64,000 nt of DNA, from assembly GCA_963777505.1 (NCBI GenBank), contig CAVZQN010000001.1, forward strand, positions 320,001 through 384,000. Reading direction: 5' to 3'. Origin of the DNA: an uncultured bacterium. GTDB taxonomy: Bacteria; Acidobacteriota; HRBIN11; JAKEFK01. Position numbers and translations under genes: made by a program. The notes beneath the pieces are model-generated. The model was not told the origin of the DNA, made no database searches, and saw only the letters and a program-made list of their open reading frames with translations. Positions 1 to 64,000 of this stretch are shown in pieces. Every line of letters starts with the position of its first letter. Position 1 is the first letter of the stretch.

Positions 1-1765
1 CTTCCCCAGGCATGGATTGGTTCGGATAATCTCCTGCGGCATAACGTTCTTCATTTGTGTAAGGCGTAACCCACAGATGGTAATTTGCGAACACTGCACG
101 GCTTAGTGGAAGTTCGTTTACATCCACTAAAGGAAGAGCATTTCCTTCGGAGTGAATCATGTAAGAAACAGGATATCCCAATGCATTTGTTTTTTGATGG
201 TTCATCACATGCCACATTGCAGGATTTTCGTAACTGAGTTTGAGCTTCGCTTCTGATTCAGTTTTTGCAACTTCCTCTTTGACACGCCACAGGCTGGGAC
301 GCGGTCCTTCACGAAGTTTTTCAACCACCAAAGGATTGCGCATAAAAGTATTTTGTTGTCCATCAATATCCAGATCCAAACGCAGCGACAAAAAGTGATC
401 GTGATTGATACCGGCTCTTCCGGCGGAAATAAGTGGACCCCACGCGGTATCTCTTTCTGCAGTCTCATCGCTGAGCTTTTGCGCTTTTACACCTTTTACT
501 GCATCGATTCCAGTAGCTCCAGCTTTGTATGTAATATTTCCTTTTTGATCAAAGATCCAATCGAGTACATAGTCATAGTTGCCAACAGTTGCGATGTATC
601 GAACAACCACTTCTGTTGCGGGACGGCTCTCCAATGCTTGTGTGATCAGATCGTAGTGGCGCCACACCGGTTCACCCGTTGATCGTTCAAAAACACAAAC
701 GCGATTCTCCAGAGTATCTACACCTCCTGAAACATTTGACATTACTGGCGAAAGAAACGTCGCAGAGGCAGGACAATCCGCTCCGGGAACCAGAGGTGAT
801 GCCATCGTTCCAAAACCAAAATCTCCTTCATCCATATAATTTCTGTAAAACCACCCTTTCGTTGGATCCTGATACGGCACAAAAATCTCGGATAAATATC
901 CTTGATAAAGTACAGAACGTGGTTGATCCTTTTCGTTGAAACTTGCCATGGAGATGATGACACCCGCCCGGATGTCCCAACGGATGTGAAAAGACCATTT
1001 CTGCCATTGAACAAATGACCCATCCAAATTGATATTGCTTCCCTCTGGCGAAGATTGAATAACTGGTTTCACATTTTTTTGAACACCCGTTGAGGCTGGA
1101 TCTAATTCGGAATTTCCGCCAGGTATCGGAACAACTCCCATGTCGGTTACTTCAAGAACCTTTTTTTGATCAAGATCAACTGTGGCGAATAGTCCTTCGA
1201 TCGGATTTGCAAACACATCGCTTTTGACGTTACGAACATCAAAACAATCCACCTTACTCAGCCGCTTTGTTTTCTCAATATCATTTCCGAAATTTCCTAT
1301 GGTACGAGGCGCGCAAAAGACTTTCGTAAAATCAGTAATCCCCCGTTTTTTCAGGCCTTCCTGTATCAAGGGATCAGAAACCACCAACTCGATTGCAGCC
1401 AAAATCTCAGACATTGTTAAAAAAGGTTGTGCTCCGGGAATTTCCTTATGCGATACGACTGAACCACTAATAAGATCGACGACTGCTTCATATGTTTTTG
1501 CATTTCTCCGTAAAATTGCAGCGGCTGCTCTTGGAATCGACTTCCCTGTTTTCCAGGCAAGCACAACCGACTTTTCCGGCTCCTCAAGTTTTATTGAAGC
1601 AAAAAGTGTTTCCTTGTCTGCATGACCCGCAGACTGAAGAATTGCAGTAGTTTTTGTAATTTCAGCTGCCGTTAAAGCATCGAGCGGATGTTTTACAGAA
1701 GCACACAAATGTGCAGTCAACAGAAACAGAAATGTGGTGAGAAAAGCGCCAGTTTTCCGGGACAT
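1..1765 (-). CDS. tynA: Copper-containing primary amine oxidase (TPQ-dependent), exported; 3' end runs off the window
   Basis: Hand translation from ATG 1765 (SD GGAGG upstream) gives a signal peptide, HPLDALTAAEI, NYMDEG (catalytic Asp), TVGNYDY (TPQ motif, in frame with the start) and NHDH (Cu ligands). Absent from the ORF track, probably because no stop lies inside the window. Confidence 0.9.
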   Translation of the reverse strand, partial: MSRKTGAFLTTFLFLLTAHLCASVKHPLDALTAAEITKTTAILQSAGHADKETLFASIKLEEPEKSVVLAWKTGKSIPRAAAAILRRNAKTYEAVVDLISGSVVSHKEIPGAQPFLTMSEILAAIELVVSDPLIQEGLKKRGITDFTKVFCAPRTIGNFGNDIEKTKRLSKVDCFDVRNVKSDVFANPIEGLFATVDLDQKKVLEVTDMGVVPIPGGNSELDPASTGVQKNVKPVIQSSPEGSNINLDGSFVQWQKWSFHIRWDIRAGVIISMASFNEKDQPRSVLYQGYLSEIFVPYQDPTKGWFYRNYMDEGDFGFGTMASPLVPGADCPASATFLSPVMSNVSGGVDTLENRVCVFERSTGEPVWRHYDLITQALESRPATEVVVRYIATVGNYDYVLDWIFDQKGNITYKAGATGIDAVKGVKAQKLSDETAERDTAWGPLISAGRAGINHDHFLSLRLDLDIDGQQNTFMRNPLVVEKLREGPRPSLWRVKEEVAKTESEAKLKLSYENPAMWHVMNHQKTNALGYPVSYMIHSEGNALPLVDVNELPLSRAVFANYHLWVTPYTNEERYAAGDYPNQSMPGE

Positions 1766-1833
1766 TCCTATCCTCCTTAACGATACAAAAAGATCCGTTC
1801 GTTCCTATTTATTCGCCTGTTGTGGTCTATGGC

Positions 1834-1862
1834 TTGACAGTCCTACCGTATCCGTTTAGTCT
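1834..1862 (+). promoter_or_regulatory. Sigma70-type promoter TTGACA-N17-TAGTCT for the 1880 gene
   Basis: Perfect -35, 17-nt spacer and a TAnnnT -10, 17 nt upstream of ATG 1880. Confidence 0.6.
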
Positions 1863-1879
1863 CGCAAATTCAAGCTAAC

Positions 1880-3725
1880 ATGAGAACTATGAAACTTTGC
1901 CGCAAATTTGCCTTCCTGTTCCTTGTACTGATTGCCACAACAAGCAACGCCGCAACTACGGATGACGTCTTATCAAAAGATATTAAATCCTGGAAAGAGT
2001 TTATCCGTACAAACACAGCGACAGATGAAACCTCAAAATACATACGCGAATCATCAGAACCTTTATTGGTGAAAGCCGAGCAAGCTCTCGCGGAAGGAAA
2101 ACGATTCTATGCCCTTCATGTACTCGCCGTTATACGCGGGAATCTCTCCGCAATTAAATACATGGCAACTCTTCCCACAAAAACCAGGAAAGAACTTCCT
2201 GCATTTGAAGAGGAATGGAAAAAGATCGGTTTGACACTTGCTCCTGTTTTAAGCGGCAAAGAAAAACCCAACTTTGACGGTTTATCGGATGCCACGCGTG
2301 CGATCGCAGAAGCGTCTTATTCGGAAATCAAAGTCTATTACGACTCAAGCCTTGATTACGGTCGCGATACAGATCCGGATTCAGGCCTCTTTTATTTGGG
2401 AGTTGCACAAGGACAACTGGATTTTGCGCGCTTCTGCGCTGAACTAAAAGATGCAAAGCACTCGAAATCGCGCACTCCCGATCAACTCTCAGATGAGATC
2501 GACCAGTTTGAAAACCTTTTACTATCGCTATACAAACCACCGGCATCAATGGAACATCATCCGATTTTTATCCGTTCAAGTGCCATGATCAAACAAGCCC
2601 ATGAATTGATTGCCGCAAATATGAAGGATGGTGCTTTTTATCGTTATCTTGATGCGCGCAGACGCTTATCACCGATCACCGGAGCCGGCAAAACAATCAG
2701 CGCTGAAGAAGCGGCTAAACAAGCGAGTGAAATTGAAACACGCTTAGACAAAACTGCGGAAGACAACAGCATCGCACAGCTTTTTCTTGAAATGGCTTTA
2801 ACTGAAGCGGCTGATACAACTCCAAATACAAAAGGCGGCGAAACTGCAAACGTAATTTTTACTGATGTTCTCCCGCATTATTTCACTGCACTTGAGCCAG
2901 GTAAAAAGAAAACTGCTTCCTCCGAAACCTGAAATTACAGTAACTCTTGTACGTTGGCCATACACTTGAAATGTTTCCGATCCAGCAGGTTTGCTGACAC
3001 AAAGCGTCATTCAAAGTTTCAAAGGAAAGGTCAATCTTGTCACTGAAAATTATGGAAACTCCGAGCTTGCAAAACGATTTGGAGTAACACGATATCCCGC
3101 AATTTTTGTTGATGACATCTTAGTTGCAAAGCCCAAAGACTTCGGCTTCTACGGAAAAGGAGAAGGAAGCGGCGACGGACGCTATACGCCATGGAAAGAC
3201 GTCAATAGTCATGAGCGTTTCAGAAAAGATCTCACAACAATGCTCGAACGTGTTCTTGCCGGAGAAAAAGAAACGCTACGCCAGCAGACTGAATCAACTG
3301 AAACTGCCGAAATTAAGACGCTTCCGGCTTTCACATTGAATGATTTCTCTGGCAAACCGATCCGCGCAGAAGATCTGAAAGGGAAAGTTGTCCTGGTGGA
3401 ATTTTGGGCAACCTGGTGCCCGCCTTGCCGTAGTACATTAAGCTGGCTAGGTCAGCTAAAGAAACAATATGGCGATAAGCTGGAAATTGTTGCAGTCGCA
3501 ATTGAGTCTGATGAACCAGAAGTTAAGAAAGTCGCGGAAAAACTCAACCTTCCACTGCGCTGGACAATGGGATCAGCGGATGTCGCGCGATCATTCGGGG
3601 ACATCAGCGCGGTTCCGACGCTCTATTTATTCAACACAAAAGGCGAAACCGTTGAAATCTATTATGGTGCGCCACCGGAGCTGCACGATTTGGCTGAACG
3701 CGACATCGCCTCTGCACTGAAGTAG
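1880..3725 (+). CDS. Putative exported selenoprotein: helical N-domain + Sec thioredoxin-fold domain (UxxS) + TlpA-like CPPC domain; needs one frameshift correction near 2903-2912 and TGA 2967-2969 read as Sec
   Basis: ORFs 1880-2932 and 2991-3725 join through PKPEITVTLVRWPYT-TGA-NVSDPAGLL. Downstream are FGVTRYPAIFVD (Trx cis-Pro loop) and EFWATWCPPC. A SECIS-like hairpin follows the TGA. Confidence 0.75.
2982..2997 (+). promoter_or_regulatory. Bacterial SECIS-like stem-loop CAGCA-GGTT-TGCTG
   Basis: GCA GGT TTG at codons +6..+8 after the TGA; E. coli fdhF has GCA GGT CTG at the same codon positions. Confidence 0.75.
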
Positions 3726-3757
3726 CATAAAGCGAACGCGGATGTCTGGTCGCATCA

Positions 3758-3780
3758 GGGACCGCAGCCGTCTCGCCTGC
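3758..3780. repeat. REP-like palindrome (GGGACCGC family)
   Basis: GGGACCGCAGCCGTCTCGCCTGC; related copies at 11349, 14552, 37442 and 53604. Confidence 0.7.
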
Positions 3781-3791
3781 ACTAAGAATTG

Positions 3792-3869
3792 AACCACGAA
3801 GCTCACGGCATCACGAAGTTTATTTTTTAGTGGTAAGCTTCTTCGTGCCTCTTCGTGAACTTCGTGGTT
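3792..3869. repeat. Inverted repeat built from ~9-nt CACGAAG units
   Basis: AACCACGAAG...CTTCGTGGTT with internal CACGAAG/CTTCGTG copies. Confidence 0.6.
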
Positions 3870-3907
3870 TAAGAGCCGGCAAGATGCCAGCGTTACAAAT
3901 TGCTTGG

Positions 3908-5143
3908 ATGAATAAAATCCTGACTGCTCTACTGTTGATCTTTTTTACAGCTTTTTTATTTGCTGAAGATCCGCAAGTTACAATCCTTCGCGCCAAGCGT
4001 ATGCTCGATGTAAAGTCGGGCAACATCATCAATGATGCTGTACTTGTGATTGAAGCTGGCAAGATTACATCGGTCAATTCGAACAATCTGCCGGCTCAAG
4101 CAAATACGATTGATCTTGGTGATGTCACTTTGCTTCCAGGATTGATCGACATGCATACGCATCTTACTTATGATTCGGCCGATTTTCGTCTTGATCTTGG
4201 AAAACACCCAGGAGCCGCTACGTCAGGTAGAGCGTTATTGGGTGCGAAGTTCGCAAAAATCACATTGATGGCGGGATTCACAACTGTCCGCGATCTTGGG
4301 GCGTGTTGTTATTCTGACATTACTTTAATGCGAGCAATAGAAAAAGGAATCACTGAAGGTCCTGATATATTTCCATCCGGTTACATCATTGCAATCACCG
4401 GAGGACATTGCGATCAAACAGTTGTAAATCCAGATGTAAAAGATGCGGGCCCTGAAGAAGGAGTTGCCGATTCACCTGAGGAAATCGTTGAAGCTGTGCG
4501 TTATCAAATTAAATATGGAGCAAAGGTCATCAAAACTTGTGCGGATCAAAAACAATTCAATGAAGATGAATTACGGATTATGGCGGATGCCGCGCACAGA
4601 AGCGGAGTCAAGCTTGCGGTTCATGTCTGGGAAACTGAAAGCATTTCTAATGCAGTGAATGCCGGCGCTGATTCAATCGAACACGTCTCCTTGATGAATG
4701 ATGAAATCATCAACAGCATGATAAAAAAAGGAACCTACCTGGTTCCAACGATGTATACAGTTGACGGAATGGATTTCAGCAAATTAAAGCCTGAGATGAA
4801 AGCATTGCTTGAAAAAGAAATGCCTGAATATGAAAAGAGTTTGCGAAATTCAATCAAACGCGGAGTTAAGATTGCATTTGGCAGCGACACCGGCCAGATC
4901 TCACATGGGGAAAATGCCAAAGAATTCTCAAGCCTTGTTAAATATGGAATGACTCCACTTCAAGCGATTCAATCAGCTACAATTCACGCTGCCGATCTGC
5001 TCGGTGTTAAAGACAGGGGTTCGCTCGAAGCCGGATTGCGGGCTGACGTTATAGCCGTAAAAGGGAATCCTCTCGAAGATGTAAAGACGCTTGAAAACGT
5101 TCAGTTCGTAATGAAATCGGGCACCATATATAAGAAGCCGTAA
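3908..5143 (+). CDS. Metal-dependent amidohydrolase (Xaa-Pro dipeptidase-like), signal peptide
   Basis: LLPGLIDMHTH, GFTTVRDLG, IKTC, SIEH and FGSDTG motifs. Start moved to MNKILTALL because the upstream extension crosses repeats. Confidence 0.88.
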   Translation: MNKILTALLLIFFTAFLFAEDPQVTILRAKRMLDVKSGNIINDAVLVIEAGKITSVNSNNLPAQANTIDLGDVTLLPGLIDMHTHLTYDSADFRLDLGKHPGAATSGRALLGAKFAKITLMAGFTTVRDLGACCYSDITLMRAIEKGITEGPDIFPSGYIIAITGGHCDQTVVNPDVKDAGPEEGVADSPEEIVEAVRYQIKYGAKVIKTCADQKQFNEDELRIMADAAHRSGVKLAVHVWETESISNAVNAGADSIEHVSLMNDEIINSMIKKGTYLVPTMYTVDGMDFSKLKPEMKALLEKEMPEYEKSLRNSIKRGVKIAFGSDTGQISHGENAKEFSSLVKYGMTPLQAIQSATIHAADLLGVKDRGSLEAGLRADVIAVKGNPLEDVKTLENVQFVMKSGTIYKKP

Positions 5144-5162
5144 GTGATGCTACGATGAGTGC

Positions 5163-5768
5163 ATGAGCTCTGAACTGAGGCCCGAGCTAGTTTCACTGAG
5201 CCACGATTTTTATCGGAGAGGCTGGACACTTGCTACCAGTGGAAATTTTTCGGCACGGATCGATCCACAGCATTTCATCATCACTGCATCGGGAAAAGAT
5301 AAAGGTGCTCTTCAAGCAGATGATTTCGTAGAGCTGGATCTACAGGGCCATTATCGAAAATCCGGTGAAGCCCGTCCCTCAGCCGAAACGCTGCTGCATG
5401 CGACTCTCTACAAAGAGCTTCCGGATATCAATTGTGTTTTGCATACGCATTCGGTCTTCTCAAATGTGCTTTCAATGAAAGGACTCAATGAAGGAAGACT
5501 GCTGATACAAAACTATGAAATGTTGAAAGCGCTTGATGGTGTTTACACACACGAGCACACTGAAACACTCCGGGTCCTCCCAAATTCCCAGGACATGGTT
5601 GCGTTGTCGGAAAAAATTGCAGATCTTGTTCATGATGAGCCTGAGCCTCATGGTTTCTTGATTGCAGCCCATGGTTTGTATACCTGGGGAAAATCGATAC
5701 GTGAAGCAAGGAGACACCTGGAGGCTCTTGAGTTCTTGCTCGAATGTGAGCACAGAAGAGTAAAATAG
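5163..5768 (+). CDS. mtnB: Methylthioribulose-1-phosphate dehydratase
   Basis: ATSGNFS, ITASGKDKG, PSAETLLH, LHTHS and HGLYTWG motifs; adjacent to mtnD and mtnC. Confidence 0.93.
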   Translation: MSSELRPELVSLSHDFYRRGWTLATSGNFSARIDPQHFIITASGKDKGALQADDFVELDLQGHYRKSGEARPSAETLLHATLYKELPDINCVLHTHSVFSNVLSMKGLNEGRLLIQNYEMLKALDGVYTHEHTETLRVLPNSQDMVALSEKIADLVHDEPEPHGFLIAAHGLYTWGKSIREARRHLEALEFLLECEHRRVK

Positions 5769-5788
5769 AAACATTGGAGGAAATACCA

Positions 5789-6355
5789 ATGAGTTTACTG
5801 CGCGTCTATTCTGAAAAAGATCCACAGATGTACGATGAATTCAAGGATCATGAAAAAATCGCTGATGTAATGAAAACTTCTGGAATCCGATTTGAACTCT
5901 GGAAAGTCGATCAACCTGTTTCAGGTGACGCCACGCAGGAACAAATTTTAAAAGCCTACGAAGGTTCGCTGGATCGGATCATGGCAGAGATCGGAGTCTC
6001 TACCGCAGATGTGATCGCTGTAAACTCACAAATGCCCAATCATCCCGAACTGCGAAAGAAATTCCTGGATGAGCATATGCATGATGAAGATGAGGCGCGC
6101 TTTTTTGTAGATGGCAGCGGTATCTTCTACATTCACAAAGACGGAAAAGTATTTTGTTTGCTCTGTGAAAAAGGTGATTTCGTAAACATTCCAGCAGGAA
6201 CTACACATTGGTTTGATATGGGCCCAACTCCTCTTCTGAAATGCATTCGCACTTTCAATACGCCTGAAGGATGGGTAGCGAAATTTACCGGATCAGACAT
6301 TGCATCTCGTTATCCACGCTATGAACAAATCGTTCCTTTACCAGCAAGAGTGTGA
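5789..6355 (+). CDS. mtnD: Acireductone dioxygenase
   Basis: KFLDEHMHDEDEARFFVDGSG and PAGTTHWFDMG; SD GGAGG before ATG 5789. Confidence 0.93.
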   Translation: MSLLRVYSEKDPQMYDEFKDHEKIADVMKTSGIRFELWKVDQPVSGDATQEQILKAYEGSLDRIMAEIGVSTADVIAVNSQMPNHPELRKKFLDEHMHDEDEARFFVDGSGIFYIHKDGKVFCLLCEKGDFVNIPAGTTHWFDMGPTPLLKCIRTFNTPEGWVAKFTGSDIASRYPRYEQIVPLPARV

Positions 6356-7041
6356 AACCCTCAGTCATTCTGTGCGACATTGAAGGAACTACGAGCTCGC
6401 TGTCTTTTGTTCATGATGTTTTGTTTCCACTTTCCTACGAACAAATGGAGAGTTTTATCAAAAAGCATTGGAAAAGCGGAGTTATTTCTGGTGAAATTAA
6501 TTCCTTTCTCACTCAGAATCAGGAAACTGGAGCTGAGGATTTCATCCATACATTACGATCCTGGATTTTGGAAGACCGCAAAGATCCAGTATTAAAATCG
6601 ATTCAGGGAAAGATCTGGAAAGAAGCATTTGAATCAGGATCAATTCAAGGACATGTTTATCCCGATGTTCCACCAAATTTTCGCAAATGGAACGATGAGC
6701 AGATTAGAGTTTGCATCTTTAGTTCAGGATCTGTGCAAGCACAAAAGTTGTTGTTTCAATATTCCGAAGCAGGAGACCTTACGTCTTTAATATCTGCCTA
6801 TTTCGACACGACAATTGGAACGAAAAAGAACAAGGCTGCGTACGCCAGCATATCGGAACAATTGGCAGTCACTCCTGCAAAGATTCTTTTTTTGAGTGAT
6901 GTTGAAGATGAACTCAATGCAGCGCGTGATGCTGAATTGAAGACTATTCAGGTCTTACGCGAAGGCGTGATTTCAAATTCGTCCGGTCATGTAATGGTAA
7001 ATACCTTTGATGATCTCCGTTCTTTTGTGTCTTCAAGGTAA
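6352..7041 (+). CDS. mtnC: Enolase-phosphatase E1 (acireductone synthase)
   Basis: DIEGTTSS, FVHDVLFP, LKSIQGKIW, SSGSVQAQKLLF and LFLSD motifs. Confidence 0.93.
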   Translation: MKPSVILCDIEGTTSSLSFVHDVLFPLSYEQMESFIKKHWKSGVISGEINSFLTQNQETGAEDFIHTLRSWILEDRKDPVLKSIQGKIWKEAFESGSIQGHVYPDVPPNFRKWNDEQIRVCIFSSGSVQAQKLLFQYSEAGDLTSLISAYFDTTIGTKKNKAAYASISEQLAVTPAKILFLSDVEDELNAARDAELKTIQVLREGVISNSSGHVMVNTFDDLRSFVSSR

Positions 7042-7047
7042 GATTTC

Positions 7048-7566
7048 ATGATGCCCATTTCGATTCGTCCATACAGACTTGATGATGCTCCAGCTCTTTA
7101 TGAGGCAGCGATCGAATCTGTAAAAGAGGTTTACCCATTCATGGCCTGGTGTCATCCCACTTTATCTATCAATGATTTATGGAAATGGGTAAACGACCAA
7201 ATATCGGCGTTTGGTGCAAGAAGGCAATTTGAGTTTGTAATTCAACGCGAGGATGGCCGACTATTGGGTGGATGTGGTTTAAATCAAATTGATGGCGAAA
7301 ATCGCCGCGCAAATCTTGGATATTGGGTTCGCACTTCAGCCACTGGCCAGGGAGTCGCCAGAAGTGCTATTCGGGAATTAGTTGACTGGGCATTTCAAAA
7401 TACAAATTTAATCAGGTTGGAACTGATTATATCTTCCCAAAATTCTGCAAGCCTTCGCACTGCTGAAAATGCTGGCGCAGTAAAAGAAGGGATTTTGAAA
7501 AATCGTTTGCTGCTTCATGGAAAACCTCATGATGCGGTTGTATTTTCATTCACTCGCACCATCTAG
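7048..7566 (+). CDS. GNAT N-acetyltransferase, RimJ/RimL family
   Basis: ANLGYWVRTSATGQGVA, NSASLRTAE and EGILKNRL. Confidence 0.88.
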   Translation: MMPISIRPYRLDDAPALYEAAIESVKEVYPFMAWCHPTLSINDLWKWVNDQISAFGARRQFEFVIQREDGRLLGGCGLNQIDGENRRANLGYWVRTSATGQGVARSAIRELVDWAFQNTNLIRLELIISSQNSASLRTAENAGAVKEGILKNRLLLHGKPHDAVVFSFTRTI

Positions 7567-7643
7567 TAAATCTCCCCTCGGAATCGCATTCAATCCGTCC
7601 TGAGCCTATATTTAGTCATCCGTATATGAGGGGGATCTGTGCA

Positions 7644-9314
7644 ATGCCAACTTTCTTAAAACCGACAGTTCTAAAACGTTACAAAGATATAGTTTTGCTT
7701 TTTCTGAAATATGGTCGCTCCGATCTCTTTAAAAGTGCCGACCTTGAAGACATTTTACAGGATGGTGAAGATCAGCAAGAAACGAAATCGTCTCCAGAAA
7801 ATCTTGCAAAAGATCTTGAAAAAATGGGTCCGACTTTTGTCAAGCTTGGACAATTGTTATCGACACGTGCTGATCTTTTGCCAAAGCCTTATCTGGAAGG
7901 GCTTAGCCGCTTACAGGATGATGTAGAGCCTTTCCCCTTTGCCGAAGTTGAACAAATCGTTTCATCAGAAATTGGCCTGAGGTTGTCTAAAGCGTTTCAA
8001 TTTTTTGAGGCAGAACCAATTGCTGCAGCATCCCTCGGACAAGTTCATCGTGCCGCATTAAGAGACGGGCGTCTTGTTGCGGTAAAAGTCCAACGTCCTG
8101 GAATTCGAAAAATTATCGCAGGAGATCTTGAAGCTTTGGAGGAAATTGCAGCCTTTCTGCAGAAGAACACAGAATTTGGAAAACATTTCGAACCTTCAAA
8201 TGTTCTTGATCAATTTCGAAAAGCTCTACTGCGAGAACTTGATTACTTGCAAGAAGCACGGAATATGGAAATCCTCAGAACAAACCTCAAAGAATTTCAG
8301 AAAATATTTATCCCCAGCCCGATTGAAAGTTATACAACTTCGACGGTTCTTACGATGGATTATGTCCAGGGGAAAAAAATTACTGCGCTCGGGCCACTCG
8401 CTCATACTGAACTCCATGGCAAGGACCTTGTTGATGAATTATTTAAAGCCTATCTTCATCAAGTCTTAGTGGATGGTTTTTTTCATGCTGATCCACATCC
8501 AGGAAATGTGTTTCTTACAGAGGATGCAAGGATTGCATTAATCGATTTAGGAATGGTGGCGGTAATCTCACCGCGTATGCAGGAAAATTTATTAGGCCTG
8601 CTGCTGGCGATCAGTAATGGCCGAAGCGAAGAAGCAACTGCAATTGCAAACAAAATTGGAGAAACTCGAGAGAATTTCGACTCACTGCAATTTCAAAGAA
8701 GGATTGCCGACATCATCGGAGAAAATCAAACTGCCCGGCTTCAACAAATTGAAGTAGGTAGGCTTGTGATGGAAGTCGCGCGGATCTCGGGAGACTGTGG
8801 GATCAGAATTCCTTCTGAAGTAACAATGCTAGGAAAAACTCTGTTGAATCTTGATCATGTTGCAAAAGTACTCGATCCTGATTTTGATCCAAATGCAGCA
8901 ATTCGCAAACATGCATCAGAAATCCTAAGACAACGAATGACAAAAAGCATGACACCTTCTAATGTTCTTGCAACTTTCATTGAAAGTAAGGAATTTATTG
9001 AACGCCTTCCTTCACGGCTGAACAAAATAATGGATTCAATAGCAGAAAATAAAATACGGGTGGAAGTCGATGCATTAGATGAAGCTCAATTGATGGCGGG
9101 CTTTCAGAAAGTAGCAAACAGAATTACTGTTGGACTGATTCTCGCAGCCTTGATCGTTGGGGCTTCAATGTTAATGAGAGTCGAAACTTCCTTTAGAATT
9201 CTTGGCTATCCTGGTTTTGCAATCCTCTTCTTTGTTGCGGCTGCATTGGGAGGAATTATACTTGTGATTAATATACTTTTTTCCGATGAAAATCCGCCAA
9301 AGAAGAAGTCGTAA
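7644..9314 (+). CDS. ABC1/AarF/UbiB family atypical kinase with C-terminal TM helices
   Basis: GPTFVKLGQLLSTRADL, AAASLGQVH, VAVKVQRP, FHADPHPGN and IDLG. Confidence 0.92.
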   Translation: MPTFLKPTVLKRYKDIVLLFLKYGRSDLFKSADLEDILQDGEDQQETKSSPENLAKDLEKMGPTFVKLGQLLSTRADLLPKPYLEGLSRLQDDVEPFPFAEVEQIVSSEIGLRLSKAFQFFEAEPIAAASLGQVHRAALRDGRLVAVKVQRPGIRKIIAGDLEALEEIAAFLQKNTEFGKHFEPSNVLDQFRKALLRELDYLQEARNMEILRTNLKEFQKIFIPSPIESYTTSTVLTMDYVQGKKITALGPLAHTELHGKDLVDELFKAYLHQVLVDGFFHADPHPGNVFLTEDARIALIDLGMVAVISPRMQENLLGLLLAISNGRSEEATAIANKIGETRENFDSLQFQRRIADIIGENQTARLQQIEVGRLVMEVARISGDCGIRIPSEVTMLGKTLLNLDHVAKVLDPDFDPNAAIRKHASEILRQRMTKSMTPSNVLATFIESKEFIERLPSRLNKIMDSIAENKIRVEVDALDEAQLMAGFQKVANRITVGLILAALIVGASMLMRVETSFRILGYPGFAILFFVAAALGGIILVINILFSDENPPKKKS

Positions 9315-9326
9315 TAAATATACGGG

Positions 9327-11336
9327 TTACGAGTCTGGCGGGAAAACTTCCAATACCGAAAAATCTACCCAGTAAATTCCTTCAGTGTTAGGAGCGACTT
9401 TTAGAATCCGTTCACCGATTTCTTTTGGTGGATCTTTTAACTGAATCCACCATGGCCGATCCGAAGGATATCCAATTTGATATGCAACAGGCGCTGGTGC
9501 AAATGCTTTGGCCCACACAGCAAATTCATCGATCATCGCATCCATGGAAGGCAATATCTGACTATCATCTACGAACAATAATCCGTCGCGCAAAGTGGGC
9601 GGCATCTTTTCAATCAACCAATGCTTGAGGAATAACCTGTATTCAGGATTGTATGATCGAGCGATAGAAAGCCACTGACTTGCAAGAGCGTCACTCACAG
9701 GTTCGCCTTGATCCGGATCTAAAGATTTGTACCACTCCACATCAATCCCAACCCCAACCACCGAACGATGATGTCCATATTTTTTCAGGATAAGGTGAAG
9801 CAATTTGTCCACTGATGCAAATCTTGGCTCAACCTGAAGCCAGATACGAAAATTCATCGTGTCAAACAGAGTCAATGCCTTTTCAGTTCTATCATCAACA
9901 TCCTTACCTGTTATTAATGGATCACCGACATCGTCGATGCTGAAAGGTAATTCGACTCCTCGATCGGTCTTTTTTCCTACGATCCAAATTGCTTCCGGAG
10001 TTGCGCCTGGAAACTTTGCTGCCATTTCACGGCCTACACGTGCCCAATATGCAGGACCTGGATCGTATCGCGGACCATAAATAGAACAACGAAAACCAGC
10101 CCCTAATCCTCGTCGCGTAGTACTATTACTATAGTACGTAGCTGCTGTTAGTGGAACGGGTGATTGGATCCATGCCAATAATTCTTTCGCGCTGACCACT
10201 CGCACTTCCGGTTTTGAAAGCGCGTAATCAAAAAATTCCTGAATCGCCTCGCGGCGTTCTCGAACATTAGCGCCGGGTGGTTGTTCCGGGCTGCTATCCG
10301 CATAAATGGCGCTATGCAAACCCACTGTTAATGGACATCTGTTCCCTTGCAAACGCAAATCCAGCGTATACTTCAACGTTGCAAGAACCTCTGCTTTCGT
10401 CATGCCGTATTCAAACCATAGATTCCAATCCATTCCTGTCACTTTGCCCTGATCCGCTTCAAAGTACTTCACTTTCTGCTTCAAACGATTACGTAAACCA
10501 GCCGCAACACCGTAGGCTTCACATTGATCATCGGGCGGCACAATGAATGCATACACCGGCAGCTCCCATAATCCAGGATGTTCGCGCACGCGAGGCAAAC
10601 CCTGTGTCTTATACGTTGCTTGATTACCTGGACTGCCGTGATTCAACAGATAAGGCCAAAGAAAATTCCGACCATCCTGATCATGCTGAAATCCTTCTTC
10701 GATACTGCAATCGTAAAGAAATCCCTTATTTCTCGCAGCTTTGAATGTGCGATCGCCATACTCAAGAAACGGTGTACGAAAACCAGGGAACTGACCGCTT
10801 TGAATGCCAAGCCCATCTGGCCGCGTTAAATAATCCATGCAAAGCTGCATTTCTTTTTCCCATTCGCCCACGCTGAATTCACGCCCATGCGGATGAGAAT
10901 GAGTATGAATGCCTATTTCGTGTCCGCGATCCAACGCTTCTTTCCAGGATTGTTTTACGAATGAAGGATCTTCCTGTCCATCTGGAGTTATGTAAATCGT
11001 ATTCACATAAAATGAATAATGTGGTTGTTGGCCGTCAAAATTGCGAAGGTCGCCTGTCCCTGCTGGATTCGCTCGCGAAGAAAACAGTTCAGTAAGAAAA
11101 TGCATTCCACCACTGCCACCGGATCCTTCTAGCCCAGAGTAAGGATTGTCATCCGTACCAAATGAAACAAACAGTGGAACCTGCTCTACGTTCAACCCAC
11201 CCGGAGGCTTTTGCATTGTTGCCGCTGGGATCGGAAATTTATGTGCGCCGCACGATACGACGCCAAGTAAAACTATTACTAGAAAAGATTTGGCGATAAC
11301 ACTCATTCTTTTATTCATTCCAATTCCGATAGCCAT
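9327..11336 (-). CDS. Lipoprotein: polysaccharide (chitin-type) deacetylase domain fused to a putative glycoside-hydrolase-like C-terminal domain
   Basis: Lipobox LLGVVSC; CE4-like motifs FGTDD, HEIGIHTHSH and GFRTPFL; C-domain carries GVGIDVEW. SD GGAGAAGG before ATG 11336. Confidence 0.75.
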   Translation of the reverse strand: MAIGIGMNKRMSVIAKSFLVIVLLGVVSCGAHKFPIPAATMQKPPGGLNVEQVPLFVSFGTDDNPYSGLEGSGGSGGMHFLTELFSSRANPAGTGDLRNFDGQQPHYSFYVNTIYITPDGQEDPSFVKQSWKEALDRGHEIGIHTHSHPHGREFSVGEWEKEMQLCMDYLTRPDGLGIQSGQFPGFRTPFLEYGDRTFKAARNKGFLYDCSIEEGFQHDQDGRNFLWPYLLNHGSPGNQATYKTQGLPRVREHPGLWELPVYAFIVPPDDQCEAYGVAAGLRNRLKQKVKYFEADQGKVTGMDWNLWFEYGMTKAEVLATLKYTLDLRLQGNRCPLTVGLHSAIYADSSPEQPPGANVRERREAIQEFFDYALSKPEVRVVSAKELLAWIQSPVPLTAATYYSNSTTRRGLGAGFRCSIYGPRYDPGPAYWARVGREMAAKFPGATPEAIWIVGKKTDRGVELPFSIDDVGDPLITGKDVDDRTEKALTLFDTMNFRIWLQVEPRFASVDKLLHLILKKYGHHRSVVGVGIDVEWYKSLDPDQGEPVSDALASQWLSIARSYNPEYRLFLKHWLIEKMPPTLRDGLLFVDDSQILPSMDAMIDEFAVWAKAFAPAPVAYQIGYPSDRPWWIQLKDPPKEIGERILKVAPNTEGIYWVDFSVLEVFPPDS

Positions 11337-11348
11337 TTTCCTTCTCCA

Positions 11349-11371
11349 GCAGACGGGACGTCTGCGGTCCC
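11349..11371. repeat. REP-like palindrome
   Basis: GCAGACGGGACGTCTGCGGTCCC directly after the SIS gene stop. Confidence 0.7.
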
Positions 11372-12409
11372 TTATCTGGTTTCGGTGACTTTGTGGATTC
11401 CGCGAGGGGATTCCGTATCGTAACCTTTTACACGAGCAAGGTGATAACAAAATAATTGAGCAGGCACAATTGAAACTAAGGGATTCAGCCATTCTGGAAT
11501 TCCATTTGGAAGAGTCAGCGAAGTATGTGCCAGATTTTGTGCTTCATTCAAATCTGAGATCACAAGCAATTCTGCTGATCGCCCAAAGCGCAATTCGCGA
11601 AGCACATCGATTACAGATTTGGCAACAGCACCTTCAGTGACAACTGCAAAGATAGGAAAGCTGCCATCGACCATCGCGATTGGACCATGCATAAAGTCGG
11701 CAGATGAAAACGAAGCCGCCTTAATGTATGCAAGCTCCTTGAGTTTCAGGCCCCACTCATATGCAGTTGGATAGTTATATCCGCGTCCGAGTACAACGCA
11801 ATCAGAAAGGGATCGATAATGTTGAGCTTTTACATTGACTTCGTTGTCTTGTTGAAGCGCAATTTGAATCCACTCTGGAACCTTATCTAATTCCTTCCAT
11901 CTGGCCCCATCATGTTTCAACGCTGATGACAGCATTGCGATTGCCATCAATTCCGTGCTGTATGTTTTTGTCGCAGCAACTGCATTTTCGTCGCCAGCGC
12001 CGATATCGAATACAAAATCGGCCTCGTTTGCAAGCGGCGAATTGACTTCGTTTGTAATTGCAAGAGTTAAACAACCCTGTCTCTTTCCTTCTGTAATTAC
12101 GCTCACAATATCCGGAGAGCGACCAGACTGTGAAATTCCGACAACTAAAGCAGAACGGAGTTGTGGCGGCTGATTGTAATAGGTAAACAAAGATGGAGCA
12201 GCAAATGCAACAGGGAGTTGATTTTCCGCACCCCATAAATAATTCGCATATCGTCCCGCCGTTTCTGATGTCCCCCTTGCGGCTATGAAAACAAATCGGA
12301 TGTCCTTCTTTTGAATTGCTGACGCAATTTCTTCAGCCGCACGCCTTTGTGTACGAAGCAGCCCTTCCAAACAACCAGGTTGTTCGTGAATTTCAGAATG
12401 AAGGCTCAT
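11372..12409 (-). CDS. Double-SIS sugar isomerase; probable glucosamine-6-phosphate deaminase (GlmS C-terminal-like, no glutaminase domain)
   Basis: EIHEQP, ARGTS, ISQSGRSPD, AVAATKTY, EWGLKLKE, HGPIA and C-terminal PRGIHKVTETR. Confidence 0.85.
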   Translation of the reverse strand: MSLHSEIHEQPGCLEGLLRTQRRAAEEIASAIQKKDIRFVFIAARGTSETAGRYANYLWGAENQLPVAFAAPSLFTYYNQPPQLRSALVVGISQSGRSPDIVSVITEGKRQGCLTLAITNEVNSPLANEADFVFDIGAGDENAVAATKTYSTELMAIAMLSSALKHDGARWKELDKVPEWIQIALQQDNEVNVKAQHYRSLSDCVVLGRGYNYPTAYEWGLKLKELAYIKAASFSSADFMHGPIAMVDGSFPIFAVVTEGAVAKSVIDVLRELRFGRSAELLVISDLNEAQNLAHTSLTLPNGIPEWLNPLVSIVPAQLFCYHLARVKGYDTESPRGIHKVTETR

Positions 12410-13272
12410 GCTATTTTTTTCTCCATTGCATCAAGGTGTAGAGCCGCGGCACCCAACAATGCGATGTCAGGCAATTCAGATTTTTCTATAACAAGACGCT
12501 TTAAGACATGTTGAAATGCGAAAGTCGAAGTTAATTTCTCCATCATGCTTTTTTTGAAAAATTCAAAAGCGCGGCTGATGGATCCTCCAAGGATTATGAT
12601 TTCAGGATCATATGCATATAAGGCGATTAACATAACATGTGCCATTTCAATTCCAAACTTTTCAAATGCATGAATCGCATCCGAATCACCTGCAGCAGCA
12701 CGTTCGAATACGGCTTCGCCACTCATCCCATAGAATCGTGTAAAGAATTCTCCACTGCAATAATTCTCGATCGTACGTTCTTTATATGGGATGGTTCCAA
12801 TTTCTCCTGCCCCGCAGTTGGTTCCGCTGTACAAACGGCGGTCGATAATAATTCCCGCTCCCAATCCAGTTCCGATGGTAATCCCCACAACGTTTCGAAA
12901 ACCGCGTCCTTTACCGTAATGACACTCGCCCAATGCAAAACAATTCGCATCGTTGTTCACATGAACTGATACCTGGAACGTACTTTCAAGAATTTCTCGC
13001 AAATGAACTTCCTTCCAAGAGGGAATATTTTGCACCGAATAAACGATTCCATGATTTACATCGACAACACTTGGAACTCCAATTCCGATCCCGGAAATTG
13101 TGTCATCAAAAACAGTATGAATCGCATCGATTAGTTCCTTGACTACAACCTGATCGTTATCAGTTGCAGGTACCGGACGTGAACATCGCTCGGTCACTGA
13201 GTCCTTTTGTACTTTACCAATCCGAAGGTTTGTTCCTCCAAGATCAACGGCGATTAGTGCGACTTCTTTCAT
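12406..13272 (-). CDS. ROK family sugar kinase
   Basis: AVDLGGTN, VNNDANCFALGE, IGTGLGAG and GAGEIG. True start MKEVAL overlaps the MFS stop (ATGA). Confidence 0.9.
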   Translation of the reverse strand: MKEVALIAVDLGGTNLRIGKVQKDSVTERCSRPVPATDNDQVVVKELIDAIHTVFDDTISGIGIGVPSVVDVNHGIVYSVQNIPSWKEVHLREILESTFQVSVHVNNDANCFALGECHYGKGRGFRNVVGITIGTGLGAGIIIDRRLYSGTNCGAGEIGTIPYKERTIENYCSGEFFTRFYGMSGEAVFERAAAGDSDAIHAFEKFGIEMAHVMLIALYAYDPEIIILGGSISRAFEFFKKSMMEKLTSTFAFQHVLKRLVIEKSELPDIALLGAAALHLDAMEKKIA

Positions 13273-14534
13273 GCTCTTGCAGTTTCTGGTTGAGATTTTT
13301 TTCGAATCGTTGCATTTGTAATCAGAGGGCGTGCCCAGAATCCAATGCTCAAAATGTATCCAAGGGTCAGATATAAGAAAATCATGCCGTAACGCAATCC
13401 AATCATGTCTCCAAGCCACCCGATTACGAGTGGAACAATCGCACCGCCTACAATTCCCGTACACAATATTCCAGAAAACGAACCATGGTGCCGGTCGAGC
13501 GAGTTGAGCGCAAGCGAAAAAATGATCGACCACATTACGGAAACACAAAATCCAACGCTAGCGAATGCAATTTTCGAAACATTTGCCGGTCCAAAAAGCG
13601 CTACACTGAGCATTGCGATCGAAAGCACTCCAGAACCGATCAATACCGACCTGCTATCAAAAAGCTTCAAAAGCACCAAGCCTACTGCGCATCCAATTGT
13701 CATCAATCCCCAAAACCATGAAACCGCCTGAGCTCCATCTACTTCCGGACGCATACCGTGATATCTTCTCAAAAATTCCGAAATCCAATTTGCTATCCCT
13801 TGTTCCGTTCCGACATAGGCAAAAATTCCGATGAAAAATAGGATCACTGTACGATTCTTGAAGAGTTGCAGGTACGTTTCTTTCGCTCCTGTTTTTTCAT
13901 CTTCCTTTAATTCAACTTTCGGCAATCGATACAATGCGAGCATCATAACCATGAACAAACAAACTGCGGCGAAGACCCAGTAAAGCGATACCCATGGGAG
14001 ATCCGGTGGAACAAGATCGCGGAGAGTGGCAATTAGCCAGCCATCAGCTCCCGGAGGCTGTTTTAGATTCGTAACGAGGTACGAATAAATCTTTGGACTT
14101 ATGTAGGACGCAAGTCCAAAAACCAATTGTCCAAGCACTGAAAAAAATGCGAAATGTTCTTCCCCGCCCGCCGTCCTTAATAATGGATTAATTGCAACTT
14201 GAAGCATGGCCATTCCAATACCAATTGAAAAAAAGGAAACAAGAGCCACATGAAACACTGGCCTCATCGCAAAAAATAAAGACGCAACAAGAGCAATGAC
14301 AAAAGAAGCAATCAGAATCGGCTTTTCAGTAAATTTTTCCAGTAAAATTCCGGCGGGAATTGACATCGGACCATAGGCAATGAAAAACGCAAATGGTAAA
14401 AACCCGGCAAGTACAAGGCTGAGTTTGAATGCATCAATGATATTCGGCACAAGCGGTCCGATGATGTTAGTGAGCAACGAGATCACGAAGAAGATAAAAA
14501 AGACAAGGGCTACGACTGCGTTGTTTCTAACCAC
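13269..14534 (-). CDS. MFS sugar transporter (FucP/GluP/NagP family)
   Basis: About 12 TM segments; FFIAYG, LQVAINP and YVGTEQG motifs. Confidence 0.88.
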   Translation of the reverse strand: MVRNNAVVALVFFIFFVISLLTNIIGPLVPNIIDAFKLSLVLAGFLPFAFFIAYGPMSIPAGILLEKFTEKPILIASFVIALVASLFFAMRPVFHVALVSFFSIGIGMAMLQVAINPLLRTAGGEEHFAFFSVLGQLVFGLASYISPKIYSYLVTNLKQPPGADGWLIATLRDLVPPDLPWVSLYWVFAAVCLFMVMMLALYRLPKVELKEDEKTGAKETYLQLFKNRTVILFFIGIFAYVGTEQGIANWISEFLRRYHGMRPEVDGAQAVSWFWGLMTIGCAVGLVLLKLFDSRSVLIGSGVLSIAMLSVALFGPANVSKIAFASVGFCVSVMWSIIFSLALNSLDRHHGSFSGILCTGIVGGAIVPLVIGWLGDMIGLRYGMIFLYLTLGYILSIGFWARPLITNATIRKKSQPETARA

Positions 14535-14551
14535 GATGTGCTCCTTTTGTA

Positions 14552-14601
14552 GCGGACGGGACGTCCGCGGTCCCCAATGCAGGCGAGACGCCTGCGGTCC
14601 C
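14552..14601. repeat. Two tandem REP-like palindromes
   Basis: GCGGACGGGACGTCCGCGGTCCC and GCAGGCGAGACGCCTGCGGTCCC. Confidence 0.75.
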
Positions 14602-14610
14602 TTACGAACA

Positions 14611-17187
14611 TCATTTCACGTTCCAGCCTGAATACATCAGGGTTGGTTTTTCTCCGTTTAAGTTTTCCAGAGAGAAACGGGCGGAAAGTTGTTTCGTTTC
14701 ACCTGGAAGAAGCGAAACATAATTGTCATCCCAAAGCACCGGAAGAATTGTACGGCCGGTTTTATCTCCTATCACTTTTAGTTCAATGAAAAACGCAACC
14801 TTCTGTGTGGGATTTTTTAACGTTACACTGACTCCGTTGTCATCCCACTTTTGTTCTACTGAGACCTTCACTGGCTCTAATTTAGAAAATGAAGTGAAGT
14901 CAGCGTGCTCCTTGATGGGCGTGTAATACCAATCGGTTTTTTCAAAATCAAGAACATCCGGTTTTGACGAAAGCCAATAAAAGTTGTCAGCAACAACTTT
15001 GCCATCAGCATCTTTCAATTTCAGACTTAGAAACTGAATTGGTGATGTGTTTTGCCCGGAAGGAAGTTCCAGAATTTGCTTAGATTCGTATTCCCCGATT
15101 GACGTTTTTAGATTCTGCGAAAGCAATTCTTTCGATTCAAAAGAGAGCAACTTAATCTCGGCATTCAACGAAGAATGAGATTGATAGGTATCATTCACAA
15201 TAAAGATTGAACGCTTTCCGTAATCAAAAGAAATATTGAGCGGCTGATTCGCTTTTCGTGCTCCATAGAATGATCCGCCAGGCATTAAGTAATAGTCATA
15301 AAGCTGCCAGAACATTTTGGGCCATGCTGCGTTGAGCATCCACATAACAATGCCTGTTGAAACTGGTTTTCGAGTTCCAAAGGCTTCATACATTGCACGC
15401 ACAGCTTCGTAATTTAGTGCTTGTGCTTTTTTTGCAAAATCTTCCAGATCTGTAGCAGCGCCATAACGTTTGTTAAAAGCCTTCATGTAATAGTCCATTG
15501 ATTTGAATTCGTTACGGCCGGAATGGAAATTCCACACATCATTGATCGGCCAGTGATGCTCTTTTGCAAATTGCTTTTCGATGCTTTCCATCGGAGGTGG
15601 CTGCGCTCCAGGACTTGTTTCCGTATTGAATCCGTATGCGCCGCCATTTTCAGTGTCCACATACCAGTAGTTTGGCGTCACATATTCATAAGGTCCCAAC
15701 ATTTTCACAGCAGTCGGACCACTCACTTCACTTGTATATCCTTTTGTGGCACTAAGGATTGGACGACCTGGATCGATTTGTGCGAGCAACGCACGATACC
15801 GTTTTTCCAATTCAGGATTAGGCAACATATCACTCGCAAGCGCCCACACAAAAATACTGGGATGCTCTCGCAGCCACAAAACCTGATGCCTTAAATATTC
15901 CACCGCAAGTTTCATGTCCTCTTCAGACATGATTCCGCCGAATTTTTCATCGACTTCCTTTCCCAGATATCCTTTCCATTCCCATTGGCAGCTGAAGCCA
16001 ACCATCAGCATGATTCCGTATCGATCTGCCAATTCATAAAGTTTTTCACTGGAGCCCCAAATTCCTTCAAGGCGAACTGTATTCAGATTCAAATGCTTTA
16101 CATATTGAAACTGTGCTTCCAGATTCTTTTCATCTTCATACAGAAACAAGTCATCTACCCAGCCGCCGCCGCGAATCAGAATCTTTTTGCCGTTTACAAT
16201 GTAACCACGGTGTCCTTGCTCATTCAGATAATCTTTAAATTCACGAATGCCAAAGGTAAGGTTTTGTTTATCAGAAGCTTTTTGTAAATGCCGTACGGTG
16301 ACTGAAAGCGAATAGAGTTCAGGACTACCAAGATTGTTAGGCCACCAAAGACGAGGATTTTTAACAATCAAATCAGAAAACTCTGACGGAAGGATCCGGA
16401 ATTCCTTGGTCTCTTTCGGTCCAAGTGAGTAATTCTGTGTGAATTGAATACCTCCTTCGATTTCTCCGAATATCGTTCCTGAAACGGCTTGATTGCTGTG
16501 ATTGACTAGCTCACCGTTGATTGTTAGATGTGCTTCGTCTAAAGATTCAAGCTTACTGTCAACAAAAAGATTCTCAAGTGAAACAAGTCCTGTGCTTTTC
16601 ACTTTCACTTCGCGGAACAAACCCATATTTCTGTCCGGGGGTACTGGATTCCAATCAACAAATCCGATTGTGAGATCTCCGGGCTTTGGAGGAAAGACTT
16701 GAACAGAAAGTACATTCCCTTTTCTGCGGACAACCGAAGTAATATCAAAATCAAATCGTTTGAAAGCTCCCGAAGCTTCATCTGCGGAAGCAATCTTTTT
16801 TCCATTCAGAAAAATATTTGCACTGTAATTAATGCCATCAAAAATCAGCCTGACATTTTCCAATCTGGTTGCCGGATCCAGATCAAATTTGTTTCGATAC
16901 CACCAGGAGACTTGAAACGGTTCATACGAAATAGTCGTCAGGTTTTTGCCGAAGTATGGATCTCGGTAGACACCGCATCGAACCAGGGCCGCCAGAACAG
17001 TATTAGGAACAGTTGTCGCACACCATCCAGAAGTGTCAAAAACAGGCTTTGAAAGTTCTTCAGGTTTAGCAGAAACCTCGGAAGAAGAACGGATGCTCCA
17101 ACCTGCCTTCAGTAATTGTTCAGCCGCTTGTGTATCAGAAAATGAAATCACAAGAACTACAAGAAAGAGCCAGCAACATTTTTTCAT
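14611..17187 (-). CDS. GH2 exo-beta-D-glucosaminidase (CsxA-like), exported
   Basis: FDGINY, FVDWNP, IRGGGW, LNTVRLEG, HPSIFVW, GFNTETS, WMLNAAWP and WDDNYVSLLPGE; signal peptide; amino-sugar gene context. Confidence 0.85.
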   Translation of the reverse strand: MKKCCWLFLVVLVISFSDTQAAEQLLKAGWSIRSSSEVSAKPEELSKPVFDTSGWCATTVPNTVLAALVRCGVYRDPYFGKNLTTISYEPFQVSWWYRNKFDLDPATRLENVRLIFDGINYSANIFLNGKKIASADEASGAFKRFDFDITSVVRRKGNVLSVQVFPPKPGDLTIGFVDWNPVPPDRNMGLFREVKVKSTGLVSLENLFVDSKLESLDEAHLTINGELVNHSNQAVSGTIFGEIEGGIQFTQNYSLGPKETKEFRILPSEFSDLIVKNPRLWWPNNLGSPELYSLSVTVRHLQKASDKQNLTFGIREFKDYLNEQGHRGYIVNGKKILIRGGGWVDDLFLYEDEKNLEAQFQYVKHLNLNTVRLEGIWGSSEKLYELADRYGIMLMVGFSCQWEWKGYLGKEVDEKFGGIMSEEDMKLAVEYLRHQVLWLREHPSIFVWALASDMLPNPELEKRYRALLAQIDPGRPILSATKGYTSEVSGPTAVKMLGPYEYVTPNYWYVDTENGGAYGFNTETSPGAQPPPMESIEKQFAKEHHWPINDVWNFHSGRNEFKSMDYYMKAFNKRYGAATDLEDFAKKAQALNYEAVRAMYEAFGTRKPVSTGIVMWMLNAAWPKMFWQLYDYYLMPGGSFYGARKANQPLNISFDYGKRSIFIVNDTYQSHSSLNAEIKLLSFESKELLSQNLKTSIGEYESKQILELPSGQNTSPIQFLSLKLKDADGKVVADNFYWLSSKPDVLDFEKTDWYYTPIKEHADFTSFSKLEPVKVSVEQKWDDNGVSVTLKNPTQKVAFFIELKVIGDKTGRTILPVLWDDNYVSLLPGETKQLSARFSLENLNGEKPTLMYSGWNVK

Positions 17188-17215
17188 ATTATTTAATCTC
17201 TTTGTGTCTCTGTGG

Positions 17216-19556
17216 TTAATTTCTTATCTGTGCCTTATATTGGTTTGCACTGGCCAAAGCCTCTCTGACCTGTTGCGGTTGTTTTTTCCGGTTATAAATA
17301 TCAGCGAGCAAAAAATAACCCATCGCTTTGTGCGCAGGATTTCTTGCGAGCGATAATCCTTGATCTGTTAATTTCAAAATTTCATTCGTATCCGCATTTT
17401 GCTGCAATAAACCGCGCGCGAGAAATAAGTAGCCCATTGCATTCTTTGGAGCAGTACGAACGACTTCACGCATCTGTACCATATATGCTTCTTGATCACC
17501 GCGGCGAAGCTGAAGCCGTCCAAGATTAAAACGTGCCATAAAACAATCCGGATACAGTTCTAATTCCTTTTCGTATTCACTGTAGCTCTCTTGTAATTTC
17601 CCCTGTTCTTCATAAAGCAATCCAAGATGAAAGTGCGCTAACGGAAACTTAGGATGATCCAGAAGAATTGCGGTTAAGTTCTTTTGCGCTTCATCATATT
17701 GCCTTAATCCAATCAGGCATGCGACGTAATTCAATTGGTTTTGTGTTAACTTGGGCTGGATTTCCACGGCTTTCTTCAACGCAGGCAATGCATCTTTGAA
17801 ATTCGCCATATCCATGTAAGCTTGTCCCATCAACGCCAGCGCTTGCGTATTCCGTTCATCGACTTCTATCGCTTTCTTGCAAAGCTGAATTACTTCATCT
17901 GACTTCCCTTCATCCTGAAGAACCTTCGCAAGACACACCAGGGCACGAACATTCACAGGGTCTTCCTCAAGTAAGTCGCGCAACAGAGAAGAGGCTTCAT
18001 CCAATCGCTTCAGTTCCACATAGTTTCCAGCAAGAAGCAATCGTGCTTGTGGATTTTGGGGATCTTCCTTCAGAATTTTTTCCAAAACAGCCGCAGCTTG
18101 TTCGTATTGATCGTTGTTGCTTAGCTCGCCTGCTTCCTGAATTGCCTCATGGACAACCAGCTTGTCTTTTGGATCAATTAAATTGTGAGAATCGCCGTCC
18201 GGCTTTGTAGAAACAGCTGCGCCGATGTAGCCAAGCGCTGCAAGACGTTCAACCGTTTCGCTATCAAGATTGGCCACATTCGCACCGGGAGCTCCTTCCG
18301 ATGTTTCTGCCACAACTTTCTTCAGAGACTTGTTGTAATCGCCAGCAGTCTTTGAGAGTTGTTGATGAATGTCGCTTTTTTCCGATGGATCACTTTTCAG
18401 ATCGTAAAATTCTGGACGTGGTGCATCGATGTATTTGTATTTGGAAGTACGCAGACTCAGAAGCGGTGACCATCCATACTGAATGCTTGGCGCCATTGAT
18501 TCGCTGTATGCATAAAAGCGATCCTCACTGCGCCCACCATCTTGAATCAATGACCACAACGATGTTACCTTGAACATTTTTAGGAATTGCGATGCCGGAA
18601 GCCTGCAACAACGTTGGATATAAATCGATTGTTCTTACCTGAGAAGGGATTTCCAATCCCGTCCCTGTTTAATTGGAGCTGAAAGAATAAACGGAACATG
18701 CACTGCATAGTCATAAATGTAATATCCATGCGATTTTTCACCGTGATCACCTAATCCCTCACCGTGATCGCCGATGACTGCAACGATTGTTTTTTCACGC
18801 AATCCTTTTTTTTCAAGCCAATCCAAGCATCGACCAATCTGTTCATCCATGAAAGCAATTTCACCATCATAAAGTCCAATCATGCTATTTGAAGAAGGCC
18901 GAAATCGATCTGGTGGTGAGTATGGAGTATGCGGGTCATAAAAATGCAGCCATGCGAAAAAGGGTTTATCCTTTTGTTCTTCAAGCCACGCTAACGCAGC
19001 ATCAGCGATTTCATTTCCAGGTCTTTGAACCAGACCGAGATCGAGCTTCTTGAATTTTTTCAAATCGAATTGATCATCATAGTGACTGAATCCTTGATTG
19101 AGCCCCCAGCGTCCATCCAGCACAAACGCGCCGACAAATGCGCCAGTTTGATAACCGTTTTCTGAAAATGCTTCAGCCAGAGTAAGATTTTCTGATGAAA
19201 GAGCTGTGTTTCCGTTAATCCGCACTCCATGATAGGTGGGATATGTTCCAGTAAATATGGAACAATGCGCAGGAAGTGTAAGTGGAGATGTTGTTGCGCA
19301 CTGCCGAAACAGAATTCCTTGCTTTCGCTAAAGAATCCAAATTCGGGGTGCGAATATTCTTGTAACCATATGCCGGAAGATGGTCTGCGCGAGTCGTATC
19401 AACCGTGATCAGAAGAACGTTCGGTTTTTTAAGTTTTTGTAATCCAGCAATGATGTTCTCGTTTGAGGTTCGACAACTGAACAAAAGAAGAATTGAGGTC
19501 GCAACTATGCTGAGCAGCGAGATGAGGAACAGTCCTCGCGTAGGTGCTTTTTGCAT
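17216..19556 (-). CDS. Sulfatase-like (alkaline phosphatase superfamily) lipoprotein with C-terminal TPRs; three apparent frameshifts (~19324, ~18658, ~18566)
   Basis: NVLLITVDTTRADH, LTLPAH, HFYDPH, YDGEI, GDHGE and RLAALGY, then TPRs, spread over the track ORFs and one intervening frame. Confidence 0.82.
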
Positions 19557-19587
19557 AGTTATCCTCTTACCCTATTCGAAGAAATGA

Positions 19588-19610
19588 GGGCGGCCCACGA
19601 TGGACCGCCC
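19588..19610 (-). terminator. GC-rich hairpin after the TonB-receptor stop (terminator or processing element)
   Basis: GGGCGGCCCA-CGA-TGGACCGCCC; only a weak U-tract on the minus strand. Confidence 0.5.
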
Positions 19611-19625
19611 GAAAAAATCTAAGCT

Positions 19626-22600
19626 TTAGAACTGGTACGACAAACCTAATCTGAACTTTCGTGAAGGGCTTGTCAAAGCTGTTACTGTTCCTGGAGAGGA
19701 ATAATAATCAGCATTTGTGGCCACACCTGTATTGAAAATGTTAAAGACATCCAGTGCAACCTGAATGTTTTGCCGACTCCCGAGGTTGAAGTATTTTGCA
19801 AAACGGAGATCGAGAATCGTTGATGAAGGTAGAAAGTTCGGATCATTAGGGTCCTGACCAACCAGAATTGGCGTGCCCGGAGATATTACCGCTCCTGGCG
19901 GAGGAGTTGCAAAGTTCCACGACTGCAGAGTTTGAAAATCCTCCAAGAATAATATCGGTCGGCCTGATTGATAGCGTAAACGCATTCCAAAATCTGCTTC
20001 AATCTTCGGGACTAAATAGGAACCCGAAAATTTGAATTCGTATTTTGGTGTAAACGGAAGCACACCTTCAAGGTTGTTGATCGAAGCGTTCAGGCTGCTG
20101 AAGAAGTTGGTATCAATGATCATCGGACCTTGAATGTTGATATCCTGGAATGGAAAATCTCCGCGATGCGCTATGCCATCAGAGGTTGAGTACAGGAAGG
20201 ATCCAAGCATCTGCGCTCTGGTCGAAAACCGTTTGGAAACTACGAATTGTAACCCATCGTACGTACGCTTTGGGCTAAATCCGTCCATTTCTTCCAGATT
20301 CCTGACCTCGTAATCTACATTGTCGTAGATGAATTGAACGTCGCTACCGTCTACAACACCATCTCCGTTGTAATCTCTTAGCACAATGCTGTAAAGATTG
20401 ACGTTTTGCCCATTGGCCGTTGTATATGGTACGCGCTCATATGCAAAGGGCTCTCCGGAAGCGCGATCCACCGGAATGTTCACAAGAATATTTCCTGTAG
20501 TTTTGTGGAGGTATGTAACCCCAAAAGACATATCCGGCAGAATTTCACGTTCGAAGCCTACAGTGAATTGATCCACATACTGATTCTTTGCATCCGGATT
20601 CACTTGTGCTTCCCAGGAAGCATCCGACGTTCTCCATGTTTCAGAGATAGGCGAAAATCCAGTAAGCAGTCTTGCGGTGTTGGTTACTTCATCTGGATCG
20701 ACAAATCCATCATGATCCACATCCACAACATCCCATGGAATTTCGTAAATCAATCTGCGAATATCGCGTAAAGGTAAGTCAGGACCTAAACGCCGCAAGT
20801 TTTCGAGACCCACAGGCGCGTAGTACCTTCCGTAATTCCCACGAATCACTGTTTTACCATCGCCAGTTACGTCATATGCTGCACCAATACGAGGTGACCA
20901 ATCATTGAATTCGTAAACATTTTCAGTACCCTGCCGGTCTCTGGCGACTTCTAACTGATCAATATCAAAATGGATGGAGTCGGGTTGAACAAATACTTTG
21001 CCGGTTCCATATTGGTTGTTCATGTTGTCAAAGCGTAAACCGAGGTTCAACGTCAAACGTGAATTCACGCTCCACTGATCATCAATGAAGAAACCGGTTT
21101 GTTTGAAACTTCGAGCCGTTTCAAACGGCGGAGTGTGAGTCTCATCCACAAACCACTTCATTCCAGTATCACCGTACCACTCGCCAGCGTACTGAACGCT
21201 TTGTGTATATCGATAAGGATATGCAAAGTTGGCATAGCCACCAAAATATCCACCTAAATCATTTCCACTTCCTGTGGTGAACTGAACGCCGAATTTGATA
21301 TCCTGCTGCCCCAGAAAATCTTCTACATACTGGGTCATATCAGCTTGAATCGTATGACGCTCTGCGTTGTTGGATTCGATATAAGGGAAATGCCCATTTA
21401 CACCAAACTCTTTCCACTTCCACCAATTGATATATCCGGAGTTGTCTGGTGCATTATCTGGAATAAACGGATGAGCCGCGGTCCAGAAACCAAGATATTT
21501 TGCAGTTACGATACTCTTGGCATTAGGGAGCCATTGCCACTGAGTTGAAATCGTATCGTTCTTTGTGTCTGCACCATACGTGAGTGAAGAATCCCACGGA
21601 ACTGCATTTCCCCATGTAGCACCTTCGTTGTCATTTCTCTCGAAATGATACGAAAACCATGCTTCATGATTTTCTGTGGGTACTGCAGAAACTTTAAAAT
21701 CGTAATACTGATCATTATTTTGGAGGAGAACCGGCCAGAGTGGTTCTTTCGTATCTTTGCCGAGTAAATTTACGCCACCAAAAAACCACACACGATCCTT
21801 CGCGATTGGTCCACCTACCGTGAAACTGAATTCGCGATCCCTTTCCGTGCGGCCGATCAAACTCGTAGATGGATCCAGATTGAGCCATTCTTCGCCAAGA
21901 TCATCACCGGCATCCGGTGAGTTGTCATCTGGGTCTCCTAATTGACTGTAGACACTTGCTTCACCGTGATAGGTATTGCTTCCAGATTTTGTTAAAACGT
22001 CTACCGCAACACCTGTCGCACTACCGTATTCCGCTTTCGCACCCAATGCGACAATACGAACTTCTTCAACAGTGTCATAGTTGACATTCACAAGCGATCC
22101 GAAACCGCCACCGCGCGGAGATGTTGCATTCACTCCATTGACAAGGAATGCATTCTCATTCGTACCACTTCCATATGCTGTAGGGCTGGGCAACCATGAA
22201 GAATCTCGACCCGTGTCGAACATGCCTGGAGCAGTCAACGTCAGATCGTACCAAGCATCACGTGCAGTCGGGATTCGGTCAATCATCTCTTCGTTAAAAG
22301 CGGTATTGACCACCGAGTTCTTCGTGTCAACGATTTCCCCTTCAGCCGAAACGGTAATGCTTTCCTCAATCTGACCCATTTGCATTGTGAAATCGATCGT
22401 GACAACTGTATCGGCAGACATATCGACATTGTCACGTACCATTGTTGCAAAATTGGGCCCTGAAGCTGTCACGCGATACGTTCCAATCGGAAGATTGAGA
22501 AAGATGTATGTGCCGCTTTCTGATGTTGTTGTTAATCGTTTGCCGGAAATTAAGGCTTCACTTGTAAGTTCAACCTGAACTCCGGGGATAGGTTCGCCTC

Positions 22601-22730
22601 CCTCATCAGCAATCGTTCCAGTCAGTTTTCCTGTCTGAATCGATTGCGCAGTCAGCGTTCCACCGTTCATAAACAAAACTGTGGTTGCTGCTAGGAGACA
22701 AAGGGAAAAAATAAGGGACCTGCTACTCAT
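19626..22730 (-). CDS. TonB-dependent receptor, Oar-like, with carboxypeptidase-regulatory N-domain
   Basis: GKLTGTIAD..IPGVQVEL, plug AEYGSATG..LTKSGSN, GGPIAKDRVWFF, LTLNLGLRFD and terminal F. Confidence 0.92.
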   Translation of the reverse strand: MSSRSLIFSLCLLAATTVLFMNGGTLTAQSIQTGKLTGTIADEGGEPIPGVQVELTSEALISGKRLTTTSESGTYIFLNLPIGTYRVTASGPNFATMVRDNVDMSADTVVTIDFTMQMGQIEESITVSAEGEIVDTKNSVVNTAFNEEMIDRIPTARDAWYDLTLTAPGMFDTGRDSSWLPSPTAYGSGTNENAFLVNGVNATSPRGGGFGSLVNVNYDTVEEVRIVALGAKAEYGSATGVAVDVLTKSGSNTYHGEASVYSQLGDPDDNSPDAGDDLGEEWLNLDPSTSLIGRTERDREFSFTVGGPIAKDRVWFFGGVNLLGKDTKEPLWPVLLQNNDQYYDFKVSAVPTENHEAWFSYHFERNDNEGATWGNAVPWDSSLTYGADTKNDTISTQWQWLPNAKSIVTAKYLGFWTAAHPFIPDNAPDNSGYINWWKWKEFGVNGHFPYIESNNAERHTIQADMTQYVEDFLGQQDIKFGVQFTTGSGNDLGGYFGGYANFAYPYRYTQSVQYAGEWYGDTGMKWFVDETHTPPFETARSFKQTGFFIDDQWSVNSRLTLNLGLRFDNMNNQYGTGKVFVQPDSIHFDIDQLEVARDRQGTENVYEFNDWSPRIGAAYDVTGDGKTVIRGNYGRYYAPVGLENLRRLGPDLPLRDIRRLIYEIPWDVVDVDHDGFVDPDEVTNTARLLTGFSPISETWRTSDASWEAQVNPDAKNQYVDQFTVGFEREILPDMSFGVTYLHKTTGNILVNIPVDRASGEPFAYERVPYTTANGQNVNLYSIVLRDYNGDGVVDGSDVQFIYDNVDYEVRNLEEMDGFSPKRTYDGLQFVVSKRFSTRAQMLGSFLYSTSDGIAHRGDFPFQDINIQGPMIIDTNFFSSLNASINNLEGVLPFTPKYEFKFSGSYLVPKIEADFGMRLRYQSGRPILFLEDFQTLQSWNFATPPPGAVISPGTPILVGQDPNDPNFLPSSTILDLRFAKYFNLGSRQNIQVALDVFNIFNTGVATNADYYSSPGTVTALTSPSRKFRLGLSYQF

Positions 22731-22824
22731 TTGTCACCCCCTGAAGGTGTGGTCTGGTCCGAAACTTTGAATGTTAAAACGGGTGTAAAACTGCAACCAT
22801 ATATATGAAGCAAAAATGTTGTAA

Positions 22825-23673
22825 TTACTTCGCAATGATTACCTCGACACCCGCAGCGTCCAGGGCGTCCAGCATTTCCTGTGGAATGCCCTCGTCGGTT
22901 ATGAGTTTGTGCATCGCATCCAGTTTGCCGATGATCGATAAACTTCGTTGCATAAACTTACTTGAGTCGGCCACAGCAATGACTTCACGCGAAACACGGA
23001 TCATGAGTGCACTCAGTTGTGCTTCAAGTACATCCGGTGTTGTTAAACCAACTTCAGGATCAATACCATCAACACCTAAAAACATGCGGTCTGCATTCAG
23101 ATTGCATAATGCTTGTTCCGCATGAGGTCCAACCATAGAAAGCGCCCCACCACGTAAAAATCCACCAAGCATGATGATTCGTACTTGCGGTAGGTTGGCT
23201 AACAACAGTGCGATGTTTAACGCATTCGTAATCACTGTGAGTGATTCCAAACGCAAATCGGCCACACATTTTGCGACTGCTGCCGTTGTTGTACCGGAAT
23301 CAAAAATGACTGTTTCGCCATCCTGAATCATGTTGGCTGCAATTGCGCCGATGCGCGCTTTTTCGTTTTGACGAACTCTTTCTTTTAGACTGATTGGTAA
23401 ATCAGGCGCGGGGGAAAGTGATTTCACTGCGCCACCATGAGATCGCACAAGCGCTCCCATTTGTGATAACGCTTCAAGATCAGCACGAACAGTAACAGCT
23501 GAAACTGAAAAAATCCCTGATAGTTCGCGGACTGTAACGCGCTTAGATTTATCTAATAAATCAATTATGTGCCTGCGGCGCTCTTCGACAAGCATCCTCT
23601 GTTGATCCTCATTCACTTCAATAAGGGCTGAACTCTGACCTTGCGTTTGGTTTCCGTTTCCGGTCGCTTTCAC
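22825..23673 (-). CDS. DeoR/GlpR family regulator, AgaR-like
   Basis: EERRRHI, VSAVTVRADL, RSHGGA, DSGTTT, VITNALNIA and ADSSKF. Confidence 0.9.
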   Translation of the reverse strand: MKATGNGNQTQGQSSALIEVNEDQQRMLVEERRRHIIDLLDKSKRVTVRELSGIFSVSAVTVRADLEALSQMGALVRSHGGAVKSLSPAPDLPISLKERVRQNEKARIGAIAANMIQDGETVIFDSGTTTAAVAKCVADLRLESLTVITNALNIALLLANLPQVRIIMLGGFLRGGALSMVGPHAEQALCNLNADRMFLGVDGIDPEVGLTTPDVLEAQLSALMIRVSREVIAVADSSKFMQRSLSIIGKLDAMHKLITDEGIPQEMLDALDAAGVEVIIAK

Positions 23674-23742
23674 TTTCGTTCTCTTGCGATTTCTTTCATT
23701 TTATTCAGAAACGAAAGTAAATGTCAATAGATGAAAGTAAAG
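23667..23742 (-). promoter_or_regulatory. Promoter TTGACA-N18-TAAAAT overlapped by CTTTC boxes (candidate AgaR-type operator)
   Basis: -35 at 23727-23722 and -10 at 23703-23698. TTTACTTTC occurs twice 20 nt apart, with three inverted CTTTC copies at 23667, 23673 and 23693. Confidence 0.6.
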
Positions 23743-23767
23743 ACAATTTTATGGGACCCGTGGTTTC

Positions 23768-24262
23768 TTAGAAGGAATAACCGATTGCTGCCGTAGTGGT
23801 CATGAGCGGCTCCCAGCCGAAACGAAATTCTGGTGCTATAAATAGTCTTTTAGTAAGGAAAATTCGTGCACCGATTCCACCATTTGCTGTCAATTCATAA
23901 CTAGAAAATTCATCAATGCCGAAACGCTGGGTATGTCTCAGCAATCCTGCCCCTCCAACAACATAAAAGGTAAATCTTTCCCTGGTAGTCAGATTGTAGA
24001 TAACATTTCCGGTCAAAGTTAAATCTCGATCGGATCTTGGCCCCTTCATATATAGAAACTGTGGTTCCAAACTCAATTTATCACTGATGCGGATTGGGAT
24101 CGATCCTCCCATGATTGAATGATCAAACGGAATATCTTCATCGATAAACGCCGACGTTCCAAAAATGAACTTGCCTTCTAATACATGTGAACTTAACGGT
24201 TCATCGGAAAAAGCGAAGGATGAAAGAGCAATCAAAATGAACGTTAAAACAAATTTCTTCAC
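23768..24262 (-). CDS. Small outer-membrane beta-barrel protein
   Basis: Signal peptide, alternating beta strands (YVVGGAG, NGGIGARIF) and C-terminal IGYSF; SD GGAGG before GTG 24262. Confidence 0.75.
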   Translation of the reverse strand: MKKFVLTFILIALSSFAFSDEPLSSHVLEGKFIFGTSAFIDEDIPFDHSIMGGSIPIRISDKLSLEPQFLYMKGPRSDRDLTLTGNVIYNLTTRERFTFYVVGGAGLLRHTQRFGIDEFSSYELTANGGIGARIFLTKRLFIAPEFRFGWEPLMTTTAAIGYSF

Positions 24263-24290
24263 AAGCGCCTCCGTAAGTTCAAAGCTGTTG

Positions 24291-24306
24291 AGCAAGTTCG
24301 GTGCCG
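24291..24306 (-). promoter_or_regulatory. Candidate sigma54 promoter CGGCAC-N5-TTGC
   Basis: GG-N10-GC spacing, about 30 nt upstream of the OMP start. Confidence 0.55.
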
Positions 24307-24399
24307 TTACGCTCTGAGAAGGGAACGAAGAATTATGCTCAATCGTCTTGTATTCCGGATAGTTTCTAATCCCATTTAGATAGTGGAGAGGTAAAGCTC

Positions 24400-25053
24400 A
24401 TGGTAGAAAACTATTGGCGTCCTTCGTTCATTCTCCGGCTTGTCTTGATTTGGCTAACCATTCTCTTTGTTATCGGCTGGCTTCCTATGTTGCGCGGCGC
24501 ATTCGATGGTCCCACATATGAGTGGGGCAATTCATATTTTGGAAAGCAATTTTCAGGCAAAGGGACTGCTGGGGATTACTGGTTTTTGATTGTCCAGGCA
24601 GCACTTGGAATTCTAATCCTTTTTTTAGGTTGGCGAGGCGCACGTCCTCTTTTTCTTGGACTTGCATTGACATATCAGACAATCAGTTTGGTAAATGCGA
24701 TACAAAATTCGATTGCAAATCCTGAACAATATCGATTTCAAGGAGACACACTGGGTGTTGATGTCAATCTTACATGGATTGCGCCAGTACTCTATGTCTT
24801 CTTTTTGTTCTTGACGATTCTTTGGGCTGTGCGCAATGCAAAAATAGATTGGCAAAAACCAGTTGCACCATGGTCAAGCAGAAATACAAAATGGCTTTTG
24901 GGATTGCTAGCACTTCTCCCAGTTCAGTATTATCTTCTCCATTATGGTTCTCCGCCGTCAACTGAAGATAAAATTGGAGTCCTGATTACTATTTTCCAAT
25001 GGTTACTGATTGGAAAAGCATTTAGTGCAAAACCAGAAAAGAACCGGGAATGA
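24400..25053 (+). CDS. Hypothetical integral membrane protein
   Basis: About 6 hydrophobic segments, SD GAGG, ATGA overlap with the next gene. Confidence 0.7.
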   Translation: MVENYWRPSFILRLVLIWLTILFVIGWLPMLRGAFDGPTYEWGNSYFGKQFSGKGTAGDYWFLIVQAALGILILFLGWRGARPLFLGLALTYQTISLVNAIQNSIANPEQYRFQGDTLGVDVNLTWIAPVLYVFFLFLTILWAVRNAKIDWQKPVAPWSSRNTKWLLGLLALLPVQYYLLHYGSPPSTEDKIGVLITIFQWLLIGKAFSAKPEKNRE

Positions 25054-25941
25054 TTAGATTTCTTATTTCATTGCTTCTTATCACCCAAGTTTTCGCGGCT
25101 GAAGAAAAAACATCTTTGAGTCGCGCAAAGCTTGATGGTGTTGAACTTGAGTATGAAATTCGTGGAACGGGTGAACCAGTTGTATTCGTTCATGGCGGTT
25201 TTTTGTATAACGCGTTCCAGCCCTTGATGGATGATCCCAACCTGACCAAACGTTATCGAATGTTAAATTATCACCGTGTAGGTTATGGTGGGAGCACAAA
25301 TCTTCCGGGCGCAATCAGCATTTCTGATCAAGCCAGGCACTTACGACTCCTGATGCAATCTCTCAAGATTGAACAAGCACACATTGTTGGTCATTCATCA
25401 GGCGGAATGATTGCGCTTCAACTAGCTCTCGATTCACCTGGTTTTGTGAATTCGATCGTGTTACTTGAGTCCGCTCGGCCATCACCGACATCTGACCTTC
25501 AGAAAAAATTTTCCGAAACTGTTGGACAGGTAGCGATGCAAAATTACAAGTCAGGAAATAAAAGCGAAGCTGTCGATATCTGGATGCGAGGTGTGTGTTC
25601 TTCTGATTATCGTAGTGTATCTTGATAAGGCGGCACCGGATGCGTTCGATCAAGCAGTAGGCGGTGCAGATACATTTTTCGGGCAAGAAATGCCAGCGAT
25701 TCGGGAATGGACATTCACAAAAGAGGAAGCAACTCGGATCAAGCAGCCAATTCTCGCAGTACTTGGTGAAAAAAGCATTCCGACTTTTCGTGAACGGCGC
25801 GACTTAATTTTGGGCTGGTTCTCAAACATTGAACCTTATAACCTTCCTAACGCAAACCATCTTTTGCATATTCAAAATCCGAGCGGCGTTGCAACGGCGC
25901 TGACTCAGTTCTTTTCAAAATATCCGATTACAAAAAGGTAA
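25050..25941 (+). CDS. Alpha/beta hydrolase, exported; frameshift near 25620
   Basis: VFVHGG, GYGGS, GHSSGG and C-terminal NHLLH; removing 1 nt joins the two ORFs. Confidence 0.85.
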
Positions 25942-25998
25942 TTTGGGGAACTACCTTGAAACACTCTTCTAGCGTACAATCTGCAAGACATCTACCTT

Positions 25999-27345
25999 AT
26001 GGAAGCAATTCAAACAGAGTCCGAACTAAAAACTGCGTCGAAGCAAAGGCTTTTGCGGATTTTGGGAGTCGGATTTGGAGTTGCAATTCTCGTTGGTGGA
26101 ACAATCGGCGTCGGAATTTTGCGTGCACCGGGTTCGATCGCAAAACAACTTGGAACGCCCTGGCTCATTTATTCGGCTTGGATCGTTGTCAGCATTTACA
26201 CTTTGCTGTGCGCCAACTACATCGCTGAACTTGCAACCATGCTGCCCAAAGCGGGCGGTCCTTATGTATATGCACATCGCGCATATGGAAACTACGGCGG
26301 CTTTCTTGTCGGTTGGAGTGACTGGCTGGGAAATGTCACCCCAATTGCATACCTTCCCATCGCATTTGCAGAATTTTCAACGGGGCTTTTCCCATCCTTA
26401 TCAGGACGCACCCACAATCATTGCAATCGCTGTTTTGATTCTATTTACTGCGTTGAATTGGGCTGGCTTGCGTCTGGGAAGCAACACCCAAAAGTTAATT
26501 AGTTCCATTAAAGCAGTCGCATTGCTGGCTTTCGTAACTGCTATGTTTTGTTTTCGGCGGGCAGAAAACCAATTTCAAGTTCCGCTGTAACGGCTCCTGC
26601 AACTTTTGGCGGACTCTTCCTGGCATTTGCCTTGTCTTTTCAGCTTGTACTCGGAACGTTCGGTGGATGGACTTCTGTGATTTATTTTGCTGAAGAAGAT
26701 AAGAATCCTACACGAAATATTCCCCGTTCATTATTTGGCGGACTTTTATTGGTGATTGCAATTTACATACTTGTTAATGCAGCGTTGATTTATGTGTTGC
26801 CGATTTCAAAACTCGCTGCTTCAACGCTGCCAGCAGCTGATGCAATGGTGCAAATATTTGGAACAAAAGGCGGAACGATCGTAACTGTTTTAGCATTGAT
26901 TTCATTGCTGGGAATTTTAAATGCCGCTTTGATGTTTGTACCCCGGACCCTATTTGCTCTTGGACGTGATGGATTATTTTCCTCAAAAGCAACCACAGTA
27001 AATAAAGGTGGAACACCAACTTTTGCCCTCGCAGTTACGGTCTTGTTAGCAATTTTACTGATCGCGACGGGCACATTCGAAAAACTATTTACAATTTATG
27101 CATTCTTTGCAACCGCTAACAACGTTCTGTTGATCGGATCGCTCTTCATTTTAAGAAAACGCGAACCGGATTTGCCACGGCCATTTAAGACATGGGCTTA
27201 TCCGTATATGCCGTTGCTGTTGATGGCTGTATCAATCATTCTTTTCATAAGCTTTGTTATCAGCGATTTCAAGAATGCTGCTTACGTTCTCATCCTGATC
27301 GCAGCGAGCCTTCCTCTTTATTTTTTACTGTTCAAAAAGCGGTAA
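25999..27345 (+). CDS. APC family amino acid permease; frameshifts near 26412 and 26545
   Basis: GGTIGVGIL, AELATMLPKAGGPYVY, EEDKNPTRNIPRS and RPFKTWAYP. Confidence 0.85.
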
Positions 27346-27347
27346 AA

Positions 27348-28454
27348 CTATTTTGGACGCGGGTCTTCTAGGTCTGCGTCAGACCTTTTATATTTACCGT
27401 TTCGGATTTGGCGAACCATTTTGACTAAAGATAGAGCTCGATTCTTTACTTCGGTTTGAAAATCTTTATCAAGGTCGAGATCATCGTGGCTTGTTGCATA
27501 AGGTTTGTAGTAGCCAACATAGCGGCCTAAGCCAGCATCCGGGCTTACAGGAATCAATTGCATGTCAGTCAACCAATCGACTAAATTTCGCTCAAGATTT
27601 TCAACTCCGGCTGCATCCCCATGAACGATAACGGCGAATGCTCTACCTGCGAGATGTTTCGGATAGGGCCAGCCTTTCAGTTCCAGCTTTTTTGCAAGCT
27701 CAGGACCCTTCCACCGCGTTGTTGTAGGATCAGGATTTCCGCCATCAGCACAAACGAGTCGATCTATCATGAGTTTGAGTGCGCTTGGAGATTGATACCA
27801 GTGCACCGGACATACAATTAGTACTCCGTGTGCCGAAACCCACCGCGGATAAATCTCATTCATCCAATCTCCAACTTGCCCCAATGCATGATTCGGGTAA
27901 CAGGAACAGGGCCAGTGACAAAGCGGCATCGCTGTTGAAACGCAAGCTTTACAGGGATAAATAACTCTTCCATATTCGGATGCCAAACGGGATAAATCGA
28001 GAACGTCTACTTCGAAGTTTGATTCTTTTTCAATTGCTTTTCTCGCGATTTCCACAAGGCGCCATGTCTTTGACATTTCACCCGGACATGTTTGATCACT
28101 CCGTGGCGCTCCGTTAATTACTAGAATGCGTGATCGTGATTTTCGACCGCGATGATTCCGTTCTGCTTTCTGAATTTGCCTGCGTGTTTCCAACCATTCA
28201 ACAGGCAATGGAAACTCAGGATCTGAAAATCCTTTTCCCGCGTTCTTCTTTCGTGGATTTTTTCGAGATTCAGAGTAACCTTCCCAAGCAATTTCAAAAA
28301 GAACGTCAATTTCCTTTTTCGCTGAATCGAATGCGGGATCATAAAAGCGCTGCAAAAAGCGCTCGCGATATTCATCTTTAGTAAGCCGAACAGACTTCAT
28401 GCCAGTTACAACGCGTGGTTTGTTTTTCTTGTCAGTCATTAAGCTATTCTCCAT
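27348..28454 (-). CDS. Flavodoxin-family / NADPH-dependent FMN reductase-like protein (Cys-rich)
   Basis: TCPGEMSKT, PCKACVSTAMPLCHWPCSC and PVHWYQSPSALKLMIDRLVCADGGN. Confidence 0.82.
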   Translation of the reverse strand: MENSLMTDKKNKPRVVTGMKSVRLTKDEYRERFLQRFYDPAFDSAKKEIDVLFEIAWEGYSESRKNPRKKNAGKGFSDPEFPLPVEWLETRRQIQKAERNHRGRKSRSRILVINGAPRSDQTCPGEMSKTWRLVEIARKAIEKESNFEVDVLDLSRLASEYGRVIYPCKACVSTAMPLCHWPCSCYPNHALGQVGDWMNEIYPRWVSAHGVLIVCPVHWYQSPSALKLMIDRLVCADGGNPDPTTTRWKGPELAKKLELKGWPYPKHLAGRAFAVIVHGDAAGVENLERNLVDWLTDMQLIPVSPDAGLGRYVGYYKPYATSHDDLDLDKDFQTEVKNRALSLVKMVRQIRNGKYKRSDADLEDPRPK

Positions 28455-28573
28455 TGATCAATATATTCTGAGGAAATCAAAAGTCGTACAGAGGAGCAGG
28501 CAAGATACCTGCGTTACAAATCTCAAATCATCTCGCGCTCCCTAGCTCTCGAATGTGATAATGTTTTATTTGC

Positions 28574-31447
28574 ATGAAAAGTTCGAACATAAATAAGCTT
28601 TGCTGCCCAGCTTGCCGTAAACGTTACAGTCTTCGCGTTGTAAATAGTTCTAACGATCGAATCGAGACCGCTCTTCTAACGTGTTCGCGCTGTTGTATTA
28701 CAATTCCGGTGCTTCGTGGGTTCCCCATTTTCGATCAACAATTCCTTGTTGAGAATCCTGATCTCGAGGACCTGACAGCAAAACTGTTTGGCCCTCCTGA
28801 GGAATATCTCGAATTTCTTGATCGCAAACATGAAAAGCCTGTCTATGATTTATATGCCGCATTTCAGCCATTCAATGAATCCACACAAAGCATTTTTCCC
28901 CTCCTTCCTTTATTAAAAGAAGTCGTAAAACCAGGCGATCTGATTTTGGATTTATGGTGCCGCACCGGTTGGACTGGTGAATTCTTAAGCTCTATTTTTC
29001 CGGAGCAAGAGGTCATCTCCATTTGGGAAAGTTCATCCGGGCTATTGGGGTTGAAAGGATTTGATTTCTGGCTTGGTTCAGGAAAACGCCGTGAAAACCT
29101 CGATATTATTTTTCATTCTCCAAATCAGGCGCTCCCTTTTGCGAATGAAACCTTTGGAATTGTTCATGGTCTGGACACACTTCATCGATATCATCATGTT
29201 CCTTTGATTTCGGAATGCTTAAGAGTGGTATCGCAAGATGGGATTTTAGTTTTTCCACACAACCATCTAACGAACTCCGAACCGGATCCATACTTTGACC
29301 GCGGAGAAGATCAATTCCATGGCAAAGAATATAAGAATTACTTCGAACGACTGCTAAAGGGATCCAATGACCAGGCATTTGTGCTCTCAGAAAAGACTTT
29401 ATTTGACGCAGGAACGCGATATCAACTTGCAGATGAATCCGATACCGATCATTACAATGCTTGCATCTTAATCGCACCTAAGAAATATGATGGGCAAAAG
29501 TTCACGCTTCTAAAAAAGAATATGAGTGAATATCGCGGAGCATACATCGTTTCGAATCCGCTATACAAAATTGATTGGGTTAAAGGAGAAGCAGTTCCAG
29601 CTCCCGAAGCGATGGATTTCGGAGTAGAGACTCTCTTTTTCAGACATCCTATGTATCAAGAGCGTCTGCAGAAGCACACTCCGGTGCAATTGGATGAACT
29701 CGATCGATTGATCCTTTATTGGGCAATGAGGATTAAGTCTGTTGACGAAATTGCAATTCTTTTAGACAAGGATGTCAAAGAAATTTTAAGCCGGCTTTTG
29801 AATCTTGAATCAAAAGAACTGATTCAGGTACAAAACATTACTCAAGCGATGGCAAAACTGCAGTCTTATTATTGGCGGCAGGAAGTTCCTTACACAGGTG
29901 AGGATGCTACTCTGCCGGCGCTCTGGAACCGGACGATACTACTTCATAAAGATCAACCATTCATCATATGGCCTGCGGATGACAGCATCTTTACTTATTC
30001 AGATGCAGATTTGATTGTCCGCATGTCTGCTGCATTTTTGGCAGCACAGGGTGTGAAAGCGGGGGACAGGATTGTAATTGATGCCATTTCGCATCCGGAA
30101 TTCTTATTTATTTTCTGGGCCGGCATTTTGCTGGGAGCGGTTGTAGTTCCAGTAAATCCCGATATGAAAGATGATGCCTACGCAGTTGTTCTTGAACGCA
30201 CAAAACCACGGTTGGTGTTCACAGGCCATGAAAAAAGTGCTGTATCAGAGTCAGTTTCATTTGGCGTGAATGAAAATTCCGATTCTTACCGGGGTTCATT
30301 TTCCGAGAAAGTCACCGAATTCGAACCCCATCAAGATTTTCCGAAATGTATAGAAAAGCAGGATGCAGTCATACTTTTTACATCAGGCAGCACAGGTAAG
30401 CCGAAGGGAGTTGTACTTTCGCATGGAGCTTTGTTCCGTACGAGTCAGATTATGGATCGCGCTTATGGCTGGCGCCGCAATGATCGCTTTTTGAGCGGCG
30501 GTTATTTTCATACGATGAGCGGCTTGAGAAACCCCGCGATCGCCGTCGTGCATTCAGGAGGGTCAGTTATTGTTCCAGGAAATGAAAACATCCAGGATCC
30601 AATGAGCTTGATGAACGTGTGCATGAAGTATCAAGCATCGATCTTGAATGTGCCTCCTGCTTTTCTTGCGTACTGGAGAATTGCGGAAAAGAAAATTCAG
30701 TATTTCCAGTCGCACAAGCTGCGCATGGTTCTTTCAACCGGATCCGCATTACATTTCGCACATCGTGAAAATTTTGAGAAGAGTTTTCGTGTTGTGATCT
30801 ACGACTACTACGGACTCACTGAGACTACCGGCGCGTGTATTTTGCAGACACCGCATCATACAGGTGATGAGGAAGTTGGCATCGGCAAACCCAAAGGATG
30901 CCTGGCAAAAATCGTAAATTCAAAGGGTGAATCTGTAAACCCTGGCTCTACAGGAGAACTCGCGATCTATAGCGACAACTTAATGCAGGGCTATCTTGGT
31001 GAAGAAGCAAAGTCTCGAAAAAGGATCAAGAATGGTTGGTTTATGACCGGAGATACCGCACGTATTAATGAAGCAGGTTTCATTGTTCTTTCGGGCAGAA
31101 TGGATCGCATGATGATCGACAAGAATGGAGAAAATATTTATCCGGAAGAAATCGAAAGAGAAATTTGCGCATCGGAAAGCGTCAGCGATGCGTACGTAAC
31201 GCAGATTCAAGATCAAATGCAAATGGATCAGATTGCTGCGCTCGTACAATTTGTTGAGATGACTGAAAATCGGGATGCACTTGTTAAGGAATTAAGGAAT
31301 ACACTGGCCACAAAACTTCCATTGATGCAGATTCCATCGATTATCTTAGCCGTAGAAGAAATTCCAAAAAGTACAACAGGAAAAGCTTCAACCACAGATT
31401 GCAAAAAGATTATTGAAGAATATTTAACCGCAGAGACTCAAAGATGA
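28574..31447 (+). CDS. Fusion of a Trm112-like Zn knuckle, a class I methyltransferase-like domain and an AMP-binding (ANL) adenylation domain
   Basis: CPAC..CSRC; ILDLWCRTG, LPFANETF and LRVVSQDG; FTSGSTGKPKG, YGLTETT, TGD and NIYPEEIE. Confidence 0.8.
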   Translation: MKSSNINKLCCPACRKRYSLRVVNSSNDRIETALLTCSRCCITIPVLRGFPIFDQQFLVENPDLEDLTAKLFGPPEEYLEFLDRKHEKPVYDLYAAFQPFNESTQSIFPLLPLLKEVVKPGDLILDLWCRTGWTGEFLSSIFPEQEVISIWESSSGLLGLKGFDFWLGSGKRRENLDIIFHSPNQALPFANETFGIVHGLDTLHRYHHVPLISECLRVVSQDGILVFPHNHLTNSEPDPYFDRGEDQFHGKEYKNYFERLLKGSNDQAFVLSEKTLFDAGTRYQLADESDTDHYNACILIAPKKYDGQKFTLLKKNMSEYRGAYIVSNPLYKIDWVKGEAVPAPEAMDFGVETLFFRHPMYQERLQKHTPVQLDELDRLILYWAMRIKSVDEIAILLDKDVKEILSRLLNLESKELIQVQNITQAMAKLQSYYWRQEVPYTGEDATLPALWNRTILLHKDQPFIIWPADDSIFTYSDADLIVRMSAAFLAAQGVKAGDRIVIDAISHPEFLFIFWAGILLGAVVVPVNPDMKDDAYAVVLERTKPRLVFTGHEKSAVSESVSFGVNENSDSYRGSFSEKVTEFEPHQDFPKCIEKQDAVILFTSGSTGKPKGVVLSHGALFRTSQIMDRAYGWRRNDRFLSGGYFHTMSGLRNPAIAVVHSGGSVIVPGNENIQDPMSLMNVCMKYQASILNVPPAFLAYWRIAEKKIQYFQSHKLRMVLSTGSALHFAHRENFEKSFRVVIYDYYGLTETTGACILQTPHHTGDEEVGIGKPKGCLAKIVNSKGESVNPGSTGELAIYSDNLMQGYLGEEAKSRKRIKNGWFMTGDTARINEAGFIVLSGRMDRMMIDKNGENIYPEEIEREICASESVSDAYVTQIQDQMQMDQIAALVQFVEMTENRDALVKELRNTLATKLPLMQIPSIILAVEEIPKSTTGKASTTDCKKIIEEYLTAETQR

Positions 31448-31451
31448 ATTT

Positions 31452-31528
31452 GTAGGGGCGGGTCTAAGACCCGCCCGCATAGTGCGTGGCGAGAATTAAC
31501 CCCGGGCGGGTCTTAGACCCGCCCCTAC
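31452..31528. repeat. Inverted pair of GTAG-family REPs
   Basis: GTAGGGGCGGGTCTAAGACCCGCCC ... GGGCGGGTCTTAGACCCGCCCCTAC; related single copy at 39253-39278. Confidence 0.8.
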
Positions 31529-31543
31529 CGCAGAGAAGACGAG

Positions 31544-33328
31544 ATGAAAAACATATTGGAAGGGACAGCAACTCTCACCTACGAAGAGCTCGATCATCGC
31601 ACAAATCAACTCAATGCTTTCATGAAAGAAAACGGCCTGAAGCCTGGAAATAGAGTTGGAATTGCATCGACAGATGAGCGCGAAGCGACGGGCCTTATCC
31701 TGTCTTTTCTGAGGTTAGGTTTTCCAATTGCAATGATTGATCCAAACGCAAGGAAAACAGAAGCATCGGAACTGCTTCGAAGATTGGAGTTGAAAGCGTT
31801 ATTTCTCGATCAGGAAATTTTAGAAAATTGGTCCACAGCGATTGCTTTTAAAAATTCAGTCCCTCATGTCTGGTCAATTTCACGCCAAAAAAAGAAGCTT
31901 CTGAATCGGCTCCTATCAAGAAAAGAAACGTCAGTTACATCAACCCAAACGTATCCGGATTGTTTGAACGGATACGACTCAGGCGAAGCTCCGCCTGCAA
32001 TTCAAGCTTCTGATCAGGAGGCTCTTTTACTTTGCACATCAGGCACAACAGGGCTGCCAAAAATTCTGAAGTTGAGCTCCGGGAATTTGCTTGCGGCGGC
32101 AAAAACAACGTCGGACACGTTAGGATTAAATCAAAATACGAGATTGTTGAACTTGCTTCCGCTGACACATTACGATGGCATTGTCTCCGGACTTTTCACA
32201 GCATTTTATAACTCAGCGACGCAGATCAGGCTTGGACCTTTTTCTGTTTCGCTTCTTCCCGATATTTTTGATGCAGTTTACAAATATCGCGCCACACATA
32301 TTTTGTTAACACCATCTATCCTTGCATTGATGTTAAGACTTGGCGAAGAAGTCGAAGAGGTATTTCGGCCGCATGAGTTTGAGTTTGTCATTTCGGTGGC
32401 AGCATCGCTCCCGGCCAAAATCTGGTCGGAGTTTCATGAAAAAACCGGCAAGAAAGTTGTTAATGTTTATGGCTTATCCGAAACGGGAAACAATTTATTT
32501 GCGGGTCCGGATGAAGCCAGTTACAAGATTGGATCGATTGGTAAACCAGTGGACTGTAAAGCGTTGATTGTGAATGACGCAGGCGAGACTGCAGGTGATG
32601 ATGAACCCGGTGAATTGCTTTTGCAAGGGTCGAGTATCACATCAGGATATCTAGGCGAATCAGTCGCGAGCGTTACAGTTAAAGGCGAACAATGGTTTGC
32701 CACAGGTGATATCGCACGCTGTGATGAATCGGGTGTTTACTGGCTTTCAGGCCGAAAGAAAACCATCATCATCGTAGGTGGACGAAATGTTTACCCGGAT
32801 GAAATTAACAACGCAATTCTTTCCCATCCTAAAGTTATCGAAGTTGCAACCGTTGGAATCCCAGATGAAATCTGGGGCGAGCGAGTTGTAAGCTGTATTG
32901 TCGGAAGACCTGGAATCACTTCACATGAATTAACAGAGCACGCCTCGAAATTGTTAACTGACTACAAGGTCCCGCGCGAAATTCATATCGTCCCTGAATT
33001 ACCAAAAGGACGTTCAGGAAAAATTCTGGTGAATGAACTCATTTCACGCTTGATTGAAGGAAGCCTGAAAGAGACTGAAAAAGCGCAAGAGAAATTGGAC
33101 GAAAAGATTTTGAGGCTCGCCTCTGAAAGCTTTAGAGTTCCGATTGAAGAATTATCACTTGCGACAACACCACAGCAATGCAGCCGCTGGGATTCAGTAG
33201 CGCATATGGATCTTGTTGTAAATATTGAGCAAGCTTTTCGTATCGAACTTCTGCCGCGTGAAGTAATCCGCATCACTTCGCTTGAAACAGCAGTACAGAT
33301 TGTTCGCGAAAAACTTTCCGCAAAATGA
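31544..33328 (+). CDS. Adenylation enzyme fused to a C-terminal carrier protein (DltA+DltC-like architecture)
   Basis: CTSGTTGLPK, YGLSETG, ATGD and LPKGRSGK; carrier motif WDSVAHMDLV..IEQAF. Confidence 0.85.
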   Translation: MKNILEGTATLTYEELDHRTNQLNAFMKENGLKPGNRVGIASTDEREATGLILSFLRLGFPIAMIDPNARKTEASELLRRLELKALFLDQEILENWSTAIAFKNSVPHVWSISRQKKKLLNRLLSRKETSVTSTQTYPDCLNGYDSGEAPPAIQASDQEALLLCTSGTTGLPKILKLSSGNLLAAAKTTSDTLGLNQNTRLLNLLPLTHYDGIVSGLFTAFYNSATQIRLGPFSVSLLPDIFDAVYKYRATHILLTPSILALMLRLGEEVEEVFRPHEFEFVISVAASLPAKIWSEFHEKTGKKVVNVYGLSETGNNLFAGPDEASYKIGSIGKPVDCKALIVNDAGETAGDDEPGELLLQGSSITSGYLGESVASVTVKGEQWFATGDIARCDESGVYWLSGRKKTIIIVGGRNVYPDEINNAILSHPKVIEVATVGIPDEIWGERVVSCIVGRPGITSHELTEHASKLLTDYKVPREIHIVPELPKGRSGKILVNELISRLIEGSLKETEKAQEKLDEKILRLASESFRVPIEELSLATTPQQCSRWDSVAHMDLVVNIEQAFRIELLPREVIRITSLETAVQIVREKLSAK

Positions 33329-34284
33329 AATCCTTTGTTCCATCTCCCCTTCTTGTTTGGATTCTTGTTTCAGTAACGCTTATATCTGGAATTTTCATTC
33401 TGTCTGAAGTTGATCCGGTTCGAGTTCACATCAAACAACGAAGAGAAGAACTTCCTAAGAAACTGGAGAAAACGAAGAAAGCCAAAACGCAGACCGATAT
33501 AGTCTTTTTCGGCGATTCACTGCTGCAGGCGGTGATTCCTTCCACAGAAATCGAAATGAATGAAACCCTATCACGCGTAATTTCAACGCCTGTAAAGGCG
33601 GTCAATCTTGCAATGGATGGACGCACTCCATGGGATTTGGAGCGTCGCTCGGATCAGATCTTAGGGCTGAACCCCAAAATAATTGTCATTCAAAGCGACA
33701 TGATAGTGAAAAGAAGAATCCAGCGAGAAAAAAGATTAAGTTATTTTGAAGTTAAAAAACAAAGGCTGAAAAATTGGATCAGCTATTTAAAAAATCCGTT
33801 AATGCAGCCCATTTACGGAAGCTCAACAAACAAAACAAAGAAGCTGCTGAACGCCCTTTCTTCGCCTGCTCAGGTCGATATCAAAATTCTGAAAGAAAAG
33901 AGTGAGCAGGATGAAATAAAACTTGAACGAATTCATCAGCAAAGAGCGAGGGAACATTGGAGTGGACAAATCATTGGCAGAAACTCACCGGAATTTAAAT
34001 CCTCCAGTCGATTCATTGAGAAGGCATTTTCAAAGGGAATTCACATCATTGTAGTTGAGACCCCTATCAGCGAAACGGCTTCACGTTATGCAACTGAAGA
34101 ATTTCTCCAACGGCGGAAAGAAGTTGTTCTATCGCTGCTGAATGAACCGGATTCATATCTTCAATACCCAAAAGTCCTTCCCGATCGTTTCTTTGACGAT
34201 TACAGTCATGCTAATGCCAGAGGACAAAAGGTTTATTTCAAGTGGCTGACAACTGAACTCGGTAAGACGCTGGAGAAAAAATAA
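33325..34284 (+). CDS. Membrane-anchored SGNH-like acyltransferase (DltD/AlgJ-like)
   Basis: N-terminal TM helix, FFGDS (block I) and DYSH (DxxH). Confidence 0.75.
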   Translation: MKSFVPSPLLVWILVSVTLISGIFILSEVDPVRVHIKQRREELPKKLEKTKKAKTQTDIVFFGDSLLQAVIPSTEIEMNETLSRVISTPVKAVNLAMDGRTPWDLERRSDQILGLNPKIIVIQSDMIVKRRIQREKRLSYFEVKKQRLKNWISYLKNPLMQPIYGSSTNKTKKLLNALSSPAQVDIKILKEKSEQDEIKLERIHQQRAREHWSGQIIGRNSPEFKSSSRFIEKAFSKGIHIIVVETPISETASRYATEEFLQRRKEVVLSLLNEPDSYLQYPKVLPDRFFDDYSHANARGQKVYFKWLTTELGKTLEKK

Positions 34285-35418
34285 ATGCCGCAGATGTCGA
34301 TTCTTTTTCTCACTTTTTCTGCGGCAACAGTGCTTGTTTACTGGTTGATTCCCCGGAAACGGCAAGGATTGTTTCTTGCGGTCGCAAGCTCCATATTTCT
34401 TGCGAGTCTTGATTTAGTTTCATTTGCTCTTCTGGCTGTCCTTACGCTGATTGTTTACTTCTCTGCGGAAAGAAAAAATGTATACGTTTTGAGTCTGGCA
34501 GGATTGCTTTTACTTTTTTGCGGCGTGCGGATCGCACAATTGCTTCAAAGAACGGATCAAATAAAACACTGGCTCGTTCTGCTGGGTTTCGGTTTTTACA
34601 TTCTAAAGCTTATTCACTACAGGGTTGAACGCCAGGCAGGAACATTTCGTGACCATCATGTCTTGCAATTTTTTAACTACATGCTCTTTTTTCCAACAAT
34701 TACGATTGGGCCGATCAATCGTTTCGAAGATTTCTTGCGATCAGAACGAAGACTGCGTTGGGATAGCATTCAATTTGCAAAAGGCATGGAGCGAATTCTA
34801 TATGGATACGCAAAAGTAGTAATCGTAGCGAATTGGCTGATCGCAGTTCAGCTCTTGCCTTTTCTGAACCAGATGATTCCGGAAACGGGAGCCCTTTCAT
34901 TGCTTGTTGATTCAGCCGTATATGGCTTTCTTTTGTATTTCAATTTTGCGGGCTTTTCAGATATTGCAATCGGACTTGCATTGCTGTTCGGTTATTCCGT
35001 AGGTGAAAATTTTAATCACCCATTTCTTAAACCAAATATCGGTGAATTCTGGCAATCGTGGCATATGAGCCTTTCCGCATGGTGCCGGCAATATGTTTTC
35101 TTGCCCACGTACACAATGACGCGTAATTTGGCCATTGCAATGATCACTGCAATGATGACCTTGGGGTTGTGGCACGAATTTTCGCTTCGCTTTCTTCTAT
35201 GGGGCGTCTATCACGGAGCAGGTCTTGCGGCATATCGTTGGTATCAACACCGGCTAAAGCCTAAAATGCCACTTGTTCAAAGCCCATTTATGAAGCATAT
35301 TGCTCATGGCGCAGCCGTTGCTTTAACATTCGCATTTGTCATTGTGGGATTTACGATTCCACGAAGTTCGTCTTTCACCGAAATCGTTAACAATTTTAAG
35401 GTGTTGTTTGGTTTGTAG
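34285..35418 (+). CDS. MBOAT O-acyltransferase (DltB/AlgI-like)
   Basis: FFPTITIGPI, YFNFAGFSDIAIG, ENFNHP, FWQSWHMSLS and GLWH. Confidence 0.92.
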   Translation: MPQMSILFLTFSAATVLVYWLIPRKRQGLFLAVASSIFLASLDLVSFALLAVLTLIVYFSAERKNVYVLSLAGLLLLFCGVRIAQLLQRTDQIKHWLVLLGFGFYILKLIHYRVERQAGTFRDHHVLQFFNYMLFFPTITIGPINRFEDFLRSERRLRWDSIQFAKGMERILYGYAKVVIVANWLIAVQLLPFLNQMIPETGALSLLVDSAVYGFLLYFNFAGFSDIAIGLALLFGYSVGENFNHPFLKPNIGEFWQSWHMSLSAWCRQYVFLPTYTMTRNLAIAMITAMMTLGLWHEFSLRFLLWGVYHGAGLAAYRWYQHRLKPKMPLVQSPFMKHIAHGAAVALTFAFVIVGFTIPRSSSFTEIVNNFKVLFGL

Positions 35419-35529
35419 TAAGGCAGGCAGCCGAGCGAACGCGAGGCATTGCCGTAGACTTCGTGTCATCACGGGCTCTAACGGCACTGCTTGTCCGCAT
35501 AAATGCGGACAAACTGCGTGCCTTACTAC
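35415..35529. mobile_element. ~115-bp palindromic non-autonomous element (MITE/REPIN-like), copy 1
   Basis: Terminal inverted repeats GTAGTAAGGCA..TGCCTTACTAC; homologous inverted copy at 59493-59609. Confidence 0.65.
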
Positions 35530-35544
35530 AAACGAGGAATGAGC

Positions 35545-35649
35545 ATGCTGCGTCTAACACTTCGATATTTCTGGTACTTGTTTCTTCTGATAATGATCAT
35601 TTTATTATTTCAGGGTCCGGAGCGAGGGTTTCGCTATCTTGGACTTTAA
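35545..35649 (+). CDS. DltX-like small single-TM protein, 34 aa (MLRLTLRYFWYLFLLIMIILLFQGPERGFRYLGL)
   Basis: SD GAGGA 6 nt before the ATG; one TM helix; C-terminal F-x-Y-x-x-hydrophobic motif; follows the MBOAT gene. Confidence 0.72.
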   Translation: MLRLTLRYFWYLFLLIMIILLFQGPERGFRYLGL

Positions 35650-35655
35650 ACAAAT

Positions 35656-37434
35656 ATGTTTGAAATCATTTTAATCCTTGCTCTCCTTATCCTTGCGATC
35701 GTTCTGTTTTCAACGGATCACCTTTCATTTGATGTTGTCGGATTGCTGCTTCTATCCGTTCTTCTGGGAACCAAAATTCTGACGCCTGAAGAGGCATTTC
35801 GCGGATTTGGAAGTGACACGATAGTCATGATCGGCGGCTTGTTTGTTTTATCTGCCGCATTGCTGCGCACTGGTTTGATTGATCGCGTCGGAAAATTATT
35901 ACAGAAACATGCCGGCGATAATCCGCATTATCTTGCGATTCTGATCATGATAACCGTTGCGGTGGCTTCGGCTTTTATTAGCAACACCGCAGCAACCGCT
36001 TTTTTTCTTCCGGCTGTTATTGTTGTTGCGCGCCGCGCAAAAATATCTCCTTCAAAATTGTTGATGCCTCTTGCGTTTGCTTCCATCTTAACGAGCAGTG
36101 TTACCCTGATTTCAACATCGACGAATATTGTAATCAGCGGATTGCTTACTGACTACAAAATGGAAGCGTTGGGGATGTTTGAGCTTGCTCCTGTCGGAAT
36201 TCCAGTCGCAGTTGTCGGTCTAATATACATGTTTACGATCGGGATGAAATTAGTTCCGGATAGAGCCGAGCAGAAATCTCTGGAAGAAACATACAACCTT
36301 CGTGAATATTTAACTGAAGTCATCGTTCTTCCCGAATCAACCTTGATCGGGAAGACAATTGAACAGATCCAGTGGGGGGCCGATCTAAACCTTGTGATTG
36401 TGGGGATCATCAGAGATGACAAGCGGATTATGGTTCCCCGTTCCACAGAAATGATACAAACATCAGACATCTTATTAGTCGAAGGTTCTGCTGAAGACAT
36501 TATGAAGATTAAAGACACGGCAAACCTTGAGATTAAAGCTGATTTTGATTTGCCTGCCGATACATTTCGATCAGATGACGTGATGCTTGTTGAGGCTATG
36601 GTTATGCCTGGATCAAAGATTCGTGGACGAACGCTGAAAGAAGTTCACTTTCGACAAAGGTTTGGATTGACGGTTCTTGCTATTAATCGTCAGGGAATTA
36701 CGCTTCGATCCAAGCTTTCGCAGATCCCGCTGCGGATTGGAGACGTTTTATTGATCGAAGGAAGTAAAGATCGCATTAAACAAGTCGTTGAGGAAGGCGA
36801 TTTGAATTTTCTTGGTGAACTTTCAGAGATTCGCGGACGGCCTGAAAAAGCTATATATGCAATTAGCATTTTTGTTCTAACAATTGCTGTTGGTACTTTT
36901 AAAATCATGCCTTTTTCATCGGCAGTCGTGATCGGAATACTCCTTATGTTTTTATCAAAAACGATTACGCCAGCAGAAGCCTACAATTCTATTGAATGGC
37001 GGATTTTGATTTTAATTGGCTGCATGATTGCATTTGGCGCAGCGATGGAAAAGTCAGGAGCTGCTGAGTTTCTTTCAAAGCACATGGTCGCCTTACTTGG
37101 AAATTATGGTCCGCTACCGGTCCTTGCGGGATTTTTTGTTCTAACAGTATTGCTGACGCAGCCGATGTCAAACCAGGCAGCAGCTCTTGTTTTGTTACCG
37201 GTTGCAGTTCAGACCGCAACTCAACTTCAGTTGAATCCGAGAACGTTCGCAATGATGATTGCCGTAGCGGCAAGCTGTTCGTATTTAACACCTCTTGAGC
37301 CATCGTGTGTGCTGGTTTATGGACCCGGCCGTTATCAATTTCGAGATTTTTTAAAGGTTGGCTCCCTGCTTACAATTTTGATCTTTATAATTGCCATGCT
37401 TCTCGTTCCCTACTTCTGGCCCTTGAAGGTGTAG
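35656..37434 (+). CDS. SLC13/DASS family permease with two TrkA-C (RCK_C) domains
   Basis: SAFISNTA, SPSKLLMPLAF, TSTNI, two RCK_C repeats, MSNQAA and GRYQFRDF. Confidence 0.9.
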   Translation: MFEIILILALLILAIVLFSTDHLSFDVVGLLLLSVLLGTKILTPEEAFRGFGSDTIVMIGGLFVLSAALLRTGLIDRVGKLLQKHAGDNPHYLAILIMITVAVASAFISNTAATAFFLPAVIVVARRAKISPSKLLMPLAFASILTSSVTLISTSTNIVISGLLTDYKMEALGMFELAPVGIPVAVVGLIYMFTIGMKLVPDRAEQKSLEETYNLREYLTEVIVLPESTLIGKTIEQIQWGADLNLVIVGIIRDDKRIMVPRSTEMIQTSDILLVEGSAEDIMKIKDTANLEIKADFDLPADTFRSDDVMLVEAMVMPGSKIRGRTLKEVHFRQRFGLTVLAINRQGITLRSKLSQIPLRIGDVLLIEGSKDRIKQVVEEGDLNFLGELSEIRGRPEKAIYAISIFVLTIAVGTFKIMPFSSAVVIGILLMFLSKTITPAEAYNSIEWRILILIGCMIAFGAAMEKSGAAEFLSKHMVALLGNYGPLPVLAGFFVLTVLLTQPMSNQAAALVLLPVAVQTATQLQLNPRTFAMMIAVAASCSYLTPLEPSCVLVYGPGRYQFRDFLKVGSLLTILIFIIAMLLVPYFWPLKV

Positions 37435-37441
37435 TACTGAA

Positions 37442-37552
37442 GGGACCGCGGACGTCTCGTCCGCATAAGGGACCGCAGGCATCTTGCCTGCATAAAAAAA
37501 ATGCGGACTAGAAGTCCGCGGTCCCTAATGCAGGCCTGAGGCCTGCGCTCCC
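37442..37552. repeat. Cluster of four REP-like palindromes (BIME-like) between convergent genes
   Basis: GGGACCGCGGACGTCTCGTCCGC, GGGACCGCAGGCATCTTGCCTGC and two inverted copies. Confidence 0.8.
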
Positions 37553-37555
37553 CAC

Positions 37556-38026
37556 TCATTCCACCATTATCTTTTTTTCCAATATCATTGGCTCACCTCC
37601 CGGCGGAGTATCAGAACCAATGCGACGTCCCCATAGACGGATGATTACCTCTCCCGGCTTTTTGAAATTCAGAGTCGCTGTGTGTGAAAGACGTTTGAAG
37701 ATCATCGTGCATGCGACTCCAGGCTTGGTAGCTGAAGTGAAATCATAGACAAACACTGATGCGGAGGTCTCATCAAGGATCACACTCGTATCGCCTTCAC
37801 GTTCGCAACCGCCGCCTGCAGTTAAAATCTTCACTTCGAAATTTTCGCCAGCCTTTATTTTCTTAGGAGTCTCAATCACATTTTCGCTCTGACTGTTTAA
37901 ATCAATGACTCCAATAACACGCACCTCAGTGGGCGTGTTTGTTTGATCTGGATCAGCGGATACCACCACACTAGAAAAGAAAAACATCAGCAGAAAAATT
38001 TGATAAACCGAATGAATTTTTCTCAT
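37556..38026 (-). CDS. Hypothetical exported protein
   Basis: Signal peptide, two Cys (GGGCE, VACT), beta-rich; SD GGAGG. Confidence 0.7.
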   Translation of the reverse strand: MRKIHSVYQIFLLMFFFSSVVVSADPDQTNTPTEVRVIGVIDLNSQSENVIETPKKIKAGENFEVKILTAGGGCEREGDTSVILDETSASVFVYDFTSATKPGVACTMIFKRLSHTATLNFKKPGEVIIRLWGRRIGSDTPPGGEPMILEKKIMVE

Positions 38027-38111
38027 TTATCCTCCTTCAGTTTCTATCGCTGGCTTTCAGCCGGCAAAATGCAAAATAGCTCTGCCGGCAGGATGCCAGC
38101 GGTACAAACCC

Positions 38112-39180
38112 TTAACGGGCGTTACTTTTGGGAAATAAGACAAGATCAGGTCTTTGATTCAAGCGTTCAAGCATTCTCTTGGTCATATTCGTTTTTACAC
38201 GTCCCGATTGCTTCGGATGAACAAGATACCGCACGATAGCATCGATCCAGGTGTTTGCGGTTGGTATAACCGAAATAAAATTACAGGAGCTTCTTTAACA
38301 TCAAGTTCATTTACCGGAGTTCGGGCTAGAAGACGTTTGAATACTTGCACTCGCTCCATCATTTCCGAGCCGATTTCTTCTGCTGCAATTTCTTGCATCG
38401 TATTTGCGACAAAGTTTAAATCGCTTTCATAAGCAATACTGAACTTAATTTCATTCCATATATATGGAAACAAGGGCCACGAATAATTGTAGACAGGTTC
38501 GGTCAGAACATTTGAATTTGGAAACTTAATGAGCCTTCCGCTTGGATGATCGGAGGATAAATATTCGCCTCCAAATTCCCATAAGGTTGTATCAAGATAG
38601 CTGACATCGATGACATCCCCCGTTGCTTCTCCGATCTTAATTCGATCACCGACTCGATACGGAGTACGTACAAGTATATAAACCCATCCGATCAAACTCG
38701 TAATAGGAGTTTGAAGGGCAAAACCCAGAATCAAGGATAGTAAGCCTAAAGAAAGAAACGCTGTATACCATTTTACAAAAAGAACAGAGATAACAACGAA
38801 AATAAGAACAACTAAAGTTATTAGTGTAAGAACTCTTCGAAGGTTGTATCGAGAAACTCTGCTGGGAAGACTGCTGATCAAATAATTCTTTATGATCTGG
38901 CTGATACAAATGATTCCGGCGCAAAGAACGGGCCAGCCAACAGAAAACGAGAAAATTTCTCAGAACCACGAAATACGATGGTACCGTTTTCCACCATAAT
39001 GTAGGCGGCGAGAAAAATAACAAATATCAAGACATAAACAGGCAGCCAAACCTTTGCTGGAGCTCTTTCGGCCGGAACTTCGGAAGGGTCCTGTTTTGTT
39101 ACACGTTTCAATTCCTCCTGAACTTGTTCGTGTTCATCTGCTTTTTCAACCGGATCTGCAACTGGAATACGTTCATCCAT
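38112..39180 (-). CDS. MscS family mechanosensitive channel; several frameshifts (~38930-38885, ~38270)
   Basis: GFALQ, PYRVGDRIKIG, GRLIKFPNS and YIWNEI; N- and C-terminal parts lie in other frames, ending LVLFPKSNAR. Confidence 0.8.
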
Positions 39181-39326
39181 ATATCTGTGTAAACTAAGTC
39201 AAAAAGAACCGTAAGCAACAACGCAATGATTATTTTCAAATGTTTTGAACACGGGCGGCCACAAGGGCCGCCCCTTACCAGTTTCCAGTGACATATAATA
39301 AGAAATAGTGATTTTAGGGTGATCAC

Positions 39327-39716
39327 ATGAAACACAAATTGCTATTGGTCTTGTTTTTGGCAATTTTTGGATGCCGTGAGGCAATGGAAACACCAGATCC
39401 AAATCTGGCACCGGAGATATCCGGATTGCAAATCGTACCTGAAGCCGTTTGTGGCAGCGCAGACGTAAGTTTTACGGTCAGTGATCCGAATCAAGATATG
39501 ATACAGTGGGATGCGAATATGAATGTCTCTGCATTCGGGAACGTAGAGCAAACGTCAGGCAGTGGAACCAGTGGCAGCACAATTACAATAAAATTTAACT
39601 CGACAACCGATTTTCAACATCGCCATAGGGTATCCTTAACTGTCACAGCCCGTGACAGCGCTGGAAACGAAGCTCAACCAGCACGATTGGAGTTTCTTAT
39701 CTTTTACCCATGTTGA
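39327..39716 (+). CDS. Hypothetical lipoprotein, Ig-like
   Basis: Lipobox LAIFGC; NLAPEI..VSDPNQD..VTARDSAGN. Confidence 0.65.
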   Translation: MKHKLLLVLFLAIFGCREAMETPDPNLAPEISGLQIVPEAVCGSADVSFTVSDPNQDMIQWDANMNVSAFGNVEQTSGSGTSGSTITIKFNSTTDFQHRHRVSLTVTARDSAGNEAQPARLEFLIFYPC

Positions 39717-40999
39717 AATCTTTCATCCATTGTTTTATTGCGATCGCCTTCATTTCCAGCGCGTCCGCAGATTCAAACTTTTTCAAAAAGTACCCTGGAC
39801 AGGGTTCGAATTGTGGTTACGCATTAACATTATCGTCTGCCGGAAATATTGCTGTGGCGGGTCTACAATTTGGCGCTGCTTCAAACAGAGTTCTTATCCA
39901 TGGTCAACTGGATTCAGATGGCAAAGGAACGACACTCTATAGTTATGATACCGGCAGAACCGACGATACTGTGAGTGCTATCGCTCCAACGCGAGATGGC
40001 GGATTCATTATCGCCGCCAATACAAGCGGTATCACCGCACAACGTGACATTTTAATATTGAAGATAAGGTCAAATCGAACGATCGCGTGGAAGAAACGGA
40101 TTGCAACTGACAATCATGAAATCGTTTATGGAATGACTCCAGTCGCCGGCGGATATGTTTTGATCGGCGCCAGCGCGGTCAGTTCAAACATCGATGTGCT
40201 TCTGATCAAGATCAATGAATCAGGCGCTATTGTTTGGAAGAAAACATATGGCGATAGTGAAGCGGAATTCGGATATTCGGTCGCGACCACAGATGACGGC
40301 GGTTTGATCATCGCTGCTGTGAAAGAAGATTCACCATTCGTTTTGAAATTAAATTCCAGCGGACGTCGGATTTGGGGACGAATATTCCCTGATCAAATTT
40401 TTTCATCAGATGGCAGAGTCTCCATTGTGAAAAGCGCAAGCTTTTATTACCTTGTCGGCACTAGCATCAGAGGAGAACATTCGCATGGCGGGCCGGAGCA
40501 TACAGGTATTAGTGTTAGCAAGCTCACTTCTAATGGCGAATTAGTATGGACGCGTGAATATCATTCTACAGATGCATCTGTTGCATGGAACGCAACGGCA
40601 GGAATTAATGGCAACATCATTATTGCCGGACATTCCGGCGCAATTACATCGAAGGCGCTGGTTTTTGAACTGAATCCAGAAGGCAAGATCAAATGGAAAC
40701 GCGCGTATTATCCCGAAAACAGCGCGGCGTTTAATGTCGTACTCAGCGATACAAGCACTTTTATTACCGGATGCACCGGCAGAGATCGCCTTGAACTTTA
40801 TGTCGCCAAAATAGATTCAAAAGGCAACATTCCACAAGCGTGCGGCCGGTGGCGAAGTATCGGAGTAAGTATCGATATCATTTCGGATGAAATGATTGGA
40901 TTCAGTCCGACAGAAAAATCTTTTGCCGGAACTTCGACTTCCACCACGATCACAACCGGAAATATGAATTCCGGAACAAAAGACCTCTGCAATCGCTAG
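39710..40999 (+). CDS. Exported beta-propeller repeat protein
   Basis: Repeated KxxxxGxxxWxKxY and TxDGGxII motifs; signal peptide. Confidence 0.7.
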   Translation: MLKSFIHCFIAIAFISSASADSNFFKKYPGQGSNCGYALTLSSAGNIAVAGLQFGAASNRVLIHGQLDSDGKGTTLYSYDTGRTDDTVSAIAPTRDGGFIIAANTSGITAQRDILILKIRSNRTIAWKKRIATDNHEIVYGMTPVAGGYVLIGASAVSSNIDVLLIKINESGAIVWKKTYGDSEAEFGYSVATTDDGGLIIAAVKEDSPFVLKLNSSGRRIWGRIFPDQIFSSDGRVSIVKSASFYYLVGTSIRGEHSHGGPEHTGISVSKLTSNGELVWTREYHSTDASVAWNATAGINGNIIIAGHSGAITSKALVFELNPEGKIKWKRAYYPENSAAFNVVLSDTSTFITGCTGRDRLELYVAKIDSKGNIPQACGRWRSIGVSIDIISDEMIGFSPTEKSFAGTSTSTTITTGNMNSGTKDLCNR

Positions 41000-41136
41000 T
41001 TCGGGTCCGTGATCGGAACTCGCCACCAAGACGCCAAGTCGCCAAGAAATTACTAATGTATTTTTCTTACCTGGCGCCAAGTCGCCACCTGGGAATCTTG
41101 CACTACGTCCCTTCACTTCGGCTTATAATATGAATC

Positions 41137-41334
41137 ATGTCTCAAAAAAAGAAGTCAAGAAGCGATCTTCTTGTCCGTCGAATCGAATGGTGGCATAAAA
41201 GACTTGCTCCGAAATACCCGGAGATCGACCCCCACGATTTAGATCTGATCATTGCATCCATCCTAAAAACGCCAAAACAAAGAATGGAACTAATGTTCTT
41301 AAAGAAGCGTCCTGATGGCCGGTATGTCTTTTGA
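41137..41334 (+). CDS. Small hypothetical protein, possible partner of the downstream nucleotidyltransferase
   Basis: 65 aa, TATAAT 7 nt upstream, overlaps the next gene. Confidence 0.6.
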   Translation: MSQKKKSRSDLLVRRIEWWHKRLAPKYPEIDPHDLDLIIASILKTPKQRMELMFLKKRPDGRYVF

Positions 41335-41794
41335 TGAAAGCTTTCTTTCTGAACTTCTAGATGCTCTTCAAGAAGCAGGTCTACAAGTAATCATAATCGG
41401 AAATACTGCCGCAATTCTTCAAGGAGTTCCGGTTATGACCCGCGACATAGATTTGTTCGTTCGGAAGCATGAACAACTTGAAAAAAAACTTAACCGATTT
41501 GCCAAGCTTTTTGATGTTTCTTTTACTGAACCTTACCCCTCAACGTCGAACATGATTCGTGCAGTTGGGCGGCCCATCCATATTGATTTCATGCAGGCCC
41601 TTTCAAGCGGTAAGAGTTTTTCTTCATTAAAATCGCGTGCACATAAAATAAAAATTGGCCGGCATACTGCTCTGGTTGCCGACTTGCAAGATCTAATCGA
41701 AGCGAAAGAAGCTGCGGGAAGAAACAAAGACAAACTTAGCATCGCTCAAATGAAAGAAACGTTGAAACTTCGCAAGGCAATGAAAAAAGAATAA
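41315..41794 (+). CDS. Nucleotidyltransferase-fold protein
   Basis: IIIGNTAAILQGVPVMTRDIDL and LIEAKEAAGRNKD. Confidence 0.75.
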   Translation: MAGMSFDESFLSELLDALQEAGLQVIIIGNTAAILQGVPVMTRDIDLFVRKHEQLEKKLNRFAKLFDVSFTEPYPSTSNMIRAVGRPIHIDFMQALSSGKSFSSLKSRAHKIKIGRHTALVADLQDLIEAKEAAGRNKDKLSIAQMKETLKLRKAMKKE

Positions 41795-41927
41795 TACTCG
41801 GCGTACTCCGCGTTGAAGAAAAGTAGTGGCGGCTCTTGAGCTTCGCCATTTTCTCATCTAGATACGCTTATGAAGTCGAATCCCGTCCTTGCAAAACGAA
41901 TTCTACGGCCTAATGTTTGACCTAATC

Positions 41928-42035
41928 ATGAGCGAAGATCCGAAACGACCGCTAGCTCGCATGTCTACAGTGGGCTGCATTCTGGCTATTTTGTTTATCG
42001 GTATCGTGCTTTTTCTGATTTATTACAATCGTTAG
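41928..42035 (+). CDS. Putative 35-aa single-TM protein (MSEDPKRPLARMSTVGCILAILFIGIVLFLIYYNR)
   Basis: Clean ORF filling an intergenic gap, one strong TM helix; no clear SD. Confidence 0.45.
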   Translation: MSEDPKRPLARMSTVGCILAILFIGIVLFLIYYNR

Positions 42036-42141
42036 TCGTCTAAACTGCAAATCATTCCAGATATAGTCCAATTTAGCACAGGCGGATTCCCTCTTGTGTC
42101 TTTCATTGATTGTAAGACATTTCGTAAAGCAATAATCTGTC

Positions 42142-44554
42142 ATGCGAATCCTTAACCGGTCGATCTTTTACATAGCTATTGTTATCGTTTTAAACACATT
42201 CCTCTCTACTTCGTACGCTGAAGATTGGCCACGTTGGCGCGGAGCTGCATTTGATGGCACGGCGAGTCCATCTTCGCATCCATTCTCAGGTCCGTTCGAA
42301 TTGCGCGTGCGATGGAAACGTACGCTTGGTGCGGGATATTCCGGCGTCGTTGTTGCCGATGGGCAAAGCGGTAACTATGTATTCAGATGGCAAGAACGAT
42401 TACGTTGTTGCGCTTTCTTCTGACACTGGCGAAGAACAGTGGAAGTTTCTCTTAGGCGAAGCGTTTCCGCCGCGTGATGGTTCCAGTGGCGGACCGGTAT
42501 CCACACCTGCAATCGATCGGGGTGTCGTTTATGCGCTGGGTCCTCGCGGCAATTTCGTTGCGCTGAATCTAGCAACCGGGAAAAAACTTTGGCATCACGA
42601 TCTCGTTGCCGAACTCAACGCACTCACTCCGCATTGGGGCTTCACGACATCACCTTTGGTGGTTGCAAATCGTGTCGTAGTGCTCACCGGTGGAACTCCC
42701 GAACACCTGGTCACTGCATTCGATTGTGAAACCGGTGCAATTGCATGGCGAACAGGATCCGATGAAGTAAGTTACCAATCACCAATGATTACAAAGCTCG
42801 GTAATCGGGATGTCATTCTTGCTGCTGGTGACAAAACTCTATTCGCACTTGATCCTAAGAGCGGAAGCAAACTCTGGAGCTATGAACACAAAGGTGAAGG
42901 ATTTTACGGACAAATTATCAATCCCGTGCGCATTGGTGAAAACGGATTATTCATTACAAACAAGCTGGAAGAGTCGACGCTTTTACGTGCAGGCACGAAG
43001 GTTGAACCGGCATGGCTCACAAAAGAAATAAAAGGAAGCTACGCAACTCCGGTCGTTCATGGTGATCTTGTATTGGGTTACTCCGGACGTTTCCTAACAG
43101 CAATCGATGCAAAGACAGGAGAGCGACGTTGGCGTTCACGCCCGCCTGGTGAAGGATTCCCAATCATTGTCGATGGACATCTTGTTGTGATCACCAGACG
43201 CGGTGCTGTTACTGTTTCAACAATTGCAGCAGATGACTATCATGAAAAGGCCTCGTTACAAGTCTTCAACAAACTCGTTTGGACACCGCCATCGTTTGCT
43301 GAAGGACGCATCTTCGCTCGTGACTCGTACGCAGAAATTGCTGCAATCGATATCATTCCAACAGTGACTGCTTCTGCAATAAAAACTGACGTAAATCGCG
43401 GCATCATTCCCGGTTCATCATTTGCACGTTGGGTTACTGAAATTGAAAAAGCTCCAAATGCTACTGAGCGTGTGAAGCAATATCTCAGCGAACATCCAAC
43501 TTCACCTGTGTTTGAAGGGAAAAATGTGGCGCACATTCTTTATAACGGTCCCGAAAAAGAAGTCGTCTTGCGTGGCGATTTTTCCGAAATCGGTGATGAA
43601 ATCGTGATGCATCGTGTCAGTGGGACCGATTTGCATTATGCATCGCTCGAGCTTGAACCTGATGCGCGAATTATTTATCAACTCCTGCGGAACACTGAAG
43701 ACGCGATCGCCGATCCACGGAATTCAATGAAGGGTGAATCGTTAAATTATCCTGGTGCAGTCTCAGTTCTTACAATGCCTGAAGCGAAACCATTGACTGT
43801 TCAACCCGCAACTGCGACGTTACGCGGACGCATCGTTGAGCTTGAACTAGAATCACCCGAAACATCAGCCGAACATCTGAAATGGGGCGGCAAGCGCGCG
43901 ATCAAAGTATATTTGCCTCCAAACTATGACAGCTCACCGAAAGAGCGTTATCCTACCGCTTACATTCTGTTAGGCGAAGAAATGATTAAAGGTGCCAATC
44001 TTGCTGCGCTATTGGATCGTGAGATCGGATCATCGATGAAGCCTGTCATTGCAGTCTTTGTTGCATCAACGAACGCGTACGAACTCGCAAGAACATTTCG
44101 CGAGCCTCACATAAAGATGATCGCAACTCAACTTGTGCCATGGATTGATGGTCAGTTCCGCACAATCAATGAACCAGCACAACGGATGATTCTTGGCGCC
44201 GATGAAGCTGGATTTGCTGCGGTGGAAATAGGACTTCGCAATCCGCAAATCTTCGGTGGCATCGTCGGCCACTCAATCTTTCCACTCACTGGTGGTGATC
44301 AAGAGTTGCTTGCGTTGATCGATCGCACATCCAAAACGGATCAACGTTTCTACATTGATTGGGGACGTTATGATCCGCGGCGCAAAGTTGATGGTCTCGA
44401 TGTTCCTGGTTTTTCACGAACCACAAGCGAGCGCTTAAAGACACGCGGACAAACCGTTTCGAGCAAAGAATGGAATGACGGTTCCTTAATCTCGCTTTTA
44501 GGTCCACGAGCTGTTCTCGCAATCCAAACACTGATGAAAGGATCATCATTGTAA
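42142..44554 (+). CDS. Exported PQQ-like (BamB-type) beta-propeller fused to an Ig-like and Fes-type esterase-fold domain; frameshift near 42362
   Basis: EDWPRWRG, GYSG, repeated DxxTGxxxW blades, and KVYLPPNY..YP and LVPWIDGQFRT. Confidence 0.8.
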
Positions 44555-44642
44555 AAAGCGGATCGATTGCGGAACTCACCGCAAAGACGCCAATAAAGTA
44601 GGTGTTAAAGCATTTTTACTTAGCGCCTCTGCGTTAAAACGC

Positions 44643-45557
44643 CTATGGTTCCAGCGCTGGATTGTAAGTCGTGACAACCGTCATGAAGTTGCTGGCTTCG
44701 ATCATATCTTTTGGATGATATCGGATCGAGTGTGCATCCAATCGTTCCACTCCAGGTAAATACGCAAGCACCTCTGCCGGTCGATAGTTTTTGAATGTAA
44801 TATCGAGCGTCAGCGGAGATGCAACCTTAAACGGCTTGAATTCCTGAAGTTTTCCGAATGCCGCTTTGACTTTGTCTGCAATGAGTTGTTGAGAGGCTTG
44901 TGGCGTTAGAGTTTTCGCAGAATGGAACCCGAGGTTATTCTTCACGACTGCGCCTTCAATTTGTCCGATTTGAGTGCGCACTTCTGCAACTGCCGCATCA
45001 TCGCCTGATATCATGACAACCGGCACACCAAAGTGTCCCGCAATCGCCGCGTTCCACGAACCTTCTGTCATATCCTTTCCATTGATTGCAACCCGTGCGA
45101 GCGTTGCACTTGAAAAAGTATGAGCACGAACGCCTTTAGGATTATTGGTAGAAGCGTGATAGCCAATAAACAAAACGGCATCAAATGTTGAATCAATTCC
45201 CGCCATCATCGAAAGCTGACGCGGCCGTCCGCGAATAATTTGCACATCTGTGGGAAATTTTTCGATGAGCAAATTTTCCATATTGCCATGCGAGTCGCTA
45301 ACTAAAATTTCCGTTGCCCCTGCTTCCTTCGCAGCGGTTATGGCTGCCATTGCTTCAGCAGTCATAAACTCTCGAAAGCGTTGATACTCAAATCCCTCCG
45401 GACCGAGCTGACTGTCGGTGACTACCCCTCCAATTCCCTCCATATCGACCGAAATATATGTTTTCAATTTCTTCTGTTGTGCACTTAATGGATGCGCAAG
45501 GAACACAATGATGATTAGCGCGAAAGACAAACTTAAATATTGATTCAACTTTCTCAT
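44643..45557 (-). CDS. M55 family D-aminopeptidase (DppA-like), signal peptide
   Basis: ISVDMEG, SDSHG, IGYH, AHT and ISGDD. Confidence 0.9.
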   Translation of the reverse strand: MRKLNQYLSLSFALIIIVFLAHPLSAQQKKLKTYISVDMEGIGGVVTDSQLGPEGFEYQRFREFMTAEAMAAITAAKEAGATEILVSDSHGNMENLLIEKFPTDVQIIRGRPRQLSMMAGIDSTFDAVLFIGYHASTNNPKGVRAHTFSSATLARVAINGKDMTEGSWNAAIAGHFGVPVVMISGDDAAVAEVRTQIGQIEGAVVKNNLGFHSAKTLTPQASQQLIADKVKAAFGKLQEFKPFKVASPLTLDITFKNYRPAEVLAYLPGVERLDAHSIRYHPKDMIEASNFMTVVTTYNPALEP

Positions 45558-45636
45558 GTTGGCATACCCCTACCGTTTTGTATTTTCGTCTTAAATATAG
45601 CATTCAACTCAGCGTCTCTGCGGTAGAATCTAAGCC

Positions 45637-47988
45637 GTGGACTCTAAAACCATCTCACACTACAAAATTCTGTCCAAACTCGGAGAAGGCGGAATGGGTG
45701 AGGTTTATCTCGCCCAGGATGAAAAGTTAGATCGAACTGTCGCGTTGAAAATTCTGCCCGCTGAATTTGCTTCCGATCCTGCGCGGATGCGTCGGTTCGT
45801 TCAAGAAGCCAAAGCGGCGTCCGCATTGGATCATTCCAACGTTGCTCACATTTATGAAATTGGTGAAGCCGATGGAATCAGCTTCATCGCGATGCAATAC
45901 ATTGAAGGCGAAACGCTTGATAAGAAAATTAAGACAGGGCCCCTCTCTTCAAACGAAATCATCGATATAGCAACGCAAGTCGCAGACGCTCTGGATGCCG
46001 CCAACTCAAAAGGAATCATCCATCGCGATATTAAAGCGTTGAATATCATGATGACTCCAAGAGGCCAAATCAAAGTTCTGGATTTTGGTCTTGCGAAGAT
46101 TGAAGCTCCTCCTTCATCACAAGCTGAAGCAAGCAGAATGGAAACAGCCGCAGGAACATCACCAGGGATGCTGATTGGGACCGTTCAATATATGAGTCCC
46201 GAACAAGCGCTTGGAAAAGCCGTAGATCATCGCTCCGATATTTATTCGCTCGGAATTGTTTTGTATCAATTGTCTACGGGACGTCTCCCCTTTACCGGAG
46301 AGACTCCGAGTGAAATTTTGAATCGAATTCTGAATTCACAGCCAGATGCGATTGCGCGATTGAATTACAACATCGATGCAGAGCTTGAACGGATCATCCG
46401 AAAATGTATCGAAAAGGATCCGGAAAGACGGTATCAATCTGCGCGTGAGTTATTGATCGATCTGAAAAACTTAAAAAGGGACAGCGAATCAGGTGCGCGA
46501 ACTCCAACAACACCACGCGCTCCAGGTCGTTCCAACATACTGCGAATCGTGGCTGCAGCCGGAGCTCTCGCAATCGTTGGAGCACTCATTTATTTCATGA
46601 GCCTTCGGAACAAAACTGAAATCCGTTCGCTTGCAGTATTACCGTTTGTTAATTCCAATTCCGATCCCGAAAACGAATGGTTGACCGATGGCATTACAGA
46701 AAGCACGATCAATAGCCTTTCGCAGATTCCGGATTTAAAAGTTATGGCACGCAGCACTGTGAGCCGCTTCAAAGGAAAATCGTCGGATCCGTTAGAAGCA
46801 GGGAAAAAGCTAAAGGTCGATGCAGTTCTCACAGGAACTGTAGATCAGCAAAAGAATGATCTGGTCATTGGTGCGGAGTTAGTCAATGTAAGCGATGGTT
46901 CGCTGATCTGGGGAAAGAATTATCGAAACAATATTTCCGATCTGTCGATCGTTCAGCGCGATATTTCTGAACAAATTTCTGATGAACTTCGCAAAAAGCT
47001 TTCAGGTGAACAAAAACAAGAAATTGCAAAAGAATTTTCGGTAAATCCTCAAGCATACGAACTCTATTTGAAAGGCCGGTTTAATTGGAATCTGAGATCT
47101 CCGGATGGAATCATCAAATCAATTGATTACTTTAACCAGGCTATTCAGAAAGATCCATCTTTTGCGCGCGCATATGCTGGATTGTCGCTTGCATATGTTG
47201 TGCGGAGTTCCCCATTTTCAAGAGAAATCCGATATGAAAAAGCGGTTGGCCCGGCAAATAAAGCGGTAGAACTGGACCCGTCGTCTGCCGAAGCGTATGT
47301 AGCGCTCGGCGGGACAAAAGAACTTCAATGGAAATGGAAAGAAGCCGAACAGTTGTATCGTAAGGCGACTGAGTTAGAACCGAATTATCCGACCGCGCAT
47401 CAGTGGCTGGGTGAAACCCTCAATACACTCGGCAAGAGTGATGAGGGAATTCGTGAAGTGAAAATGGCACTTGAATACGATCCATTATCGCCGATCATCA
47501 ATACCAGTCTTGCTCATATTCTTTATTTTGCCAGGCGTTATGATGAAGCGGTTGCGCAATATCGTACATCCATTGAGTTAGATCCCAAGATGCTACACCC
47601 ACGCGAGGGTCTCGTTCAGACCCTATTGATAAAGAAGCAGTACTCAGAAGCGATTGCAGAGTATGAAGAACTCGCCCGCATGACTGGAACTTACGATCAA
47701 CAAAAAAACGTGATCAAAGAAGTACGAGACGCATTTCAAGCAGAAGGCGAAAAAGGTTTTTGGCAGAAAAAACTGGAACTGGATTTGCGCGGCGGTATTG
47801 AGTCCGCTTTTGATATCGCCTGGGACTATGCCAGCCTTGGCAAGATTGATCAATCCTTTGAATGGCTCACAAAAGCGATTGAAATCCGCGATCCTGGTTT
47901 AGATGAATTGGGAGTCGATCCCAGATTTGACTCATTGCGATCCGATCCGCGATTTAAAAATTGTTTACGATCAATGAACCTTGAATAA
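45637..47988 (+). CDS. Hanks-type Ser/Thr kinase with TM, TolB-like and TPR domains
   Basis: LGEGGMGEVY, VALK, HRDIK, DFG, YMSPEQ; SLAVLPF; TPR repeats. Confidence 0.93.
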   Translation: MDSKTISHYKILSKLGEGGMGEVYLAQDEKLDRTVALKILPAEFASDPARMRRFVQEAKAASALDHSNVAHIYEIGEADGISFIAMQYIEGETLDKKIKTGPLSSNEIIDIATQVADALDAANSKGIIHRDIKALNIMMTPRGQIKVLDFGLAKIEAPPSSQAEASRMETAAGTSPGMLIGTVQYMSPEQALGKAVDHRSDIYSLGIVLYQLSTGRLPFTGETPSEILNRILNSQPDAIARLNYNIDAELERIIRKCIEKDPERRYQSARELLIDLKNLKRDSESGARTPTTPRAPGRSNILRIVAAAGALAIVGALIYFMSLRNKTEIRSLAVLPFVNSNSDPENEWLTDGITESTINSLSQIPDLKVMARSTVSRFKGKSSDPLEAGKKLKVDAVLTGTVDQQKNDLVIGAELVNVSDGSLIWGKNYRNNISDLSIVQRDISEQISDELRKKLSGEQKQEIAKEFSVNPQAYELYLKGRFNWNLRSPDGIIKSIDYFNQAIQKDPSFARAYAGLSLAYVVRSSPFSREIRYEKAVGPANKAVELDPSSAEAYVALGGTKELQWKWKEAEQLYRKATELEPNYPTAHQWLGETLNTLGKSDEGIREVKMALEYDPLSPIINTSLAHILYFARRYDEAVAQYRTSIELDPKMLHPREGLVQTLLIKKQYSEAIAEYEELARMTGTYDQQKNVIKEVRDAFQAEGEKGFWQKKLELDLRGGIESAFDIAWDYASLGKIDQSFEWLTKAIEIRDPGLDELGVDPRFDSLRSDPRFKNCLRSMNLE

Positions 47989-48001
47989 ACCACGGTCATT
48001 T

Positions 48002-48102
48002 ATTGCAGATTGTACGATTGCAAATTTTAAATTTTATAGTCATTCAGTTCCGGTGAAATTCAAATATAAAATTGTACAATCAACAATCGTACAATTTGCA
48101 AT
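48002..48102. repeat. Long inverted repeat of ~7-nt units
   Basis: ATTGCAGATTGTACGATTG (48002) pairs with CAATCGTACAATTTGCAAT (48084-48102), one mismatch. Confidence 0.65.
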
Positions 48103-48152
48103 AAACTCCTAAGAGCTTTTTGTTGAACAATTTTATGCTAATATCTTGAGCT

Positions 48153-49076
48153 ATGTTCGATCCAAAAACCCTCCTTTTGGTCGCTCTCGGAATCGTAACA
48201 ATCTGGTTCATCTTTACATGGTGGCGTCTCGCTAAAGCCCTTCCCCAAGATCCAAATGATCCAGCCTTGAATCATAAGTGGTACCACCATCTCGTCGGTT
48301 TTGTCATGAATTTTTTTGACACGCTTGGAATCGGCAGCTTTGCAACGACATGTTCGGCATTCAAATTCCGGAACTCAATGGATGATAGAAAAATTCCAGG
48401 CACGCTTAATGTTGGTCATGCCTTACCTACCGTTGCACAAGCCCTCATTTATATTGCGACAGTTCAGGTAGAAATCTGGACTCTCATTTTAATGATTGTG
48501 GCTTCTGTGCTGGGTGCATGGTTAGGTGCGGGAGTTATTTCGAAATGGTCGCGACGGAAAGTGCAAATTGGAATGGGATGCGCTCTCATCGCTGCAGCGT
48601 TGCTGATGTTGCGCGCACAGCTTTTTGCGGGGCAAGGTGGCGATACAGGCTCACTCGGGCTCACTGGCCTGCTTTTAGCTCTTGGATTAGTTGGCAATTT
48701 TGCACTAGGTGCATTGATGTCGCTTGGAATCGGCTTGTATGCACCTTGTTTGATTCTCATTTCTTTGTTGGGAATGAATCCGCGTGCAGGATTTCCGATC
48801 ATGATGGGATCATGCGCATTCTTAATGCCGATTGGCGGCGTTCGTTTTATTAAGGAAGGTAGTTATAGTCTGCCCGCAGCAGTTGCTTTAGCTGTTGGTG
48901 GAATTCCTGCTGTTCTGATCGCTGCTTACATCGTACGCTCTTTACCGCTAACTTATGTGCGCTGGCTCGTGGTCATTGTTGTCATTTATGCTGCTATCGT
49001 TATGCTCCGTTCAGCAATGCGAGATAAAGCGACTGAAACTGTAGTCGAAGCAGCTTCCAATCCAGCTTCAAAATAA
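48153..49076 (+). CDS. TauE/SafE-like membrane permease
   Basis: NFFDTLGIGSFA, IPGTLNVG, GIGLYAP and FPIMMGSCAFL. Confidence 0.8.
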   Translation: MFDPKTLLLVALGIVTIWFIFTWWRLAKALPQDPNDPALNHKWYHHLVGFVMNFFDTLGIGSFATTCSAFKFRNSMDDRKIPGTLNVGHALPTVAQALIYIATVQVEIWTLILMIVASVLGAWLGAGVISKWSRRKVQIGMGCALIAAALLMLRAQLFAGQGGDTGSLGLTGLLLALGLVGNFALGALMSLGIGLYAPCLILISLLGMNPRAGFPIMMGSCAFLMPIGGVRFIKEGSYSLPAAVALAVGGIPAVLIAAYIVRSLPLTYVRWLVVIVVIYAAIVMLRSAMRDKATETVVEAASNPASK

Positions 49077-49091
49077 AATTTCGAACGCTTA

Positions 49092-49107
49092 CTACCTGTT
49101 CAGGTGG
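49092..49107. promoter_or_regulatory. 16-bp quasi-palindrome CTACCTGTTCAGGTGG, copy 1
   Basis: Identical copy at 49823-49838; both copies are intergenic. Confidence 0.5.
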
Positions 49108-49342
49108 TTACTTCTTTTTTCGAACATTCCATAATCTATCCGCACTTAAACAATGCGATTGATGTTATTAATGCTAATGAATTAAAACTGATTCAAAATA
49201 AGATTTTTGACGATATCTCATTCATGTAAAAAGAATGGCTTTATGAAGCCTCAGGCGGTTCAGAAATGACCCTTTTATCGACGACAAAAGTACCCAACGA
49301 ATTAATCTGCTACAACATCAAGAATTGTGGTATAAAGAATTC

Positions 49343-49753
49343 ATGAAACTGGATTCAAGAGTTGTGGATACGTCTGCAAATATTACCGTACTGAGCGTTT
49401 CTGGCAGTATTAAATCCGGGCATATGGCTCCGTTAGAAAAGGAATTAAAGAAGATCTATCAGGGCCGCCCAGTTAAACTGATTTTGGATGTTCAAGGCAC
49501 CGATGCCATCGATAGTTCAGGAATCGGCGAACTGATTAAAGCTCGCACTTTCATCATTGAAAAAGGCGGAAGAGTCGCTTTGGTAGGTGTGAATAGCCGC
49601 GTTGAAATGATGATCAAAATCTCGGGATTGGACAATTATTTCCCGATCCTTCCCACGGAGGGAGAAGCCGTTGAATTCTTGAAGGCGCCTCCGCCTCCAG
49701 AGCCACCGAAAGAGCAAGCTGCCGAAACACCCACAGAGGAACCCGTAGAGTGA
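49343..49753 (+). CDS. STAS domain anti-sigma factor antagonist
   Basis: LILD..IDSSGIG (phosphoacceptor Ser) and ISGLD; Pro-rich tail. Confidence 0.88.
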   Translation: MKLDSRVVDTSANITVLSVSGSIKSGHMAPLEKELKKIYQGRPVKLILDVQGTDAIDSSGIGELIKARTFIIEKGGRVALVGVNSRVEMMIKISGLDNYFPILPTEGEAVEFLKAPPPPEPPKEQAAETPTEEPVE

Positions 49754-49822
49754 ACCCGTTTGCTATTCTATGTCCGCTTCGAATCCAGATCTCTGGATTC
49801 TTCTCGAGATAATCTTATCCCC

Positions 49823-49838
49823 CTACCTGTTCAGGTGG
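49823..49838. promoter_or_regulatory. 16-bp quasi-palindrome CTACCTGTTCAGGTGG, copy 2
   Basis: Upstream of the RTX gene; identical to 49092-49107. Confidence 0.5.
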
Positions 49839-49930
49839 GGACGTAGAATTGCAAGAAACTTAATATCGTCGTTTGACGATAAATGATACGAATGGCGTAG
49901 GCGCCGTCACATAGTAAAGGAGATTGACGC

Positions 49931-52060
49931 ATGACGAAGATAGGATCAGGCATTCCAGGTATTCCAGGTTTTCCAGGTGGCTCAAATGAGCCGATAGTAA
50001 TTCAAGGGGGTAGCGGTAATGACAAAATTAACGTTACTCCAGGTTTTGGTGGCGGGGTCAACGTAACTGTAACCGACCAGCACGGTAAATCCTCCACTCA
50101 AAGTTATACAGCAGAAGAAGCCTCACGTTTAGTCATTAAAGGCGGAGCCGGTAATGACAACATCTCAGTCGATCCCAGAGTAAAACAAGGGATCACTATT
50201 GATGGTGGAAGAGGAAATGATACGATTCGCGGCGGCGGCGGAAATGACCGTATTACAGGCGGCCGCGGTGATGATTTCATCGACGGTGGCGCAGGACATG
50301 ATTCCATTTCCGGTGGAAAAGGGAGAGACACCCTTCTTGGTGGTCGTGGTAACGATACCATCGAAGGTGGAAAAGGAAATGATTGGATTTCCGGTGGAGC
50401 CGGAAACGATAGCATCAAAGGTGGAAAAGGAAACGACACAATCCATGGCGGGAGTGGTCGCGATTCCATCGATGGTGGACGCGGAAATGATTGGATTTCC
50501 GGTGGAACCGGAAACGACAGCATCCAGGGTGGACGCGGAAACGACACAATCCACGGCGGAGCAGGACAAGATTCGATCCAGGGTGGACGCGGCAATGATT
50601 GGATTTCCGGTGGAACCGGAAATGACAGCATCCAGGGCGGACGCGGCAACGACACAATCCACGGCGGAGCAGGACATGATTCAATCCAGGGTGGACGCGG
50701 AAACGATTGGATTTCCGGTGGAACCGGAAATGACAGCATCCAGGGTGGACGCGGAAACGACACAATCCACGGTGGAGCCGGACATGATTCACTCCAGGGC
50801 GGAAGCGGAAACGACAACATAACAGGCGGACCTGGATTCGATAATATTTCAGGCGGACGTGGATTCGATAGAGTTAATTACGGTTTTGGTGGTCCACAAT
50901 ACTCACCCCTCAATCCAGGCTTTGCTCCTCGTCCCTATCCCGCAACCGGCCCGATTAATATCGGTGGCGGACGTGGCGACGATACCATAAACGTAACTCC
51001 TGGTAGAAATGGAGGCGTTAATGTATCGGTTACCGATCAATATGGTAGAACATCGCGTCATAGTTTGACCGCTGAAGAAGCTTCTAGATTGAATATTCGC
51101 GGCGGAGCAGGCAACGACAAAATTACGGTCGATCCAAGAGTCACTCAGGGAATTAAGATTGATGGTGGACGCGGAAACGACGTCATTCAAGGCGGAAGCG
51201 GCAACGACACCATTAAAGGTGGCAGCGGAAACGATGTAATTTCTGGCGGAGCCGGAAGGGACAACATTGATGGCGGAAAAGGAAATGATTTATTGCTCGG
51301 TGGAAGCGGCAACGACACTATTAAAGGTGGTAGTGGACGCGATGTAATTTCTGGCGGAACCGGAAGTGACAACATTGATGGCGGCCGCGGGAATGATGTA
51401 TTGCTCGGTGGAAGCGGCAACGACAATATTCAGGGCGGCAGCGGAAAGGATTTCATCGACGGTGGAGCCGGTAACGATCGGATTCGCGGTGGAAGAGGCA
51501 ACGATGTAATCTCCGGCGGAACCGGAAACGATAACATTGATGGCGGCAGCGGAAACGATTGGATCGGCGGCGGAGCCGGTAACGACAGTATTCGCGGTGG
51601 AAGAGGCAACGATGTAATCGCCGGCGGAACTGGAAGAGATAACATTGATGGCGGCAGCGGAAACGATTGGATCGGCGGCGGAGCCGGTAGTGACCGGATT
51701 CGCGGTGGAAGCGGCAACGATGTAATCTCCGGCGGAACTGGAAACGATAGCATCTCCGGTGGAAGCGGTCGCGATAACATCGCAGGTGGAGCAGGCAACG
51801 ATTTCATCACTGGCGGAAGCGGAAATGACAACATCTCTGGTGGATCCGGAAACGATGCCATCTTAGGTGGATCAGGACGCGACAATATTAACGCTGGAAG
51901 CGGCAATGACTTTGTTGCAGGCGGAACTGGAAACGATAACATCATCGGTGGAGCCGGAAACGATGTTCTTCTAGGTAATGCTGGAAACGACACAATCCAT
52001 GGTGATAATCCAACACCAGAAGAGTTGTTACGTAGACGTCGCGGACCAATCAGAGGATAA
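49931..52060 (+). CDS. RTX/hemolysin-type calcium-binding repeat protein
   Basis: Dozens of GGxGxDxIx nonapeptides in two blocks; SD AAGGAG. Confidence 0.9.
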   Translation: MTKIGSGIPGIPGFPGGSNEPIVIQGGSGNDKINVTPGFGGGVNVTVTDQHGKSSTQSYTAEEASRLVIKGGAGNDNISVDPRVKQGITIDGGRGNDTIRGGGGNDRITGGRGDDFIDGGAGHDSISGGKGRDTLLGGRGNDTIEGGKGNDWISGGAGNDSIKGGKGNDTIHGGSGRDSIDGGRGNDWISGGTGNDSIQGGRGNDTIHGGAGQDSIQGGRGNDWISGGTGNDSIQGGRGNDTIHGGAGHDSIQGGRGNDWISGGTGNDSIQGGRGNDTIHGGAGHDSLQGGSGNDNITGGPGFDNISGGRGFDRVNYGFGGPQYSPLNPGFAPRPYPATGPINIGGGRGDDTINVTPGRNGGVNVSVTDQYGRTSRHSLTAEEASRLNIRGGAGNDKITVDPRVTQGIKIDGGRGNDVIQGGSGNDTIKGGSGNDVISGGAGRDNIDGGKGNDLLLGGSGNDTIKGGSGRDVISGGTGSDNIDGGRGNDVLLGGSGNDNIQGGSGKDFIDGGAGNDRIRGGRGNDVISGGTGNDNIDGGSGNDWIGGGAGNDSIRGGRGNDVIAGGTGRDNIDGGSGNDWIGGGAGSDRIRGGSGNDVISGGTGNDSISGGSGRDNIAGGAGNDFITGGSGNDNISGGSGNDAILGGSGRDNINAGSGNDFVAGGTGNDNIIGGAGNDVLLGNAGNDTIHGDNPTPEELLRRRRGPIRG
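50366..50797 (+). repeat. Four tandem 108-bp units inside the RTX gene
   Basis: Units start at 50366, 50474, 50582 and 50690; the last three are nearly identical. Confidence 0.85.
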
Positions 52061-52093
52061 TCCGCACACTTCACAACTTAGAACTAGATAAGT

Positions 52094-52134
52094 ACTCCGG
52101 AGCCGCCCACTCGGGTTGGTTCCGGAGTTTTTTT
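52094..52134 (+). terminator. Intrinsic terminator after the RTX gene
   Basis: ACTCCGGAGCC...GGTTCCGGAGT stem followed by a T-run. Confidence 0.85.
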
Positions 52135-52185
52135 GGCCGCATCGTGGCAATTCAAATTCTTTCGCGTTAAATTCAATTTTAAGAA

Positions 52186-53103
52186 ATGAAAATACATCGT
52201 TTAGCTCTTTTGATACTTTTACTTGCAACAACCGCATTTGGCGACGACGATTTCCAGGAAGTTGTTTCTGTTCAAGCAGTCAATGTATTTCTAACAGCGC
52301 GTGATGGCGATGGAAAAATGATCCGCGATCTTAACAGGAAAGAGATAACAGTATTGGAGAATGGAGTAACACAACCGATTCTCGACATTTCTAACCTTGC
52401 CTTGGAACAAACAGATAAATGGAGCGGAAAGGATGTCCCATTAAGTGTTACTTTTGCAATGGATATTAGTGCGAGCATGCGCAGCAAAGAAGGAAATGGA
52501 AATCGAATGGACGTTGCAAAAAGTGCAGTTCTAATGCTCATGGATGAATTGAAACCAGATGATCAAATGATGCTCACTTCATTCGGACGCTTTCCAAGGA
52601 TTCTTACTGAAAACACGGTCGATAAAAAACTTATAGAAGATCTTCTTCTATTGCAGAAGCCGAATGAGGGTAAGACTGCACTCTACGACTCGCTTTCTGT
52701 TGTATTAGATAAGATGGAAGGTTTTCCTGGAAGAAGGATCCTGGTTCTATGTACGGATGGAGATGACAATTCAAGCGTGATGAATTTTACAAGTTTTTTG
52801 AATAAACTTGCTGGAACTGATGTTTTGATTCTTGCTTTTACAGTTCCTTCCTCAAATCCAACGCACAACAAATACGAAATACAAAAGATGGCTGAGGTCA
52901 CAGGCGGTTATGCATTCTTTCCAGAGAATGTGCAACATCTTCAAGAAATTCTCGCACAACTAAGGCGCGCCATGCGGAGTCAATATTCACTCTGGTATCG
53001 ATCTTCAAATAATTCAAAGGATGGAAATTGGAGAACAATTCAAATTCTCTGCAACCGGCCAGGAATTGAGGTCTATCATCGGTCAGGATATTTCGCCCGC
53101 TGA
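52186..53103 (+). CDS. VWA domain protein (acidobacterial VWFA-related type)
   Basis: DISASM (MIDAS), TALYD, TDGDD, TGG and QYSLWY..DGNWRTI..HRSGY. Confidence 0.88.
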   Translation: MKIHRLALLILLLATTAFGDDDFQEVVSVQAVNVFLTARDGDGKMIRDLNRKEITVLENGVTQPILDISNLALEQTDKWSGKDVPLSVTFAMDISASMRSKEGNGNRMDVAKSAVLMLMDELKPDDQMMLTSFGRFPRILTENTVDKKLIEDLLLLQKPNEGKTALYDSLSVVLDKMEGFPGRRILVLCTDGDDNSSVMNFTSFLNKLAGTDVLILAFTVPSSNPTHNKYEIQKMAEVTGGYAFFPENVQHLQEILAQLRRAMRSQYSLWYRSSNNSKDGNWRTIQILCNRPGIEVYHRSGYFAR

Positions 53104-53131
53104 TCTCACCAAAATATGATACGCTCAGAAT

Positions 53132-53599
53132 ATGAACCCTATAGAAAATCTTTCAGGATATGCAGGTAAGTGGAAAGGCACAAACCGGCTTCAGAATCCT
53201 AATACGAATGCAGCAGAGGATTCAGAATCAGTATTAACTTTGAACCCCATTCTACTAGGCAGATTCATTCGAATGGATTACACCTGGGATTCTTTAGGGA
53301 AACCGCAAGAAGGATCGATGCTGATCGGGTACGACAAAGAAGCTAAGGATGTAACCATCCACTGGATCGATACATGGCACAATGGCAATAACGTAATGGT
53401 ATCCCGTGGTAAAGCAGATGAGGACGGAAACATTTCTACCTTTGGTACGTTTCCAGCACCACCTGATCCTGATTGGGGTTGGACAATAAAAATCACACCG
53501 GCTCAGAATCAGTCAATTCGGATTGTAATGCATTGTGTTCCGCCAGAAGGCAGTGGCGATGCATTCTTCGCCTGCGAATCCAACTACAAGAAGATATAA
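53132..53599 (+). CDS. DUF1579-like protein
   Basis: GKWKG, LLGRFI, IGYD and WIDTWH. Confidence 0.65.
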   Translation: MNPIENLSGYAGKWKGTNRLQNPNTNAAEDSESVLTLNPILLGRFIRMDYTWDSLGKPQEGSMLIGYDKEAKDVTIHWIDTWHNGNNVMVSRGKADEDGNISTFGTFPAPPDPDWGWTIKITPAQNQSIRIVMHCVPPEGSGDAFFACESNYKKI

Positions 53600-53603
53600 C
53601 AAT

Positions 53604-53729
53604 CGGAGCGCGGGCATCCTTGCCCGCATTACGGGCCGCAGGCATCCTGCCTGCAAGAATTATCTGCAGGATTTATACACGCGGACTGGAAGTCCGCGTC
53701 CCATAATGCAGGCTAGAAGCCTGCGCTCC
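53604..53729. repeat. Cluster of four REP-like palindromes between convergent genes
   Basis: GGAGCGCGGGCATCCTTGCCCGC ... GCAGGCTAGAAGCCTGCGCTCC. Confidence 0.8.
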
Positions 53730-53738
53730 GTAATAGAA

Positions 53739-56700
53739 TTACTTTGGTAGTTGCACCGGCAACACACCTACAGCAAGTGCTTGCTTATTGAATGCCGCTA
53801 CATCTGTAGATAGTACTGCTTCCAATTTTGCAAGCTGGGCATCAACAGCCGTTTCAAGATCTCGAACCCGATCTTTTTGCCCATCTGTTGGGCGGCTATC
53901 TGTTCCGTCCAGATGCATATAGACATAAGCGAGCTGGTTGTCCAGCTTGGTGGGATAATTTTCCGTATCTTGATCGGCTTCGTTTTTTGGCTGCATCAAT
54001 TCTGATTCGATTGCGCTGAGTTTATCCCACAATGCATCAGCCGCTTTTCGTAATTCACTTGAGTCCTTTCCTGATTTTGAAAGTCTGTCTACAACATCGC
54101 GAGCCTGGTCACGAACGAACCGGATCTTTCTAACTCCACCATAAATCTGATTTAAACGATTCTGTATTTGATACGCAAATGCAAACTGTTCATTCAACTC
54201 TTCTTCCGAAGCAGAAGCTCTTGGATCTTTGATCACCTTGAACGGCTGAGTTTGTTTCCAATTTCCAATTGCCAGAGTCGCTTGAAATGTGCCGGGTGCA
54301 ACTCGGGTTCCACCAACAAATCCCCATACGATTGTACCTTTTGGAAAATCGACGGCAGGATAGCGAAGGTCCCAAACAAAGCGATTTGAACCAATATTTT
54401 TTGTAAGGATCCTATCTCCGGAAAAATTCCCCATGAAACCATACGGAAAATCAACATCCGGTTGAGATTTTCCTTCGCTGGAAAAAGTTTGAATCAACTG
54501 ACCTTTCGAATCTGAAATTGTCAGAGTTATTTCACCATTCACTTTTTCTGGCAGAGTATAAAAAATCATTGCACCGCGAGGCGGATTGGAATCAGATCCT
54601 GACAGCTGCATTCGCACTGTATCACGCGGCTTAAAAAGCCATGGCTCTTTATCCTTCGCAGCACCATCTGCAAGTTGATGCACGACTGTTACATCATCAA
54701 GGATCCAGAAACTTCTTCCTTGCGTTGAAAGCACAAGATCATTTTGGTGTACTTTCAAATCGGTGACAGGCACGACCGGAAGATTCATTTGAAATGATTG
54801 CCAGCTGTTGCCATCATCGAAGGATACATACATTCCGGATTCAGTTCCTGCATAAAGCAATCCTTTTCGCACAGGATCTTCGCGTACCACACGTGTTGGA
54901 TTGCCTGCAGCAATTCCGTTTTTGCCGTTCGCAAGAGAGGTCCAATTCTTTCCGTAATCTGTCGTCTTAAAAATGTATGGCTGAAAATCGCCAAGCTTAT
55001 GCTTTAAAACTGTGATGATAGCCTTTGCAGGATCATGCGGCGAGGGTTCAATGCTGTTGATGCCTCCCCATTCCGGCACACCTTTAGGAGTTACATTCCG
55101 CCAGGTCTTGCCATGATCATCAGAAACATGGACTAAACCATCATCGCTTCCTGCCCAAAGCACACCTGCCTTCACAGGCGACTCTTCAAACGAAAGCACA
55201 TTGGAATAAACTTCAATGCCTGTATTTTCGTAGGTTATCGGCTCGCCAGAATAGTCTTGTTTTGTTTTATCATTGCGCGAAAGATCAGGACTGATTACTT
55301 CCCAACTTTGTCCTTCATTTGTTGTCCGATGAACAAATTGCGATGCAAAATAAATCTCTTTTGGATTGTGACGGGATACACGAAGCGGCGCATTCCAATT
55401 AAACCTGTAACGTAAATCCTTCGGCGCCAAGCCAATTTCCATTTCAGGATAGGCCATCACATTACGAAATTCATTCGTCTTTTGATTCAAGCGTGTAATT
55501 TCACCGCCATAACTTCCGGCATAAACAATATCGGGATTACTGTAAGCAAAACCGATGTGTCCGCTTTCACCGCCGCCCATGTTACGCCAATCTTCAAAAG
55601 ACGTAAGCTTTCCAGATTCCAATCTGCTTGGTAATGAAATTGTGCTGTTATCCTGTTGCGCGCCATAGACTCGATACGGAAATTGATTGTCCACAGCAAC
55701 GTAATACATTTCTGCGGTTGGCTGATTCAGCAATGTGGACCAGTTTTTGCCTTCATCAAATGTAACGGAAGCACCACCATCCGTTCCCATGACCATAATT
55801 CGCGTATCAGAAGGATTAATCCAAAGATCATGTCCATCACCATGAGGGACGGCAACCTCTTCCCAATTCTCACCGCCATCGCGTGAGCGGAATTGATCTA
55901 CATTTAAGACGTACACTTTTTGTTGATCTTTTGGATCAGCATATATATGCATGTAATACCACGGACGCTGATAGAGTCTTCGAGTTTGATTTGTTTTTAA
56001 GAGCTTCCAGCTTTGTCCACCATCATCAGAACGGAATACACCTCCCTTCTCAGCTTCGACAAGAGCCCACATACGATTCGGATTCGCGGGAGATATTGTC
56101 ACTCCGATTTTTCCAACGACACCTTCAGGCAATCCGCCTGTAACTTTTTCCCATGAATCGCCGCCATTCATGCTTTTATACAACCCACTCTCCTCACTTC
56201 CAGAAATAATGGTCCATGGCTTGCGTTGCATAGTCCACGCTACTGCAAATAAAATTCGTGGATTCGTCGGATCCATCACAATATCGTCGAATCCGGTTTT
56301 GGGGCTGATATTTAGAATTTTTTCCCAATCTTTTCCGCCATTTTTCGAACGATATAAACCACGTTCTTCGTTGTGTGCAAAAGGATTTCCAAGTACCGCA
56401 ACATAAACCAGATTCGGATCATCAGGATGAATTACGATTCGCCCAATTTGTCCGGCTTTGCGCAATCCTGAGTGTGTCCATTTTTTTCCACCATCGAGCG
56501 ATTTATAAATGCCAACACCTACAGAAACATTGCCTCGAATTGTGGACTGCCCTGTTCCTACGTAAACAATATTCGGATCTGATTGCGACACAGCAATCGC
56601 ACCGATCGAACCGCTTTCAAAAAATGCATCCGAAATGTTTTCCCATGTTTGACCCTGCATTTTCTGTTTTCCAAACACCACCCGAATTTCCCATCAAGAA

Positions 56701-56865
56701 TGTATACGTTTGACCTGGAACGCCCGTTACCGCGCTGCATCGCCCTCCGCGACTCGGTCCAATACTTCTGTATTTCAAAGCTTGCAGTTTTGATTGATCA
56801 ATCTCTGCTTCAGCAGAAACAAAACCAATTAAGATTGCACAACAAGTCAGAATGAATTTCCTCAT
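53739..56865 (-). CDS. Exported VPS10/BNR-repeat glycosyl-hydrolase-like protein; frameshift near 56654
   Basis: YRSIGPSRGGR, many SxDGGxxW Asp-boxes and STQGRSFWILDD; SD GAGGAG before ATG 56865. Confidence 0.85.
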
Positions 56866-56882
56866 AATTTCTCCTCGTACTT

Positions 56883-57965
56883 TCATGTAGATACAACTGG
56901 CTCACGATACAGCGGTGCTAATACAGATACTTCATCAATAATCTTCATAAGTTCATCACGAACAGGAAATTGAAGGTGTTTGTTCAGGGCCGATTCTCCT
57001 GCGCGTTGAAGGGATTTACGTAGTTGCTGATCAAAGAGTACTTTTCGAATCAGCCCTGCAACGATTTCTGGATTTTTTTCGTGAAAAAGAAGCGCACCGC
57101 CATCAGCGGTTTCAGGAATCGCTCCCGCAGCATACGCTACAACTGGGACTTTAAAATGAAAAGCTTCCAAAATTGGAACACAAAAACCTTCATGTTCACT
57201 GACAACCAGCAAAGCATCTGCAAGATGATAAAGAGCATTTAAGTCCTCTTGCGTGATGAGGCCAAGAAAATCACATTTTGCTTTGCACTCACGCGCTGCT
57301 TCCCTGACAGCAAGATAATATGGCACTGCGTCTCGGGAAGTTCCAACAATAACGAACCTTACATCGCGGAACAATGATGCAATTCTGATTGCATCCTCTA
57401 CTTTCTTATTTGGCGCAATCCTGCCTACGACTAAAACTTTTTTCTCTTTTCCACTGAAGGCCTGCAGCGTCACAGGATCGGGAGGCAGCTCAAGCCGCTT
57501 AATGTTGATTTGAAGCGGAAGCCACGATGTTCTCTGCAAACCTCCATTCCGAAGATCCTGAAGACTGAATTGTGAAAATGCGACACCATAATGAACAAAT
57601 GGAAGAATTTCAGCAAGATCACTCTTTCCGCGAAGGCAATGAAAAGCCGCCAGCGCATTGATGTTCATCCAATACTGATATGGTGTAACGTTGTGGTAAA
57701 AGAGAATTTTTCTAGCCTTGAAGAAAGGAAGTGTCACCATTCCCATTGATGCGATTGAATAATGTGCTATCAAAATATTTTCTGGTGAATCCATAAATGG
57801 ATAATTACCCAGATGAAGACATTGACCGGTATACTCAGATTCAACTTGTTCTGCAAAGATTTCGGATTTAAATCCTTCCTTTCTTAAAAGAGTTTGAAGA
57901 GAAAATGCTGCATTTGTAACGGCATCGCCTACAGCAATTGAAGTTACAAGTTGATGAATTTCCAT
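56883..57965 (-). CDS. GT4 family glycosyltransferase
   Basis: GDAV, YHNVTP, VGRIAPNK and SEHEGFCVPILEA. Start MEIHQ; the upstream track extension overlaps kamA. Confidence 0.88.
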   Translation of the reverse strand: MEIHQLVTSIAVGDAVTNAAFSLQTLLRKEGFKSEIFAEQVESEYTGQCLHLGNYPFMDSPENILIAHYSIASMGMVTLPFFKARKILFYHNVTPYQYWMNINALAAFHCLRGKSDLAEILPFVHYGVAFSQFSLQDLRNGGLQRTSWLPLQINIKRLELPPDPVTLQAFSGKEKKVLVVGRIAPNKKVEDAIRIASLFRDVRFVIVGTSRDAVPYYLAVREAARECKAKCDFLGLITQEDLNALYHLADALLVVSEHEGFCVPILEAFHFKVPVVAYAAGAIPETADGGALLFHEKNPEIVAGLIRKVLFDQQLRKSLQRAGESALNKHLQFPVRDELMKIIDEVSVLAPLYREPVVST

Positions 57966-58026
57966 GGGATTTTGCGGCTTGATATTAACACGAGTAGCTT
58001 TTTTTACCGCGAAGGGCGCAGAGTTT

Positions 58027-59403
58027 TTAGGCGTGTACTTGAGTTTGCGCCAGCTTTGCTTGTTCGCCCCAGTATGTCTGGCCTGCTTCAGGCAGCGTAT
58101 AAACCGGATCGTAGTATTCGTACATGTGAGACAACGCATCTGGATCGCTTTCTTCCATAATTGTGCGGTAATTTTTTGTCCAGTAACTGATTCCAAGCTC
58201 ACGATTGTAATTCTTTATTTGATGAACCCATCGTTTGCCAACAAATGGAACGTCACAGACAATTCGTGGTGTCGCAAAACCCGGAACATAACCCATAATG
58301 TCATGCTGAAGCTGCTGTGCTTCATGAACCGCCAAACGCCAGTGTTCAGAGTTCGGAATCATGTCACACATATAAAAATAGTAAGGCATGATTTTGGCGT
58401 GATCCAACAACGTAAAACAAAGATCGAGTAAATCTTTGCTCGTTGAGTTAACCCCGCGCATCAAAACACCTTGATTCCGCACATCGCGATAACCCATCTC
58501 AAGCAATTTCTTCACAGCTTCCGCAACAAGAGGCGTCAGTGAATTTGCATGATTCACATGTGTATGAACAGCAAGATCAACTCCACGCTCCCATGCCTTT
58601 TTTGCCATTCTTTCAAATGCTTTCAGTACATCATCTTGTAAGAAGTGCTGTGGAATACCCATCAGACCTTTTGTTGCAAGACGGATATCCAGAATGTTTG
58701 GAATATCCAGCAGTTGTGAAACGAAATCTTCCAGGACTGTGATCGGGACATTTGCAATATCACCACCAGAAACGACGACATCTCGAACAGAACGATTACT
58801 CCGCAGATATTCAAGCATCGCTTTATAGCGATCCTTTTGATTCAGCTGAAATTTATGTTTTTCAACTTGCGGAACACTGTTACCAACAAGATCCATACGC
58901 GTACAATGTCCACAATACTGAGGGCAGGTGCTTAACAATTCAGCAAGTACCTTTGTTGGATAACGGTGCGTGAGACCTTCGACAACCCACATATCACTTT
59001 CATGCAAAGAGTCGCGCGTTGCTTTCGGATGGCTTGGCCAAACAGGATGCCGGTCTGCAAATGTAGGAAGCATGTACCGGCGGATTGGATCGAGCCAAAG
59101 ATCTGAATAATCCATTGTATTCAGCATTTGCGGTGGGACGAGAAGCGACATAGTGGCACGTTCACGCTGATCTTTTTCAATAGCTTCTGCAAGCGGATCC
59201 GGAAGGAGATTTCCCAGAGTATTCTTTAACTCTTTAATATTTTTTATTGTATGTTTGCGCTGCCATAGCGCACTTCTCCACTCTTCCGCTGATACATCGC
59301 GGAATGCTGGAATCCTTCGCCAATCCGGTTCAACGAATTCCCTTTTTAAAGGATACCGGTATGGTTGCGCCACTTTTTTATCAATATTGTCGTTTGTCGT
59401 CAT
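58027..59403 (-). CDS. kamA: KamA family radical SAM aminomutase (lysine 2,3-aminomutase-like)
   Basis: GLTHRYPTK, CPQYCGHCTR (CxxxCxxC), VVSGGD, THVNH, NQGVL and PFVGK. Confidence 0.82.
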   Translation of the reverse strand: MTTNDNIDKKVAQPYRYPLKREFVEPDWRRIPAFRDVSAEEWRSALWQRKHTIKNIKELKNTLGNLLPDPLAEAIEKDQRERATMSLLVPPQMLNTMDYSDLWLDPIRRYMLPTFADRHPVWPSHPKATRDSLHESDMWVVEGLTHRYPTKVLAELLSTCPQYCGHCTRMDLVGNSVPQVEKHKFQLNQKDRYKAMLEYLRSNRSVRDVVVSGGDIANVPITVLEDFVSQLLDIPNILDIRLATKGLMGIPQHFLQDDVLKAFERMAKKAWERGVDLAVHTHVNHANSLTPLVAEAVKKLLEMGYRDVRNQGVLMRGVNSTSKDLLDLCFTLLDHAKIMPYYFYMCDMIPNSEHWRLAVHEAQQLQHDIMGYVPGFATPRIVCDVPFVGKRWVHQIKNYNRELGISYWTKNYRTIMEESDPDALSHMYEYYDPVYTLPEAGQTYWGEQAKLAQTQVHA

Positions 59404-59492
59404 GAATACACCGCCGTCTACGCTCGCAAGGCTGGGAAGAATGTAAGGCTTTACTATGCCGGTTGCAAGCCCTTAATTATACAACGGCATTT

Positions 59493-59609
59493 GTAGATAG
59501 CCACGCAGTCCAGACGCATGTACGCGGCCGAACAGTGCCGTTAAATTCTTCAAAAAATCTCGAATCTCACGGCACTGCCCCGCATTCGCTCAGCTGCGTG
59601 CCTATCTAC
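59493..59609. mobile_element. ~117-bp palindromic non-autonomous element, copy 2 (inverted relative to 35415-35529)
   Basis: Its reverse complement GTAGATAGGCACGCAGCTGAGCGAATGCGGGGCAGTGCCGT...AACGGCACTG...CTAC aligns with copy 1. Confidence 0.65.
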
Positions 59610-59666
59610 AAAAAACGTTGAAAACTTGAAGGTATTATCGTAAGGTAAAGGGCCGGAGACAATGAT

Positions 59667-60128
59667 TTGAACGAACAACACTATAAGGTCATCGGATGGA
59701 GTATTTTTATAGCTTCAATTGCCCTTGCTCTCTATTGGTGTCTGAACGAAAACGGACTCACGGGATGGTTCATTCGCGTCGGTGAACAAGCCGCGGGGCA
59801 ACGCCTGGGTTTGATAAGCTGGATTCTTACAATTCTGATCGTTGTCTTGCCTGGCTACATTTTGAAAAATTACCTTTTGGCAATGGCCTGGAATGCCCAT
59901 GTGGATTCGCTACCACCCCCAGACCCGATACAATCCGCACGACGGAGCAAATATGTGAAAGATGACGTTGTTGCACCGTTAGCGCCTGCAAATCCGGTTC
60001 GAATTGAAAGCCTTCCTCCGAACCAAAAAGAATTTATTGCGACATGTCCTGCTTGTGGCAATCTTTTTCCAGCTCAGCGAAGCACGAAGGAAATAAAATG
60101 TCCTCAATGCGGGGAAAAAGTTTCGTAG
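59667..60128 (+). CDS. Membrane protein with a C-terminal zinc ribbon
   Basis: Two TM helices, CPAC...CPQC; SD GGAG. Confidence 0.7.
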   Translation: MNEQHYKVIGWSIFIASIALALYWCLNENGLTGWFIRVGEQAAGQRLGLISWILTILIVVLPGYILKNYLLAMAWNAHVDSLPPPDPIQSARRSKYVKDDVVAPLAPANPVRIESLPPNQKEFIATCPACGNLFPAQRSTKEIKCPQCGEKVS

Positions 60129-60146
60129 TATGTATAGGATGAAATT

Positions 60147-60788
60147 ATGGGATTAGATGTTACCTTGATGCCGGTTCAGCGAATTTTGAGCCATCCAAAA
60201 CGGTCGATTGAACATAACGCATTTCTAAAACAAACTGGGTTAACGTTGCCAGAAGGCAGTAGTCAGGATTTTGGCTACACAGAAAAAGTTGGCCCATATG
60301 CAGTTTTTCACCACCTTTGGCGCTATGCTGCTCATTTAGAAATCCGAGGTGAACCGCCTACCGAACCAGGAACGCATCCTAAAGATGACTCTTGTTATCA
60401 GCAAGCGATGGCAAAACCGGAAACAAGATTTGATCAGTTGCTGCGCCATTCCGATGATACCGGTTACTACTATCCGATTGATTTTAACAACGTTTTTTCG
60501 ATTACGCCTGAAGTTCAAAATCAAGGCGGATTCATGAAAAAAATTTTCGGCGGGGGCACTAAAGAAACAATGCAGCCTGTCACGTTTGGTTCAGCAGTTC
60601 AATTGCTGAATGAACTTATGGAAATCAACAAATATTTGCAGGTTCCGGTTCGTGACGAAGTGCCATCTGAAACATATGAAGATGGAATTCATGGCGACGA
60701 ATGGGGCGATGAAAAATGGACTTGGTGTGTGCTCTATTTCATGACCCGTAAAGCCATTGAACACGGCCAAATCGTAGTCTTTGAATAA
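60147..60788 (+). CDS. Hypothetical protein
   Basis: 213-aa ORF with protein-like composition. Confidence 0.7.
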   Translation: MGLDVTLMPVQRILSHPKRSIEHNAFLKQTGLTLPEGSSQDFGYTEKVGPYAVFHHLWRYAAHLEIRGEPPTEPGTHPKDDSCYQQAMAKPETRFDQLLRHSDDTGYYYPIDFNNVFSITPEVQNQGGFMKKIFGGGTKETMQPVTFGSAVQLLNELMEINKYLQVPVRDEVPSETYEDGIHGDEWGDEKWTWCVLYFMTRKAIEHGQIVVFE

Positions 60789-60862
60789 GATTTTTCAACG
60801 CCGAGTACGCAGAGCTTTAATAAACAATTAATTAACTTTGTGATCTTTGCGTTAAAAAAATT

Positions 60863-62801
60863 ATGATTCGGCTAGAAAACGTTTCGATTGTATTTCAGGG
60901 AAAACCACTTTTTTCTGGAGTGAACTGGCAGATTACTGAACGCTCTAGAGTCGGGCTTGTTGGTGTTAATGGTTCGGGCAAATCTACAATCCTGAAAATC
61001 CTTACAGGCTTGCAAGAAATTGAATCTGGCCGCGTAGTTCGCGCAAGAAATTTCACCACAGGATATCTTCCACAAGAATTACAAGGGAGTTCGGATCGTC
61101 CTGTTTTTGAAGAAGCACTCTCAGGATGCGGCTCCGCTCAAAGTCTTCAAAAACGTATCGATCAAGTTGCTGAAACAATGCAAGCAGCAGATCCTGCATC
61201 CGATGATTATTCAGAGCTTGTAATGGAGTACGGACGCTTGCAGCGGCTCTTTGAGGAAGCTGATGGTTTTAGCGCAGAATCCAAAACAGCTCGCGTGCTG
61301 CAAGGTCTCGCTATTCCACAAGAATGGTGGCAGCAACCCATGAATCGTTTAAGCGGTGGATGGCAAATGCGTGTTCATCTTGCCAGACTTATCCTGACAG
61401 CACCTTCGCTTCTGCTGCTGGATGAACCGACCAATCATCTAGATGTCGAATCGATCTTATGGCTTTCATCGTTTATGAAAATGTCCGGAGGCGGTCTTGT
61501 TCTGATTTCACATGATCGCTATTTTCTGGATGAAAACATCAATGAAGTTGTTGAACTATGGGGTAACAAACTTCATTTTTACTCGGGCAATTATTCCTAT
61601 TACAGGCAAGAAAAAGAAAAACGTCTTGAACTCTTGAAACATGCTTATACAAATCAACAAGAAGAGATACAGAGGATCCAATTATTCATCGATCGTTTCC
61701 GTTATAAAGCCACTAAAGCCCGGCAGGTTCAAAGCCGTCTCAACATGCTTGAACGTATTGAACGTATCGTACTTCCTGAAGATACTGCTGCGATTAGACT
61801 TCGCATTCCGGATGCGCCGCGTTCAGGCCGTGTCGTTTTAGAATCAAAGAATCTTGGTCATCATTACGAAGCGAAAGAAGTCTTTCATAATTTGAATTTC
61901 CATCTTGAAAGAAACAGCAAAGTAGCACTTGCAGGCGTAAATGGCGCAGGAAAAACTACACTGTTGAAAATACTTGCTGGTGAGTTGAAGCCAGCTGAAG
62001 GTGAGTTTCAATTGGGACACAATGTGTTTCCTGCATATTATGCGCAGATGGTAACGGACCAACTGGACTTGAAAAACACGGTGCTTGCACGAGGTCGAAC
62101 GAAGCGCAACAAACGAAAATCAAACGACACTCCGTTCAATTCTTGGTTCATTCCTTTTTTCCGGTGATGACGTTTATAAGAAAATTTCGATGCTTTCCGG
62201 AGGAGAAAAAAGCAGAGTCGCACTTGCTAAAATTCTATTGAAACCATCCAACTTATTACTGCTTGATGAACCAACGAACCATCTTGATATGCAATCGAAA
62301 GAAATTTTGCTTCATGCTCTTCAGAATTATCAGGGAGCCATTCTATTTATCTCGCATGATCGTTACTTCATGGATCACCTTGCAGAAAAGATTATTGAAT
62401 TAAAAGACGGTGTTTTGACTGAGTATCTTGGAAATTATTCTGAGTATTTGAAAAAAATCGCCGAAGATGAAGAGCCGGTTGAAACAACTCCTGTTACGCA
62501 ACCCTCCAGCGTATATAAAACAAAAGATCAGAAAAAACAGGAAGCAATCGAACGCCAGGAGCAAGCACGCTGGAAGAAAAAGTATCTAAAACCGATTGAA
62601 GATCTCGAACAACAAATAGTAAAAAATGAGAATCGACTAAGAGATTTGGAAAAGATTCTTGCTGACGAGGCAACGTATCAAGATCAGAATCGATACCTCC
62701 AATTGATCGATGAGTACAAAAAGCTAAAATCTGCAATCGAAAGCTCCTACCTCGAATGGGAACAGCTTCAAGCACAACTGAATCAATCTAAGTCACAATA
62801 A
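60863..62801 (+). CDS. ABC-F family ATP-binding protein; frameshift near 62084
   Basis: Two NBDs (GVNGSGKS/LSGG/DEPTNHLD and GVNGAGKT/LSGGE/DEPTNHLD) and a C-terminal coiled coil. Confidence 0.9.
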
Positions 62802-62891
62802 AACTCCTGGTCGTCTCGAGTCGAGACACTCAGTTGCTTCCGAAGTGACCTCACTTCCCTTAAGTTATTGGAAACAAAAGACTGGTCTGAA

Positions 62892-62906
62892 TGGCATTCT
62901 CTTTGC
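62892..62906 (+). promoter_or_regulatory. Candidate sigma54 promoter TGGCATTCTCTTTGC
   Basis: TGGCA, GG-N10-GC and TTGC; IHF-like TAAGTTATTGGAA just upstream. Confidence 0.55.
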
Positions 62907-62928
62907 GTTACAAATTGATTGAAGGAAG

Positions 62929-63177
62929 ATGCAAATGAATTTTTGGACTAAGAGAGTGATTGTTTTCCCGGACATAACGTCTGTTGAAAGTGAAGAATGT
63001 TTGACTGAACCAGGAACTGTTTTTCAACGGGATGTTCGTGCATTTGCCATGCAATTTGAGGCGAAAACAAAAGCAAACCAAAGAGAAACACCAACGTATT
63101 CGCAAAGTTATTTGAATGACCTGATTGTGCGATTTAGAGAACACGCTGTTCCTGCACTGGCTCAATCTGAGGAGTAA
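62929..63177 (+). CDS. Hypothetical protein (3' end uncertain)
   Basis: 82-aa ORF after the candidate sigma54 promoter and a GAAGGAAG SD. Confidence 0.45.
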   Translation: MQMNFWTKRVIVFPDITSVESEECLTEPGTVFQRDVRAFAMQFEAKTKANQRETPTYSQSYLNDLIVRFREHAVPALAQSEE

Positions 63178-63462
63178 GGGAACGTGATTGCAATAGAAAT
63201 ATTAAATGGAACTCCGCGAGTTATGATCCTGCGGAGGTCACGGAGGTTGGGGCTTTCTACCTGGGATGGAAGCCCCCCTCAGTGTCAAGTCATGCGGACT
63301 TATCCTTACCATGAATGTTAGCCTGAACGGGAAGGGCTCAGAAAATGAGCCCAACCCGAACTTATCCCGCATCCAGTATCCGCATCCCGCATCGCGTTCT
63401 ATGCTTGCCAGAAGAAGCCAAACTGGCTATAATTCGTTCTTCTTACAACGAGGTAAATCCCT

Positions 63463-63807
63463 GTGTTACTAACAGTTTTGATCATTATTCATGTCATTGT
63501 TGCATTGTTCCTGATTGGCGTTGTTTTGTTGCAAACAGGAAAGTCTGGAAATATTGCTGATGTTTTTGGCGGCGGTGGGTCGATGGCCGCTTTTGGAGCA
63601 CGTGGTGCAGCAACGGTACTTTCAAGAATCACGTGGGTAGCAGCGGCACTATTCTTAATTACATCTCTATCATTATCCCTTGTTAAAAGTAGTTCATCGT
63701 CCATTATGCAAAATGTGCCGGTTCAGAAAGGCCCTGCAAAGACACCACCGAAACAACCAGCACCCCAGCAGCAAACTCCACCTGCGCAGAAGCCGCCAAA
63801 TCAATAG
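63463..63807 (+). CDS. secG: Preprotein translocase subunit SecG
   Basis: LIGVVLLQTGKS..FGGGGS..FGARGA..LSRIT. Confidence 0.93.
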   Translation: MLLTVLIIIHVIVALFLIGVVLLQTGKSGNIADVFGGGGSMAAFGARGAATVLSRITWVAAALFLITSLSLSLVKSSSSSIMQNVPVQKGPAKTPPKQPAPQQQTPPAQKPPNQ

Positions 63808-63839
63808 TTGGAAATCATTACATTTCATAAAGTTTCTGC

Positions 63840-64000
63840 ATGATTGAATTTGCCGACATTTTAGATGCGGCGAACCGCATTCAGGGATTAGCCCACAAAA
63901 CGCCAGTTTTACATTCACGCCAATTCGATGAACGGGCGGGATGCACAGTCTACTTTAAGGCCGAAAATTTCCAACGTGGGGGAGCCTTTAAGTTTCGCGG
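63840..64000 (+). CDS. PLP-dependent threonine/serine dehydratase family enzyme (5' part only)
   Basis: Hand translation MIEFADILDAANRIQGLAHKTPV...FKAENFQRGGAFKFRG, containing the PLP-lysine motif. Confidence 0.85.
   Translation, partial: MIEFADILDAANRIQGLAHKTPVLHSRQFDERAGCTVYFKAENFQRGGAFKFR

Follow-up and report, generated by a model that had tools for sequence, protein, structure and literature searches.

We wanted to know whether two adjacent anonymous open reading frames near the beginning of the window (the whole stretch of 64,000 nucleotides analysed here) represent two genes or one, and whether the TGA at position 2967, which lies between them, acts as a stop codon. The list of open reading frames contains ORF 1880-2932, which encodes 350 aa, and ORF 2991-3725, which encodes 244 aa and begins with TTG. 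Read upstream, the frame of the latter gives ...PEITVTLVRWPYT-TGA(2967-2969)-NVSDPAGLLTQSV, and the DNA located 3' of the TGA is AAT GTT TCC GAT CCA GCA GGT TTG CTG. A preliminary description of this DNA had reported both frames, the upstream reading, the letters that follow the TGA and a hairpin formed by them, and all of these are present in the window.

We found that positions 1880-3725 of the plus strand form a single gene of approximately 614 codons, which annotation splits into two anonymous pieces (Table 1). Comparative sequence analysis makes it likely that this gene specifies one exported selenocysteine (Sec) protein of approximately 614 residues, which would belong to a widespread and apparently undescribed family and may work through the relay mechanism proposed below. 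The length, the placement of Sec at about residue 363 and the three-domain layout given in the preliminary description agree with the translation and with the model of an ortholog.

Table 1. Features of the gene at 1880-3725, in window positions
Feature	Position	Strand	Remarks
Predicted Sec-type signal peptide	1880..1951	+	Residues 1-24, S-N-A then A25; read by eye from the translation
N-terminal all-alpha domain	1952..2912	+	Without known family or fold
Frame break site	2913..2916	+	One surplus base compared with related contigs, reported at 2915
Predicted thioredoxin-like domain	2934..3290	+	U-N-V-S at the CxxC position, cis-Pro loop TRYPAIF; translation and ortholog model
TGA most likely read as selenocysteine	2967..2969	+	About residue 363 of the joined protein; homolog comparison
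Putative SECIS hairpin	2982..2997	+	CCAGCA / loop GGTT / TGCTGA; 5 pairs here, 6 in most homologs
TlpA/ResA-type thioredoxin domain	3318..3686	+	WCPPC 3414-3428; Cys codons 3417-3419 and 3426-3428
Stop codon TAG of the whole gene	3723..3725	+	Sequence

We compared the TGA column across homologous genes. There were 77 public loci, and the Sec column was covered by 74 of them, holding 75 gene copies. TGA was detected in 73 of the 75 homologous copies and TGC in two (L101 and L121). Three full-length Cys forms (P0010, P0012 and P0013), each encoded by a single ORF, had C aligned to U. No TAA, TAG or other residue was found in this column among the 75 copies and the three full-length Cys proteins. 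In 57 public loci the N-terminal, Sec and TlpA parts were in one frame, and tblastn with the G001 ortholog as the query gave one segment running through the TGA. The whole gene was present in four of 40 related genomes, each time as one frame of 604-637 codons that contained a single TGA.

The residues flanking Sec were strongly conserved, as V351, R352, W353, P354, D361, P362 and A363 were present in 61 of 61 sequences. On either side of the TGA, the peptide encoded by 2930-2990 was near-invariant, and no start codon was conserved within this stretch. The motif was U-N-[VLI]-S, with UGLS in two copies and UGVC in one (L109, the UxxC member). Both the alignment of homologs on either side of the TGA, with TGA or Cys in the column, and the conservation of this peptide had been predicted from the letters of the window and were borne out. 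Further, a profile search with the N-terminal domain returned 823 cluster representatives, and 137 of the best 150 of them ended exactly at ...WPYT. Relatives of this selenoprotein family are common in uncultured soil bacteria. By comparison, UGA 2967 is an internal codon of the gene and takes the place of the first Cys in a thioredoxin-fold CxxC motif (here U-N-V-S).

If the TGA were an ordinary stop, the locus would encode an exported helical protein and, adjacent to it, a TlpA-like protein starting from TTG 2991 or nearby. Such a pair is the outcome of standard gene calling, and the public N-terminal fragments are named 'hypothetical protein'. We consider it very improbable, given the conserved peptide across the TGA, the missing start codon and the single ORFs of the Cys forms. 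Moreover, the second piece, as a thioredoxin fold, would lack the first strand and the active site, and it would have no signal peptide either. Synonymous sites 3' of the TGA are kept unchanged in a hairpin that is absent from the Cys forms. The reading as two genes was rejected, since it is contradicted by the conservation across the TGA, the Cys ORFs and the hairpin.

The hairpin of the window, CAGCA-GGTT-TGCTG, has five of six possible pairs at offsets +15..+30 and a predicted energy of -6.1 kcal/mol (20-nt piece). A hairpin with the consensus CCRGCA-[G/A]GU[C/U]-UGCUGG, of 5-6 bp and located 15-30 nt 3' of the TGA, was observed in every TGA copy. The hairpin counts refer to 73 TGA copies, namely the window's own and 72 public ones. 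All six stem pairs were formed in 68 of the 73 copies and five pairs in the other five; 98.8% of stem cells were paired, and a putative lower stem, in which 80% were paired, was weakly supported. The third codon positions of the stem (GCA, GGT/AGT, YTG and CTG) were invariant in all 73 copies, and the third base of the CCR codon was A in 47, G in 26 and never a pyrimidine. The first and last bases of the loop switched jointly from G..C to A..U (positions 1 and 4: GC 55, AU 14, GU 1), with at least five changes on the tree, three of them forced by well-supported branches, while the GU in the loop was invariant. The two Cys loci lacked the hairpin, having one and four of the six pairs and no GU loop. 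It had been anticipated that only TGA versions would keep the hairpin, and this was the case. Since TGA occupied the column in 73 of 75 copies and the third codon positions of the hairpin were invariant in 73 of 73, the pattern is far beyond chance.

The hairpin had been likened to the SECIS element of E. coli fdhF, and the fdhF string quoted for this purpose (TGA CAC GGC CCA TCG GTT GCA GGT CTG CAC) is exact on the MG1655 record. The ten bases GCAGGTCTGC occupy offsets +18..+27, counted from the U of UGA, in both elements. They make up the upper stem and the GGUC loop, the GCA/UGC stem beginning 18 nt 3' of the UGA. The two elements differ in the helix, which is continuous here (6 bp, CCRGCA/UGCUGG), whereas that of fdhF (GGUUGCA/UGCACC) has a bulged U; this bulged U is important for E. 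coli SelB. They differ also in the loop, which alternates here between GGUC and AGUU. Thus, by comparison, the conserved xGUx-loop hairpin matches the apical part of the fdhF SECIS in both sequence and spacing. A permissive Rfam scan of 2850-3150 matched no family. A scan of the genome for TGA-N15-GCARGTYTGC matched this locus only, therefore the exact form of this SECIS marks no other gene in the genome.

As judged from RNA and profile matches, the genome contains the complete Sec-insertion machinery on which the preliminary description depended. We detected tRNA-Sec (69.6 bits, anticodon TCA), selB (400 bits), selA (565 bits) and selD (349 bits), and all four matches exceeded their cut-offs. 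The selD gene of this genome has its own TGA and a hairpin with a GGU loop at +20. Matches to selB exceeded the cut-off in five of the five genomes carrying the gene and in 35 of 41 genomes of this phylum; as Sec use is common in the phylum, this co-occurrence is non-discriminating. We conclude that, most likely, TGA 2967 is a selenocysteine codon and the gene product a large exported redox protein.

We then consider the junction between the two pieces. The first ORF is in frame 2 and the TGA in frame 0, therefore there is one base too many between them. The full protein cannot be made from the window copy as assembled. Both metagenome contigs that cross the break (X1 record 1 and X4 record 5) lack one base at 2915; one of them is 256 nt long and has two other differences, and the other covers 1881-3715 with its sole gap at 2915. 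It had been suggested that removal of one base within 2903-2912 would fuse the two frames. The fusion itself agrees with the 57 single-frame loci and with the contigs that are one base shorter, but the site does not, as 2915 lies three bases past the A-rich run at 2903-2912. Compared with a congener, this assembly had the frame broken in 10 of 112 long genes (approximately 9%). In the public records, frame breaks in this gene were concentrated in one MAG series (8 of its 18 loci), against 1 of the remaining 59 loci. The one-base frame break near 2915 is probably an assembly error.

The alternative is that the extra base near 2915 is real and that the organism's copy is a genuine pseudogene of a real selenoprotein family, and therefore only the 350-aa N-terminal fragment would be made. 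The break is present in the assembly as given, its junction lies outside any long homopolymer, and the contigs without the extra base come from other samples, perhaps from another strain. We nevertheless regard a pseudogene as unlikely, because the base is absent from the short contig in spite of its few other differences, and because the Sec codon, hairpin, CPPC and stop are intact 3' of the break, in a protein 72% identical to that of the congener. Further, the rate of similarly broken long genes fits assembly error better than decay, and the concentration of breaks in one MAG series also argues against a pseudogene.

In principle, the frames could be joined at AAAAAGAAAA by transcriptional slippage or by programmed ribosomal frameshifting, as the A-rich run adjoins the break. 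However, a +1 shift would be required, while sites of the A AAA AAG type promote -1 frameshifts. No frame change was observed there in the 57 public loci, a single base at 2915, and not slippage, separates the related contigs from this assembly, and the A runs are only five and four long. We give this explanation practically no weight, and it was rejected as contradicted by the single-frame homologs.

We also analyzed the joined protein. The predicted signal peptide has a basic start and the hydrophobic core FAFLFLVLIATT, followed by SNA, and the N-termini of homologs are comparable. The AlphaFold2 model of the full-length G001 ortholog had a pLDDT of 90.3 and a pTM of 0.84. The model of the N-terminal domain (pLDDT 92.4, pTM 0.88) contained 16 helices, and the conserved residues of this domain include Glu, Tyr, His and Asp. 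No Pfam or NCBIfam family matched the N-terminal domain, and Foldseek against the PDB returned no fold relative (best E 0.33, TM < 0.2). In the ESM Atlas the domain matched its own Acidobacteriota clusters only; the automatic 'MotC' names given there were rejected, as they are without Pfam support.

In the G001 model, the Sec domain consists of beta1 346-352, U357, a helix at 360-372 and beta strands at 378-384, 401-404 and 407-410. Its predicted secondary structure fits the beta-alpha-beta-alpha-beta-beta-alpha topology of thioredoxins, in which the nucleophile opens helix 1 and a cis-Pro precedes strand 3, and Y399-P400 is invariant. A sequence search of the PDB gave non-significant matches to PDO, Trx and PDI (E 0.5-1.3), and no Pfam family was found at E < 0.01. 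We predict that this domain has a divergent thioredoxin-like fold. The C-terminal domain matched Pfam families Redoxin (63.7 bits, cut-off 26.6), Thioredoxin_8 (59.2) and AhpC-TSA (58.1), each in excess of its cut-off. Foldseek with the whole model returned ResA, DsbE, TlpA and CcmG at TM (target) 0.8-0.88, with the TlpA-CoxB complex among the matches; as only TlpA/ResA-type matches were obtained, this search is silent on the other two domains. The CPPC residues C510, P511, P512 and C513 were conserved in 60-61 of 61 full-length sequences.

The surroundings of the gene were also analyzed. Promoter and terminator scans gave nothing exceeding the shuffled expectation. No RNA sequencing run containing the locus was listed, and none of the listed runs contained half of the locus words. 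Among the 77 loci there was no conserved neighbouring partner, the best being a GNAT gene (9/77), an ABC ATPase (8) and a permease (8).

The protein resembles the TlpA/ResA/CcmG (DsbE) oxidoreductases in the type of its C-terminal domain, the WCPPC motif, its predicted export and the presence of a DsbD_TM homolog in the genome. Its scores were far below the NCBIfam cut-offs for TlpA (NF047696, 61.5/230), ResA (NF002854, 77.8/170) and DsbE (TIGR00385, 35.1/123), therefore we describe a TlpA/ResA-type domain and not an ortholog. Unlike in those proteins, this domain forms the final third of a protein with three domains, and Sec is located outside it. The Neisseria PilB / MsrAB-type fusions link an enzyme to the TlpA-like thioredoxin domain that reduces it. 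The protein described here would follow the same logic, with an exported catalytic domain that has one nucleophile and is joined in cis to a CxxC reductant of the TlpA type, fed by DsbD or CcdA. The present protein differs from them in having no MsrA or MsrB domain (NF010625, 26 bits against a cut-off of 522, from the TlpA part only), in the reversed order of domains and in its nucleophile, which would be Sec in a thioredoxin fold.

Several thioredoxin-fold selenoproteins are known. The available part of a recent list names 'UGC-containing TlpA', 'thiol-disulfide isomerase-like (cd02966, UxxC)', 'Prx-like AhpC/TSA (cd02970, UxxS)', 'AhpF N-terminal homolog TIGR02187 (UxxC)' and GPx-like (UxxT) proteins (PMC13188914). 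The present protein shares with these the predicted location of Sec at the N-terminus of the first helix of a thioredoxin fold, the existence of Cys homologs and a predicted redox role. Its scores were below the cut-offs of WAxxUGC_long (36/300), TIGR02187 (25/185) and TUGYCR (14/100), and far under those of the PDO_seleno_TRX, SaoT, TsoX and SelL-related NCBIfam models. It is unlike them in that its TlpA site keeps CPPC, in that Sec belongs to another, divergent domain (U-N-[VLI]-S), and in the 310-aa helical domain of no known fold that precedes the Sec domain. No Pfam, NCBIfam (release 20) or Rfam model describes the whole family. The architecture had not been recognised as that of a characterised family, and it is absent both from that NCBIfam release and from the available part of the 2026 list, which comprises 119 prokaryotic selenoprotein families, mostly from marine and anaerobe data (PMC13188914). 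It is likewise undescribed in the available parts of the literature, including PMC9312934, though supplementary lists of primary screens may already include it. Apparently, this is a widespread, undescribed bacterial family of selenoproteins.

We infer that the protein works as a Sec-to-CPPC redox relay. SelB with Sec-tRNA would bind the hairpin and insert Sec. Once the protein is exported, the selenolate would attack an oxidised substrate such as a peroxide or a disulfide, perhaps one bound by the conserved all-alpha N-terminal domain. As Ser occupies the resolving position, the product, a selenenic acid or a selenenylsulfide, would be resolved by the dithiol of CPPC in the fused TlpA-type domain. 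The TlpA-type domain would then be re-reduced from the cytoplasm via a CcdA/DsbD-type membrane protein, for which the DsbD_TM homolog found in the genome is a candidate. We suggest tentatively, and with some doubt, that such proteins form a new class of extracytoplasmic selenoenzymes, with an all-alpha domain that binds or activates the substrate, a UxxS Sec centre and recycling in cis by a CcdA/DsbD-wired TlpA-type CPPC domain.

Sec might also be made and serve a different purpose, namely binding or transfer of a metal or metalloid (e.g. copper, selenium, arsenic or mercury species), with the TlpA domain merely keeping the site reduced. This would suit a U-x-x-S site without a resolving Cys and an N-terminal domain with the conserved residues named above. 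TlpA-type proteins also serve the assembly of copper centres (TlpA with ScoI and CoxB), consistent with the TlpA-CoxB complex among the Foldseek matches, and UxxS is given as the motif of selenoprotein arsenate reductase and rhodanese in the available part of the 2026 list (PMC13188914). However, no ArsC, rhodanese, Sco or metal-binding family matched at a useful score in Pfam or NCBIfam, the 77 loci had no conserved metal-related neighbour, and the UxxC member L109 fits redox chemistry. A role in metal or metalloid handling therefore seems to us a rather poor prospect.

In summary, standard annotation cuts every Sec-form member at the UGA into a 'hypothetical protein' and a headless TlpA-like fragment, and for this reason a widespread soil protein is invisible in current catalogues. 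Its recognition adds a family to the prokaryotic selenoproteome. The SECIS alignment is an unusually clean natural test, in which covariation of the loop ends is paid for by a Gly/Ser exchange in the protein. The N-terminal domain, with its high-confidence model and no fold relative in the PDB, is therefore worth structural and functional study. Thiol-reducing domains of the TlpA type are familiar chiefly from the assembly of cytochromes and copper centres. Here such a domain is joined to a putative Sec centre, which, if true, would place Sec in an extracytoplasmic relay. If these proteins do form a new class of selenoenzymes, it would comprise more than 800 clusters, almost all in the Sec form, and may be among the main uses of selenium in soil Acidobacteriota and their neighbours.

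When frame 0 was read 5' of position 2991 with TGA permitted, the translation ran ...LLPPKPEITVTLVRWPYT-U-NVSDPAGLLTQSV..., and the DNA directly 3' of this TGA (AAT GTT TCC GAT CCA GCA GGT TTG CTG) folded into the hairpin CAGCA-GGTT-TGCTG. We confirmed the preliminary description in these respects: both open reading frames, the TGA, the bases following it and the fold were found again, and the E. coli fdhF string quoted for comparison was exact against the MG1655 record.

Reading frames and in-frame TGA of the gene
Feature	Position	Strand	Length	Frame	Remark
ORF1	1880-2932	+	350 aa	2	
ORF2	2991-3725	+	244 aa	0	TTG start
TGA	2967-2969	+		0	

We searched 40 related genomes in six frames for close homologs of the gene. 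Four had one (G001, which is the congener, G005, G006 and the unpublished G035), each with exactly one internal TGA and with a single frame of 604-637 codons that runs through both the N-terminal helical part and the thioredoxin parts; among the five gene carriers only the window's genome had the two parts in different frames at the junction. Scanning one genome per species for the pattern, we obtained 77 loci, from Acidobacteriota (Thermoanaerobaculia, Vicinamibacteria, Holophagales), Planctomycetota, Eisenbacteria, a Kofleriaceae MAG, Acidimicrobiia and Armatimonadota. For the Sec column we left out L106 and L122, which start 3' of it, and L123, where it is missing (deletion or chimera). The remaining 74 loci held 75 gene copies, L058 contributing two. 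The codon was TGA in 73 copies and TGC in 2 (L101, L121), and VTLVRWP[YF]T-U-N[VLI]SDPA was near-invariant on both sides of the TGA in the public loci. Cys stood at this column in three full-length proteins of a metagenome protein collection (P0010, P0012, P0013; 575-743 aa). Homologs spanning the TGA, with TGA or Cys in the column, had been predicted from the sequence, and this was what we observed. More than 100 further matches in the collection were N-terminal fragments of 345-385 aa, called 'hypothetical protein' where any name was given. Searching with a profile of the N-terminal domain, we obtained 823 cluster representatives at E <=0.001 (420 at 1e-30); among the best 150 of the 823, 137 had their own C-terminus at the final profile position, ...WPYT, which is the TGA site, and none was the full-length form.

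Several loci showed individual variants. L058 (Thermoanaerobaculia MAG) carries tandem copies at 4-903 (truncated by the contig end) and 1073-2674, with TGA and hairpin in both. The planctomycetotal L109 (3034-3093) reads U-G-V-C, a resolving Cys replacing the family's Ser, and has the same hairpin with an AGTT loop; L102 and L105 read U-G-L-S. In L070 the codon of the invariant Trp, approximately 12 nt 5' of the Sec codon, is TGA and not TGG (VRUPYTU); this second in-frame TGA is probably a mutation or an error.

Further, we compared the hairpin in 73 TGA copies, i.e. that of the window and 72 of the 73 from public loci (L109, identified later, was left out). The consensus at +15..+30 after the TGA was CCRGCA-[G/A]GU[C/U]-UGCUGG, with the mid-loop GU invariant. 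Third positions of stem and loop codons were constant (GCA, 73/73; T of GGT or AGT, 73/73; G of YTG, 73/73; G of CTG, 73/73), and that of CCR was A in 47 copies, G in 26 and a pyrimidine in none, while those immediately flanking the hairpin varied freely. All six pairs formed in 68 copies and five in the other 5. In the 70 distinct sequences 98.8% of cells of the six stem pairs were paired, and the whole structure was paired in 92% unslid versus 24-52% in slid controls; a possible lower stem was weak (80% of cells). The first and last loop bases were G..C in 55 sequences, A..U in 14 and G..U in 1, that of the window. A FastTree phylogeny of 56 full-length Sec forms requires no fewer than 5 changes of this loop state, of which well-supported branches force 3. 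In each change a Gly/Ser replacement goes together with a synonymous change in the Leu codon; only constraint at the RNA level explains this pairing. The two Cys loci formed 1 and 4 of the 6 pairs and had no GU loop; the hairpin was thus kept in TGA versions only, as the preliminary description had expected. The core GCAGGTCTGC lies at +18..+27 both here and in E. coli fdhF, but the bulged U of the fdhF stem is absent from the family. A search of Rfam gave no family matching the hairpin.

The window's genome (5.23 Mb, 14 contigs, 44.6% G+C) encodes the Sec machinery that was to be expected: tRNA-Sec (69.6 bits; ARAGORN call SeC, anticodon TCA), selA (565 bits), selB (400 bits) and selD (349 bits), which itself contains one TGA. 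The latter, at G000:C1:410139-411071 outside the window, is itself a selenoprotein gene (…SGGU-AGK…), whose hairpin AGUCC-GGU-GGACU starts 15 nt after the UGA and places its GGU loop at +20, one base off the position in the window gene. As selB was above the cut-off in 5/5 gene-carrying genomes and also in 35/41 sampled genomes, this co-occurrence agrees with the Sec reading and does not discriminate.

ORF1 and the Sec frame are offset by one base too many. Both metagenome contigs crossing the break have one base fewer at 2915; one is 256 nt long with 2 other letter differences, the other is 7745 nt and spans 1881-3715 with 160 substitutions and this single gap. The proposed fusion by removal of one base is supported, at 2915 and not in 2903-2912, and so is the earlier interpretation apart from this exact site, its redox relay staying a proposal. 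As a gauge of assembly quality, 400 kb of congener sequence supplied 156 ORFs with a length of 300 aa or more; 112 had orthologs here (173.5 kb coding) and 12 of these were flagged for frame changes. Two were tandem paralogs, leaving 10 genes with 13 frame changes, approximately 1 per 13 kb. Many junctions lie outside long homopolymers (e.g. C4:1283182-1283194, C4:1171811-1171816, C5:107800-107828), and split genes in this assembly should in general be suspected of assembly error. Among public loci, breaks in this gene occurred in 8/18 records of one long-contig MAG series versus 1/59 other records; at L099 / L026 (G006) the break falls in the TlpA domain near the 3' end (…KSLN / LPLQWAMG…), the broken copy being in a long-contig MAG. 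The extra base may be a real mutation of this strain, but given the two contigs without it, the frame changes across the genome and the breaks in the MAG series, an assembly error is most likely. Programmed frameshifting is excluded, since 57 loci are single-frame throughout.

Without the extra base the gene encodes a protein of approximately 614 residues with Sec near 363, in agreement with the sizes first given; by eye, the start of this protein resembles a Sec-type signal peptide. We modelled the congener's ortholog P0001 (611 aa; 55-row alignment; pLDDT 90.3, pTM 0.84). Residues 24 to 332 are helices only; this N-terminal domain matched no Pfam or NCBIfam family and no PDB relative by Foldseek (best E 0.33), and the window's own domain was modelled at pLDDT 92.4. 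Its polar residues E138, Y154, T158, Y166, Y212, H221 and D289 (G001 numbering) are retained in 95% or more of the 61 sequences compared. The Sec domain (strand 346-352, U357, helix 360-372, strands 378-384, 401-404 and 407-410, two more helices) is the most conserved region, with no significant family match and no significant PDB sequence match. The Pfam families Redoxin, Thioredoxin_8 and AhpC-TSA matched the TlpA-type domain (480 to 611; CPPC retained in 60-61/61) above their cut-offs. The domain can be superposed on ResA, DsbE, TlpA and CcmG, and its scores against the NCBIfam models of those proteins lie far under the cut-offs. P0038, P0058 and P0076, fragments starting 3' of Sec, carry approximately 200 further residues C-terminal of this domain, with no Pfam match on record.

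None of the many curated selenoprotein models of NCBIfam release 20 reached its cut-off for this protein. Table 1 of a 2026 review (PMC13188914) gives 119 prokaryotic selenoprotein families and subfamilies, including TlpA-type proteins whose Sec occupies the TlpA site and several UxxS families of other folds; no entry of the table matched the architecture, and the claim that this is not a characterised family held to that extent. Full-text searches of published articles returned no description of it. We rate it as a new family among thioredoxin-fold bacterial selenoproteins, unusual in being built of three domains, the N-terminal of which has a fold without PDB relative.

Among the 77 loci we found no conserved neighbour pointing to a substrate. 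A GNAT-type acetyltransferase ORF lies 3' of the gene in 9/77 loci (e.g. L118:4113-4715), a weak linkage, and a homolog lies in the window at 7048-7566, 3.3 kb 3' of the gene. The neighbours at 2-1765 (-), 3830-5143 and 5163-7041 we take by eye to be copper amine oxidase-, amidohydrolase- and methionine-salvage-cluster-like, the last presumably comprising, from translations, dehydratase, acireductone dioxygenase and enolase-phosphatase.

The recoding signal and the architecture are established by these comparisons, and the chemistry we infer from them. Because Ser takes the resolving place, the selenolate at the CxxC position could not recycle itself. In every case a CPPC domain is fused to the Sec domain; domains of this type take their electrons from CcdA or DsbD, and the window's genome has a DsbD_TM homolog. 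As a fair rival, the protein may instead handle metals or metalloids. On the basis of the Ser, the constant CPPC fusion and the DsbD_TM homolog, the simplest reading would be a relay, resembling the fusion of a TlpA-like domain to methionine sulfoxide reductases in Neisseria. We propose that this relay would run from substrate to Sec, from Sec to CPPC and from CPPC to the membrane reductant.
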